A stretch of 64,000 nt of DNA from Carcharhinus longimanus. Its lineage: Eukaryota. Numbering within the stretch: the first letter of the stretch is position 1; the number at the start of each line of letters is the position of its first letter. Shown here piece after piece: positions 1 through 64,000 of this stretch. The stretch spans positions 99,001,445-99,065,444 of the forward strand of contig JASCQW010000027.1 of the NCBI GenBank assembly GCA_030264375.1. Direction: 5' to 3'. A program made the position numbers and the translations under genes. Below the pieces are notes generated by a model. The model was not told where the DNA came from. It worked only from the letters and a program-made list of their open reading frames with translations, and searched no databases.

Positions 1-811
1 CAGGGGTCACTGGGGCCTACTTCTGGTTTTACACTCCCAGTTTAGAAAAAAAAACCTCCAAAAAAATTAAAGCAAAAATCCCTCTTACGTTTAAGCTCTC
101 TGCATTGAATCTCCACTCCAACTGTTCCCCTGGAGCTTTCCCCAATTAACATTATCTACTCTTAATTACAGCTAGAGCAATCATTCAGTTGTCACAGCAC
201 TTGCAGCATTAAGATTGTATATTGGTTCATCAGAATCTTCCATCTCTGACAACATGGATAAGAATCCAACTTAGCAAAGAAAATATAACTCTTTTCTCCT
301 AGTTATAACATTTCCTGAGTAAAATTTAGTTTGATAAAGTTTCACCTTTTTTTTGGTGGCAATTAGAGCATCAAATAAAGGTTTCCATAATGCAACAGCA
401 AATAGCAGTGGCCAAACAAATCTCAGAGCTCCTAATCAATGCTGATAAAGGGCAATGGGGAAATTAACACCATTGTTTTTATAAGGAAGAATAAGGGGGT
501 GATAATAACGAAATCCAGAGCACTACTTCAAACCAAGTTACAACAGTAGGACAAGATATGGTAAAATCAATCCAGCAAAGGGCATGTTAGGAATATGGAA
601 GGAAATTCTACACGTGACAAAGACTCAAAGTAATAAAGGCATTTGAGGTAAAAAAAAATATGTTCCAAAGGTAGGCGCTCAACACTCAAGATTCTACAGG
701 TAATTTATTCTAGATAGATGAGTTAGAATGCAATGGTCTCACTTATCTGCATTCGTCTTATGAAATATCAAACAACAAGAATCAATAACAACAGCCAAAA
801 AAGTATGTTAC

Positions 812-887
812 CTTTCCGGGCATATCCTAGGATGCCACCCACAGTCACGATAGCAGCGTAGGAATAGCTGATCCAATCGAACGGCAT
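812..887 (-). CDS. TMEM14A: TMEM14-family transmembrane protein, first coding exon (probably TMEM14A); gene continues beyond position 1
   Basis: Translates MPFDWISYSYAAIVTVGGILGYARK+G, matching the TMEM14 N-terminus (DWxxxxYAAxxxxGGxxGY). Exon 812-896 has a pyrimidine-rich TTAG acceptor (AG at 897-898) and a phase-1 AAG|GTAAC donor. GYARKG resembles TMEM14A (GYKRRG) more than TMEM14C (GYVKAG); paralog call is less certain than family call. Confidence 0.82.
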
Positions 888-2009
888 TCTTCAATTCTAA
901 CAGGGGCGGAAGGAGGGGTAAAGAAAGAAAAGTCTGATCATTGATACCAGTTTTTACTTCCAAAAAAGGAACACAAACAAAAGATTAGATGCAGCAGATT
1001 CAACAGAGTTCTGTTTTTACTGCATTTTATATTTGGGCCCACTCCAAGAGGGCAGCTGGGTGGCCTGTTCCCAGGCCTCCGTCAACGTCACTTGGTTAGT
1101 CACTGGAGATGCACAAACATGACCTGGGTAAAATTCCCTTTTTTCCTCTGTGGCAAAGTATCAAGAATGCTTAATACCTCCTCATTGGTAGCCCAAGGAC
1201 ATGCAGTGTCAGGAATAAGACAAGACACCGAAGCGCCATCATCCTGTCAGATGTATTACTTGTACTGCTTCAACTAGCAGGGTATAACTTTCAGACTGTA
1301 CAGATAATGTACAGTTACATAGCAGCTAACCATAGCTCAGACCACATCTTGTTTCATGGTACTAAGTTCCCAAAATCTGGTTGGATATATTTTTTGGAGG
1401 TTAACTACAAGACTTTCTGCTTCCAACAGTCTCACCCGAACAACAATTTTTCTCACCTCCAACGTTTTTCTAACTCAGAAGGAAGTGCTCAGTGAAAACA
1501 AAAATTATAGTTTTTCTCCTGGGGACCCCACTGTGATGTTTGGGAGATTAACCTTTATTTCTCAGAAACTCCAGGACAATTCAATCAGGCCAGAAACTTT
1601 AAAATAGCACTCAAAAACATTCTGTCAGGATCACTCCCAAATAATATCATGCTCAAAAGCCGCTCTCAAGAATGCTGCAATGTGCTGCACCAAGGAAGTA
1701 TGATATGGAGCTAAATCAGCAATTCTGTACAAGGTCAGTTCCTGATTTCAGACATGCCACTGTGATCAGTGTTTCTAGGAGAAAAACATTTCCCACAGGA
1801 AGATGAAGGTACAGGTAAATTCAACTGCAAGTATTACGGACATGGTAACAAATTGAATAACAAATGTGATGCTTATTTGGTCTGTGTAGGCNNNNNNNNN
1901 NNNNNNNNNNNNNNNNNNNNNNNNNNNNNNNNNNNNNNNNNNNNNNNNNNNNNNNNNNNNNNNNNNNNNNNNNNNNNNNNNNNNNNNNNNNGGTTTTACC
2001 AAATTGACA

Positions 2010-2130
2010 CTATTCTCCCCTGAATCTGGCTAAGTCAGGGGTTCTATTTGTAGATACGCAGGGTAGAACAGGTGTAGGATGCGGCGGCGCGGGCTTGTTG
2101 GGCCAAAGGACCTGTTTCCTGTGCTGGGTT
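2010..2130 (+). mobile_element. CR1-type LINE 3' end fragment
   Basis: gggcttgttgggccaaaggacctgtttcctgtgctg is a CR1 3' terminal motif; next to an assembly gap. Confidence 0.55.
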
Positions 2131-3360
2131 GTTCTTTGTTTTGTTTTTTGATCTCCTTTATTAAGGCCTGCTGCACAAGTATTAAGAAAAGGCACCTAAA
2201 CAAGGGGTAGAAAGTATGTTCCATAAATAAATGAGCAGCTTGCTCGTTTTCCAAGGTAGAAAAACACCTAGCCAAATTCTATCGAAATAGGAAGACCACG
2301 AAGGCAGTCAACTTATGTTCAAGGGTAAGCTGTGACAGTTTTTGCTGCAGCAAACAGATCTGAAATGCCAAAGGATAGATTTAAACACGATAGTTTCTGT
2401 CAACTAAGAAAACCCACTTATTCGAGATAGGACAACATTTGCTTTGTTATTTCAGACAAAGATAGGCACCTTGGATTCAGCTCTGAACTCTTGACAGTTT
2501 GGTCGTGACAGTTGTTTTAGATGTTCACCCAGTTTAACAACGTGTACCTGATCCTACATCAACTGCTTGCGCAGCCTGCCTTGGAAGAGATTCAATAAAC
2601 ACATGAATGAAAAACACAAATATTCTGCTCAGATTACATGACTATTGTCATTACACCTCTTGGTCGGAATATTGCATCAATATGCATGGAGCAGCATGGG
2701 TCAATTTCCACAAAACTAAAATGTCCAGAGTATTTGCAAAAGCAAATGATGCCACTGTATCAAGTGTTTTTCCGCAGTCCAAGATTGTAGACCTTTCAAT
2801 TGGATAATCCTGCTTACTCGTGGCATTCTATGTTTTTCCCTTTATTGGACAGCAAGATAAAAGGGAAGGAGCTGCACAGAATCCAAATTCTGTCTGCATC
2901 CCCCAACTGTGCAAGCTGTGAAGATATGCCTAGAAGGACATCAGGAAATCTGCTCATATACCATCCCACCCCACCCACTCATTCTCTGGCAGATTAAAAT
3001 GAGACTGGTTCATTTGGTTTTCTTTCATCTCACTGACACAGGCTACAATTAAAGCCCTGTGGGTCTCAGAAATATCAAAGTAGTCTTGAAAAAAATGATC
3101 AAGAAGTGGTCCATCAAAAACCTATCCCAGTCAGGACACAATCATGTTATCACATGTTCCAGTGCATTCTCGCAACTGCAGTTGCAGAATCTTGATGGAA
3201 AGGCAAATTTAGGGATAAAGAATTTGGAAGAGTCCTTTGCGAATCGCCAAGGCCATGAAACAAATTCCAATGAGTTCCCATTGATCACGAGTTTGACTGC
3301 CAAAAACCCACCTAGCTTTTGTGATACAGCCACAGTGAAGAACTCAAATGGCTCATTTTT

Positions 3361-3672
3361 CATAGAATCACAGAATCCCTACAATGCAAGAGAACCCATT
3401 CGGCCCATCAAGACTGCACCAACTCTCTGATAGAGTATCTCACCCAGGCCCTCTCCCTTGCTATATTCCTGTAACCACAGTAAAAAGTCTGACAACACCA
3501 GGTTTTAGTCCAACATTGTTCATTCCTAAGCCATCTAGTTACACATCTTTGGACACTAAGGGGCAATTTAGCATAGACAATCCTGCACATTTTTGGAGCG
3601 TGGGAGGAAATTGGAGCACCCAAACAAAATCCATGCAAACACGGGGAGAACATGCAAACTCCACACAGTCAC
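3361..3672 (-). mobile_element. tRNA-derived V-SINE (HE1-like), head-truncated, CR1-type tail
   Basis: Reverse complement of the V-domain (ggagcacc...ggggagaacatgcaaactccacacag) and catagaatcacagaatcc tail. Confidence 0.85.
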
Positions 3673-3679
3673 ACAACCA

Positions 3680-4102
3680 CTGTGAAGAGACAACAGAGGA
3701 CCTACATCACAGCCTCAGATACTGGACTAGTTCAAAACATTGTTACAGAGCAATCCCACAATACAATTTACAAGATACAATGGGCCTAGACCTGCTCTGC
3801 CTGAAGAACACACCGATCAGAAGGTAATTTATATTGTGGTTAGCAGATTAATTGGCGACAATTCATTTGTACAAAGCATCCACTGGAAGGCCCTGCGCGC
3901 GGTGGATAGATCATTTCAATCAGGTTTCTCAGACTGGTTGCTAAAACATAGCATTTCCACAACAGTAAAAAGGCGACGAAGGGACTAACCCCAAAAGCTT
4001 GTGAGTTTACTATCAAATAAAACGGTTGGACTTAAACCTGGTGTTGTCAGACCTTTTACTGTGTTTACCCCAGTCCAACGCCGGCATATCCACATCATGG
4101 CT
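3680..4102 (+). mobile_element. Penelope-like element remnant with terminal repeat
   Basis: 3' part gttggacttaaacctggtgttgtcagaccttttactgtgtttaccccagtccaacgccggcatatccacatc resembles the shark PLE terminus; decayed hammerhead-like gacgaaggg...aaagcttgtg at ~3975-4003; weak NTIYKI motif upstream. Confidence 0.55.
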
Positions 4103-4104
4103 TC

Positions 4105-4270
4105 TAAGACTGAGCCAGTTCTGTATCCACCTTGCCATGCAATCTGATCACATGCGATTTCACCTTCTGCACCTGTCTGCCATGAGGGACCTAGTCAAAG
4201 GCCTATTGAAGTCCACATAGACAACATCCACTGCCCTACCCTCAATCATCTTCATCGCTTCCTTGAAAAG
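4105..4270 (-). mobile_element. CR1 LINE RT fragment
   Basis: Minus translation DEGRAVDVVYVDFNRPL matches the CR1 RT motif. Confidence 0.75.
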
Positions 4271-4379
4271 AGGACACCAACGCTAACTCCAGTTCACCCT
4301 CACTGTGTGTTCTCTAAAGTGAATACTTCTCTGGTAGTTTTGCCTCAATTTAATGATCTCATCCTCCCTTCTCCAGCCC

Positions 4380-4630
4380 ATTCTCTGCAATTCTTGCCTC
4401 CTGCACATCCCCTGACGTCTGTCGCTCTGTTATTGGAAGCTGTGTCTTCAGCTGCCTGGTCCCTGTGCTCAGGAACTTCCTCCTCCCCCCTACCCTCTCC
4501 CCTTCTGTGTCCTCATTTCAAACCTCCCCTTTGACCCAGATTTTGGTCACTGTATTTGCTCATTTGTCTTGATGTCAGACTAACCGTGTGATGCACCTTG
4601 TGATATTTGGCCGTGTTAAAGATACTGTAT
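4380..4630 (+). mobile_element. L2-type LINE 3' end
   Basis: Resembles other L2 tails in the window (ctccccttt gaccc...gtgatgcaccttg...gttaaagatactgtat). Confidence 0.5.
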
Positions 4631-5000
4631 TGGTGCCAGATCCTGTTGTCGAAGCCTCAGCTCTGCTCACACTGAGCTCTGGACACAGTCTGGATGCTGC
4701 AGAGGAGAGTGTATATCATACCTGTGCTGTATTACTGACCTCTCAACTCTCTCAGATCTGACCTGCCAACAGGAAAACAAGACAGACAAGACAGTGAAGT
4801 AATCCCTTTGAGGATAGTATTTTGCTGAGGTCCTTACTGTGGGTATTAACCTGGCTGACTCTGAATTGAACTCCCTGCCCTTAAGAGCTGGGAGCAGCAT
4901 TAACAGCAAATGATATTTGTCGAAGCGTAAAAGCACAATTCAATGGTTAATTTCCAAATACACAGTTAAATGGGTGAAACTCACACTCTCAGAGCAGAAA

Positions 5001-5230
5001 GGGCGGCATAGTGGCTAATACTGCTGCCTCACAGCTCCAGTGACCCAGGTCACTGTCTGTGCAGAGTTTATGCATTCTCCCTGTGTCTGCATGGGCTTCC
5101 TCTGGGTGCTCCGGTTTCCTTCCTCAGTCTGAAAGATGTGCGGGTTAGATGGATTGTCCCTTAGTGTCAGGGGGATTAGCAGAGTAAATGTGTGGGGTTA
5201 CAGGAATAGGGCCTGGGTGGGATTGTGGTC
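5001..5230 (+). mobile_element. V-SINE (HE1-like)
   Basis: gggcggcatagtggctaatactgctgcctcacagctccag head and gggtgctccggtttcct core; ends at gap. Confidence 0.9.
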
Positions 5231-5330
5231 NNNNNNNNNNNNNNNNNNNNNNNNNNNNNNNNNNNNNNNNNNNNNNNNNNNNNNNNNNNNNNNNNNNNNN
5301 NNNNNNNNNNNNNNNNNNNNNNNNNNNNNN

Positions 5331-5507
5331 TCAACTGAACCTGCAATTCTTTGGACTCTGGGAGGAAACCGGAGCACCTGGACAAAACTCACACAGACAC
5401 GGAGAATGTACAAACTCCACATAGACAGTCACCCAAGGTCGAAATTAAACCCAAGTCCCTAGTGTTGTGAGGCAGCAGTACTAACCACTGTACCACAGCG
5501 GCAGCCC
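5331..5507 (-). mobile_element. V-SINE (HE1-like)
   Basis: Reverse complement of the SINE head and V-domain. Confidence 0.9.
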
Positions 5508-5515
5508 AATAACGT

Positions 5516-5587
5516 TGATCCCAATGGGATCGAACCCAGGACCTTTTGCATGTAAAGCAGACATGATAACCACGACACAATTGGATT
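5516..5587 (-). pseudogene. tRNA-Val(TAC) pseudogene
   Basis: Minus strand GTGTCGTGGTTATCATGTCTGCTTTACATGCAAAAGGTCCTGGGTTCGATCCC aligns with vertebrate tRNA-Val-TAC; CpG-to-TpG decay and mismatched acceptor stem. Confidence 0.8.
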
Positions 5588-5589
5588 TA

Positions 5590-6340
5590 ACTCCAAGTGT
5601 GAGGTGATACATTTTAGGAGGACCAAAAAGGCAAGGGAATATACAATGATAGGTAGGAGGCTAGGAAGTACAGAGGAGCAGAGGGAGCTTGAGGTGCACG
5701 TCCAAAAATTGCTGAAGGCAGCAGGACAGGTAGCTAAGGTGGCTAAGAAGGCATATGTGATACTTGCCTTTATTAGCCAAGGCATAGATTGAGTAGGGAG
5801 GTTATGATGGAGCTGTATAATACCCTTGCTAGGTTGATACTCTGTGCAGTTTAGTTGCCACATTACAGGAAGATATGATTGCACGAGAAAGGGTGCAGAT
5901 GAGGATCATCTGTTGCCTGGTGGGGTGGGGGGGAACACATTTCAGTTGAGAAGACATGCTGGATAGGCTGGGGTTATTCTCCTTAGACTAGAGGAGGCTG
6001 AGGTGTACAAAATTATGAGGGACATCGATAGGGTAGATAGGAAGAAGCATTTCCCTTTAGTAGAGGGGCTAGTAACCAGGAGGCAGAGATTTAAGGTAAA
6101 GGTCGGAGATTGAGGAGATTTGAGAAAAAAACCTTTTCACCCAGAGGATGATGGGAATGTGGAACACATTGCCTGAAAGGATGGTGGTGAACCCTCAGTA
6201 TTTAGATAAGCACTTAAAATGCCACAGCACACAAGGCTATGGACCAAATGCTGGAAAATGGAATTAGAATAGATGTGTTAGATGGTTGATGCAAACACAA
6301 TAGGCCAAAGGGCCTCATGCTGTGCTGTAAAACTCTATGA
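5590..6340 (+). mobile_element. CR1 LINE (HER1-like) 3' fragment
   Basis: KCEVIHF...EQRELEVHVQK...KKAYVILAFISQGID, followed by a CR1 3' tail. Confidence 0.9.
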
Positions 6341-6344
6341 TTCC

Positions 6345-7787
6345 GGCTATAGCTGATGTTTGTCTTGGTGTGCGTCCCTGGGAACAGCACATCGAGCACA
6401 GAGTCATGGACCTGCTCAAAATGAGCCTTGATAAAAAAACACCTTGTCTCTCTCCACATCTTCTTTGCAAAGGCACATTCCACTGGGAGGTGGGCAATGA
6501 TCTCTCATCCCACTGCAATCACTTTGAGAACAGGTGGGGTGTGTAGGAAGGATCTGATAGGGAGGGCCTTTCTGGCCACCCCCTAAACCAGGTCTTGTTG
6601 CTGGTTTAAAGTTCAAGTGGTCAGGTGACTTTGACAGTCTGCTCAAGAACCATCCAACAGGTTTCACCATCTCCTTTTCCCACAGAGCCGCCAGCTTGTT
6701 GTGTGCAGACCACTGCCTGATGGATTTGTGGTCAAAGGTATATTTTTTTTTACATAGATTTTTCCCCGAGGCCAGACCTGGCCAGGCGCATCCTTCGCAA
6801 CACTGGGGACAGGTAGAAGGTCAGTAGTGTTTGCATACGAGGATTTATATACAGCTTGATGCAGCAACACAAGGTGGCCAGCAGGATTAGGGCAGGCTGG
6901 GCACATTTCCCCCCTTTTATCTGAAGGTTTGTTCACCTCATCCCTGTGAACGCAATCCATCTTCTACCTCTAGACGGTTGAAAATGGCTCAAGTGATCAC
7001 CACAGCACAGGAAGTGAGAATGGGCCAACTCTGTGGCAAGTCCAGCAACATCAAGAGTATCTCACATTTGATAACCAGGTTTTTATCTGCAATAGAGAGG
7101 GAGCGTCACTCCCACATACCCAGCTTTTGTCAAATTATACCTATTCACTCCTTCCAGTTTTTAATGCATGTCTTGACCCCTCTGAACCATATCCACAGCA
7201 CCTTCAGGCAGTCTGACCTGACAGTGAAGAGGACAAGGAATTAGTCAACCCAGTTTGCAAAGGACATAGCTTTACTGTTACCACCAGGGCCAGTTCTGAC
7301 TGATCACAGCTGTTATCAGCCTGGGCAGCAGCAGTGGATCCAAGCAAAGGACAGTGACATTGTTCATGTATAGGGAGGTGCCCCACTGCCAGGTATTGTC
7401 ACTCCTCTTATGCCCCAATTAGAATCATATAATCCTACAGTGCAAGAGGCAGCTATTTGGCCCATTGAGCTTGCACTGACCACCATCCCACCTAGGCCCT
7501 AACCCCAAACTCCATGCATTTACCCAAGCTAGCTCCCATGATAATTGGGAGCAATTTTGCATGGCTAATGCACCTCATCCACACATCTTTGGACTGAGGG
7601 GGGAAACCGGAGCACCTGGAGAAAAGCCACGCAGACACAGGGAGAACATGCAAACTCCATACAGTCATCCAAGCCAGGAATCGAACCTGGGTCTCTGGCA
7701 CTGTGAGGCAGCAGTGCTAATCACTGTGCCACCATGCCGCCCAGGAAATTTTCAGATTTTCATCCATTGACTGTTTGTGTGGAGCAG
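6345..7787 (-). mobile_element. Tx1-clade LINE ORF2 relic (RT to CCHC zinc knuckle), 5'-truncated and interrupted by a SINE
   Basis: Minus-strand pieces in order: VNGxKSENF, GIRGVTIPGSG, SLYMNNV (YMDD site), VRSDCLKVLWIWF, RSLSIADKNLVIKCE, CxxxDCSG-ETIAHLPVECAFAKKMW, LFPGTHTKTNI. Confidence 0.85.
7420..7742 (-). mobile_element. V-SINE (HE1-like), near full length, inserted in the Tx1 relic
   Basis: Head gggcggcatggtggcacagtgattagcactgctgcctcacag and tail on the minus strand. Confidence 0.92.
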
Positions 7788-7814
7788 CTTCATCTTAGCC
7801 AAAAGGCCCAGATG
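7788..7814 (-). pseudogene. U2 snRNA 5' fragment (nt ~5-31) fused to the Tx1 5' junction
   Basis: 24/27 match to the reverse complement of U2 nt 5-31. Confidence 0.75.
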
Positions 7815-7866
7815 GTGTTTTAAAACATAGCTTCAAATGAAGACTTCTATCAAATGTAGGATCTGG

Positions 7867-7904
7867 TACTACACTTGATTTTAGCCAAAAGGCCGAGAAG
7901 TGAT
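7867..7904 (-). pseudogene. U2 snRNA 5' fragment (nt 1-38)
   Basis: ATCACTTCTCGGCCTTTTGGCTAAAATCAAGTGTAGTA vs U2 ATCGCTTCTCGGCCTTTTGGCTAAGATCAAGTGTAGTA, 36/38. Confidence 0.9.
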
Positions 7905-9259
7905 TTTTGTCCCTCCTCCCAGTTCAGCAATCGCAACTTGCTTCACAGTGATGCCTTCATACTCTTCCCAGTTTACTTTGAGTTCACAAAGCCTGCTTTG
8001 GAAATTGTAAATTGGAATGACGTTGACAAGCATAACATGGGACTATGAAATCCCTGACATTCATGCATCCCTTATGTGTCAATCTACATGTGTGCCACAG
8101 AATTGTACATTTGCAGGGATTGTACAAATCAGGCTTTCCTCAATAAACTTTTCTCAATGAATTTTGATATATGGTCCAATTTTCTTTTTCAAGTTTCAAC
8201 CGAATGCTATTCTATAAACTAAAACCCTAAACCCAAAATTCTCTCTCGAATTAGCTTACTCTCATCCCATGTCCTTCTATTTTTATTGAAAATAAACTGC
8301 TTCTGCATCTGGATTACCAATTCATTTCATTTATCGAAAACTTTGATCAGGTTTCTTACAGCTCTTCTTCCCATCAAGGTTTTCCCAGTGAAAATAGCTT
8401 TACTCTTGCCACACTCCTGAGATACTCACACCGGGCAGAGTTCTGTGAATGGTTGGAAGTTCACTTTGCAGATCATTCAGAGTTGATCAAAGTTCACCCT
8501 TTTTGTATACTTCTAACTGGAGTTCCTGGGTACTGACCAGTAGCAGGGATCCGATGTTGATTTATCTGTTCCAAACATTGTATTACGGCTTTGACAAAGG
8601 TCAGCTAACCTAGCACACATCACAAATCAACCATCTTTCTCTGCTGCAGTACCACATTATCATTTCTGACTGCTGGCCAACACTGTGACAACACTTTACA
8701 AAGTTGGCTCAACTATAATACAATTCTCACTTACAAATCTAAGGATTGTGCGCCGCCCCCCTCCCCCCACTTGTCTAATCCTTTTCTAACTGAAGTCATT
8801 GTGATCCCACATTTCTGAACGATCTTAAACATACTACAAGCTATAATTAGAGCCTTGGTATTCTTTGTGGTCATGATCGAGATTCAAAAGGAGTAATTTG
8901 CCTAATGGTGGGGGATGTTCCTTAGCTGGATTGCATGAGGATTGTTAAATCAATACCCTGCAGGTGGTAAAAGTATCGATGAGGACTTCAGCAATGTTAG
9001 GGTTGAGACAGACCATGAACAAATCTGAAAGCAGGCGATCCCTATGACAGGACAAGGAGTCTGAACCTTATCTTAGGATCAACCAAGATGCAGGTATTGC
9101 AAATCAGGTTCAAACAGCAGGCGAGGGGATGGAGTTGGGACTTGGCCTTGGAGTTTCTGAAAGGAATTGAGAAGAATTTGTTTGGTCTTTAGAATATTTA
9201 TCTGAGGAAAGCTCTGGCTTATCCAAAACTCAGTCTGAGGCAAGCAGCTGATACTTAGG

Positions 9260-9686
9260 GCCTGGTTATCCTTTCAGCTCAGGCCTTGGTCCAGAAATAA
9301 TTCCTCTGCGGTCCTGCTTGTCAATGAAGTTTACACTCCTGATGCTCATTGTGCAAAAGTGGAGCTGTGGATCAACATAAAAATGAAAACTGACCCCATG
9401 ATTGGAATAAAACCACAGGAGCAGAAGGTAGATGAAGAATACAGCGAGGAAACCATGAGAAGTTGGTACATGGTGGCAGAATAGAGCAATAAGCAGCTGA
9501 AGAGCACGAGAGCATAATGTATCAAAGAAGCAATTGCTGTGTAGATCATCAGAACCAATAGCAGAGAAAAGATTTAAGGAAAAGGTTCTACTGTAGGGAG
9601 CATCAGGAGTTTAAGCTTCATTGACAAGCAGGGCTGCAGAGGAATTAATCTCTGGACCAAGGCCTTAGCTGAAAGGATAACTAGGC
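9260..9686. repeat. Inverted repeat, arms 9260-9347 and 9598-9686, 250-bp spacer
   Basis: Hand alignment: 7 substitutions and 1 indel over 89 columns. Confidence 0.95.
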
Positions 9687-10149
9687 TTGTGAATAACACC
9701 TTCAATAACTAATAACAAGAGGGAGGGAGTTGCTAGAAATGATCGCAAAATAACACTAAGAGCATGGGAAAGAGATGAAAGGAAAGACAAATGGATTGTC
9801 AGAGATTAGATCAATTCAAAGAGCATGAAGGTAAAATAATTAGTCAAAAGAATGAGGGGGAAACAAATAACAAAAGATTGTTGGTACAGAAATGTATGCA
9901 GTATTCAAAACAAAATGCATGAATGGAGGCAATAATTTTAAGAGGATCCAGATATAGTCGGGATGACTGAAGTATAGATATATGGAGAAGAGGATTAGAA
10001 ACTAAATATTGCAGAATATATAGAATATACATAGGATAGTTGATGCAGACTTGATGTACTGAATGGCCTCTTCTGCACTGAGGGGCTCTCTGATTCTTTA
10101 TTGCATTGAGGAAGGGAAAGGAAAGTCAGAGTAGCGAGATTAGCTAAGT

Positions 10150-10800
10150 ATAAAAGGCAGTAGAATAAAAAGAATGTAACTCGCAGTAAGATAGATACAG
10201 AATCTATAGGGATTGAGTTTAAAAAAAATGAGAGATTCATGATCCTAATCAGTGTATATAATAGACCACGATGGAAATTGGAGGAAGAAAGAAGTAGGCA
10301 TAAGCATGCGGTGAATTGCAGGAATAGAATAATCAGAGGAAATTTCAATTATCCCCAACTGAAACGACAAGGAGTTGTAAAAGGAAAAAAAATGTCCAAG
10401 AAGAAAATATTCTCTGCTCAATCTTATAGAAGGTAATAAACCTGATCAGACAGAAGGAAGGAGGAGAGTATCTTAGTCCTAATGACCACAACAAGCTTAG
10501 GTTCAAAATTAAGATTGAGAGTGGCACAAACGGTGGTACATTGGAAAAGAAATAGGTGGTACATTGGAAAAGAACAATTTCTGATGAAAGCAAAGGGTCA
10601 ACTGGAGAAGTTAAACACACAGTAAAGTCTTGAAAACAAAGACAGAAATGCAGTGGGAATTCTTTAAAAAGGCAATCAATGGAGTTCAAGAGAAATGTAT
10701 CCCACTAAAAGCCAAAAATCAGCAAGCTAGTTACAGGATACCATACAGGAATAATAAATTGAATCTGAAGAATAAAACAAGGTGCACAAATGTAAGAGAG
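10150..10800 (+). mobile_element. Old CR1 LINE, endonuclease-side fragment
   Basis: ILISVYNRP...IIRGNFNYP resembles CR1 endonuclease GVxYRPP / GDFNYP; QWEFFKKAI...CIPLK downstream. Confidence 0.65.
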
Positions 10801-13349
10801 TTTCCGATTAACTTAATTGGGAAATTTCTTTACTGTGGTTAGGATGTGTAGCACGATATTACAAGTCCATTAGGGACAGGAGTAGACCATTTAGCTCCTC
10901 AATCCTGTTCTGCTACTCAGAGACCATGAATGATCTATGACCTAACTATATATTCAACTTTTCCCCATAATGTCTTTAGTTCTAGGCTGTGTCTACACAG
11001 GCTAGNNNNNNNNNNNNNNNNNNNNNNNNNNNNNNNNNNNNNNNNNNNNNNNNNNNNNNNNNNNNNNNNNNNNNNNNNNNNNNNNNNNNNNNNNNNNNNN
11101 NNNNNTTCCCCATAATGTCTTTATTTCTAGGCTGTGTCTACACAGGCTAGCTGGACTGAATGGCCTATTCCTATGCTGTATATTCTGTACAAAAGATTTA
11201 TCTTCCCACTTTCCAAAAGCATTAAAAATTGGCCTGTTAATTAGGCCATGCCTTGAGCTCTTGCTTCTGATTTTGTCCCCTCTCTTTTTTACAAAGTACA
11301 TTTGGATACCTTGCTCCAGTTCATTGTGCAGGTTGAGGTGTCACGTCGGTTACTTTCGAAGGATATATGAAGTGCTGATTGAAAATTCACATCAAATCTG
11401 AAATGTTGAAAACGTTTGCAAGGAATCAGAGTTCTTGGTGCTCTGCAAGATTCAATGATAATACCAAACATAACGACAGTCACTTTTTCTGTTATCAAAA
11501 TCCTTTTACTATCCAACATATACTTATGGTCTTCAAAAAAAAAAAAATTTTTTTCTGAAATACAATGGTATTGCTAGCAATCAATTCATAGCATTTCTCA
11601 GGTCCCAGTAGTATGCATGTTCCTTACACCAATTGATCTCAAAACAGATCCTTCCCCAATGCAACCTAGCTTTGCTTTTCCAAAAAGGAAGTGTAACATA
11701 CTCAGAAGCCAGTGGATTAATGATAACCTCAAGTGCAGAGGAGCCAATTTCAGTAACCATGTTGAGTTAATTAACTGCTTGCCCCAGTTTTTTTAAGCAT
11801 TCATTGATTGGGTAACCAAAGTACAAAGCTCTGTAATGTACCAGGCTGTGTTCTCAATACCTTTTACAGCAGCAACGCATGGACAAGTGATTGAACACCT
11901 CCCATCTCAGCTGCAGGGATGTAGACAGCACACACCTGAGCCTTAGGGAGGGGAGATGTGCTGGGTGCACAAGACAGCAGGGGAGGGTGCCCAAGCGGGC
12001 GAGGGGGCCATGTAGCTGGCGAATGTACTGTGACTGTGTGCCTCTTAAATGCTAATAAATACATAGATAGAGGAAGTGTTTACATTTGATTTCTGCACTT
12101 GGAAATTTCTGTATTTGCAAAAAAGGGGCATCAATGTTATGAGAGTGCTTGGGATACCTCGATGCACTTGGAAGGACACTAGAGGTTCTGCACCTCAAAA
12201 AAATCCTGGTTAGGTTTCTTTGATACACAGGACAAAAGCACACAACAACTTTGACCTAATAAAATGTCCTAAAGGACTTCACATCACAACCAAGTCACAT
12301 AAGGAGACACTAGATCAGATGAAAAATTTTAAGCAGAGACTACAAGGAGGAAAGTGAGGTAGAGGCACGGAGACATGTGCAGTGAGGGATCCATGGATGA
12401 ATGATGACACAACAGAACAACTTAAATGGCGGCAAAAGAGAAATTAGGTACATTAACAGTTGAGGAATGCACGCTAAGAAAATGTGAAGAGATTAGGAGA
12501 GAAGACAAAAATCAATTAGGAAGGCAAAGACAATCTATGAAACCAAATTAGCAAGGAACATAAAATAGTAAAATGTTTTACAGTGCATCAGTGAAAAACG
12601 GAAGGCTTTAATGGGAATAGGATAATTAAGTGACAGGCAGAATAATGTAGTACCACAGGTAACGATTTTGGTATTTTGGTATTTATCCAAGGAGATAGAG
12701 CAGGTTGATGAAATTGAACATTGAGATGAGCAGTGAGATAAATGATCTTAAATTTAAAAAAATACATATGAATGAACTAAAACTCAGAATAACGCCTTTA
12801 TTTCTGTCTGTGCAGATGTCAACTGGCTGACCAAACATCTCCAATTTGTTTCTAATTCAGTTTTGAGAATTTACTGTATTTTGTTTTTGTAAATGAATGC
12901 TCAGCTGTAAAGTACAGTCAGAAATCCTGATCGAATTGCAAAGCGCTTTGATCAGCCTGCAACTTGAATACAGCCTCCAATTTTGATTAATGAGAATGGG
13001 AACAGAGCCATAGCATTGGAAGTTTGATTTTGAGGCAAGATTTTAAGAAGCTTCGGCTTTTCAGATTTTCAAAGGAAGTAACTGAACTGTGGCTTATTGG
13101 AAATACGCAATGTAGTAAATCGTATTCTGTTAATGATGTTAAACTATATCTCAAAATAAGATGTGACAACAAGGCAAAGATATACAAGTTACATATTATA
13201 TAGAATATACAATCATAAGAAAATTGTCCATTCAGCCCAAATAGCCCATTCTGACATTTATTTTCTGCTCAAGTCTCTTTCTTTGCTTCCTCATCCAACT
13301 CGATCAGCATGCCCTCAATTCCTTTCTCTCTCTTATTGATTTACTTGAG

Positions 13350-13645
13350 CTGTAAAAATGCCTAATCAGATGATGAGATGCTGCTACTCCAGCTTGCACT
13401 GGGCTTCACTGGAGCATTGCAGCCAGCCAAGGATGAACATGTGGACATGAGATCAAGGTTTTGAGTCAAAATGGCAAACAATAGGTTGAGGGTCATGCTG
13501 AGCAAAGACGTTCTGCAAAGTGGTCACCCAGTGCAATGAGTCACCACAATGTAGAGATTGCATTGGAAGCAGCATGCTGTCGACCAAATTTAAGAATGTG
13601 CAAGTGAAACACTGCTCAACCTGAAAATTGGTGGCCTTGAAAGCT
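13350..13645 (-). mobile_element. Penelope-like element, GIY-YIG endonuclease relic
   Basis: Minus translation FQVEQCFTCTFLNLV...LGDHFAERL...LQCSSEAQCKLExQHLI. Confidence 0.75.
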
Positions 13646-13650
13646 TAGGA

Positions 13651-13723
13651 AAGAACATAAGAACATAAGAAATAGGAGCAGGAGTAGGCCATCTGGCCCT
13701 TCGAGCCTGCCCCGCCATTCAAT
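13651..13723 (-). mobile_element. Young CR1 3' end at a gap
   Basis: aagaacat repeat tail followed by aggagcaggagtaggccat. Confidence 0.85.
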
Positions 13724-15099
13724 NNNNNNNNNNNNNNNNNNNNNNNNNNNNNNNNNNNNNNNNNNNNNNNNNNNNNNNNNNNNNNNNNNNNNNNNNNNNN
13801 NNNNNNNNNNNNNNNNNNNNNNNCCGTGGCAGGGGGTCGCCAGTACCCATTGGCAGGATTGGAAGATCCCAAGAGCAGAAACTGCTGAAAAACCCCACCC
13901 AGTATCTTGGTCCAGTGACAATGAAGGAATGGCAATATAGATCCATGTCAGGATTTGTGGTTTGGAGGGGAATTTGCAGCCAGTAATATTTCTATTCGTT
14001 GGCTGCCCTGATCTTTCTACCTGGGACAGAAAGCAATAATAGCTGAGCCTTGTGCTGAGTCCATATCTCGCCAGCAGAGTTAAAAGGCAGAGATGAACAT
14101 ATTGAGACTAGTGAATTTTGTATACTGCCTGCCTCAATCGGAATGGGCAGAGGCATGTTACAAATCACCCCAATAAACGAAAATCAGAGTAAACAAATTT
14201 CTAGCCTTTTACTTTGTTGACTCAGGCCTCTTGTGCGTCCTCCTTCTTGCCATCCCACCACTGCAAGCCATGTCTTCAGATTCCCAGGTCACAAGCTATG
14301 TAGTTATTGACTGAACTCATCTCTCATTCCCCTCACTTCATGTTGATCTGACAACATAAAATGGATCTCTGACAGATCACTTCTCCTTTTGCCGGCATTC
14401 ACAGAGGAAAAGAAATGAAGTATCTTAGGACATTTTCTGCTATTAAAGATGATTTATAAAGTTGGTGGTATGGTTTCTGCATGTGTTACTGACTTGCTTG
14501 TTAACCTATGTTCAGCATCAGTTTAACACAAAATTGCTCATGCTTGTTGAGGTTGAGGAAAACATTTTTTAATTCCATATTAGTTTGTTTCTTTACTGTT
14601 GAACAACTTATTTGGTAAACAAAAGTTTAACAGTTGGAAAAATTAGCATTGAAAGATTTAAATGATATAAATTGGGAAAGTCCTTGTGCTAATTTAATCT
14701 GATGAATGAAAGGCAATTTTTTCATGATATTTGTATTTGTTTAACTTTCCTATCTTTTTGATCATTGAATTAATGCAGAGTTTATATGTTGACTTGCATT
14801 TAGCTGACATCAGTCAAGTATATTTAATATTATTAAAATATGACTCAGTACAGTTAAAATCTCTTTTCTCGCTACGGATTCCATTCTTCTCTATGTTTAC
14901 AATCCTAAACTAAGCCAGGCTGTTGACTATGTTTGTTTCTATGTGGATAATAATAACTTGTAAGGAGAGAAGAATTTCCCAGACAACCAACAGTACTCAA
15001 CCAGAAGAGGCAAAATTTCATTTTTTAAGACTTTTACAGTAACAGACTAAGCTTTAGCAGGTCAAATATTAATTAACAAGTTACTGATAGACCAAATGA

Positions 15100-16115
15100 A
15101 AGAAAAAAAGTTTAAGTGCCCATGGTGTTAAGGGTAAGATCCTGGCATGGTCACAGGATTGGCTGACTGGCAGAAAGCAGAGAGTGGGGATGAAGAAGAC
15201 TTTTTCAGGATGGTAGCCAGTGACTAGTGGTGTGCCTCTGGAATCACAACTTTTCACAATATACATTAACGATTTGGAGGAAGGAACTGAAGCCACTGTT
15301 GCTAAGTTTGCAGATGATACAAAGATATGTAGAGGGACAAGTAGTATTGAGGAAGCAGGGGGAACTGCAGAAGGACTTGGACACATTTAGAGAGTGGGTA
15401 AAGAAATGGCAGATGGATTACAATGTGGAAAACTGTGAGGTTATGCACTTTGGAAGGAGGAATAGAGGCATAGACTATTTTCTAAGTGGGAAAATGCTTA
15501 GGAAATCAGAAACACAAAGGGACTTAGGAGTCATTGTTCAAGATTCCCTTAAGGTTAAAGTGCAGGTTCAGTCGGCAGTTAGGAGGGCAAGTGTAATTTT
15601 AGCATTCCCGTTGAGAGGGCTAGAACACAGGAGCAGGGATGTACTTCTGAGGCTGCATAAGGCTATAGTCAGACCCCATTTGGAGTATTGTGAGCAGTTT
15701 TGGACCCCATACCTAAGAAAGGACGTACTGGCCTTGGAAAGGGTCCAGAGGAGGTTCACAAGAATGATCCCTGGAATGAAGAGCTTATCATATGAGGAAC
15801 GGTTGAGGACTCTGAGTCTGTACTTGTTGGGGTTAAGAAAGATGAAGGGGGATCCTATTGAAACTTACAGGATACTGCAAGGCTGGGATTGAATGGATGT
15901 AGAGAGGGTGTTTCCACTAGGAGGAAAAAGCTCGAACCTGAGGGCACAATCTCAGGCTAAAGGGATGATCCTTTAAAACAGAGATGAGGAGAAATTTCTT
16001 CAGCCAGAAAGCGTCAAATCTGTGGAACTCTGCCACAGAAGGCTGTGGAGGCCAGGTCATTGTGTGTCTTTAAGACAGAGATAGATAACTTCTAGATTAA
16101 TAAGAGGATCCAGGG
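15100..16115 (+). mobile_element. CR1 LINE ORF2 3' fragment
   Basis: KFADDTK, LQKDLD, CEVMHFG, VRPHLEYCEQFW, LERVQRRFTRMIPG (ORF 15227-15892). Confidence 0.95.
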
Positions 16116-16139
16116 TTACAAAACAAAGAACAAAACAGC

Positions 16140-16745
16140 AAGGGAAAACAACCCCAATTTGCTCAATCTTTCCTCAGAACCCAGTCCTTCCATACCAGGC
16201 AGCATATGGGTAAACATCCTCTGCACTCTCTCCAGAGTCTCCACGTCTTTCCGGTAGTAAGGCGACCAGAACTGGACGCAGTACTCCAAATGCGGCCTAA
16301 CCAACGTTCTATACAACTGCAACATTAGACTCCAGCTCTTGTACTCTATACCCCTTCCTATAAAGGCTAACATACCATAAGCTTTCTTCACAACCTTCTC
16401 CACCTGTACTGCCACCTTCAAAGACTTGTGCACTTGCACCCCCAGGTCCCTCTGCGTTTCTATACTCTTAATAGGTCTACCCTTTATCATATAACTCCCC
16501 CCTACATTATTTCTCCCAAAATGCATCACCTCACATTTATCAGGATTAAATTCCATCTGCCATTTATCTGCCCAATATACCAGCCTATCTATATCCTGTT
16601 GTATTGCCTGACACTGCTCCTCACTGTCTGCCAGTCCAGCCATCTTAGTGTCATCTGCAAACTTGCTGATCACACCACGTACTCCCTCTTCCAAGTCATT
16701 TATGTATATTACAAATAGAAGAGGTCCCAGTACTGAGCCCTGCGG
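16140..16745 (-). mobile_element. CR1 LINE RT fragment
   Basis: 192-aa ORF with SKFADDTK, KCEVMHFG, LVRPHLEYCVQFWSP. Confidence 0.95.
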
Positions 16746-16747
16746 AT

Positions 16748-16930
16748 CAGGGTCTCATGGAGGGAGTGGTCCCTGCAGAATGCTGACAGGAGAGAGCAAG
16801 AAGATATGTTTCATCATGGCATTATGTTGGAGATAATGTAATGGTAGAGAATGATCTTTAAATGTGGAGGCTGGTGGAGTGGAAAGTGCAAGTAAGTGGA
16901 CCCTATCATAGTTCTGGGAGGGAGAAGGAG
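16748..16930 (-). mobile_element. Penelope-like element fragment
   Basis: Minus strand HSTSLHI...QHNAMMKHIF...LSAFCRDHSLHETL resembles the region preceding the PLE GIY-YIG domain. Confidence 0.6.
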
Positions 16931-17164
16931 GACACAGAATCTATCTACTGGACTTCAAAATATTCAATGACCCTGCTTCTATCACCTTCGAAGACAGAGT
17001 GCTTCAAAATCACACAACCTTCTGGGCATCTGGACAAATACATGAATAGGATGGGAATAGACGGACATAGTCCCCGGAAGGGTAGGGGGATTTAGTGCGC
17101 ATAGTTGGTGCAGGCTTGGTGGGCCGAAGGGCTTGTTCCCGTGCTGTAATTTTCTTCAGAGGAA

Positions 17165-18240
17165 AAAAATTCTCATTTCTGTTCCATAATTAAAACAGTG
17201 CCCCTAGTTCTGGACTCACCCACAACAGGAAACATCCATTCCACATTCACCTTGTTAAGACCATTCAGGATCTTGTATACTTCAATCAAGTTGCCCTTCA
17301 TTCTTCGAAACACCAGTGGAAATAAGCCCAGTCTGTCTAACCTATCGTCATAAGACATCCCGCCGATCCCAGGTACCAGTCTAGTAACCCTCTTCTGAAC
17401 CGCCCCCAACACATTTACAGCCTTCCTTAAATAAGGCCAAATCTGCACACGCTATTCAAAATGTGGTCTCACCAATGCCCTTCATACCTGATTCCTAACA
17501 CTCTTACTTCTATGTTCAATTTCTCAGAATAAACGATAGAATTCCATTAGCCTTCTTGATTATGTGCTGTACCTGCATATTAACTTTGTGGCTCATGCAC
17601 TACAACACCTAGATCCCTCTGCACTTCCAAATGTGGGTGGCATGTTGGTTAGCACTGCTGCCTCATTGCAGCAGGGACCCAGATTCGATTCCAGGCTTGG
17701 TCACTGTCTGTACAGAGTTTTATCTTCTCCCTGTGTCTGGGTTTCCTCTGGGTGCTTGGATTTCCTTCCACAGTCCAAAAGACTTACTGGTTCGGTGTAT
17801 TTGCCATGCTAAATTCTCCCTCAGTATACCTGAACAGTGTGGCGACTCACGAGATTTTCACAATAACTACATGCAGTATTAATGGAAGCCTACATGTGAC
17901 ACTAATAAACTTAAATTCTGCAGTTGTTCTCCATTTAAGTAACACCCAGCTTTTTCTTCCTGCCAAAGTAAACAGTTTCACATTTTCTCACATTATAAAC
18001 CATCTCTCAAGTTTTTGACCACTCAATCAACCTATCTGTATCAGTTTACAAACTCATATATCTTCTTCACAACATAATTTCCAACCTATCTTTTGTGTTG
18101 CCTGCAAATTTAGCTACCATGCGTTCACTCCCCTCATCTAAGTCATTGATGTAATTTGTAAAAGGTTGAGAGCCTGGCACGGACCCCTGTGCAATTCGAT
18201 TTGTCATATCCCGCCAAGCGAAGATCCATTTATGCATTCT
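17165..18240 (-). mobile_element. CR1 LINE fragment interrupted by a SINE
   Basis: QIWPYLRKAVNVLGAVQKRVTRLVPG...; the RT side resumes after 17915. Confidence 0.85.
17635..17910 (+). mobile_element. V-SINE with alternative (type B) tail
   Basis: SINE head and core, then gattttcaca...aagcctacatgtgacactaataaa. Confidence 0.88.
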
Positions 18241-18829
18241 CTAACCATTGGAGCAAAATAGATAGCCTCAAGGATTGTGATCCAAGGCTTTATAGCAATG
18301 GAATAGTATGAACTCATAGTTGTTTCCAATGCTGCTTTAGTCTTCAGGAGTGGGATCCATTTATTTTCCCACATGGGAAAATGCCTAATTTGACAACAGG
18401 CTATTGTTAAACTTTCAGAGGCAAACTTACTCGTACAGCATGGAACTCAGTATGTAAAATCTTGAAGTCATGAGGTCAAAGAGGAGTAGGATTCAAGGCA
18501 ATCTATAGATCCACTGTAAAATCTCAGACTGTTTGATTGCCTGACTTTGCTACGTAATTTGGGTGATAAAGAGAAAAAATATTTTTCTTACTTTGCAGCT
18601 AGATGGCAACATTTTCCAATTATTTAAAAGAACAATGTGTATTACTTTCAGAGATTTAAAAATCTACTGCTTGACTACATATTTATAACCAGATAATGAA
18701 GCAAATTAGATAATTGAGATTCCAGATGTAACTAATTTTATCTATAAATTGAATGAGACATAGAAGCATAAATACTTGTTCAGTCTAGTTAATAGCAAAG
18801 ATAAAGAACCCAAACAGATGGCTATATTA

Positions 18830-20701
18830 TACTTTAATCATTTAAAATTTATTTAAGCAACATGTACACAAATTATAATGCTTAAAAATGCTGTAAAAGA
18901 AAACATTAAAACCAATACGCATGCAAGGATATGGTACTGTGATAAATGTTGTAAACATACAGTCTATTAAAACAAATGTGCTTTTAAAAATTGATCAGAA
19001 TAAACCGACCTGCAATAAAGGTGATCTTTATTTCATTACTTATAAGAAACTATGATTAATCACATTGGCATTGCACCATTTGAATTGTCCTGAAAATGTG
19101 TAAAAACATTGATAATACTTTCCATTAGCTCACTGTTGTGCTCTTGGGGAAAGAAATTCAGGATATGTAATCATGCCAGTGATAACACCTAAAATTATTA
19201 TAAATATTTGTCTGAATTGTGTTTGAGGTAAGTAAAATTAAGAGTGGGTGTAACTATTCAGTTTTCATAAGCACTATTCCAACAGCTGGTGCACTCAAAT
19301 AGTACACTTAGGAATTATAAACTTTGAGCAAGATTAAAAACTTTGGATTTGTACACTTGGATTGGGCTTTATTATACATACTGTATGTAGAAAAACAAAA
19401 CCATTTAAGAAATCACAAGGGAAGATTTAATCTAGCTGTCTTGACCCACTAGAGGGAGTATTGTCTTTTCCATAAGCAAATCTGGTTGCAAGTTATAACT
19501 GTGATGCATTTCTAATATGCCTGTATTAAGACTGTCATTCGTACCATTGCTGAGAATGAACCAACCAGTCAGCAACAGGCAAAAGGCACATGCTTTCTGT
19601 AAATACAGTAAACGGCACATAAAGGCATCACAAAGTTAAGAAAACAGTTCACAATCACGAAGCAACTCAATGACTAAACAGACAAGCAGTAGATTCTTAA
19701 TCATTTATCCACACAAAGGTCAACACGTACTGTAACCCACTTCATTTCCCAGTGCTTTAACTTCATTGTTTTGTTTGTCAGATGATGATACTCAAGGTGA
19801 TGTATGAATACAACTGATGACAACAAATGGTTTCAGTCCAACAACTTGACCATTTATGTACACTTAGTACGTACACACCATCTGAAATGACGCAGTAATT
19901 AAATATTTTTAAAAAATCACTGTTAGTTCACAAAACTAAGCAATCAGCAACTAAAATTTAGCATTTTACCCATCTTTCACAGCCACACTTATAATTGCAT
20001 TGTTCTTCTGCACCCCCCTCCCCCCAGACAGGTAAACCATGCTTTAAAGCAATTTCATTGTACTGGAAATATTTTTGGAAGTTTGATTGTAAGTGATACT
20101 ACACTTAGCTAGAGCAATGTAAAAGGACCACGAACCACTGATGTGCCCTCTTTCACCATGCACAGAACCAAATGCTATAAGATGATTCTAACAACACCCT
20201 AATTCAGAACAAAATACAATGATGCCTTCTCAAAATAATTAAAAATCTTTTCATGTAACAAACAACATTAAGTAGCAGACTCCATGTAAACAAGTACTGC
20301 AACACATCAGTTTTTGTTCCTTAAAACAGTACAGCTTGTAGCTACATGTAGCATCAAATCAAGCACTTTTTCAATTCTCAATAGGATTTAACCCCACACC
20401 ATTTGAATTCTTTAAACAGCCTACAATAATTTGTTCTTCAACTGCACAGAAATACATCAGGGCTCTAAAACTACATTGAGCAGGTAAACTATTGCCACTG
20501 AAGTACAGCCATACTAAACAGGTACATTACTGGAATATGTTCATTTCAGTCATTAAGGCAAATGTTTTTCATTAGAATATAAAATTTCTTGAACTGCAAT
20601 TTTGAAACCCCATTTTGCAGGTAACTTCCAAAAAAATGCTATACAAGCAATTACATTAGGATTATTCTAAATAATTAGAACTTGCATCAAAGAATGGAGT
20701 T
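18830..20701 (-). other. AGPAT5: Probable AGPAT5 3' UTR with polyadenylation signals
   Basis: Repeat-free AT-rich tract after the stop; minus-strand AATAAA at 19027-19032 and 18848-18853, ATTAAA at ~18833-18838; end point inferred. Confidence 0.6.
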
Positions 20702-20927
20702 CTAGGGTCTAACATTAACCCATAACCAGCCCACTAATGTTCCGTAAATCCATGTCTTCATATAAATCTTCCTTCCAGATTCTGTCAGCAGCATGGGGAC
20801 TGTCAGACCACCAAGGAAGAGCAAGGATGGAAGAGTCCTCATAAGGCTCAACTGTGATCTGCAGCCCTCTCCAGGAAATTTGTATCGTTTCTGCTCATCT
20901 TCTGCCTCATAAAATTCTGTTAGCAAT
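20702..20927 (-). CDS. AGPAT5: 1-acylglycerol-3-phosphate O-acyltransferase 5, last coding exon
   Basis: LLTEFYEAEDEQKRYKFPGEGCRSQLSLMRTLPSLLFLGGLTVPMLLTESGRKIYMKTWIYGTLVGWLWVNVRP* matches the AGPAT5 C-terminus; CAG acceptor at 20928-20930; 226 coding nt; phase agrees with the previous exon. Confidence 0.97.
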
Positions 20928-21619
20928 CTGTCAAACAGGGGTGGAAAACAACAACAATTGGAACTTCAGGTCATGCAAATATGAAAGCAATTAAATCAGG
21001 CTTAAAATGTCCCAACAGCTTTATTTCACATTTCTTAAAATTAGAAACTGAAATTCAGCAACTGTTGTAATGAAAAAAGTATTACTTGCAAAATATGCTC
21101 AAAATGTCACATGATAGCTTTCATACTTCACTCCCATTATAAATTCCTAATATCTGAAACTGTTAAAATAGTAACCTAGATCAAACCTGAGTGCAAAATT
21201 AATCTATCACAGTTAGGAACTAGGACAGTGCTCACTTATAAACTTTGATTTTTCTGGAAAACAAATCTCTATTATTGTAAAAGCAATTTGAAAAAGTAAA
21301 TGACGATAAAATTTAAACATACTGACTTCCCACCTACTTTGGTGTAGTTGCACCATTAAGAATTACAGAATGTTGTTTAGCCTTCAATGTCACATATACT
21401 GCAAAAAGAGAAAACATATAGCAAGTGTGTGTAAAGAGGACTTCTATATTTCAGTACACTGGAGGAGATCCTGTCTACTTGAAGGGAGCCTAAGGTCCAA
21501 TNNNNNNNNNNNNNNNNNNNNNNNNNNNNNNNNNNNNNNNNNNNNNNNNNNNNNNNNNNNNNNNNNNNNNNNNNNNNNNNNNNNNNNNNNNNNNNNNNNN
21601 NTCCAATGCCCCATCAAGG

Positions 21620-21965
21620 ACAGAAATAAATATCTTACATGGCTCAACACAGTAGCTGCCGGAAGGATGCTTCCCCTGGCTAGTGTGTCTAGAAAGAAGG
21701 GCGACAGACTCAAAATAGGAGGCCCTTTAGTACTGTGATGAGAAGGAATTTCTTTAATCAGAGAGTGTATCTTTGAATCCCAGTGTAGTGTGGAGGCTCA
21801 GCCATGGAGTATATTCAAGACAGACATTAATAGATTTCTGGATATGAAAGATATCAAGGGTTATGGAGATAGTGCAGGAAAATAGCATTAAAGTAGAAAA
21901 TCAGCTATGGATGTAATTGAATAGTGGAGCAGGCTTGAGGGGCTGAATGGCCTCCTCCTATGTCC
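21620..21965 (+). mobile_element. CR1 LINE 3' end
   Basis: gatgagaaggaatttcttt...gggctgaatggcctcctcct. Confidence 0.8.
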
Positions 21966-22707
21966 CTAAATGTAATTTTACTTTCAGGGAGCAGAAACGT
22001 GATGCAAGTCTTCAGCAAAATCTGTAAATGATTAATGATTGGTAGGGATGGATAAGTTGGTGCAACAACTTTTGAAGATATTCCTGTAAGCAATTACATT
22101 CAGGCAAAACCCCGACATTTCAATCTAAGTACAAACAGAACAAGTGGATCAACCGCTTATGTAAACTGGCCAAGTCTTGCCAGCAATGACCTTTCCACCA
22201 TCCGTGTGGAAAGAAGTTTATTTTGTTTGAAGTGAATCATACATTACATGTGCATTAAAATGTGCAACAGTGTGTGGTGGTATTAAATAGAGCAGGGAAT
22301 ACTTCTGTTCATCCTCCTAATATTTACTTACAAAGTAAATAATTATAGCACATGCAGTCAAAGCAGCAATCAGATTTTTTTTCCTCCCTAAATTGTTGGG
22401 AGTTTCCTTTTAACAGAAGAGCTATTATTGGTGCCTATTCTGAGTTTTCACTTGAAGAAGGATGATGCATAAAATGACCCAAAATAGTGTTAAAGCTAAA
22501 CAAATGCTTAAACTTCCAAAAAGAAAGCTACTCTGAAAATAAACTAGTACCCCATGTGGATGCCATGGAAATCTGANNNNNNNNNNNNNNNNNNNNNNNN
22601 NNTACAGCATGGAACAGGTCATTCAGCCCAACTAGTCTATGCTGGTGTTTACATTCCAAAGAAATTCTTCTCAACCCTCTTCATGTAACTCCAACAACAT
22701 ACAATCT

Positions 22708-22830
22708 GAGCTCTGATGAGACTGGAAACACTAGCTCTCTTCTCACTCCAAAGATGCTGACAGACCTGCTGTGATTTTCCAGCATTTTCCGTTTTTGTTT
22801 CAGATTCCAGCATCTGCAGTAATTTCCTTC
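22708..22830 (+). mobile_element. Penelope-type terminal repeat with decayed hammerhead motif
   Basis: GAGCT-CTGATGA-gactg-GAAAC-act-AGCTC followed by gatgctgacagacctgctgtgattttccagcatttt. Confidence 0.65.
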
Positions 22831-23789
22831 AATATACATTGAATTGGTAATTTTTTCTTTCTCATTGTGCTTATTGAGCTTGCGATTAAATGTGGCAGTG
22901 CTTATTATGTTGCTCTGGGTTACAGTACATCTGCATTTTAGATAGAATTGAAACAGCACAATTCAATTGAAAAATGTTCATTTTATCGTGAAGATTAAGT
23001 ATGCCCATTAAAATTTGAGAACTGATGATGATCATTTTGGCCACAACAGTATTATTCACTTCATGAGATTAAAATCATATAAAGATGTTTGGCAGGTATT
23101 TGGAAATAAATTTTGCAGGAAACTTGGTCTGATTAGACCATTGTCAATATCTGCAGATTGGATAAATAAATGTCAGAACTGCTTACGGATATCAGTGTTG
23201 GCCTGCAATTCACCCTACCCAGGTAATGGTCTCTATCTTTTGATTCATTTTGTATGACAAATTCAAAATATTACCTTGTTCAAAGTTATTCTATTCGCAT
23301 GGAATGATTAAATCTGACTTTTCCTTAAAATACACAATTTCAAATCTGGAGCCCAAAAAGGCTTTCAAGTACTAAGATGGATGGATCTACAATACAAGCA
23401 ACCTGAATGTAAACAAAACAGGGTGGAGAAAGCATAGTAGAGAATAAAGTAAGGGAGGACATTGATGGAAAGGGAATACAAAGTGGAAGAGTTTCATGAG
23501 AAAGATTAAATGTAAAGCAAGAAAAAAATTAAGAGTCAAAATGCCCATATGACATGGTACGTCCATAACGAAGGAGGGGAGTTAGAGGCTTGAAATAGAC
23601 TCATGAATGAGGTTGAAGAACGTGGAGTCAGGGACAAGTGCATTTAAATTTCCTCTGTCACATGTTCAACCAGACTACCAGCCTTTCAATGCCCAAGAAA
23701 TGCCTATCTCTAACCAATTCACAATATTTACATGTTTTGTGTCACTGACAAATTTTGAAATTATGTACTGCACACCAAAGTCCAGGTCA

Positions 23790-24075
23790 TCAACTGAAAT
23801 TAAGAAAAAAAGTGAACCTCATACTAGTGCCTGGAGAACTCCACGATGGCAATCTTCTCCAGTCTGAAAAGCTACTGTTTCCTGTTCCACAGCCAACATT
23901 GTATCTGCATTACCACTGGCTTTAATTTCATGGGCTTGAACTTTGCGATTAAGCCTGTAAGGCTGCACTTTCTTGAGCGCCTTTTGAAAATCCACGTAAA
24001 CCACATCAATTGTAATACCCTCAACCAGCCTCTTTGTTATCTCAGGCAAAAATCTCCATGTTTTCAACAAATTGC
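23790..24075 (-). mobile_element. CR1 RT fragment
   Basis: EGITIDVVYVDFQKA. Confidence 0.75.
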
Positions 24076-24760
24076 NNNNNNNNNNNNNNNNNNNNNNTCT
24101 GGGTTATTGTTTCTAGAAACTTTTGCACCACCGATATAATTAATCTTCCAAATGCTTTACTATGTGTGTATTTCTTAAATTGTTACTATGGAAACAAGCA
24201 ACACTCATGGAAATTGTTACTTTTATGCATACTGCTTTTTTAAACAATAAAGAGTAAAATTATCCCCATAGTGGTCATCAGATGATGCCATGTGACACGT
24301 CAGGTTTTTGACATTTTTACTCGAGCCAATCATAAAGCACTGGGGAGGTATGTGCATGAAATTATGTCTGCACTGATTGACTGAAGCAGCAATTTGGTAT
24401 TTGGTGAATTGCTCAGAGAGCCGGTAGTAGAAATGAAGACTCAATCGCCTCCTTCCGTGTTGCAACAATTCTGTGATACATGGGAGAATTAGCCAATTGC
24501 TAGAGGTCACTACTTGCATGGTAAGTATCTTAACAGCTGGGTCAATAAAATTATTGCTAGCCCCTTGATTGTAACTCATCCAAGGGATATTAAGAGTATC
24601 GAATAACATTCCTGATGTCCGTGCTAAACAAAATGCTGACAAAATAATCAACTCACTGAATATACACACAAGACCACTCAAATAAAATGAATTCCCCAGT
24701 ATTTAGATCAGGCACACATACGAATCTTGTGAGTGAAAAGGGCTTACTTGAAATTCACTC

Positions 24761-24864
24761 CAAATGACAAACTTAAGAAGGGAAGTGGTCTGAGGAAAGT
24801 GAAGCAGGAAAACAAATGACAAACTTAAGAAGGGAAGTGGTCTGAGGAAAGTGAGGCAGGAAAA
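24761..24864. repeat. 52-bp tandem duplication
   Basis: caaatgacaaacttaagaagggaagtggtctgaggaaagtga[a/g]gcaggaaaa x2. Confidence 0.95.
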
Positions 24865-25296
24865 ATGTGCCCAAGGACGAAGGAAGAGGAGATTTTTAAG
24901 TACAACATCGAGCTTATTGGATCAAAAAGCATTTAAATGTTTTTACGCTGTGAAAAGTGTTTGTTAATACATAACAAAGTTAACCCAATGTAAAACAAAC
25001 TTTAGTACCTTCAAATGAAAAAAATCAAAAATCTTCCTCACTACTCTTACGAAGAGAAGAGAGTCAATAGTATTTGATGCGTCTACAGATAAAATGATAC
25101 CTTCAAAGAAAATGGGACAATTTTCCAACATCTTGCTCTAGAGCCATGTTTCACTGTTTAAACAGATCTGCAATAATTTAATCCCAGCTCTTTGCAACTA
25201 AATCTTCAGAAAGTACTTATAATGTTGGTAGAGCATCTGTGCATTTGGTGCAAATAATGATTAAATGACTATTACAATGGAAAAGTTGTTACTGAC

Positions 25297-25420
25297 TTGT
25301 CCTTTATTTCGAAGCGTTCATGTAACCACCTCTTCAGGAATATAGCTTCCTCTGGAACTTCTGTCACATCCACACGCTCAAAGAAAATATGTATCCTTGG
25401 ACACTCCCTGCACAAGAATT
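25297..25420 (-). CDS. AGPAT5: AGPAT5 penultimate coding exon
   Basis: EFLCRECPRIHIFFERVDVTEVPEEAIFLKRWLHERFEIKDK; 124 nt; CAG acceptor, GTCAGT donor; phases 1/2 join both flanking exons in frame. Confidence 0.97.
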
Positions 25421-27414
25421 CTGTGAATCAAAGGAACAAAACTGTAAATGGAAAACAATGAAACAATTAATAAAGCTGCTAACTGCACTAATATTACAAA
25501 AATACTATTTTCCAAATAACTGACCAAAAATAGTAGTTGAGGTGGGTTAAAGAACTGTGAAAGATATTTTAATAGATCATTTCTTATGTGTGAAGTTTCA
25601 GCTTTAATATCTCAACAAACAAAGCAAGTGGCAATCAAGTGTAAATACATATTCATTACTTTCACTGATCAACTTGCCATTATTATAGATGATGGGCAAA
25701 ACATCAACTTCAAGACACTTCATATTCAAACATATTGAAACAAATCGAACAAAAAAAAGTAAAACAGCGACTATCTAATTTAATTTGACACAAGGTGGAA
25801 TGACTGACTCAGATATCCTCAGTCCAAAGAATTTTTAATTATTTACAGTTCAAAGCAAATTATCAATGCCACAGAACAGAAATACAGCAATGGCTTCAAG
25901 GTCTATTACTGACTTCTTTCCTAATGATTCCAGATATTAAGCAAATTATCATGACATGAAAAAAATCATATCCAACATACAAATTACATATTCAGAACCT
26001 ACACTCATGAGGATGACATTAACACCACAACCATTAAATTACTCTGAATAAGTAGTACTGAATAAAGTCATTTTACGTCACTTAAATTCCAATTCCTTTT
26101 TGCAGGTTCATTCAATTTTCAAAGTAATATTGCTTTTTTACCACAACTTCTTAAAATATAAGATATATAAAATTTAAATACAAAATATATATGATAAATA
26201 AAATATAACATATCTTCACAAATGTATCCTTGTGGTGAATTTAATTAAGTTGGACTAAATATCTAGAAAGATATTTATATGGAAATGTGTTATATGGAAA
26301 CATTAAGCATGTAGGTTAAGCTTGATGATATATAATATATAAACACACACAACCAAAACAAAAGATACATGAGTGGGGAGACAGCAATGTGGCAAGCCCA
26401 GCTGGCAAGAGTGTTTAACATGTCTAGGAAAATGGCAAGTGCGAAGTCCATGGTTTTACCTACATTGAAACGGATGGATGAAAAATCATGGGCTTCCAGC
26501 TATTTCCAAAGATCACTGCTATCAAAATAAGACCTAAACTAAAACAATGCAAATAATATTAACTGAGTTACAAGTTTGGGTGGCAGTGGCACAATTCTTG
26601 TGTATTCATTGGCCTTCTGATTGCTTCTTGCAGTTTAATGAGACAAGTCAGATTCATTGCCGCTGAGAAACAATATTGTAATAATCACTGAAAATTAACA
26701 TAAGCCAGCACACAAAAAGAAACAAAGATCAAACAAATCTTATTGCAACTTGAAAAAACTTCTGAAAGGATCTATGCAGTAGGGATACTTCAGAGCTAAT
26801 GCAAATATGACTTCCTTTATGTTGTTAACCCTAACAGCAAGGAAATGAGTAATGAAATGGAAAGAAAATAAAATTTCAAAACCTGTCTGGAACAAACAGA
26901 ATTTGGTTTGAGGATGGATATTTAAAAGGAAGTAATTGCCTATGCAAATAGTCTGGAACCCTTGCCATATGACACACATTCAGTACAACTACTACCTTCA
27001 TCAAACCATGAACCATTTTTACAAAAAAGAAAAAGCTTCAAAACACAGCATTCCCACTATGGGAAAGATTGGTTAAATATAAATCTGACAACTCAAAAGA
27101 CAGTCAAAGACATATCAAAAACCAAGGCAATTTCTGAGTTATATTAACAGGAATGTAATACAATTGATTGTGACAAAGCAAATGGAAAAATGCAAAAAAA
27201 CCCAGCAAGGTAACAAAGTGCTTAATGGATTCATCAATGCAGGATTGCAAGTGAAAAGAAGCTTCCTTGTCACCTCGCCAATGATTTTAAATCCATGAAC
27301 TCTGGTTGTTAACCTACATGCTACAGGGAATTTTTTTTGCTATCTACTCTACTCTGTCAAAATCACATTATCTTGAAAGCCTCCGATGCGCACGAGCTGT
27401 ACTTCAGATAGTAG

Positions 27415-27522
27415 CAAAGTCATTTGAGTCAAAAAGTTGCGGGGTTCAAGTGTCACTCCAGAGTGTGAGCACAAAAATCAAGGTTGGCACTTCAACAGAT
27501 GACTGAGTGGGTGCTGCACTGT
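27415..27522 (+). mobile_element. DeuSINE (SacSINE1-like) head fragment
   Basis: tgagtcaaaaagttgcggggttcaagtgtcactccagagtgtgagcacaaaaatcaagg. Confidence 0.55.
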
Positions 27523-27539
27523 GTTAAGTGGTAACTTAT

Positions 27540-28020
27540 CAAACCTCCCCTCATAACTGAAGTCTTTCATCCTGGTAAATGTTTTCTGCAAGCGAGACCG
27601 TTACAACTTTCCTGAAATCCAAAATTGTCCACAATATTCCAGCTGAGATCAAATACTGATTTATGACATTCCAGCAGGATTTCCATGCTTTTATAATCTT
27701 TTCCTCTATTCATAAAATCATGTAACCAATATACTTAACTCCCTTATCAATTTGTCCTGATGCATTTAAGAATTTGTGTGCATAGACATCAAAGGCTTCC
27801 TCATCTACATTTTACAAAATCACACTATAGGGTATGATCATTTCACATTAGTTGTTCCACATGTAATTTCACACGCCTCTGCAATGAATTTCCTCCAATA
27901 TTCTCCTGCCCATATCATCATTATCCTAAATATCATCCCGAGTCCTATAACTATTCTCACTATTATCCATTGCTTTGCAAAGTTTCAGAATCTCTCCACT
28001 CAAGACTAGGTCATTTACAG
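27540..28020 (-). mobile_element. Old CR1 fragment
   Basis: Degenerate similarity to the other CR1 RT copies in the window. Confidence 0.5.
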
Positions 28021-29019
28021 GGTTTGAAAATTTACCTAATTTACTTTCCATCTTATTTCAACAGGATATTAGGGTATGTTCAAACATAAGAAAATTTCAG
28101 TGGCTTTTGTACCATCGGAGGGTCTACTGAAAGTAAACCGTAGTGTTTTGATGAATGATTATTTTGTAATTACACTGAACTAGTTGGTTAAGATGTGCAG
28201 GTTGGAATCAGGCAGGAAACTAACAGGATGAACAATTGGGGGCAGTGAGAATAAGACCCCCATCAGCATGTATGTTAAAGAGCAGTATTCACAATATGCA
28301 GAGGAGGAATGTCATACCAGGTCTTAAATCTCTCTCCATAAATAAGATTTGACAATATGAATAAAAACATTTTGGCATTTAAAACGTAAGGATTTTTTGA
28401 ACTAGCTTCTTTATACTTGTTTCTTCCAGATCCCATACGGAATTGTCTTCTTTTTGATAAAAGCTGAATTTTGTTTGCTTACTTCTACAGAAGTCCCCAT
28501 TAATGTTATAAACAGTGATCAAACCTAGATATGCAATTCACATTGGTCTCATTACAGAGTGCAAACATGCAATGAGAAATTAATTAGGAGAACGTTTCTT
28601 GTTTATAACCAAGATGTCAAGCACTTTTTCAGTATAATTTTCTTTAACTGCAGTATGACTTTCATTAAGTTATTTTCACAGTTGTGAAGGTGCTGTAGAG
28701 TGATGAATGCAGCAAAGAGTAATAACAATAAATTTTAGAAGGGAGCTTGTCAACGAAAAATGATGATGAGGGTCATACAGGACTCTCTCTTTCAGCATCT
28801 GTACTGAACGGCAGCTGCATTTTCTCACCTAATTGGAAGATTACAAACGAATGAAAGTACATACTTAAAAATTCTATTTCTCAAGATGGATGTTGCAATT
28901 CTGTTTTTTATTGACTGCATTTATGGATAACTGCACTCTAGTGGTAAGCATATTTAGGAAGTTCCCAAGTTTGATGGCTGATCTTTACTGACTTCGGAAG
29001 TCCACGATCATGCTTTACA

Positions 29020-30310
29020 AATTGCCACAATCCTTGAGCATGATGTTGTCTCCCCGATGCGTATCCACCTTTCCAGCAACTCCACATTTGAATGCCTTCA
29101 ATCAAGTCTCCCTCGCCACGATATCACTGGAATGGCTCCAATCGGTTACAAATGTCACCCACTGTGACAGCAACTAGGTGCAATATCCCCCCTAATTCTC
29201 TTGATCAAATTGTAGTTCACCACACTTTCACCTCTGTCCCTCATCCATTATTCAGATGATGAGGATTGCCATTGCTTGGCTCCACCGTTACCTATCCAGC
29301 TGTTAATGAACGTCCTGCAATGGCTTTGTTGCACTTGTACCATTACTTCTGGAACTTGAACAATAATCTATCTGCAGTCCCCTCCTATATCTCGGAAACA
29401 TGTTGCTTTTCAGCATCATCCAATTATATATATTCCAAACTTTTTCTTATGACAATTAGCTCTGAACCGCGACCACTTATCTCAACTGCACTGACGTACT
29501 GTCACAGTACTTTCCCGACAAAACTACTTCCAACATTAGGAAACTGAAACACGGTAGAATGGAAACGCGATGCATTGTCTTTGGTGCCCGTCATTTCCTC
29601 TATTTCCTAACCACTGGTTCTGCTCCTTCCCCACACTGGATTTTGTCTGAACCAGACAGTTCACAACCCTGGGCATTTTATTTTGACTCTGAGCTGAGAT
29701 TCCGGTCCCATTACCTCTGTTTACAAAAACTGGTTACTTTCGTCTCTGTAAAATCATTCATGTCAGCACGTCTGGTGCCGAAATCCTCATCAATGCTTTT
29801 GTTACTTCCAGATAAAGGACTACAATATTCTCCTTGCCTGCTTCCAATGTCTACCCTCCATAACCTGAGGTTCATGCCACACTCTGCTACCTGTATTCTT
29901 ACTTGTACCAACTCCTATTCATCCATAATCTGGCTTTGGTTCATCAATGACTCCATTTTAAAATTCTCATGTTCACTCCCCTCTAACTTTATTCATACCC
30001 AACTTACAACCTCCAGCAGCCCTAAATTCCTTTGAGAACTTTGCATTCCTCCAACTCTGCCCTCCGCTGTATCTCCCACCTCCTCTGCTCTATTAGCAGC
30101 AATGTATTCAAACATCGAGGTCTATGCCCTAGAATTCCCTCACTAATTTCTCCACTATGTTTTCTTCTTCCAAGGCATTCTTTAAAACATGGCTCTCTCC
30201 TCTGTCTCAAAGTCTCTCGATTTGATTCGTTGTTAGTTTTTGCCTGATTTTGCTTCCGCAAACACCTTAACGATGTTAAAGACATAACATAACACGAAGT
30301 TGTCATTTTG
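29020..30310 (+). mobile_element. Old L2-type LINE 3' part
   Basis: Pyrimidine-rich strand; KLLPTLGN and ETRCIVFG resemble L2 NFLQLNxxKTExIVFG; L2-like tail at ~30250-30305. Confidence 0.65.
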
Positions 30311-30329
30311 TTGTACAGAATTTGTGTAT

Positions 30330-30560
30330 TGCTGAAAAAAATGACATTTTGTCAAAGCTTTTCATCTTGCACTTATCAGGCCAATTTGCAAGAAAACCAA
30401 TGAAAGGGAAAATAACTAATTTATGCTATGTGAGAAGAAAGTGCTGATTGGTTGGCAAGAGGACTCTGATTGGCAGAGGTATTGTCATGGAGAATGTGCA
30501 TGGTAATAACAGACCATTTGCCAACCAAGCAACACTCTCTTGCCATATGGTTTAGTTGTT
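30330..30560 (-). mobile_element. Penelope-type terminus with decayed minimal hammerhead
   Basis: Minus strand TTGGC-CTGATAA-GTGCAAGAT-GAAAAGCTTT-GACAA at ~30345-30385. Confidence 0.6.
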
Positions 30561-31379
30561 TTCAACAATAACTGCAAATTGTTAGGATGTAGACCATTGC
30601 AGGCTGCCAAAAAGCTAACATACTGGAAAACCTGAAGAGTGGCACAGAGCTGAGGAACTGAGGCACAGATGGAGTGGAACAGAGATTGAGAGTAAAGAAA
30701 CTACCAAAATTGAGAGTGGTCTAGGAGTCTCATACAGCTGAATATTAAAATTCCAAGTCAGGAAATGGAACCACATGAATTGGCAGAACTTATATATCTT
30801 TTTGATGCACCCTCTCCTATGCATTTCACTGGTTTCCAAACAGCATGTCACGATTAATAGCACTTTGATTTGTATATATTTTGTAAAAGCCACTGTATCA
30901 TTTTGAAAATGATGCTAAAAATTATTCATGCTATTGTTAGTACATTGAACAAAAATCTGAAATGTAAAATCAAGCACTATTAGCACATGAATGATCATGA
31001 TCATTTGAGACATAGTACAAATTGGAGCCAATTTTCTCTGCTGTACTCATGTTGAAACAGCTGGATTTTATTATAGAAATCACAAGGGAACACTGACAAT
31101 CCCAAGAACTTTTCATTTCACATCACTTGAATTTCCCCAATGGCTAAATCCAACTTTGCTGCAACATAACTATTCCCTCAGTGCTTTAGATAGATTGCAG
31201 TTACGCAGCAGATATATTTTGCCATTTGAATTCAGTACACTAGTTCTTACAAACTTTTAAAAGTTGAAAAGATAATGAAAAAATACAAATGCACATGCAT
31301 GGTCTATTTTAGGAGCACATTATAGTGGGAATCACAGGTTTAATGTAATCAAAGGTGAGGCACAAACTTTCAAGAGAAT

Positions 31380-31750
31380 TTTAAAAAATGTTTTACTTCA
31401 CTGGAGCTCAGAAAGCTAAGGATTATAAAAGTTTAAAATGTGATACACTATTTCCACTTCTCAGATGGTAAATAAAAGGTACACATCTAATTAGAAAGAT
31501 ACAGGGAAGATTTGAAAATATATTTCTTTATACAGAGTACTTAGAACAATTCTCGGCAACAAATCAATGTTGAAGCAGACTAAAAGTTTCTTAAAATAGA
31601 AATATTACATAGTTATTCGAAAAGGGAAATATTGAAAGCTACAAGGAGTAAGAGGAGTGGATTTGGACCAGTTGGCTTGTAATGGAAAATAAGTGGTGCA
31701 ACTGAATAGATGGGATATCATCTTTCAGAACTGCAATATTCTAGGATTTT
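31380..31750 (+). mobile_element. Old CR1 3' end
   Basis: Degenerate CR1 3' region. Confidence 0.45.
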
Positions 31751-34177
31751 ACAGGTCAAGTTTTAGAAATTGTCACATTACTAAAAGCCTTTTATATTTC
31801 ATGATAAGACATTAGGGTATGATAATTAAAATCAATGTATCGTTAGGTCTACAGTAAATAGGCAAGGACTTCAGATCACCACCGTCACCATTTATACCAG
31901 ACTCAATCCTTTGGGGTGCTGGTGATTTCCCCTTTTCCATAAGACAGCATGCAATTTATCACAGGAATTGTCTTCATTTTTCACAATACAATATTGAATC
32001 CCAATCACACTTCTCCCACTCCCTTTGAAAACTTGTGTCTTGGATAAAAAATGGGTTTGAGCTTATTTCATGTGTGTTTCATTTTAAGCAACTACCTGGA
32101 AGAATCCACATCCTAAAATACAATGAAATAATTACTTCCAGCTTGTTACCATGAACTTAACACAGATATTCTTGACTCTCAAGTTTCCCAATATCATGCT
32201 TTTACTTGATGGAATATTTTTCTACTCTCTGTATACAGATACAACAGTTTGCAAGTAAAACCTTACCACTGCATGATAAGTACATGGAGAATCTTATGTT
32301 TTTTTTAAAAAAATGCTCACCTTCTTGAATGATGAGGCAAATTAGAAAATAATTCGAGACAGCCAATTCCTCGCCATATCGGGCGAGACAAAGACTTGGT
32401 TGACTGAGCCCTGGAATGCACCTACTCTTTTCACTACAACCGGAGATACTAGCTTTCTATGACAAATACTATATGCAGGCTATAATTTAGGAAAAAAGGC
32501 TACATATATTTCCAGTTGAATCACTTTTTCTTTGCGGGAGGGTAGAATTATAGCACAGAAGAGGAGATGAAATCAAAAAACAGGTGATTCAGTAATCTAA
32601 CCCTTTTCATTAATTTCCATACAAGACCTAATCCCAGGAATTCCAACCTCAAACCAAATATCATAAATCCAGCCATGACATTTAAAATCACCCAAGTTCC
32701 TACTGCCTTCATTCATTATACAGGAAACTGATGATTATTTTTACAATAATCTCTTGCACAGTATTATTTACTGAAGTGTTTGAAGTTATAACCAATCCTC
32801 TTTCACAATTTACACAGGAAGTCAATAACAATTGCTACGTTCAAATGGAGAAGCAGTATACGGATGAAATTTCTCCTGAAGACTTTGAAGTGATATATTC
32901 TATTCCAATTTTTTTCATGATAAATTCCTGTATCTACATTTATAATGGAGTTATAGAGGTATTTACAACTTTGAGCTTAATTGCTCAGTCTGTCAACATT
33001 TTGTTGCATTGCGGAAGTGGTCTACGGTAAAGCTAGTAGAAGTTAAACAGCCATTGAGACTGCTGACATAAGTTTGATACTTATTTGATAATATGGCACT
33101 GAAGAAAATGAGGATGGAGATCAGAAAACCCTCTATGGCTATCCACTGAGGATATCAAGACTTTTTCATGAGATGACATTAACTCAGCTTCTGGCTTCCT
33201 GAGGGAAATATGTTATCTCACTATTCCTGCCTTTCTTTTTTACCATCTGCATCCAAGATGTATTCAAATGCTAGGCAAGTACAGGTAGTCTTCGGACTTG
33301 AGACACAATTGGTTCCTGAAAACTATGAATTAACTTCAAATGTCATAAGGTCGAATCGATTTTCCCCACAAGAAAATGTGATAAAATCAGGGGTTCATTC
33401 CTAAGCAAAAGACCTGATACCCTATTTTCATCAAAAATAATCTAAAATTTTTGTACTCAATTATGCATTATGAAATATAAATTTAAAAAGTTTGGAAAGA
33501 CAAAAATTCACCAAGTAAAAATGTCATGGAATAGCAACTGAGCATCAAGTCAGGGAGATGGGTGACACAGAAAGTCAATATGTACATATGGATATTTGAA
33601 CTTATTCAGTGATGTGCCATGTAAAATTGAAATCAAATTTGTAAATACAAAACAGAGTGCCAATTTCTAAAAGTTTCTAATTGAATCTCATCATAAGTTT
33701 AAAATCAAGGACTGGCTGTTGTTTGAATATGGAACTAGAAATTGAACATGCACTAATCAACTGCAGAGATTTCGTCCAGGGATCCAAATAGCAAAGAACA
33801 GTGAAACTATTAAATCCTCAGAAGCTTTTAGTTTCAATATAGAAGCTCTTGTTCTTGCCACAGAAACTGATTTTAGCTATTATTCCTCACTTATAATGTA
33901 ACACAGTCATTCTCAAACTAACCACTATTTTAGAGTCCAGCCATTAAAAATACTCTCAGGCATTTTTATTTCAGATTTATGTATTTTGTTACCTGGGGTG
34001 GTTATCCCTTTTCCCTTTCCTGTAATTTTAGCCCTTTTTATGACCTGTCTAGTCTGACAGTTCTACAACCTATAACTGCTTACAATACCTCCTGCAGTCA
34101 ATTAAATGCAAATGGCATGTACAACCTCTCTCTCTAATTTTCTTTTCCCATACCGCAATGTCCATTGTGGATCATTT

Positions 34178-34435
34178 CATAAGAAGAACATAAGAAATAG
34201 GAGCAGGAGTAGGCCATCTGGCCCTTCGAGCCTGCCCCGCCATTCAATAAGATCATGGNNNNNNNNNNNNNNNNNNNNNNNNNNNNNNNNNNNNNNNNNN
34301 NNNNNNNNNNNNNNNNNNNNNNNNNNNNNNNNNNNNNNNNNNNNNNNNNNNNNNNNNNATCCTATCCATCCCATTCATCATCTTATACGTCTCAATGAGA
34401 TCTCCCCTCATTCTTCTAAACTCCAACGAGTACAA
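34178..34435 (-). mobile_element. Young CR1 3' fragment spanning a gap
   Basis: LYSLEFRRMRGDLIETYKMMNGMDR and cataagaa tail. Confidence 0.9.
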
Positions 34436-36779
34436 TTGAACAGAAACACACACACACTTTGGAAACAATTCTTGGTATCAATGATCCCTGACAATATTTC
34501 TGAATTCTCCTCCTCCTGTTCTCAATGCAAATACATCTGACCTAAATGACTAAACTTTGTGTACGAATCTGGACAGTGAGTATTGATAATCTTTGTGATC
34601 CTGAAAGGCATTATAACCAAATCTTATATTACCCCAAGTTATTAAGTTAGTATACATGTCTGGATTAAGAAAATGCCAATCGGAATGGGAATTAAGCCCA
34701 ACTGTCTCTTCTCCAGCACTGAAGCCCAGAGATCGAGTGTAACAATCCACCCGTGGCACTGTTTTAAGATCAGCTAATGATATTCAAGAATGAGACCCAA
34801 ATCCTGGAGTTATGGTTTCTGTACAATGCAGTTCTATACTAGGCAGTGCTTTTACATATACAGCCATCAGAGAGAATTAAGTTTAGAGTATTTCACTGAA
34901 TATTACAGTTATTTAAACAGATGCAGTATCTCCCGACAATGAAACTATTCATCATTAATTCTGAAGTTTAAGATCCATCAAAAACTACTGTGCAAAAACA
35001 GAACTGGGAAATAGCTGTCACTTACCAATGAAATATGCCCATTCCGCATATGTATTCTAAAAACACACTGATAACTGTGGCAGCTCTTTCATTATTTTGA
35101 AACTTAAGCAATTGTCTGAAAGCTATTGGATTAAAACAAAAATCAAAAACACTGAAAATGTCATTCTCCAGATGTTTTCAGGCCAAAGTTGGCAAAGTCA
35201 GGATATTATTCAGTTGTTCAGTATTTGGTTTCTTTACATTGGAAGAAGATGAGTTCCCCCTACATGCCACTTCAAGTTACTTTTCCCAGGCTATAAAAAT
35301 TAGAGAAATAAAACTGGCAACACTCAAAATGATCAGTTGTTGGACTAAGGCCAATAATAAACAAAATAACAGTTAATAATATTTGCCAAGGAATACTTAA
35401 CTGGGTCATGATTTTGCATGCATCAGATTTTTGGTGCGCCGATCACTGCGTTCACAATTAATGCCTTCTACGATGCACTTTTGGTTAGTAGCTAAATGGA
35501 TGCACAAAGGCAACAAGACCAAAGAGAAGTATGAATTGCAGAGGCCATTTGGTCCAACTAGTTCATCTTTCTAGAGAATCATAATTTTGCTCATTTACAT
35601 CAGGTAACAGTCCCTTAAATAAATGTAGAGTTTCTTCTCAGCTACCATACCTAGAAAATCATTCCAGGTATTAGTCACTTGGAATGAAGCTGTGCACACT
35701 GGCACCAATTATCAAGATGCAGCTTCCACCTCATATTGGCTCTCATATGTTGCTGTCTGCTTTCAAATGGCTATGAAACAAAGCTACATTTACACAGTGC
35801 ATTTAATGTAGTAAAATATCCCAAATTTGGAAATTGTCAAGTCTCGAGGTCACAAGGTATGGATGAGGGCTTCAGCAGCAGATGATGAGTTCAGGCAAGG
35901 TGGAAATTGAGCGTGTTATGTTTCTGATTGGTGTCACAGCTTGACTGACATCCAACACTAAGCAGAAATTACATCTAAGTATTGGGCAGTTTGAAGGCAT
36001 TGTCTTTGATTCCTACCACAAGCTCAGTTCCTTTCCCAATGTTTTCATTTTATAATGCAACTGCCTTAAGCCGAACAATACTATTTGCAACCTTGTGTTG
36101 TGTTTGACCCCAAAATTAATCCCTGACCATACATCACCAACGATGTCTAATCCCATCTCATCAGATAGAAAAGCAAATTAGACCTACACAAACTGATAAA
36201 ATAAAGGGTCAAAGCCCTCCTATCATTTGTGTAAAATAGCTACTAATTGATACTACCTTCTACTAGTGAAGTATGGTTGAATGGAAAAGCTACGTTTTCA
36301 AGAACTGAACAGTGGCAAGACTGAATCCAGTATTAACGGCACAAGAAATTCTGGATTCNNNNNNNNNNGGATTCAGATTTCATATCACTTCTTGGCAACT
36401 TGTTTAGAATAATCCTGACGATGCATAAACTTAGTATCCTGTTTGATTATGAGTTGAGATACAAACTTCTACACTATCCATCACCAAGACTTTTATTTCC
36501 ACTGCTGAAATGTCATCTGCTGTCCACATAACTCACTCATCATTGCTGGAAACAATATACATACTGTCTTCCCCTTAAGACTCTCTATTTCTGCTAAGTT
36601 CTCTATAGCAAGTAGCAGCTTACACATGAAGGCATTTCCATCCTGCTGCCTGCATTCTTTCCCTATCAAGTTGCAGTACAGTGTTCAGTAAATAAGGTGG
36701 GCCGACACTTTGGTGAAGCAGTGACAAAATGGTACATAATCAAATATTCCAAATTTTCAGATTATGCATTAAATTGGAG

Positions 36780-37210
36780 CCCCATCTGCAGGCTCAGGTC
36801 AAAGTAAAACACCCAATTGCACTCTCCAGCAAAGCAGGATGCTCTCAGGGTGTTGTGTCAATATTCCTCCTTCAGCCATCACCATTAAAAACAAGTCATC
36901 CTGTCTCCATTAAATTGCTCAAAATAACTGCGCTTGATTAGAAATCTGGAACAAAACAAAAAAAATGCTGGAAATACTCAGCAGGTCAAGCTGCATCTGC
37001 AGAGGGAAACAGTTGGCGTTTCAGGTCAGGCCGATGAACTTTCATCAGAACAGGTTGGAATGATGAAAAGCCATCAATCTCAAACATTCATTAATTTGCT
37101 TGCGTGCTCTTCCTGTGAGATAATGAGCTGCCATCTTGGCTTGTAGTGACAGCATTTCCAAAAAAGATTAGTTAAAGCATATTCTGGGAGTCCCAAGCAC
37201 ACAGGAAATT
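36780..37210 (+). mobile_element. DeuSINE (SacSINE1-like) interrupted by a hammerhead-bearing Penelope-type terminus
   Basis: Deu-domain-like sequence on both sides of 36920-37088; the insert carries minus-strand CTGATGA...GAAAC. Confidence 0.6.
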
Positions 37211-38739
37211 ATACTAAGCATGCTTCTTTTCTAGTTTGAGTTATGCATCACCCTATCACAAAATATAAATGAGGCACTTCAATGATAGTCAGCTACAATG
37301 CTCGGCAGTCAAACCCCAGCACCCAGGAAACACTGTTCAGCTCAATGAATGAATGAATGATTTGCTTCACACAAATGGGGCTCCTCACGCTCAAAAACTC
37401 TGCCAACTGATTTGGCATTTGCTATTATTGAAGTTGAGAGATTCAGTCACATAAAAGTTTAATTAAGTAGATGACCACACATCTCTGTGAAGGATAGGAA
37501 AAGGTTAAATTGACAGATCAGAAAGGGCTGCAGCGGCAGTTGCCTATGTAACCTCATGCCAGTTATCCTGATCATTTCATCCCAATAATCATTCCTCTTC
37601 CTTAAAATAAAGTGTCATCGGATCCCCCAAGTAAATTTCCAATCTGCTTGCTTTTATTGAAACAAGCAGAACAGCTCCAGTAAGCAAGATAATTATGCAA
37701 TTAATTTGAAAATAACATCTTGAAATGCAAAAAAAAGCTTTCACAACAAACTTTAGTTCAACGTTACTAAATTCAAAACCTTAAAATGTCAAAGAGATAC
37801 CCAATTTATCCACACAGTTCAGCTCTTTTCAATAGTGTAAGCAGATAACAGTTGCAATGTCAAACAAAAGAAAAGCAAATTTAGAGATTTGAAGTCATCT
37901 GTGCTGTCAGCAGAAACCCCAACAACCATACTTTTAGTGTTATATTGTAGCCTGCTGCAACATGACATAACTGTCCTACACTTCAATCTAATGAATGCGT
38001 ACTGCTTATGCAAACTCTTCCAGTTGCTAAAAAAAGGCAAAAGGTATGTCCAACTACAAGTTTCTTTCAAACAGGATTTTTATTGGCAAACCAAAGCTTG
38101 TTGTACATTAGAGGGCACTATAGTACATCAACATCTTAGTATGCTCAGCCTCAACACGTTTCAGAGCACCACGGAAAGGTTTTTCCCATGAACAAGATTG
38201 AACTCATTAAATAAAACATTAGGTTTTAATTAAATCAGATTAAGTCTAAACTAGCTCTAGTACAAGTCATATTGATTGATTAAAATCTGTTCAACCATGA
38301 GAAAGCGTTTCTATGGAGATTAGTAGAAGTAACCACAGCACATTCCATTCTCAAACCCTTCGGACTTTCCAATTATATACCATGCTTGAAACTTCAGAAT
38401 TAAGACCTAGATTGGCAAAGAAACAAATTAATGGGCTTCAGAATTTAATATCTGCTGCTACATCATCTGGTAGTCAATAACAGTGGTGCACCGCAGCCAC
38501 ATCAAATGAACAAGGAAAGTAGCACGTTGATTTCCTCAGTTCAGCTTTAACAAACTAATGGCTACTTTATTAAAAAAAAGCAGCAGAGTCTGGGTCATTC
38601 CATCCATGCAAAGGGATGAACATGTGGCAAATCAAGTCCACTGGGGGAATATGGCAGCTTTACACTTTTTGCTGATGGCTGAAGAGACCAATTTGAGAGA
38701 AATATAATCTGCCGTAAATGCTGCATATGAAGTGGTTAT

Positions 38740-39270
38740 CAGGTGTCGTAGTTTTTGATCTTGGCATCTGTTAAGTTGCTATATAGCCACTCATTTTCAC
38801 GGTAGTGCACATCAGGCCATAAGTGATGTTGTTATTTTCCCTGTCGTCATGTCATGCGTACAAGGACCCTCGATGCTGAGCTTCGGCTGTCCTACTCCAA
38901 CTCTGGGTATGTGACAGTCTTCCATCCTGTGAATGTGCCTGAGCCGGCAAAGCTGCCTGTTTTCTGAATGTCAACACACTTGAAAGAAGTGTTTTTGCAA
39001 GGACTGCCAAATTCATCATTTTATTCTTCTGCGAGATCCCAGAATGCACCACAAACAGTAATGATGAAAGCAATGCTAAGTGCACCACATAAAGCTAAGT
39101 GCACCACATAAAGCTAAGTGCATCACATAAAGCTAAGTGCACCACATATTGCTGCATGTAAGACATCCATGTTTCACAGCCATACAGGAAGGTGCTGAGA
39201 ACACAGACTTCAAAGCAGCCCAAGAGTCAGTTTGGTGTCAATTCATGCACTTTGCGGCTCGGCTGGAGCA
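38740..39270 (-). mobile_element. RTE-clade LINE fragment
   Basis: Minus translation VLSTFLYGCETW (RTE LSTLLYGSETW motif) at ~39165-39203. Confidence 0.7.
39075..39148. repeat. 19-bp minisatellite, ~3.9 copies
   Basis: gctaagtgcaccacataaa repeated. Confidence 0.95.
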
Positions 39271-41664
39271 GATTCCTGAGTATATTGAACTTTGCAACAA
39301 GAGACCAATGTCTCTCACTAAGGACACATGTGACAGTATGTAAAACTAAAACAATAATTATAATATTGTAGAAACCCACAACACTGAGCCACACAACTTT
39401 GATTTTGGTTACACTACTGAGGGAATCACAAAATACAACCATTCATTAGTAAATGAATAAGCAGATTACATCACAGGAGAATTGGACCTTTGGGTTTTAT
39501 TCTAATATTTCTCCTTCAAGCTACCTGCTGTTTCACAGAAACTGAAGTTAGATTATACTTTCTCTAACATGTATGTACATACACACAAACAACCATAGAG
39601 TCCAGCATTGTCACACTGCCCAAATGCTGAATGAAATATTTCTCATAATATTTAATTACTGGACAAGACGCAATACACGTATCTTCTAAATTTTAAGAAC
39701 TCATGTCAGAACTGAGCTGCAAGACAGTAGGTTGCAATAATTTGAACAAAACACAAATACATTAATCTTTTCCAACACATTAGCTAGGTTGTCAGTCCTC
39801 TGGTTCTCTTATGTTAGTCTTTATAACTGTTCACAGATATCCATGATATTGCTTCTACACATGACATATACAGGGATGTGGTAGTCTGAGGCCTGGGCAT
39901 TCACCCTTCAAATGCAATTAGTATGGATGTCTGTGCCATGCTACTGGAGCCTGCTCTGCCATGCCAATTTTTTATGCTTTCCTGGATGCATATTCCCTTT
40001 TTACCTTTTCATTCTTTCTGGTGGTAAAAACATTTAAACTTCTCAGATGTCATTCACTTTATTTACATGTAAATTTTATGGAAAAGGAGCTTCAACTGCT
40101 TGCTCATTTACATTTCAGGCTTATTTATCAACAAACACTTGAGCTCAATTTAGATCATTTTATTATGACCATGTTAAGGATAGTTCAACTTTTAAAGAAG
40201 AAATCCAAAGAACAAATAATTAATTAACTACACCATAAGATATTACGTTTTTGAACAGAAGCAAACATTGTATATTGAATTGAATTAAATGAAATATAGC
40301 TTGGAAAGACGAGCTTAAAAACTCAGTTCTATCTTTCTACCCAAGAGGTCTCTCTTCTTACAAAACCTTTAAGGTCACTTTCCTGGGAGAGTCGAAAGTG
40401 TAAATCACAACTTTCTTGAATTCACTCTTGATTTCTCATTGGTGTTTCAGCTGTTCACCATGGTACATGGTTTTGTGGGAGTCCTTCCATTAGGTTTTGG
40501 ATATGTGATCTTCCAATTTCTTGACCAACCTCAAGGCTTTTGATTTCACAGCTCCAGCATGGGTTTCCGTGCAAGTCCTGCACAGTAGTTTAAAAAAATC
40601 TGAAAACATCCCTGGTTTCAAACTGCAGCCAAGCTGATTACTTTGAGTTCCGACCACAAAAAAGTCAATTAATATTTTGTTGAGGACCACTGCAGATTTC
40701 TTCCTTTAATTTGTAGTTAATCAAATCTTCCAGTTGTTTTCCCCCTTACCAACTTTGTCTTATAGTAAATACCACCTCCCATCCACAGGCTGCATCATGG
40801 ACAACAGATCTAACATTTAGACTACTTAGACTGGTTTTATCTCTTGAGTTCCAAAGTGCTACAAAGCTACACAAAGACCCAAAGCTGGTACAAGAAGTTA
40901 ACTGCTTCTCTCAAATCAGTCTTGCCTGCCAGCTACGCTTCCAATGAATTGACACGGATAACTCAAAATAAAGAATCTCATGAAGTTTCATCCATCTCCA
41001 TGGCAATGTGACACACATGAACTCTTCCCAGGTAGAAATGCAAATTAGCTACCTTTGAATTTCAAACCTTTCCTTCATTCTGGAAGCCTCATGAATAACT
41101 TCTCTCGGATGGAATAGCTGCATATGTTCTTTCGCTAATTAAGCCCAAGTGCCATTTGGTGGCACTCAACCTTACAGCTGTAACCTTATTCAGTAAAAAG
41201 TTATCTTTTGAATTGAATTGTAATCAACAAGTTTGTGTGGTTTGCAATTATCTCAATGTCCATCGGTGAACTTTCACTTAAAATTCAACTTCTAAATTTA
41301 AAAACCTATACCTCTTAAACATATGAAGTGATGACATTAGACATATGCAACAATTGGTGATCAGTTATTCTGTGTCTTGTGATGCCCAACATACATTCTC
41401 TTTCCAACACCAAGACAGCATAGACTAACCTGCGTGAGGTTACAATGCTAACTGGGATAAATTCCAATCAGATCTAGTAGCTCAAATCTGGGCATCCATG
41501 AGGTGCTGTAGTCCACCTGCAGCAGAATTGTATCCCATCATAATGTTTAACCTCATGGCCCAGCTTCAATTTGACAAGGGCTCCTTGAAGCCACACCCTG
41601 TCTAATGCTGCACTAATTTCAAGGACAGACATTCTTGCCTCAAACTCTGGAACTCAGCTCATGG

Positions 41665-41875
41665 GATAGAATAGAATCATAGAATCCCTAGAGTGCAGAG
41701 AAGGCCATTCAACCCATCGGATCTGCACTGATTCTCCTCAGAGCATCTCACAAGGCCCTCTCCCCCATTCTATCCCTGTAACCCCACACATGCCCCCCAT
41801 GGCAAATCCACCTAACCTGCACATCTTTGCAGTATGGGAGCAAACCGAGCACTTGCAGGAAACCCATGCAGACTG
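41665..41875 (-). mobile_element. V-SINE 3' part
   Basis: tagaatcatagaatcc tail and V-domain, reverse complement. Confidence 0.85.
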
Positions 41876-42114
41876 AAATTTGGTGAATGTTACTCATTGA
41901 TAATAGCTGTCTGGCAATGCTGTCAAAGCCATCAGTTTGATGATTAAGACTAGGTTGCTGGGGCAGTAACTGGTTGGATCAGCATTCCCTGCTTCTTGCA
42001 GAAAGAATCTATCTGTTCAATTTTCCACTTACATCAGCGTAATACCTTATTGGGACAGCTTGGCTAAAGGCATAGTTAATTTTTGGAGCACAAGTCTTGC
42101 TGGAATTGAGCAAT

Positions 42115-42414
42115 TTATTTATTAGTTTATTTATTTGTGTCACAAGTAGGCTTACATTAATACTGCAATGAGGTTACTGTGAAAATCTCCTGTCGCCACA
42201 CTTCGGCACCTGTTCGGGTACACCAAGGGAGAATTTAGCATAGCCAATGCACCTAACCTGCATGTCTTTCGGACTATGGAAGGAAACCGAAGCACCTGGA
42301 GGAAACCCATGCAGACACAGGGAGGATGTGCAGACTACACACACGCAGTGACCCAAGCTGGGAATCGATCCCAGGTCTCTGGCACTGAGGCAGCAATGCT
42401 AACCCCGTGCCACC
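42115..42414 (-). mobile_element. V-SINE with type B tail
   Basis: Reverse complement of the 17635 and 61153 type. Confidence 0.9.
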
Positions 42415-42423
42415 AAGAATGAA

Positions 42424-42637
42424 CCTTACCACCAACCCAAACCTTCAGGGCAATTAATGCTGCCACTGCCAACAATACCCTCACCTGATGACTGAGTAAA
42501 CATACGAGCATTTTGATCCATCATATTTAACCTCACCACCAACCCAAACCTTAAGGACAATTAATGCTGTCACTGCCAACAATACCCTCATCTGATGACT
42601 GAATAAACATACGAGCATTTTGATCCATCATATTTAA
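42424..42637. repeat. 107-bp tandem duplication
   Basis: Copies 42424-42530 and 42531-42637 with a few substitutions. Confidence 0.95.
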
Positions 42638-43694
42638 TACTTTAACTGTAATTTCTTCTCTGCCAGCCCTGCAATCATCTCAAAGCTCCATTTCTGTCTA
42701 TGTGCTGTCCCTCAATTACTTCAACCTTAAGCTTTCATATCACACCCAATTGTTATGTATAAACTTTTGAGATAGCATATCATGAATAAGCAAATATTTT
42801 TTTCCAAATCGTCAGTCAGACCAAAGCCACATGGTTTGCCCACCAAGCACCCCCCCCAACCCCGCCCACCCGCCCCCCACCCACCCCCAAATACAAAACT
42901 TCAGCTTCCTACCCCTGCCCAGGCTCTTCATTCAGAGTGCATCTGGCTGACCCCAAATTCTACACAACACCTCACTGCATTATGTACTGCCAAGTCCAGT
43001 TTACATCTACCTAAATCTTATCTCATCAGTATCATGAACGATCACCTCACTAAGGATGGTTACTTCAAACCCTGATTTCTGATGTTCTGCATACAGCAGT
43101 TCCAAGTTCTATCTTTCATCAGCTCCAACTTAACTAAGACTTAATTACGTATAATTTATTTTGCCCTACCATCCAGCCACATCTAACATCGAATGAATCC
43201 TTTTTCTAAAGCACTGAATTCAAATTTCTTGTTTATTAAACCAAAGCAAAATGTTGCAAGTGCTGGGAAAGTTAAATATAAACAGAAAGTGCTAGAAAGT
43301 CTCCAACCAGAAAGCATCTGTAGAGTGAATGTTAATACTTTGCTTCATTTTATTCCTTGTTTATTAATCAAACCTCACCCTTGACCCTCTCTACCAGCAA
43401 ATCTATGTAGCAGTGCATGTCCTCTGCTTATTCATGTTTTTGCTTCCCTCTCCCCGTTCACTCCAACAACCCCCAAAAACTCTTCTGTTCAATCTCAGAT
43501 GGCAAATATCAAAACTTGGCCTTTTTTCTTTGTAATACACAGCTTGAGAACAGCTATGTCATGAATCTGGAGTCAGTTACCTTTATTCTTCTACCTACAC
43601 TCTCTCTTTGCCCTGATGTAGATTGTTTAGGCATATCCTACTATGTTCAAACACTTTACAGAACATAAGTCGAGAGTTATTGCAAATCACACCT

Positions 43695-44015
43695 GGGCGG
43701 CATGGTAGCACAGTGGTTAGCACTGCTGCTTCACAGCTCCAGGGACCTGGGATCGATTCCCGGCTTGGGTCACTGTCTATGAGTTTGTACATTCTCCTCG
43801 TGTCTGTATGGGTTTCCTCCAGGTGCTCCGGTTTCCTCCCACAGTCCAAAGGTGTATGGATTAGGTTGATTGGCCATGCTAAAAATTGCCCCTTAGAGTC
43901 CTGAGATGCGTAGGTTAGCGGGATTAGCGTGTAAATATGTAGGGATATAGGGCTGGGTGGGATTGTGGTCGGTGCAGATTTGATGGGCCAAATGGCCTCT
44001 TTCTATGATTCTATG
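43695..44015 (+). mobile_element. V-SINE (HE1-like), near full length
   Basis: gggcggcatggtagcacagtggttagcactgctg head, B-box-like gatcgattccc, ttctatgattctatga tail. Confidence 0.93.
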
Positions 44016-46397
44016 AATCAATATGGACTATTTACCTACTTTGACAATTTATATCGTTAAACTTTCCAGGCAACATTGGCAAATGCCCTGTACAACAATA
44101 AATCTTTTCATTCTTTGTTATAATACATCATGTATCTTTGAACTCCCAGTATGTTAAAATATTTTAGCTCCTCTATAACAACAGGATGTTTTGGTATTGT
44201 CCATCTCATTATGAAATTGTGTCTGTTATTCAGGAAGAATGGATACCAAACATTTAGTTCACAAGTTGTTTTCCCATAAGCTGTTAATAAAACAGAACTC
44301 AAATACCTTTACGGACAAAAGACTTAAATCATCAACACATTCAAGAAAGGAAATCTTGATACATATAATTAGCAATGGAATGAGTCACTATACTTCTTCC
44401 CCCCATCCACAGTACAGTCAACCCATTTAGATTCAATACTTTTGGCCCACTATGGTTTCTGATCTTCAAAGTTTAATTTCACAAATCGACACTGAAAATG
44501 TTCTCATTTTCAATTAAATGTTAAATTGACAAGGGTGCCACAAAAATGGTGTAAATACAGCAGCCATTCTGGTAGTTTGTCTAGCTGATCAGGAAGGTCA
44601 CAGGTTTAATTCCAGGTTTGTGATAAGGTTTGATTGAGCAGGAGCATGGGTAGTGCATTATAATTATCGTCAGTGCGACAGGGCTAAGCATTTCATAACT
44701 CATGACCCTGACAATTATCCATTAACTACAGTTGGGCCTTAAACACGTTGACAGTGGGCAAGGACAGCTGTGATATCCAGCTCCCTTCTCCTGTCTGGGT
44801 GGCTGGCATTCTGTCTAGGTTCACAAGTAAAAAGTGATCACCTGGATCCAGTTTCAAAGATAATTAATGCCTGTACAAATGAATCCCAGCACAAATGGGG
44901 GTGCCTTTAGTAGAGGAGTGAAGCAAGAGAAGCAAGGGTATCACAAGTGGGTAAGACAATGGATTTTCTACAGTAGAGGCTCAAATCCAGTCTAAGTTGG
45001 CCAGGGTACCTGTGTGAATTTCTGACAAGCTTAGAAAAACAGAATTCAGTTTCAGTTGGGTGGCAATAAGTGAAAATCACACAAACGGACAGCTGTAGGA
45101 GAAACTGAAATCATTGGTGTTGCCAGCAATGGTGCTTGGAGATTGCTACAATTCTATGGTTAAATGCGTTGTGCGCCTGGGATGGCTCGATTTTGACACA
45201 GGCTAATAAATAAAGGGAGAAAATGCACAGCTCACAAGCAGTGACATTCTTTAGAATTTAAAACAGATGCAGGAAGTATTTGGTTTGAAAAAAGCATTTG
45301 TCTCTTGAACATGACCTTTCAGCAGAATTGATCAGAATCTACTTAACAGAGAAAGACAGACATATACAGTTGCTTTTAGGGGACTACAACTAGAAAGATG
45401 GGCTAACAAACGTTCTGAACTTACCAATAGATATTTGTGGGAAAATGGAAAACATGGAAAAATAATCTCAGATCCAATTTGTCAATCATATGAAATTAAG
45501 TAACTATGTTGTACAAATAGAAGAGACTTATAAATCTTAAGTGCATACACAAATCAAGTATGATTGACTTTCTTACCAGGGAATTAACTCAAAGTACCAG
45601 TACTTCAATATTATTTTCTACAATTACATTTTAATGATTTATAGTGCAGGCCAATAAGTGGTAAGTATTGTTGATTACCATATTTTAAGGCTGCAATATC
45701 ATTGGTACCCATACAAAACACATGAAACAAAATGCTTTTGCCATAGAACTCGATTTCTTTATTTTTAAATGCTTTCCCATGAAATGTTGGACCTGAAGAG
45801 TAATCAAATTAAACCAAAATGATCAACAACTTCACTAGCAGAAGTGTACAAAGTTTGAAATTCCAATCTTAAATCTGACTATTGAAAAAGAAACCAATAG
45901 TTAATCAAAATAAACCACACATATCAAGATCAACAATGTCACTTAAATGCAAAAATGGAAGTTCATGTGCCACCCAAAAGCTCCAGCAAATGCTTTCAAT
46001 TTTCAGAACTCTGCACATCATTATTTGTGAAACACATACATTTCACAAATGTTAAAAGTATGTTAATTAACTGACAACATGCTTTATCGAAACTTATAAA
46101 AAATGATCATCTACAAGTTGTACTTGAGCTGCATTTGAAAACAGTGATGATATGCTCAACGTACAAACTATATTGTAGTGCCTATTGTAATAGTTTTGAT
46201 GGATAGACTGAAAAGATAAAAGATCGTTAAAATCTAATTCCTAAGGTATTTCGTGGTTCACGTTGCTTCTTTTAAGAGTACTGGAGAAGTAAAATTCAAT
46301 TAATAATTCTTGAATAAAAATACGCCAAAACTCTCAAACTGAATTCCAAATTGAACATGTGGTTCCTCAGCTTTCCCAAAGTATGAGACAATCTATT

Positions 46398-47395
46398 TCA
46401 TAGAACATAGAACAGTACAGCACAATACAGGCCCTTCAGCCCTTGATGTTGTGCCAAGATCTGTTCAAAGCCAAGATCAAGCTATCCCGTTCCTTATCAT
46501 TCTGGTGTGCTCCATGTGCCTATCGAATAATCGCTTGAAAGTTCCTAAAGTGTCCGACTCCACTATCACATTCCGCACCCCAACCACTCTGAGTAAAGAA
46601 TCTACTTTGGACATCCCTCCTACATCTCCCACCACGAATCGTATATTTATGCCCCCTAGTAACGGCTATATCCACCCGAGGAAATAGTCTCTGCACGTCC
46701 ACTCTATCTATCCCCCTCATCATCTTATAAATCTCTATTAAGTCACCTCTCATCCTCCTCCACTCTAAAGAGAAAAACCCCAGCTCCCTCAACCTTTCCT
46801 CACAAGACCTACCCTCCAAACCAGGCAGCATCCTGGTAAATCTCCTCTGCACTCTCTCCAATGCTTCCACATCCTTCTTANNNNNNNNNNNNNNNNNNNN
46901 NNNNNNNNNNNNNNNNNNNNNNNNNNNNNNNNNNNNNNNNNNNNNNNNNNNNNNNNNNNNNNNNNNNNNNNNNNNNNNNNTGTCATCAGCAAATTTACTA
47001 ACCCACCCTTCAGCCCCCTCTTCCAAGTCATTGATAAAAATCACAAATGGCAGAGGACCCAGCACTGATCCCTGTGGTACACCGCTGATAAATGGCCTCC
47101 AATCTGAAAATTTTCCCTCCACCACCACCCTCTGTCTTCTATGAGACAGCCAGTTACTTATCTAATTGGCCAAATTTCCTTCTATCCCACACCTCCTTAG
47201 TTTCTTCATGAGCCTACCATGGGGAACCTTATCAAACACCTGACTGAAGTCCAAGTATACAACATCAACTGCTCTACCTTCGTCTACACACTGAGTCACC
47301 TCCTCAAAGAATTCAATCAAATTTGTGAGGCAAGACTTAATCCTCACGAAACCGTGGTGACTATCCCAGATTAAGCTGCATCTTGCCAAATGGAG
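46398..47395 (-). mobile_element. CR1 LINE ORF2 fragment and 3' end
   Basis: [60 protein letters not shown]. Confidence 0.95.
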
Positions 47396-49379
47396 TCTTT
47401 CCATCTATAGTCTGCTTTTATTGCAGGTATATTTTCTATTAGCTTTGAATACATAATCCTTTTCAAAAATCAAGATTAATCAAAATTCTGTATTACATAA
47501 ACATGATCAATTCAGAGGCATTTTAGTGGAAGGATGAATGGACTAAATGTTTAACCAAATAGCACTTACAGCACATAAACAGAGACTATTCAGTGTTGCT
47601 CTACACAAGTCTATTTCCACTCAATTTCTTATATCACTACCTTTCAACTTATCCCTTTCTTCTATTATTTCCGAGGTAGTTAACTAACTTCCCCTTAAAT
47701 CCATCTATGCCACCTGCCTCAACTACACCACATCTTTGCTGCTCAGTTCACTTCAAAGAATCTTCAAGATTGAAGTTACTTTTCAATTATTCATCTATGT
47801 GGGTTAGGTTATATGTTAACAACTGGTGTTAGATTCCATACAATGCACAATTTTAAGTATAGCGTAATAAAGCCACCACTTAGTGCCTTATAGTATAAAC
47901 AGCAGCTTCACACAGAGGTTCTCAGTTCATGTACCATCCTCAGGTGGAGCAGGACAAAGTGAGTTTATTGAGTCTAGATCTACTTTGTTTTTAATCAGTT
48001 GCAAAGAAAATTTAACTTGTGTCAGAAACATGTGCTTAATATTTTATGGCAAGTGGCTTTACAGTCAAAGTTATCAGTTTACTTACATCTTAAGACATTA
48101 ATGTCTAAGCGACTGCATTCTTTCTGATGTCGAGAAATACAGAACTATTCCCACGACATTCTCAGTGAGACTGAGTGCATTTAAACTTTGCTTTATACAG
48201 GCACTAAATTGGCAGTGCAAACTCAGGCAGCATCTAACCTGACATCACATCAAAGAGAGAGATTCCTAGGAAATGAGCTGAAACAAACATGGATTTCTAC
48301 CTGGCCAGACCAATACCAATTATTGCTGTCTTAATGCTGCACACGTCATCCTGTTCCAGAGTTTACCTAACAGTATTAGTTGAATTCAGAGTTTTACTAC
48401 CTCCAGGAAAGAAGACAACAATGGTATTGTCTCCTGACTGGGAAAAAATTAAACCAAGTTGAAAAGTCTCTGGACGTGTTAACAACACTGCATCCTTGTT
48501 AAAAGTTGTACATCCTGTATTTTGATTTAATTTAGTATTTCGATCAATTTCAAATTTGCTTGTGCAATGGTTTATATTTTTGCCCTCAGTCTTGCATTCA
48601 AAAATGCACATTTTAATACCAAGATCCAAAAGAAAATTACGTAAAACCTAAAAGTCATAACAGCAAAAATTATAATGAATCCACTTTTGCTGTTTGATCC
48701 TCAATTTCTTTACATCTTCACTTATAAAACTGAAGTGTGGCATCATATCAACTAAACTGATTACACATAGTCAACTTACTTTACAGCAGATTGCTTGCTA
48801 TGTAACAGTTCATAAGTTTTTTCAAACTTCAACATGCATCAATCTAAATCCTTTAACACTACTGCAATATTATATTTGTAGACATGCCACATACCTCAGT
48901 TCTCAAAGGGACAAGACGATTAAATGTAAAGAATGACTCACGTGTCGGCACTCTGTCCTTCTATATTGCATTTTGATTTAAGAACTCAATTTTGTTTGGT
49001 GATATTAGAATCACAAGAGGGGAAGATCTATTCAAAGATGGGATCTCCTTTTGAGTCAATGGATGAATCTGTTGTTAGTTAAGAACCTAACCCTGAATGC
49101 ATACATCACATTAGAAACCAGTCAGTTGGCAAGCACGCCAGGCACTTGATCGCTCGATGTTGAAACTTGACAGCTTCAAGTTAATTCAACTTATCCAGCA
49201 GATGATACGCCTTGGGGGTCTATCAGTGGTTTTGTCTTCCCAGTTGTCTCAGTTGCAACATTTAATGATGGCTTTGGAAATTCTATAATCAAGTATTATA
49301 TGACTGTTACCATTGAGAAAGACAGGGCAACAGAAACATCAAAACACGAGTACCTGGAAGTCCCTTTCAAAGTCACTCA

Positions 49380-49590
49380 CCACAGGAAATATATTGCTGT
49401 TCCTTCACCATTGCTGGGTCAAAATCTTGGAACTTCCTCCCTAACCATACTGAGTCTACCTACACCACATGGACTGCAGCAGTTCAAGGCGGTAGCTCAC
49501 CACTACCTTCTGAGAGGCAGTAAAGAATGGGCAATAAATGCTGGCCGAGCCCGCAATGCCCATATCCCCCAAATGATTTTTTAAAAAAGA
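49380..49590 (+). mobile_element. CR1/L2-group LINE 3' end (gggcaataaatgctggcc tail family)
   Basis: Same tail seen in reverse at 59130-59230. Confidence 0.7.
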
Positions 49591-50584
49591 ATGCATAGGT
49601 CAAATTCAGACCAACAGAACTAGACATTTTATGATTGTGACCTCAATTTCAATAACATTGCAACATTTCTGATCAGGATTAGGTACTCCACGGCACTCGT
49701 CATGCCACCGTGAAAATGCTCCAATTGCTCAATACAGTATCAGCAGCAGAGCCTGGACACCAATCCATAGAGTAACGGTGACATGGGCAATAATTTGACA
49801 AAGAGCGTCTTCCAGTAACAGAGGAACCCTTTGTTCTCGCCAGATCTCCAGTCTAGTTTGGTGAAGATGGAACATGCAAACCAGTGAATAATATTTTGAC
49901 ATTCTCTTGCAGGATGCCCAAAGTGGATAATGCCCTTAGTTATGACAGTATGTAAAAGCATACTAACCAGACACAAGAATTTGCCTTTGACCATTGTCAA
50001 GTTTGAAAGGCAAAAATGCTACTGATTGAAGAGGATAGACAGAAAGCATGAGGATGGAAATCCTCCGATGAATCATGTATAAGCAGCATGTTGTGAAAGT
50101 TTTTATCTGCAAGTTTGTTTTCAGGCGACTGTTGAAGAAGCCATTCTCCACCAAGTACCAAATGTAAATAAGTTCTTGAAAGCCCAAATAGTTCCACAGT
50201 AAAGAGTATGCTGAAGAGAATTGGGATAAGAACATACCTTGTTTGATATGTTAGTGATGATATATCACCTTGCTTGGGTCATGATGACAACACGTAACAT
50301 ACAAACAATGTTCACAAATATAATATACTATAATAGGTTTCTTGCAGACAACAGCAATTGTTTCAGAAGGTATTACTGACAAATAAGGTGGGCAGTACAC
50401 AAAAATCCTCTTCCTCTATTTCACATAAATGTGCCAACCAATTAAAACGCTCCACAGCCCAGACAGGGCCTTGTAAGATTTAAAGCATCAGGCAAAAGAA
50501 AAGCAATTTAGATGACAGAACAGATGTACAACTTTAATTTTATACCTACAGAATATAGGTATAAATTCTGTATATATATAGAAT

Positions 50585-50910
50585 TTCACTTACATGGCAC
50601 CTTTCACAACCTTGGCATCCCATAATACTTTACAACTGGTGAAGTACTTTTAAAGAGTATTGGCTGTTGAAATATGGAAAACGTAGCAGCCAATATGGAA
50701 GACGTAGCAGCCAATATGGACACAGCAAGCTCCCACGTACACCAATGTGGTAATGACTGGATTATATGTTTTTCTGGTTTTGTCTGGAAGATACATTGAC
50801 CAGGGCACCAGGGATAATTCCCTGCTTTTTGCTCTTCTTTGAAATAGTCCTGTAGAATCTTTTACATTGATCTGCAGGGGCAAATGGGGGCTCAGCTTAA
50901 CATCTCCCAA
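50585..50910 (-). mobile_element. DeuSINE (SacSINE1/AmnSINE1-related) with internal 21-bp tandem duplication
   Basis: Reverse complement of the Deu domain (aaagattctacaggactatttcaaagaagagc...gggagcttgctgtg...ttggctgc). Confidence 0.8.
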
Positions 50911-51019
50911 CATTAAATTGTTCTTCTAATTTTCTTCAGGACCTGACAGTTACCGGATCTGAAACAAAATGATAAAAACTCTTGAAAACAAATTGGTTGA
51001 TCTTGAACTGAATTACAGA

Positions 51020-51310
51020 CACTAGTCTTTCAATACCTGGGGGTTGAATTTAAATGCAATCCACACCAATGGGATTCAAAGTCTCAGCTCACAAGCTGTA
51101 AGGTTCCCATATATATCAAACTCAATCTCAATTGTGTCCCGAGTTGGCATGGACGTACAGCACAAAATTGGGCACTGATTGGAAATCTCGGATGCTGCTA
51201 TGACAAATATTCAAAAGAATTACATTCCTCGTCTAAAATTAGGACTGCAACAGGCTATTGGAATGGAGGGAGCTTTATTCAGCATCTAGCCATGCTGAAT
51301 GTAACCTAGG
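51020..51310 (+). mobile_element. Ancient LF-SINE-like element
   Basis: Collinear patches resembling LF-SINE as recalled (ctttca..ctggg...aaat.ca.cc..ac; cacaaaa..ggcact.attgg; gggagcttta); highly decayed. Confidence 0.4.
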
Positions 51311-51699
51311 AGCACCTGACAATGAACCAGATCTGAAAGGGATAAGCTTACAGTGCTAACATCCCTCACCTTGATCCCCTTCACAGACCTCTGCAGGAAC
51401 AAAACCATCCCACAGTGTAGTTACACAAAGTGGTTCATCAAACCTTAAGAGACCCTGTGGTTGTTCCAGTGAACTTCCCAAGCTTCGCGCTGCAAATCAT
51501 TTTAAGGTATGGCAGTAGAAAGGAGTCACCAACCAGATAAGCTCTTCCACAGGCCATGTTTTTTTTAGCAGTTTTCAGAGGCTTTACACTGCAGCAGTAC
51601 TCCTTCCATTACTTCTGAAACCAGCGCTTCCAGAACCATGATATTCTTCCAAATACTCGCGAACAGAAATAAGCTCTGGGTCTCTGACCCACGCACGAA

Positions 51700-51930
51700 C
51701 AAGACTTTCACCATCATTCCTTTTGTCATTGTATCTCTCCTGGCATTCACTCTACCACAGGTCCTTGTCCTTTGCTCTTACTTCACCTCCTCCTCTTTCC
51801 CTGCCTGACTTAAAAACTTCTACATTTCTAAATTCTCAGTTCTATATTGCATCACCAACCTAAAACATGAACTCTTTCTCTTTCCACACTTGCTGCAAGG
51901 CATGCTGAGCATTTCTAGCATTTTCCTTTT
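51700..51930 (+). mobile_element. Penelope-type 3' terminus
   Basis: Pyrimidine-rich lead-in followed by the same terminal family as 22708-22830. Confidence 0.5.
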
Positions 51931-51952
51931 TTTAAAATCCACCTTTCCACAC

Positions 51953-52233
51953 AGGGAGGCATGTGCTGTGAAACAATGGTTAGTGTTGCTGCCTCATAAC
52001 TCCAATTCCGGCCTCAGGTGACAGCCTATGTGGAGCCGCATGATTTCCCTGTGTCTGCATGGGTTTCTTCCGGGTGCTCCGATTTTCTGCTACAGTTCAA
52101 AGATGTGCAGGTTTGCCCAGGGGCATCAACAGGGTAAATACATGCCGCTGGATAGAGTCTGATTGGGATTGCTTTTGGTGCAGGCTCAATGGGCAGAATG
52201 GCCTCCTTCTGCACTGTAGGGATTCTATGATTC
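51953..52233 (+). mobile_element. V-SINE (HE1-like)
   Basis: gggtttcttccgggtgctcc core; ggcctccttctgcactgtagggattctatgattcta tail. Confidence 0.88.
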
Positions 52234-52429
52234 TAGATGAAAAGTCCTTGAGGCTACTCGGGCCATGGCAGGGTGAACAGATTCCATCTATGCTTTCTTG
52301 CAGCATATCATATAATAAACAATGAAAACNNNNNNNNNNNNNNNNNNNNNNNNNNNNNNNNNNNNNNNNNNNNNNNNNNNNNNNNNNNNNNNNNNNNNNN
52401 NNNNNNNNNNNNNNNNNNNNNNNNNNNNN

Positions 52430-52675
52430 AACTTCTTCACTCAAAGGGTGGTGAATCTCTGGAATTCTCTGCCCGTTGAAGTGATGGAGGCTGCCTCGCT
52501 AAATATATTTAAGACACGGGTAGATAGGTTTTTGATAGACAGGGGAATTAAGGGTTATGGGGAGAAAGTGGGAAAATGGAACTGATCCACTTCAGATCAG
52601 CCATGATCTTACTGAATGGCACGGCAGGCTCGAAGGACTAGATGGCCTACTCCTGCTCCTATTTCTTATGTTCTT
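52430..52675 (+). mobile_element. CR1 3' end
   Basis: NFFTQRVVNLWNSLP and tail ggcctactcctgctcctatttcttatgttct. Confidence 0.92.
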
Positions 52676-53959
52676 GTCACCCAACTGAGCTGAATAAATC
52701 GAAGTGATAAAATTCATCGTAATCTTAGGAGTCAGCATCCAAGGAGTTTCATTACATGGTAAAATTGCATTTTTTATATTACCTTAATTATAATAAACAG
52801 GTATTTAGATTGTTTTTCTCACTACTTAAAATTGACTTTCCAAATATTTTCTTTAGTGTTGGATATGTAACATATCTAATTTCCTATGGTAGAATTATGG
52901 TTATATTACTGTATTCATAACCCTGGCTGTTGGGGAATTTAATTTCAGTTAGTTAACCCAAATGATTTTACATAATCCATAATCAGAATGTATTCAAAAG
53001 CATTCAGGCTTGCAATAACTTTGAGGAATAATTTTAGGTGTTTCTTTGTCCTTCCCGTGTTTATATTTGCAGGGTCAGTGCCATTATTACATGCATTTCA
53101 TTTTGGTGTAAATAAAAGCAAAATCCTCAAAGACACAAGTATAATTAAACATTACATTCAACATGCAAAACAACGTAACCTTATTCAAGGTTTAGCACAA
53201 CAAACATGTCCCAACGTAGCAACAATAACAAAAGGCATTCAAGCTAATCTTGTAGCTTTATCGTCTTGTATAATAGCATCCATATTGTTTACATGGCAGC
53301 TTTGACCAAAAGCTAACTACCAAAGATATAGTCTACCTTTTCCCTGTCATCTATTTGTATTTCTGCACAGAGTGAAATATAGAACTAGTTGTATACACTC
53401 TCGTCCTTTCCAAACTTCAACTAGCTCGGAGGAAATCTTGCATCTTACACAAGTTAAATTATCAACAATGCATGTTTGGCATTGAAACACGCATATGGCT
53501 CAATAAAAATCAGGTGGGAAGATTCTTATAAAAAAATTGTACCTCCATTATTTATGACTTGCTAGAGAAATCACAAGCAATGCATGACTGATTTTTCAGA
53601 ATGCAACCTGAATAAAGTCAGGGAGAAAAACTAGCATTTTCCTTTAAAGAATTGAACCCCACTTTACTCCAAAACAAATATTTGACATACTAACTTTTCT
53701 GCCCTCCCCATTCCTTCCAAAGACTCAAATAACTAAAATAAGTTTAGAATAGGTAGTTTTTAATACGCAATCTTCGCTGGAATTCCCTCAACAAGCAACA
53801 ATTGTTCCATGTGATTTTCCTTCCAAACAAAACATATTGCAGGTCTTCAGGATTTGCTTGTTCAAGTGAGTAAGCATCAGTTTCACTGAAAATGAAGCAA
53901 CAAGAAAGAAGCTTGTGTCCCAGAATCAACTGGAATTTTACAATGTCAGCTATTAATAG

Positions 53960-54310
53960 GTGGAGCTCAAAAATCTAGACCAACACTCCAGTGCGGTTTT
54001 AGGGAAGTATTGCGAAAGAGACATTTAGCCCAAGTCATGCTGATTCTCTCAAGTGGGCTTAAAAGATTCTATGGCATATTTTGAGGATCAGGGGAGTTCT
54101 CCAGTTCGCAATTTTTGTCCTTCAATCAACATCACAGAAAAAATATTGATCATCTTATCATTAGTACATTGCAGTTTTGGGGCATTGCCTCTGTGCAAAG
54201 TTGCTGCTGCATTTCCTACATTATAGCACTAACTAAAATTCTGAATTACGTCATTTGCTATAAGATGCTTTAGGCCATCCTAAAGACATTATATAAATGT
54301 ATGGTTTTCT
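53960..54310 (+). mobile_element. DeuSINE (SacSINE1-like)
   Basis: aaaagattctatggcatatttt...ggggagttctcc...ttgctgctgcatttcctacatta...atataaatg. Confidence 0.75.
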
Positions 54311-54317
54311 TCCATTT

Positions 54318-54657
54318 TGTACTGTGTTTATAAAAGCCATGCCAGCACCTTAAGGCCACGACTGCTCAGCCCTATAAACAATCAAAATTACTAGTTGGTG
54401 CTGAGTTAACTGTGGTATAAAAGGTTAATAGATGGGATATGTGAATGTATGACAGATGCAAACTATTCAAGACTGACAGCCACATTATATGAGAAATCTT
54501 GGCTTTCTAATTAGAATTTTGTAACCTGTTTACATGTGGTACTGATAAACAAGTGTTAAGCAGACCCCAGAACATAGCGACAGTCTATCTACCTACTAAC
54601 CAAGTACCACACCGAGAAGTCAAAACGGAAGGACCATTTCAGAACATGGTGGCGGCA
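54318..54657 (+). mobile_element. Putative Gypsy 5' LTR (TG...CA, ~54318-54646) and primer-binding site
   Basis: aaca|TGGTGGCGGCA at 54647-54657, ~120 nt upstream of gag; the LTR start is a guess. Confidence 0.6.
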
Positions 54658-54777
54658 ATTAAGACATCAATGCAAAAAAAAACATCAGTGTTATCGACGG
54701 GACCACAGCGCGAGGAAAACTTTGAAAGCAGTTCATACAAAAATTAACGGAATGAGGCAGCACACTGAAGTGAGGTA

Positions 54778-56420
54778 ATGATGACCGTACCTGTTGAGTA
54801 GTCCCCTACCCTTGCCCCGCCTGTTTGACTTCCTTGGGGCCTGCAGAGGCGCCAGCAGGAGTTATGGAAGTGTCATTTTCTCCGATACCAAGCAGCAGCA
54901 GGCCTTCATGAAAAGGAGCAAAAGCTTCAAGTCAGTTCCTTTCTTTATGCGACAGGTCCAGTAGCAGACAACGTTCTCCTAAGGCAGGGGGTGCAGGAGT
55001 CCACTGCAGGCTTTAAGTCCATTCTTAAAGCCTTTGTCATTTATTTCAGGCAAAGTATGTTTTAATCAGCGTTCACAACCACCGAGGGAAAAATTGAATT
55101 ATTTCTCACCAATCTATATCATGAGCAAGTTCTTGGGCACTGAAGGATGAGCTAATCAATAATCGCATAGTTTTGTGTTTCCAGGATGAAAAGCTCTCCA
55201 ACTTCTGGCAGACAAATGATGATATTACTTTGGATGAAGTGGTACACTATGCGAGTCAGGCAGAGCTTAGAGCGTTTAACTAGTGCAAATCAGTGTGATC
55301 TTGAGACTTCACATGACTCAACTGACTGTGTAGGTCCAAAGGCAGTGGCCCCACCCCAACCACAAGAAATTTTGCCAAACCAAGCAAAAGGATAGGAAAC
55401 TCCATGCTGGCATGCCACTTTGAGATGCTTGGATTGTGAGGCAAAAACTCATCATAGACACCACAACTGCCAAGCCAGGGTGCAGAATGCTTCAAGTGTA
55501 GCAAAACTGGACAATTCAAGCAATTCTGCAAATCCAACTATTTTAATCGAAATCAATGAAGCATTTATGAAACAAAGAAGTGTAAAGTCAAGAAAAATGA
55601 GAATCACAGAACCTTTACAGTGCAGAACGAAGCCATTCAGCCCATCAGTCTGCATTTGCTATCTGAAAGAGCATTCCACGTAGTCCCACTTCTCCACCTT
55701 ATTGCTGGAAGCTTGCATAGATATCTATTCAATTTCCTTTCGAATAGCTCGACTGAATCTAACTTCACCACCCTCTCAAAGTTTGTTCCAGCCTCCAAAC
55801 ACCCTCTGTGTGAAAAGAAACTTCTCACGTCTCTTTTATCAATTATGTTGAATCTGTGCCCTCTAGCTCTTGATGCTCGCAAGTATGAACAGTTTCCCAC
55901 TATTTAGCTTAGCCACACCCCTCAGGATCTTGAGCACCTCCATCACATCTCCTCTCACCCTTCTTTTCACTAAGGAACTATGTTCCAAATTCTCCGTTCT
56001 ATCTTCATAGCTACAGTTCTTTATCCCTGGAATTGTTCTTGTGAACTTCTTCTGTACTCTCTCCAATGCCTTCACATTCTTACTCATGCATGACGCCCAG
56101 AACTGGTCACACTATTCCAGATTAAAAGTCTTGGTACAGATTATTTATTGGTCAGTTAAAGTGCAAGTTCAATGCTTTAATACTACCCTTAATGATGATA
56201 CTGGTAAAGTTATTACTAGTAGCATATGAGCAAATGACCTTGGCTGGCTTCAGCCAATGACCTCTTCATTCATCAGACATCAAATAAGGTCAAAGCAGCA
56301 GATACCTTCCAAACAAAGGCAGGATTAGTAGCTTGTTTCTTTTAGCAACAAGGAATGACGGATCATTGATTTTATGTTCTGCACAATGTTGGAATCCTAG
56401 AAAAAAAAATAGATGATGCC
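54778..56420 (+). mobile_element. Gypsy LTR retrotransposon gag and aspartic protease relic, interrupted by CR1
   Basis: WKCHFLRYQAAAGLHEKEQKLQVSSFLYATG; FNQRSQ; LKDELINNRIV...LSNFWQTNDDITLDEV; double zinc knuckle CLDC..H....C / CFKCSKTGQFKQFCKS; protease WSVKVQV...DTG (56197-56205). Confidence 0.88.
55600..56120 (-). mobile_element. CR1 3' fragment nested in the Gypsy relic
   Basis: KNVKALERVQKKFTRTIPG; agaatcacagaa tail. Confidence 0.9.
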
Positions 56421-57731
56421 CATCATTTGAACGACTCACTGTCTTCGACAATCTTCAATCTTTTGTTTAGAAGTAGTGGGAATTCAGCTTTCAGAAGCAA
56501 GTTCCTTTCTTTCACAGAGACACCATTAGAGACCAGGGAGGAGATGGAAGATATAAATCTCTCATCTCTTCAGGAAATAAGGTCAGAGGTGGTGAATGTA
56601 GAAAGTACTGCAGCAGATGATGACTATCCCCATGAACACCTGTTGGACCTGAACTCGTTCTTCCTACAAAGTGATAGGGAACAATTACTTGTTGTACTGA
56701 GTGATCTTTAAGAGGTTGAGATCCAAAGGGCTGATTTACCTTTCTGGTTGACATACACACCAAATAAAGTTTCTCTTGTCTTTTTAGAACAGTTAGCTGT
56801 GTTGGTCATGGCTGGGCAGCATTCAGATCTTTATTGCCTNNNNNNNNNNNNNNNNNNNNNNNNNNNNNNNNNNNNNNNNNNNNNNNNNNNNNNNNNNNNN
56901 NNNNNNNNNNNNNNNNNNNNNNNNNNNNNNNNNNNNNNNGCTGGGCAGCATTCAGATCTTTATTGCCTAGCCTATTTCCTGTTGTCTTGCCTGAATCCAG
57001 GTCACAGTCCATCGAGGATGACACTGCTAAAGAGCTGGTAACTTCCATGGTGAAAGTCAAATGACACCCATACTTCGTTCGCTGAAAGTCTTCTTCCCTC
57101 CATAGCTGAAGGTCAACACAGATCCTAAGGCAGAATCTTCACCACTTTTAAAGCTGCAAATTTCTGTACAATAACTTTGTCCCACAGTCTACAGCAAATT
57201 CATCTAATCGTCATTGCCTACAGAAAGTAGCCAGTCATCCTGAAATATCATCCAGAAATCTTAAAGGAACTTAGATGATTCAGGAAAAAACTTGCTAAGT
57301 TCAATGAGATCTTGGATCTCAATGCTTTTTCAGTCATCGATACAGCAGTGGATGACACAGCAATGAAAGTCTTCCCTGGAGTTGAAAATCATTCAACTTC
57401 TGAAGCCCTTTCTCAGCGTGTTTTGAGGAACAAGTTCCTCAGAGTTTTCTCAGTTCTTCTCTTCTAATTCCAGGAGGGCCAAAGATTGATTCCCTTCTAA
57501 TTTTGGGGTGTTGAGGTTGAGCGTCTTCAATCTTCACTCCTGGATCCATCTTTTGTGAAAACTTTTTCATTGTCCTTGTAGTCGAGTCATCCTGCAGCCT
57601 ACAATCTGCTTCTCAACAATGCTGCTAAAGTAATGCCCCATGCTGCAGATGATATCCAAATAGATGCAAAAGAAAGTCGTCATGTCTTCAAGACATCTTT
57701 CCCAAGGGCTAAGAACACTGTGGAAAATTAA
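56421..57731 (+). pseudogene. Decayed ~400-codon ORF of unknown origin fused downstream of the Gypsy protease
   Basis: One plus-strand frame has only 9 internal stops over ~410 codons (hand count) and protein-like composition; no plus-strand RT, RNase H or integrase motifs. Confidence 0.55.
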
Positions 57732-58009
57732 TCCTTCAGGATTGTCGTTTGACGAGGGGAAGAATAGGAGTTGGGTGGCATCTGTAGCAGTAAAGTTATA
57801 GAAATGCAACGTAAATAGTTAAGAACATAGTTTTGTGTTGTTGTNNNNNNNNNNNNNNNNNNNNNNNNNNNNNNNNNNNNNNNNNNNNNNNNNNNNNNNN
57901 NNNNNNNNNNNNNNNNNNNNNNNNNNNNNNNNNNNNNNNNNNNNNNNNNNNNNNNNNNNNNNNNNNNNNNNNNNNNNNNNNNNNNNNNNNNNNNNNNNNN
58001 NNNNNNNNN

Positions 58010-58125
58010 ATCGGGGGATTTGTAGGGTAAATATGTGAGTGTATGGGGATAGAGCCTGGGTGGGATTGTGGTAGGTGCAGGCTCAATGGGCCGAATGGCC
58101 TCCTTCTGCACTATAGAGATTCTAG
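58010..58125 (+). mobile_element. V-SINE tail after a gap
   Basis: gggattgtggtaggtgcaggctcaatgggccgaatggcctccttctgcact. Confidence 0.85.
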
Positions 58126-59124
58126 ATGATGCATCACTGACATCAGTCTGTCATGTGCTCGACTCTGAAGAGAGAGGTTGGAAATGTGCTGAGGGGCAAT
58201 GAATTTCCTTTAACTTGTCTGGGTGTAGTCTAACAAAGAAGTATTAAACAGAAATCAGAGTAGTCTACAAACCAAGTCCCACACCGAGAGTCCAAGATAC
58301 AAAACCATATCTCAGAACATCAAGGAAAGAAATTAGCCAAAACTTCTATTCCTGATCTGTACATACCGTTCCCTACTGGAATGGTGTGTGAATAGAATCA
58401 AACTACCAGTTAAATAGTTTGTAAACATTTACCATCAAGCCTCACACAATAACAGTCATCATTTGGGTGAGATACTTGAAACTATTTCCTATCAAGGAAA
58501 CAACATCTTTAGAAGAATCAACAAAAACTAAGCCAAGGCATTCTGCAAGTCTACCCTGTTGAAAAAGCATCAGCAGAAAACTTCATTACTAACTCAATGT
58601 TATCTAAGAAGTGCACGCTAACTGAAAAGCTACTTCCCGCTTTAACAGTTTTGACATTAACTAATTGTTTCTCACTGCTCTTATCTTCATGCCTAATGCC
58701 TCTGCACTCGGCTCTGAAATTTATTACATGGCAGGGGAAAAAGAAAATCAAAATCATCCCCTACAATATTTTCACAAGAATAATTTCCAGGAAATTTTGC
58801 TGATTTGTTCTAACAATATTTTTTAAGTATGATTATTGAAAATTACTTAAAATGACTATTCCCCTTAAGTAAACAAAATTGTCTTTTCACATCGATTTGA
58901 TGGGTGTTTCAAATAGAAAATTAGAATTTCACTAGAATACAATCAATAGTAAAGTGATACAAACTAAACTTTTGAAGCTAACCTCGACCGAACAGTTTGA
59001 GGCTATTTTATATCAATGTGGATTTACCACAAGTTTCTGCACCAATTACTTCTATAGTTTAAAAAAGATGAAGTGCAACATTGTCATATCGCTTGAAAGA
59101 TGACCAAGAACATCTCAAAGGGAA

Positions 59125-60200
59125 AAAAATTCATCAATAGGATTTGGGTGTCTGTGGTTAAGCCAGCATTTATTACCCTCTCCGAACTGCCCTCAAGAAG
59201 GTGGTGATGAGCCACCTTCTTGGACTGAAGCAATCCATTGGGTTTACGTACAATCACAGCTCTGTTGAGGAGTCCCCGGGTTTTGATCCAGCAACAGGGG
59301 AGGGAAAGTGATATATTTCCAAGTCAGGATGGTGAGTGACTTAGCGGGGAACTCGCAGATAGTGATGTTTCCATAGTCAACTACGCTTGTCTTCTAACTG
59401 ATAATGGTTGTGGGTTTGGAAGGTGCTAAGCATCTATGGTGAAATGCTGGAGTGCATCTTGTAGATGGTACACACTGCTGCTGCTGTGTTTCAATGGTGT
59501 AGTGAGTGAATGTTTAAGGATGGGTTGCTTTGCCCTGTATTTATACTGTCAATACAGAACTGTGAAGATTTTACAATTAAATTTAAAACGTAAGCAAGCT
59601 TGCTGTCTTTTCTTATGCACTTTATAAGTTGTTATACACAAAAGTAAAACATTTACCAAATGGGTGAAAAGGTTTTACAAGCTCAGGGAACAGCCAGTTC
59701 CTTTAATTAATTAAATCAGTCCAGTGTCACTCCCTCACATAACTCGACAATCACAGGGGCATAATCATCAGGTTCTTCACAAAAATCCAACGTGGTTAAA
59801 TGAGCTTCAATTTTTTCCTTCTTCTTGAGTGTTGTTAGATCTGCACTCATCCAGGCAAGTGGAAAATACTCCATCACACTCCTGACTTGTGCCTTGTCAA
59901 TGCTGAATAGGCTTTGGGGAGTCAGGTGCCCAAATTGTTTGCCACACAATTCCTAGGCTCTGATCAGGTCTTAGAGCCACAATGTTTATCTGGCTGATCC
60001 AGTTCAGTTTCTGGTGAATCACAACCCCATGGATGTTAATAGCGGGGGCTTCAGCAATGGTAATGTCACTGCATGTCAAGGGGCGATGGTTAGATTTCGT
60101 TGTTGGAGATTGTCATTGCATGGCTTGACTAAGCATTTGTCAACCAAATCCTGCATATTGTTAGACCTTCTCGCATTTGGACAGGGAGTGCTTCAATTTC
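59125..60200 (-). mobile_element. CR1/L2-group LINE fragments (about 59125-59520 and 59790-60200)
   Basis: LTPQSLFSIDKAQVRSVMEYFPLAWMSA; INIHGVVIHQKLNWISQIN; ccagcatttatt tail. Confidence 0.75.
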
Positions 60201-61152
60201 CAAGCAGACATAATGAAACCACCTTGAAACAAATTCATGATAGCATCTTTTTGATTTGTTTAAATGGTCTATCAAAGCGTATGACATTTAAATTTAGAAG
60301 CTTGGCCATATATTCATTTGAGAGTTGCTTTTGTTTCGAAAGTCATTTACAACTACCATGAAAACAGGTTAACTACACGAAAGTTACAATAAAAATATTT
60401 AACAGAGTTATTTGTAGAAGGCATACCACTTTCAGCAAGTGTGTTTCACAAATTGGTGTTTTTCAAAATTCAAATAAATCAACATTTTGTTTCATGTCAT
60501 GTCTACCAGAAAATTGGCTGAACTGTCTGAACTACTTTTAGTATTCAAAACATTGGAGTGAAAGACACTGCATTATACAGGTTTGCTGCAAAATATCAAA
60601 ACCTGACCCCAAAACTGAGAGACCAGCATTCCTACAGCAAAAGCAACCGAGCAAGATTTGCCCAAGGAACATTTCCAAGATATTTCTCTGTTTTCTCAGA
60701 ATAATGCTGTTCTTATTGTTAGGGTTAATACCTGTAGATAATTCCCTCACTGAAAGATAAATGAACAAGCACAGAAATTAACAACAAGTGAAAAGGTAAA
60801 GCAATCAAATCACTTATGTGGACAGGGTAAGATCATGGCATCCTCTTCAGTTCTTTAAGAATTTTGATCTTTTCAGTAATAAACCTTCAATTTCAATACG
60901 GTATTCACACTTGGTCTGCACTGAGATAGATAAATGCACATATGGTTGAAAAATAGAAGACTCTTTGGCTTACTCATGATTGTCATCAATTTCAATGCTC
61001 AACAAAATCAAGTTCCACTCACAGTGATGCAACATTTTAGAACTGTTTGGCAGGCTACGGAGAGAAAACCAATTATTTTTGGACTCATCATACAAATGGA
61101 TTCAATAAGGATAGCACACTTTATGCTAGAGCTCCTCCTTCTAATGTCAAAT

Positions 61153-61430
61153 GGAGCAGCATGGTTAGCACCGCTGCTTCACAGCAGCACAGACCCAGAT
61201 TCGATCCCCGTCTTGGATCGCTGTCTGTGCGGAATCTGCACATACCCCTATGTCTGCGTAGATTTCTTCCAGATGCTCTGGATTTCCCCCATAGTTCGGA
61301 AGACACGCTGGTTAGGGGCACTGACCATGCTAATTTCTCCCTCTGTGTACCCGAATAGGTGCTGGACTGTGGCGACTGGGAGATTTTCATAGTAACTTCA
61401 TTGCAGCATAAGCCTACTTGTAACATTAAA
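61153..61430 (+). mobile_element. V-SINE with type B tail
   Basis: SINE head and core, then gattttcatagtaacttcattgcag...aagcctacttgtaaca. Confidence 0.88.
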
Positions 61431-62252
61431 TTTTTTTTTTAAAATGCACCTAGACAGTCAGTTCTCTTCAGGATTAAGAGTGAAAAAGTTAAGTGTTGGT
61501 AGTTAAGAAAGTGTTGATTTTTTAAAATCGAAGCACTGCCACAACTGGATTGTGATAACGCACCTTGAAAGACAACCATGAAACATGCCAACTTTCCAGG
61601 TCTGGAGCAATAGCCCCTGGATAAGGTCCTGAACTTGTGGAAGTTTTTTTTAAATTAAAGTTAGAGGGTTAATCACCCTTTGTTGGAACATGTTTAGGTG
61701 GAGAGAAATCTAGCCCGTTGTTATAGAAGTACAATTTATTTAAGTCTTTCTCCCANNNNNNNNNNNNNNNNNNNNNNNNNNNNNGGGCTCCATGACAGTT
61801 CACTGCGAAGGGAGAACAACATCAAGATCGAGGGAAACTTTTATCATGAGATGTTGTTTCAGATTCCAAATGGATATATTCAGTAGTTAAAAGGTAGCTT
61901 TTTATTAAGTGCAAATTGCGATACTAATTTCTAATTTTGGAAATAGCTGTATATTCATTACTGAATCAGAAAATCCGAGAATAAAATTCCACTGTTGGTG
62001 AAAATCAATGTTAGAGGCTGTGATAAACATGACAGGCAATAAATACACCATGGAGATTTTTATATTGGATAAAATATATAGTCTCTGTCACCTGCACTCA
62101 TATTTCTCATTCAGTGAAATGCCTCTACATACTCACAATTTCACTTTGCCAGTGCAATCAACCAATAGCAAGAATGATTTTGCATTTTCTGGTCATGCTT
62201 ACAAATTAAATCGCCCATTATCGGTATGCTTCAGATAAATTGAAATACTTAC

Positions 62253-62414
62253 CAGGCATAGATGGAGCTGTTGCCCGGTGCCCATTGCTGTTTACTGTTC
62301 CTTCATATGCAACAGTTACATCATACACTGCATCAAGGTGGTCTCTCATTGTGTTAATGGCTACTCTTGTTGCCTTTACACGTGGTGACATTGCATGTCT
62401 CAACTCTGGAAGTC
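62253..62414 (-). CDS. AGPAT5: AGPAT5 third-from-last coding exon; upstream exons lie beyond 64000
   Basis: GLPELRHAMSPRVKATRVAINTMRDHLDAVYDVTVAYEGTVNSNGHRATAPSMP; 162 nt; CAG acceptor (AG at 62415-62416), GTAAGT donor; phase 1/1. Confidence 0.97.
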
Positions 62415-64000
62415 CTGGAAGTCAGTGGAAGAAAAAATTACAAATGGAAAATGTGAACAAACAAATTGTGTCTTAAACAATGAAGTAAAATACATGTTAA
62501 AATATTAATACCGCCCAGCTGTGGAATTAAATCGACAGCTGATGTTAATCGCAATTCCTCATTTGACACACTTCGAGTTAAATATCAAAATCTACATTAT
62601 ATTTAGGAAAAATTGTTTAATATGAAGCATAACTGACTTTGGAAGTGGTATCACAAAGAAATGCAAAAGACCAACAAAATGGTAATTAAACATAAACCTT
62701 TTTGGCCAGCACTGTTTGAATTTGTTGTGTAAAAGTTTTACTTGAACAATTCTGAATTTGGTTAGCAAAACAAAGGGTTTCAGTTCTTATTCATATCCAT
62801 TGTCAAAAAACAATGCAACATTTAACTTAATTTCCAAGCATCCACATTTCAACATTCTCATTAAACACTTTTAACCCAAATTCATTCTTGGGCAATTCCG
62901 AGAGATCTAGAATGAATTACTTCCATTCTGACAGGATGGGTTCTGAGGTGACTGATAAGTCTATTGCGCAATCTGCAGGCTCTGCTATATGTCGGTAGCT
63001 GATGCATGAAGGGCCAGCTCCATTTTGGTTGGTTGCCAGCCAGGGGCTTCCATGAATTGAGGGGAACATTTGACTTCTTTCAGGGATGCTTTGAGGACAT
63101 TCCTGAAACATTTCCATTGTTTTCCCAGAAGTCCCCAGCCGCAACAGAATTCGGAGTCGAGTAGTTGCTTTAGAAGTCTTATTACTGGAATGACAGCGTA
63201 TGAAATGCATCCTCATCTCATTCAGGAATGGGTTATTGTCTCTTTATTATATAGTTATGAGAGATCAAAACTAATTATATTTTATCAACCATCTGTGGAG
63301 ACTTGTACATCATTTTTCAAACAAAATTATGAAACAACTTAAAGCAGTGCCACCCCAAACATTTCAGGTTTATGTTCATTGTTGTGCTGGCCTTTGCCTC
63401 ACTGTTCAATGTTTCCAGAGAAAACAATGTTTCACATTAAATTCGTGATCCCAAGAGCTGTGATGGAGGTCAAGTGGCAGGATCTGAAATTTCTAACAGA
63501 AGGACACTGAAGATTTAAATATTTTAAATTTCAAAATGCCAGCACTTATGCCATAACATTCTATTATAATAATGGATATAGACATGACGATAAACAATAT
63601 TTCTTATATCTCCACTGGGGCAATGATCAATTTTATGAAGAACTATAAAGTTCGGTTTCTTCTGAAAATATCTTACGCTAACTTAAAACAGATTTTCTTA
63701 ATACTTGCACCAGAGGAGTAATTATAATTCCTGAAATCAGCTTAAATTTGCTGTACTGTCACATCATCAAGCAATATTATATACTTTGCCTCAAGTCTGC
63801 ACATTCCTGTCAACTTATTCCCCATTTTAAATAAACACATGCATATTTATAAGGAAACTGCCTATTTAAAACTGGTCTGGCTGCAATTACACTCTTATTC
63901 CAATGAAGTGAAAATAATTAAAACATGACAAGTTTATACAGATGGTCTTGAAATATCTTGCCAAATTGCACCTAAAATACCACATAGTTGGAGTACAGTA

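Follow-up and report, generated by a model that had tools for sequence, protein, structure and literature searches.

The window analysed here, i.e., a stretch of 64,000 nucleotides from the Carcharhinus longimanus genome (GenBank assembly GCA_030264375.1, contig JASCQW010000027.1, positions 99,001,445 to 99,065,444 of the forward strand), contains one decayed, dead copy of an old multi-copy LTR retrotransposon family. This family was probably a non-autonomous Gypsy lineage which carried gag, an aspartic protease and, in place of reverse transcriptase (RT), RNase H and integrase, an orphan reading frame of ~460 codons, hereafter X, and which spread with the help of enzymes from autonomous Gypsy relatives. 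Its members combine two LTRs with TG...CA ends, a primer binding site (PBS) and a polypurine tract (PPT), and they were amplified despite having no RT, RNase H or integrase.

Structure of the element in the window

The element lies on the forward strand with both ends present, as an LTR-PBS-gag-protease-X-PPT-LTR unit. The 5' LTR (54411..54646; 236 bp, TG...CA) has ends which agree with the LTR ends of other copies; the preliminary description of this stretch had correctly recognised an LTR end and a PBS, but started the element at 54318, ahead of the LTR. The PBS (54647..54658; TGGTGGC...), which we take to be of the tRNA-Leu type, follows the LTR directly, has the same start after the LTR end in copies L187 and L213, and is degraded in several others. 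The gag region (54778..55611) is broken by stops and frameshifts and carries, near its end, the two zinc-knuckle-like motifs that had been described before. It is followed by the aspartic protease (56146..56444), frameshifted in this copy and with its DTG near 56197, and by X (56445..57731), which here contains stops, frameshifts and deletions and ends with a stop codon at 57729-57731. A PPT was read from the sequence at 57754..57779, and a G-rich tract likewise precedes the 3' LTR in other copies.

The 3' LTR (57783..58319) is interrupted by a gap (57845-58009) and by a SINE/CR1-type tail (~58010-58128); the 3' end of the element, thought earlier to be hidden by the gap at 57845, is therefore present, with gap and tail inside the LTR. 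The two LTRs of the window copy are 77% identical over 115 aligned nucleotides. When five-base flanks were compared by eye for a target-site duplication, three of five bases matched in the window copy and in L174 and four of five in L229, all on heavily decayed flanks.

Gag and protease are separated in the window by a later insertion of ~510 bp in antisense orientation (~55612..56121, reverse strand), which is absent from the family profile and private to this copy; the preliminary description had passed over it. It is presumably the 3' fragment of a CR1-type LINE (a label given by eye); its end matches repeat tails at 52189-52234 and 58086-58123, and a Pfam search with it returned no match. 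A second interruption, at 56811..56939, is an assembly artefact composed of a 100-N gap and one copy of a 29-bp duplicate. Contigs from three of four public sequencing runs join 56810 straight to 56940, which bears out the earlier advice to remove both, and the fourth run yielded no spanning contig. Near-exact two-copy repeats occur in the window at 24761-24864, 42422-42637 and 56811-56968, the last being this gap artefact.

Several frameshifts and deletions cause the family frame to run through all three frames of the window copy, which is ~180 nt short of the family ORF within X. The frame first described as an ORF of ~400 codons was indeed long and poor in stops (9 in 392 codons, where the two remaining sense frames have 25 and 26), but it coincides with the family frame only at 56532-56837, 57321-57428 and 57525-57728 and departs from it over most of 56945-57318. 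The claim that this ORF continues the protease frame holds for the family and fails in the window copy, where the DTG sits in a different frame, and the length is better given as ~460 codons for the family.

Copy number and age of the family

The family is multi-copy, with more than 100 matches in this genome. DNA queries from X and from gag each matched at all 40 places scored, out of 122-198 candidates, mostly at 64-82% identity, and two natural X protein fragments, with 241 and 210 candidates of which 150 each were scored, gave at least 112 and at least 109 matches, respectively. We retrieved 40 long stretches, 20 around gag hits (two of which were already known to carry X) and 20 around X hits, and the protease-X junction was contiguous in 18 of the 40. 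Of the two readings offered in the preliminary description, a one-off capture is contradicted by these counts, and a non-autonomous Gypsy family carrying cargo agrees with them; the copies, the junctions and the 3' LTR that it had proposed to search for were all found. Among the 20 gag-side stretches, X was present over at least 100 nt in 14, over 49 nt in one and absent from five, and RT was seen in L179 only, behind a second gag.

Copies have a mean pairwise identity of 0.70 (2313 pairs), and the two LTRs of a copy are 0.68-0.80 identical in the 13 pairs obtained from 17 tried. A tree built from 29 copies has the shape of a star: its terminal branches have a mean length of 0.21, its internal ones at most 0.015, apart from one pair at 0.065. 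A star-like tree of copies which are ~70% identical points to one master, one ancient burst and neutral decay since. The same locus is present in sequencing runs of several organisms, the most distant of those compared differing at 49 of 1280 bases of an internal stretch, which would make the burst roughly ten times older than that split. The runs listed as carrying the locus included no RNA runs. A low shark mutation rate, 7e-10 per generation, is given in the part of the source consulted (PMC10587355).

Some loci depart from the full-length layout. L174, L176, L180 and L188 are internally deleted members which keep one or both LTRs and part of gag and in which X is reduced to its 3' end, and they are further non-autonomous derivatives of the family. 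L177 contains a full family copy and, head to head with it, an inverted second LTR-gag piece (1253-1838 and 1901-2743), and in L005 the 5' part of X occurs twice (1732-1935 and 2672-2763), a local duplication. In L179 (G000:C61:62376700-62384700), a second, different Gypsy element, which has a gag, a protease and an RT of its own, comes after the family gag and, judged by eye, is likely nested.

An open frame through protease and X, and probably gag

The frame of the master was examined in an alignment of 113 de-duplicated copy segments, in which we called a stop shared when half of the copies or more had it. Over 557 codons, no shared stop falls in the frame that continues that of the protease. 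Within X (457 codons), this frame again has none; the two remaining sense frames have 19 and 28, and the three antisense frames 22, 16 and 20 (P ~5e-10). Since every other frame has 16-28 shared stops, the master must have carried a genuine open frame through X. The per-copy stop rate within X is 1.45% in this frame vs 4.7-7.0% in the other frames, base composition is codon-periodic (G1 0.29, G2 0.10), and the terminal stop just before the PPT is common to 32 of 39 copies.

The protease motif noted in the earlier description is real, with D kept in 20, T in 23 and G in 25 of 32 copies, and the family profile matches the protease of the pol-bearing relative L167 (E 1.9e-7 in the profile control; E 2e-6 in a separate comparison). 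The gag frame is also free of shared stops across copies. Of 23 copies, 11 have a gag-to-protease distance that keeps the phase, which makes this the modal class, and the other 12 have other length changes; the modal spacing suggests that gag and protease would also have shared one frame. The master likely encoded a single Gag-PR-X protein of ~860 codons, without RT, RNase H or integrase.

Whether the protein sequence of X was constrained was addressed in two ways, and neither dN/dS nor common variants gave a detectable signal of constraint. Pairwise dN/dS is 0.76 for X, 0.66 for the protease and 0.60-0.75 for the non-coding LTR control; the ratio cannot separate X or the protease from the LTR, and since the protease control has no signal either, the test is uninformative. 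Among common non-CpG variants, the synonymous class is enriched in gag (27 synonymous, 26 other) and protease (9 and 4) but not in X (17 and 42, p 0.26), in a test which is itself weak, as off-frame controls are partly enriched and as transitions and decayed CpG confound it.

Gypsy relatives and a possible helper

Going by sequence similarity, the gag and protease of the family are homologous to those of Gypsy elements. Over 57 aa, the window gag and the open gag-protease frame of L151 share 46% identity (E 2e-16), and the family protease profile matches the same locus at E 2e-19. L151 (G000:C72:6723000-6732000) carries this frame of 457 aa at 6700-7848 on the reverse strand, followed by a truncated RT start, and is much better preserved than the X family; its Pfam matches to PNMA and to an aspartyl protease are below threshold. 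The pol-bearing relatives L152 and L167 share only ~40% gag identity with the family. We take the family and its relatives to be Mag-like Gypsy elements, a clade label that goes by the style of gag and protease, as the family itself has no RT.

The family resembles autonomous Ty3/Gypsy elements with two zinc knuckles and a single gag-pol frame (L151, L152 and L167) in its gag (~40-46% identity), in its homologous protease and in having gag and protease in one frame. It differs in what comes next: these relatives continue into RT (partial in L151) or into remnants of RT, RNase H and integrase (L152 and L167), whereas X takes their place in the family. No autonomous partner sharing the LTR ends of the family was seen in the 40 stretches fetched around gag hits. 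Small unplaced contigs, e.g., L061-L086 and L191-L200, contain many intact Gypsy pol ORFs (up to 1421 aa), with copies on large scaffolds mostly broken; young elements are one possible explanation for the intact ORFs on short contigs, and foreign DNA within the assembly is another.

Homologs and origin of X

As far as the aligned copies allow us to judge, X is a real orphan ORF, with no detectable relative in the databases searched. All searches used queries that are neutrally decayed fragments. X reached a best E of 0.03 against Pfam, and the first-described frame of the single window copy reached 0.056. Three profiles which together cover X gave nothing at E<=10 in the PDB, where the single-copy frame had a best E of 0.82. 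A comparison of X with 5.8 billion proteins returned no homolog, in searches that the tool itself notes to be weak, nor was there one among 652 candidates for the single-copy frame, and a profile of the N-part of X alone had no match among 1.84 billion protein representatives. AlphaFold models of two X pieces (pTM 0.30 and 0.31) consist of a few helices and coil, are of low confidence and had no match among viral folds, and a search of the ESM Atlas with a 59-aa stop-free stretch gave a best score of 0.80, i.e., chance level. Internal repeats, at which collapsed MAFFT alignments had hinted, were considered and rejected, as ten sliding profiles gave no hits vs two in shuffled controls; two alignments (A4 and A5) were set aside.

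One explanation of the position of X is that it represents the element's own pol (RT/RNase H) in degenerate, frameshifted or inverted form, since it sits where pol belongs and one of its antisense frames resembles RT motifs by eye. We consider this very improbable. Comparison of X with Gypsy pol by tblastn and blastx across 101 loci gave no match on either strand, as a check proposed with the preliminary description had called for. Six-frame protein profiles of X against 50 proteins, mostly natural pol ORFs, had a best E of 0.012, as against the 1.9e-7 obtained for the protease in the same comparison, and the only match of a DNA profile of X among 75 other loci was a deleted family member. The antisense frames are, moreover, those with 16-22 shared stops. 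An inverted pol was also rejected as a candidate in its own right, with 15 frame reads lacking a Pfam match, an antisense frame lacking a homolog and no match to pol.

The preliminary description favoured a captured viral gene, i.e., an endogenous viral element (EVE), and saw in the motif ELRxFxxxxAKxxExxDL a loose likeness to a Mononegavirales nucleoprotein. In its general form this explanation holds that X was once the gene of a virus, with an RNA or a DNA genome, which template switching joined in frame to gag-protease and which multiplied together with the family from then on. It would account for an intronless, coding-like frame that replaces pol exactly, and disordered viral proteins can escape sequence search. 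The CpG observed/expected ratio of X is well below that of gag (0.43 vs 1.54; GpC control 0.99 vs 1.56), which may hint at a provenance unlike that of gag, but no more than hint, given that CpG is just as scarce (0.33-0.86) in other pol-bearing Gypsy stretches of this genome. The earlier translation of ~57130-57320, with most of the nucleoprotein-like motif, lies off the family frame, and only LKELR (57261-57275) falls inside it. X lacks a match in Pfam, in the protein collections searched (with its N-part in the case of the 1.84 billion representatives), among viral folds (with low-confidence models) and in the PDB, which presumably includes nucleoproteins of bornaviruses and other Mononegavirales. 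In these searches X shows neither the sequence nor the fold similarity to a viral protein by which a Mononegavirales nucleoprotein EVE is recognised, and nothing supports a viral origin. Viral ORFs inside LTR elements have been published (PMC5408684, in the part consulted), but in the light of the above we regard this source for X as unlikely. The consulted part of a survey of vertebrate non-retroviral EVEs contains nothing like the family (PMC11521997).

Just as unlikely, in our estimation, is a host source, in which a piece of mRNA, e.g., a long low-complexity exon, was retrocopied into a Gypsy element by LTR-mediated retroposition. The composition of X would suit it, being rich in Leu (13%), Ser (13%) and Glu (9%), acidic and CpG-poor, and LTR-mediated retrocopies are described as common in animals and often as encoding in-frame proteins (PMC5131818, in the part consulted). 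Against it, two X protein queries in the own genome (150 scored of 241 candidates and 150 of 210) returned broken copies at 30-71% identity and no intact frame among the top-scoring matches; no intact host source of the kind that would have changed the earlier interpretation stood out, and public proteins gave no homolog of X.

Proposed mechanism

We return to the reading that we prefer, in which a pol-less Gypsy element carried X. X likely entered in a single event, either a template switch or a recombination, and took the place of RT, RNase H and integrase. The resulting master would have supplied its own Gag-PR-X polyprotein and had its own RNA packaged, with Pol co-packaged from a helper; the RNA would be primed at the PBS, then reverse transcribed and integrated by the Pol of an autonomous relative. 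The protease could release X. Judged from its composition only, X was likely an acidic and largely unstructured tail, or else a product cut free by the protease, with little constraint on its amino acids. A frame kept open in X would allow translation to reach the stop beside the 3' LTR. After insertion, every copy would have decayed neutrally.

A bolder version, which we put forward as speculation and think rather doubtful, is that the RT, RNase H and integrase of an ancient vertebrate Gypsy element gave way to a foreign gene, joined in frame to the end of the protease, whose source was either a virus, now extinct or never sampled, or a host gene since lost, and that a gain conferred by X (in packaging, in recruiting Pol or in escaping host defence) drove the spread to hundreds of copies. 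If true, cargo-bearing non-autonomous LTR elements would gain a new class, and the family would be the fossil of an otherwise unknown protein family.

Comparison with known systems

Non-autonomous LTR elements usually lose their coding capacity or keep Gag alone. The closest likeness is to the TR-GAG elements of plants, which are described as multicopy elements of <4 kb with LTR, PBS, PPT and a single Gag ORF, without RT, RNase H or integrase (Chaparro et al. 2015, PMC4350172, in the part consulted). The shark family shares the LTR, PBS and PPT, a single ORF that includes Gag, the lack of RT, RNase H and integrase, the multicopy state and a length of <4 kb. TR-GAGs, however, were selected for lacking similarity to aspartic proteases, whereas the shark family keeps a DTG protease followed by ~460 codons, and with more than a Gag-only ORF it is not a TR-GAG.

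Foreign ORFs inside LTR elements are known from bdelloids, with an ORF3 that encodes env, a GDSL esterase or a DEDDy exonuclease; in the sections consulted these are third ORFs beside an intact gag-pol and have recognisable homologs (PMC5408684), unlike X, for which no homolog was found and which continues the protease frame in the place of pol. In LTR-mediated retrocopies, too, the two halves of an LTR element enclose intronless sequence of foreign origin (Tan et al. 2016, PMC5131818), but those in the part consulted have a parent gene; no parent was found for X, and the chimera was amplified to >100 matches. We found no description in the literature of a gag-protease-orphan ORF architecture in animals, and such a family could already sit in Repbase or Dfam.

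A family that retained gag and protease, and whose master had an open orphan frame of 460 codons where pol would be, suggests that high copy numbers are within reach of LTR elements which lack pol and bring along new proteins of their own. Every copy that we saw is dead, any function of X is an inference, and the near-term bearing of the family is on transposon classification; it would gain weight if X turned out to be viral or functional.

Elsewhere in the window, positions 25218-25415 on the reverse strand match Pfam Acyltransf_C (E 4e-6, over the cut-off), which fits the acyltransferase gene that the preliminary description had named AGPAT5. The Gypsy element lies on the strand opposite to this match.
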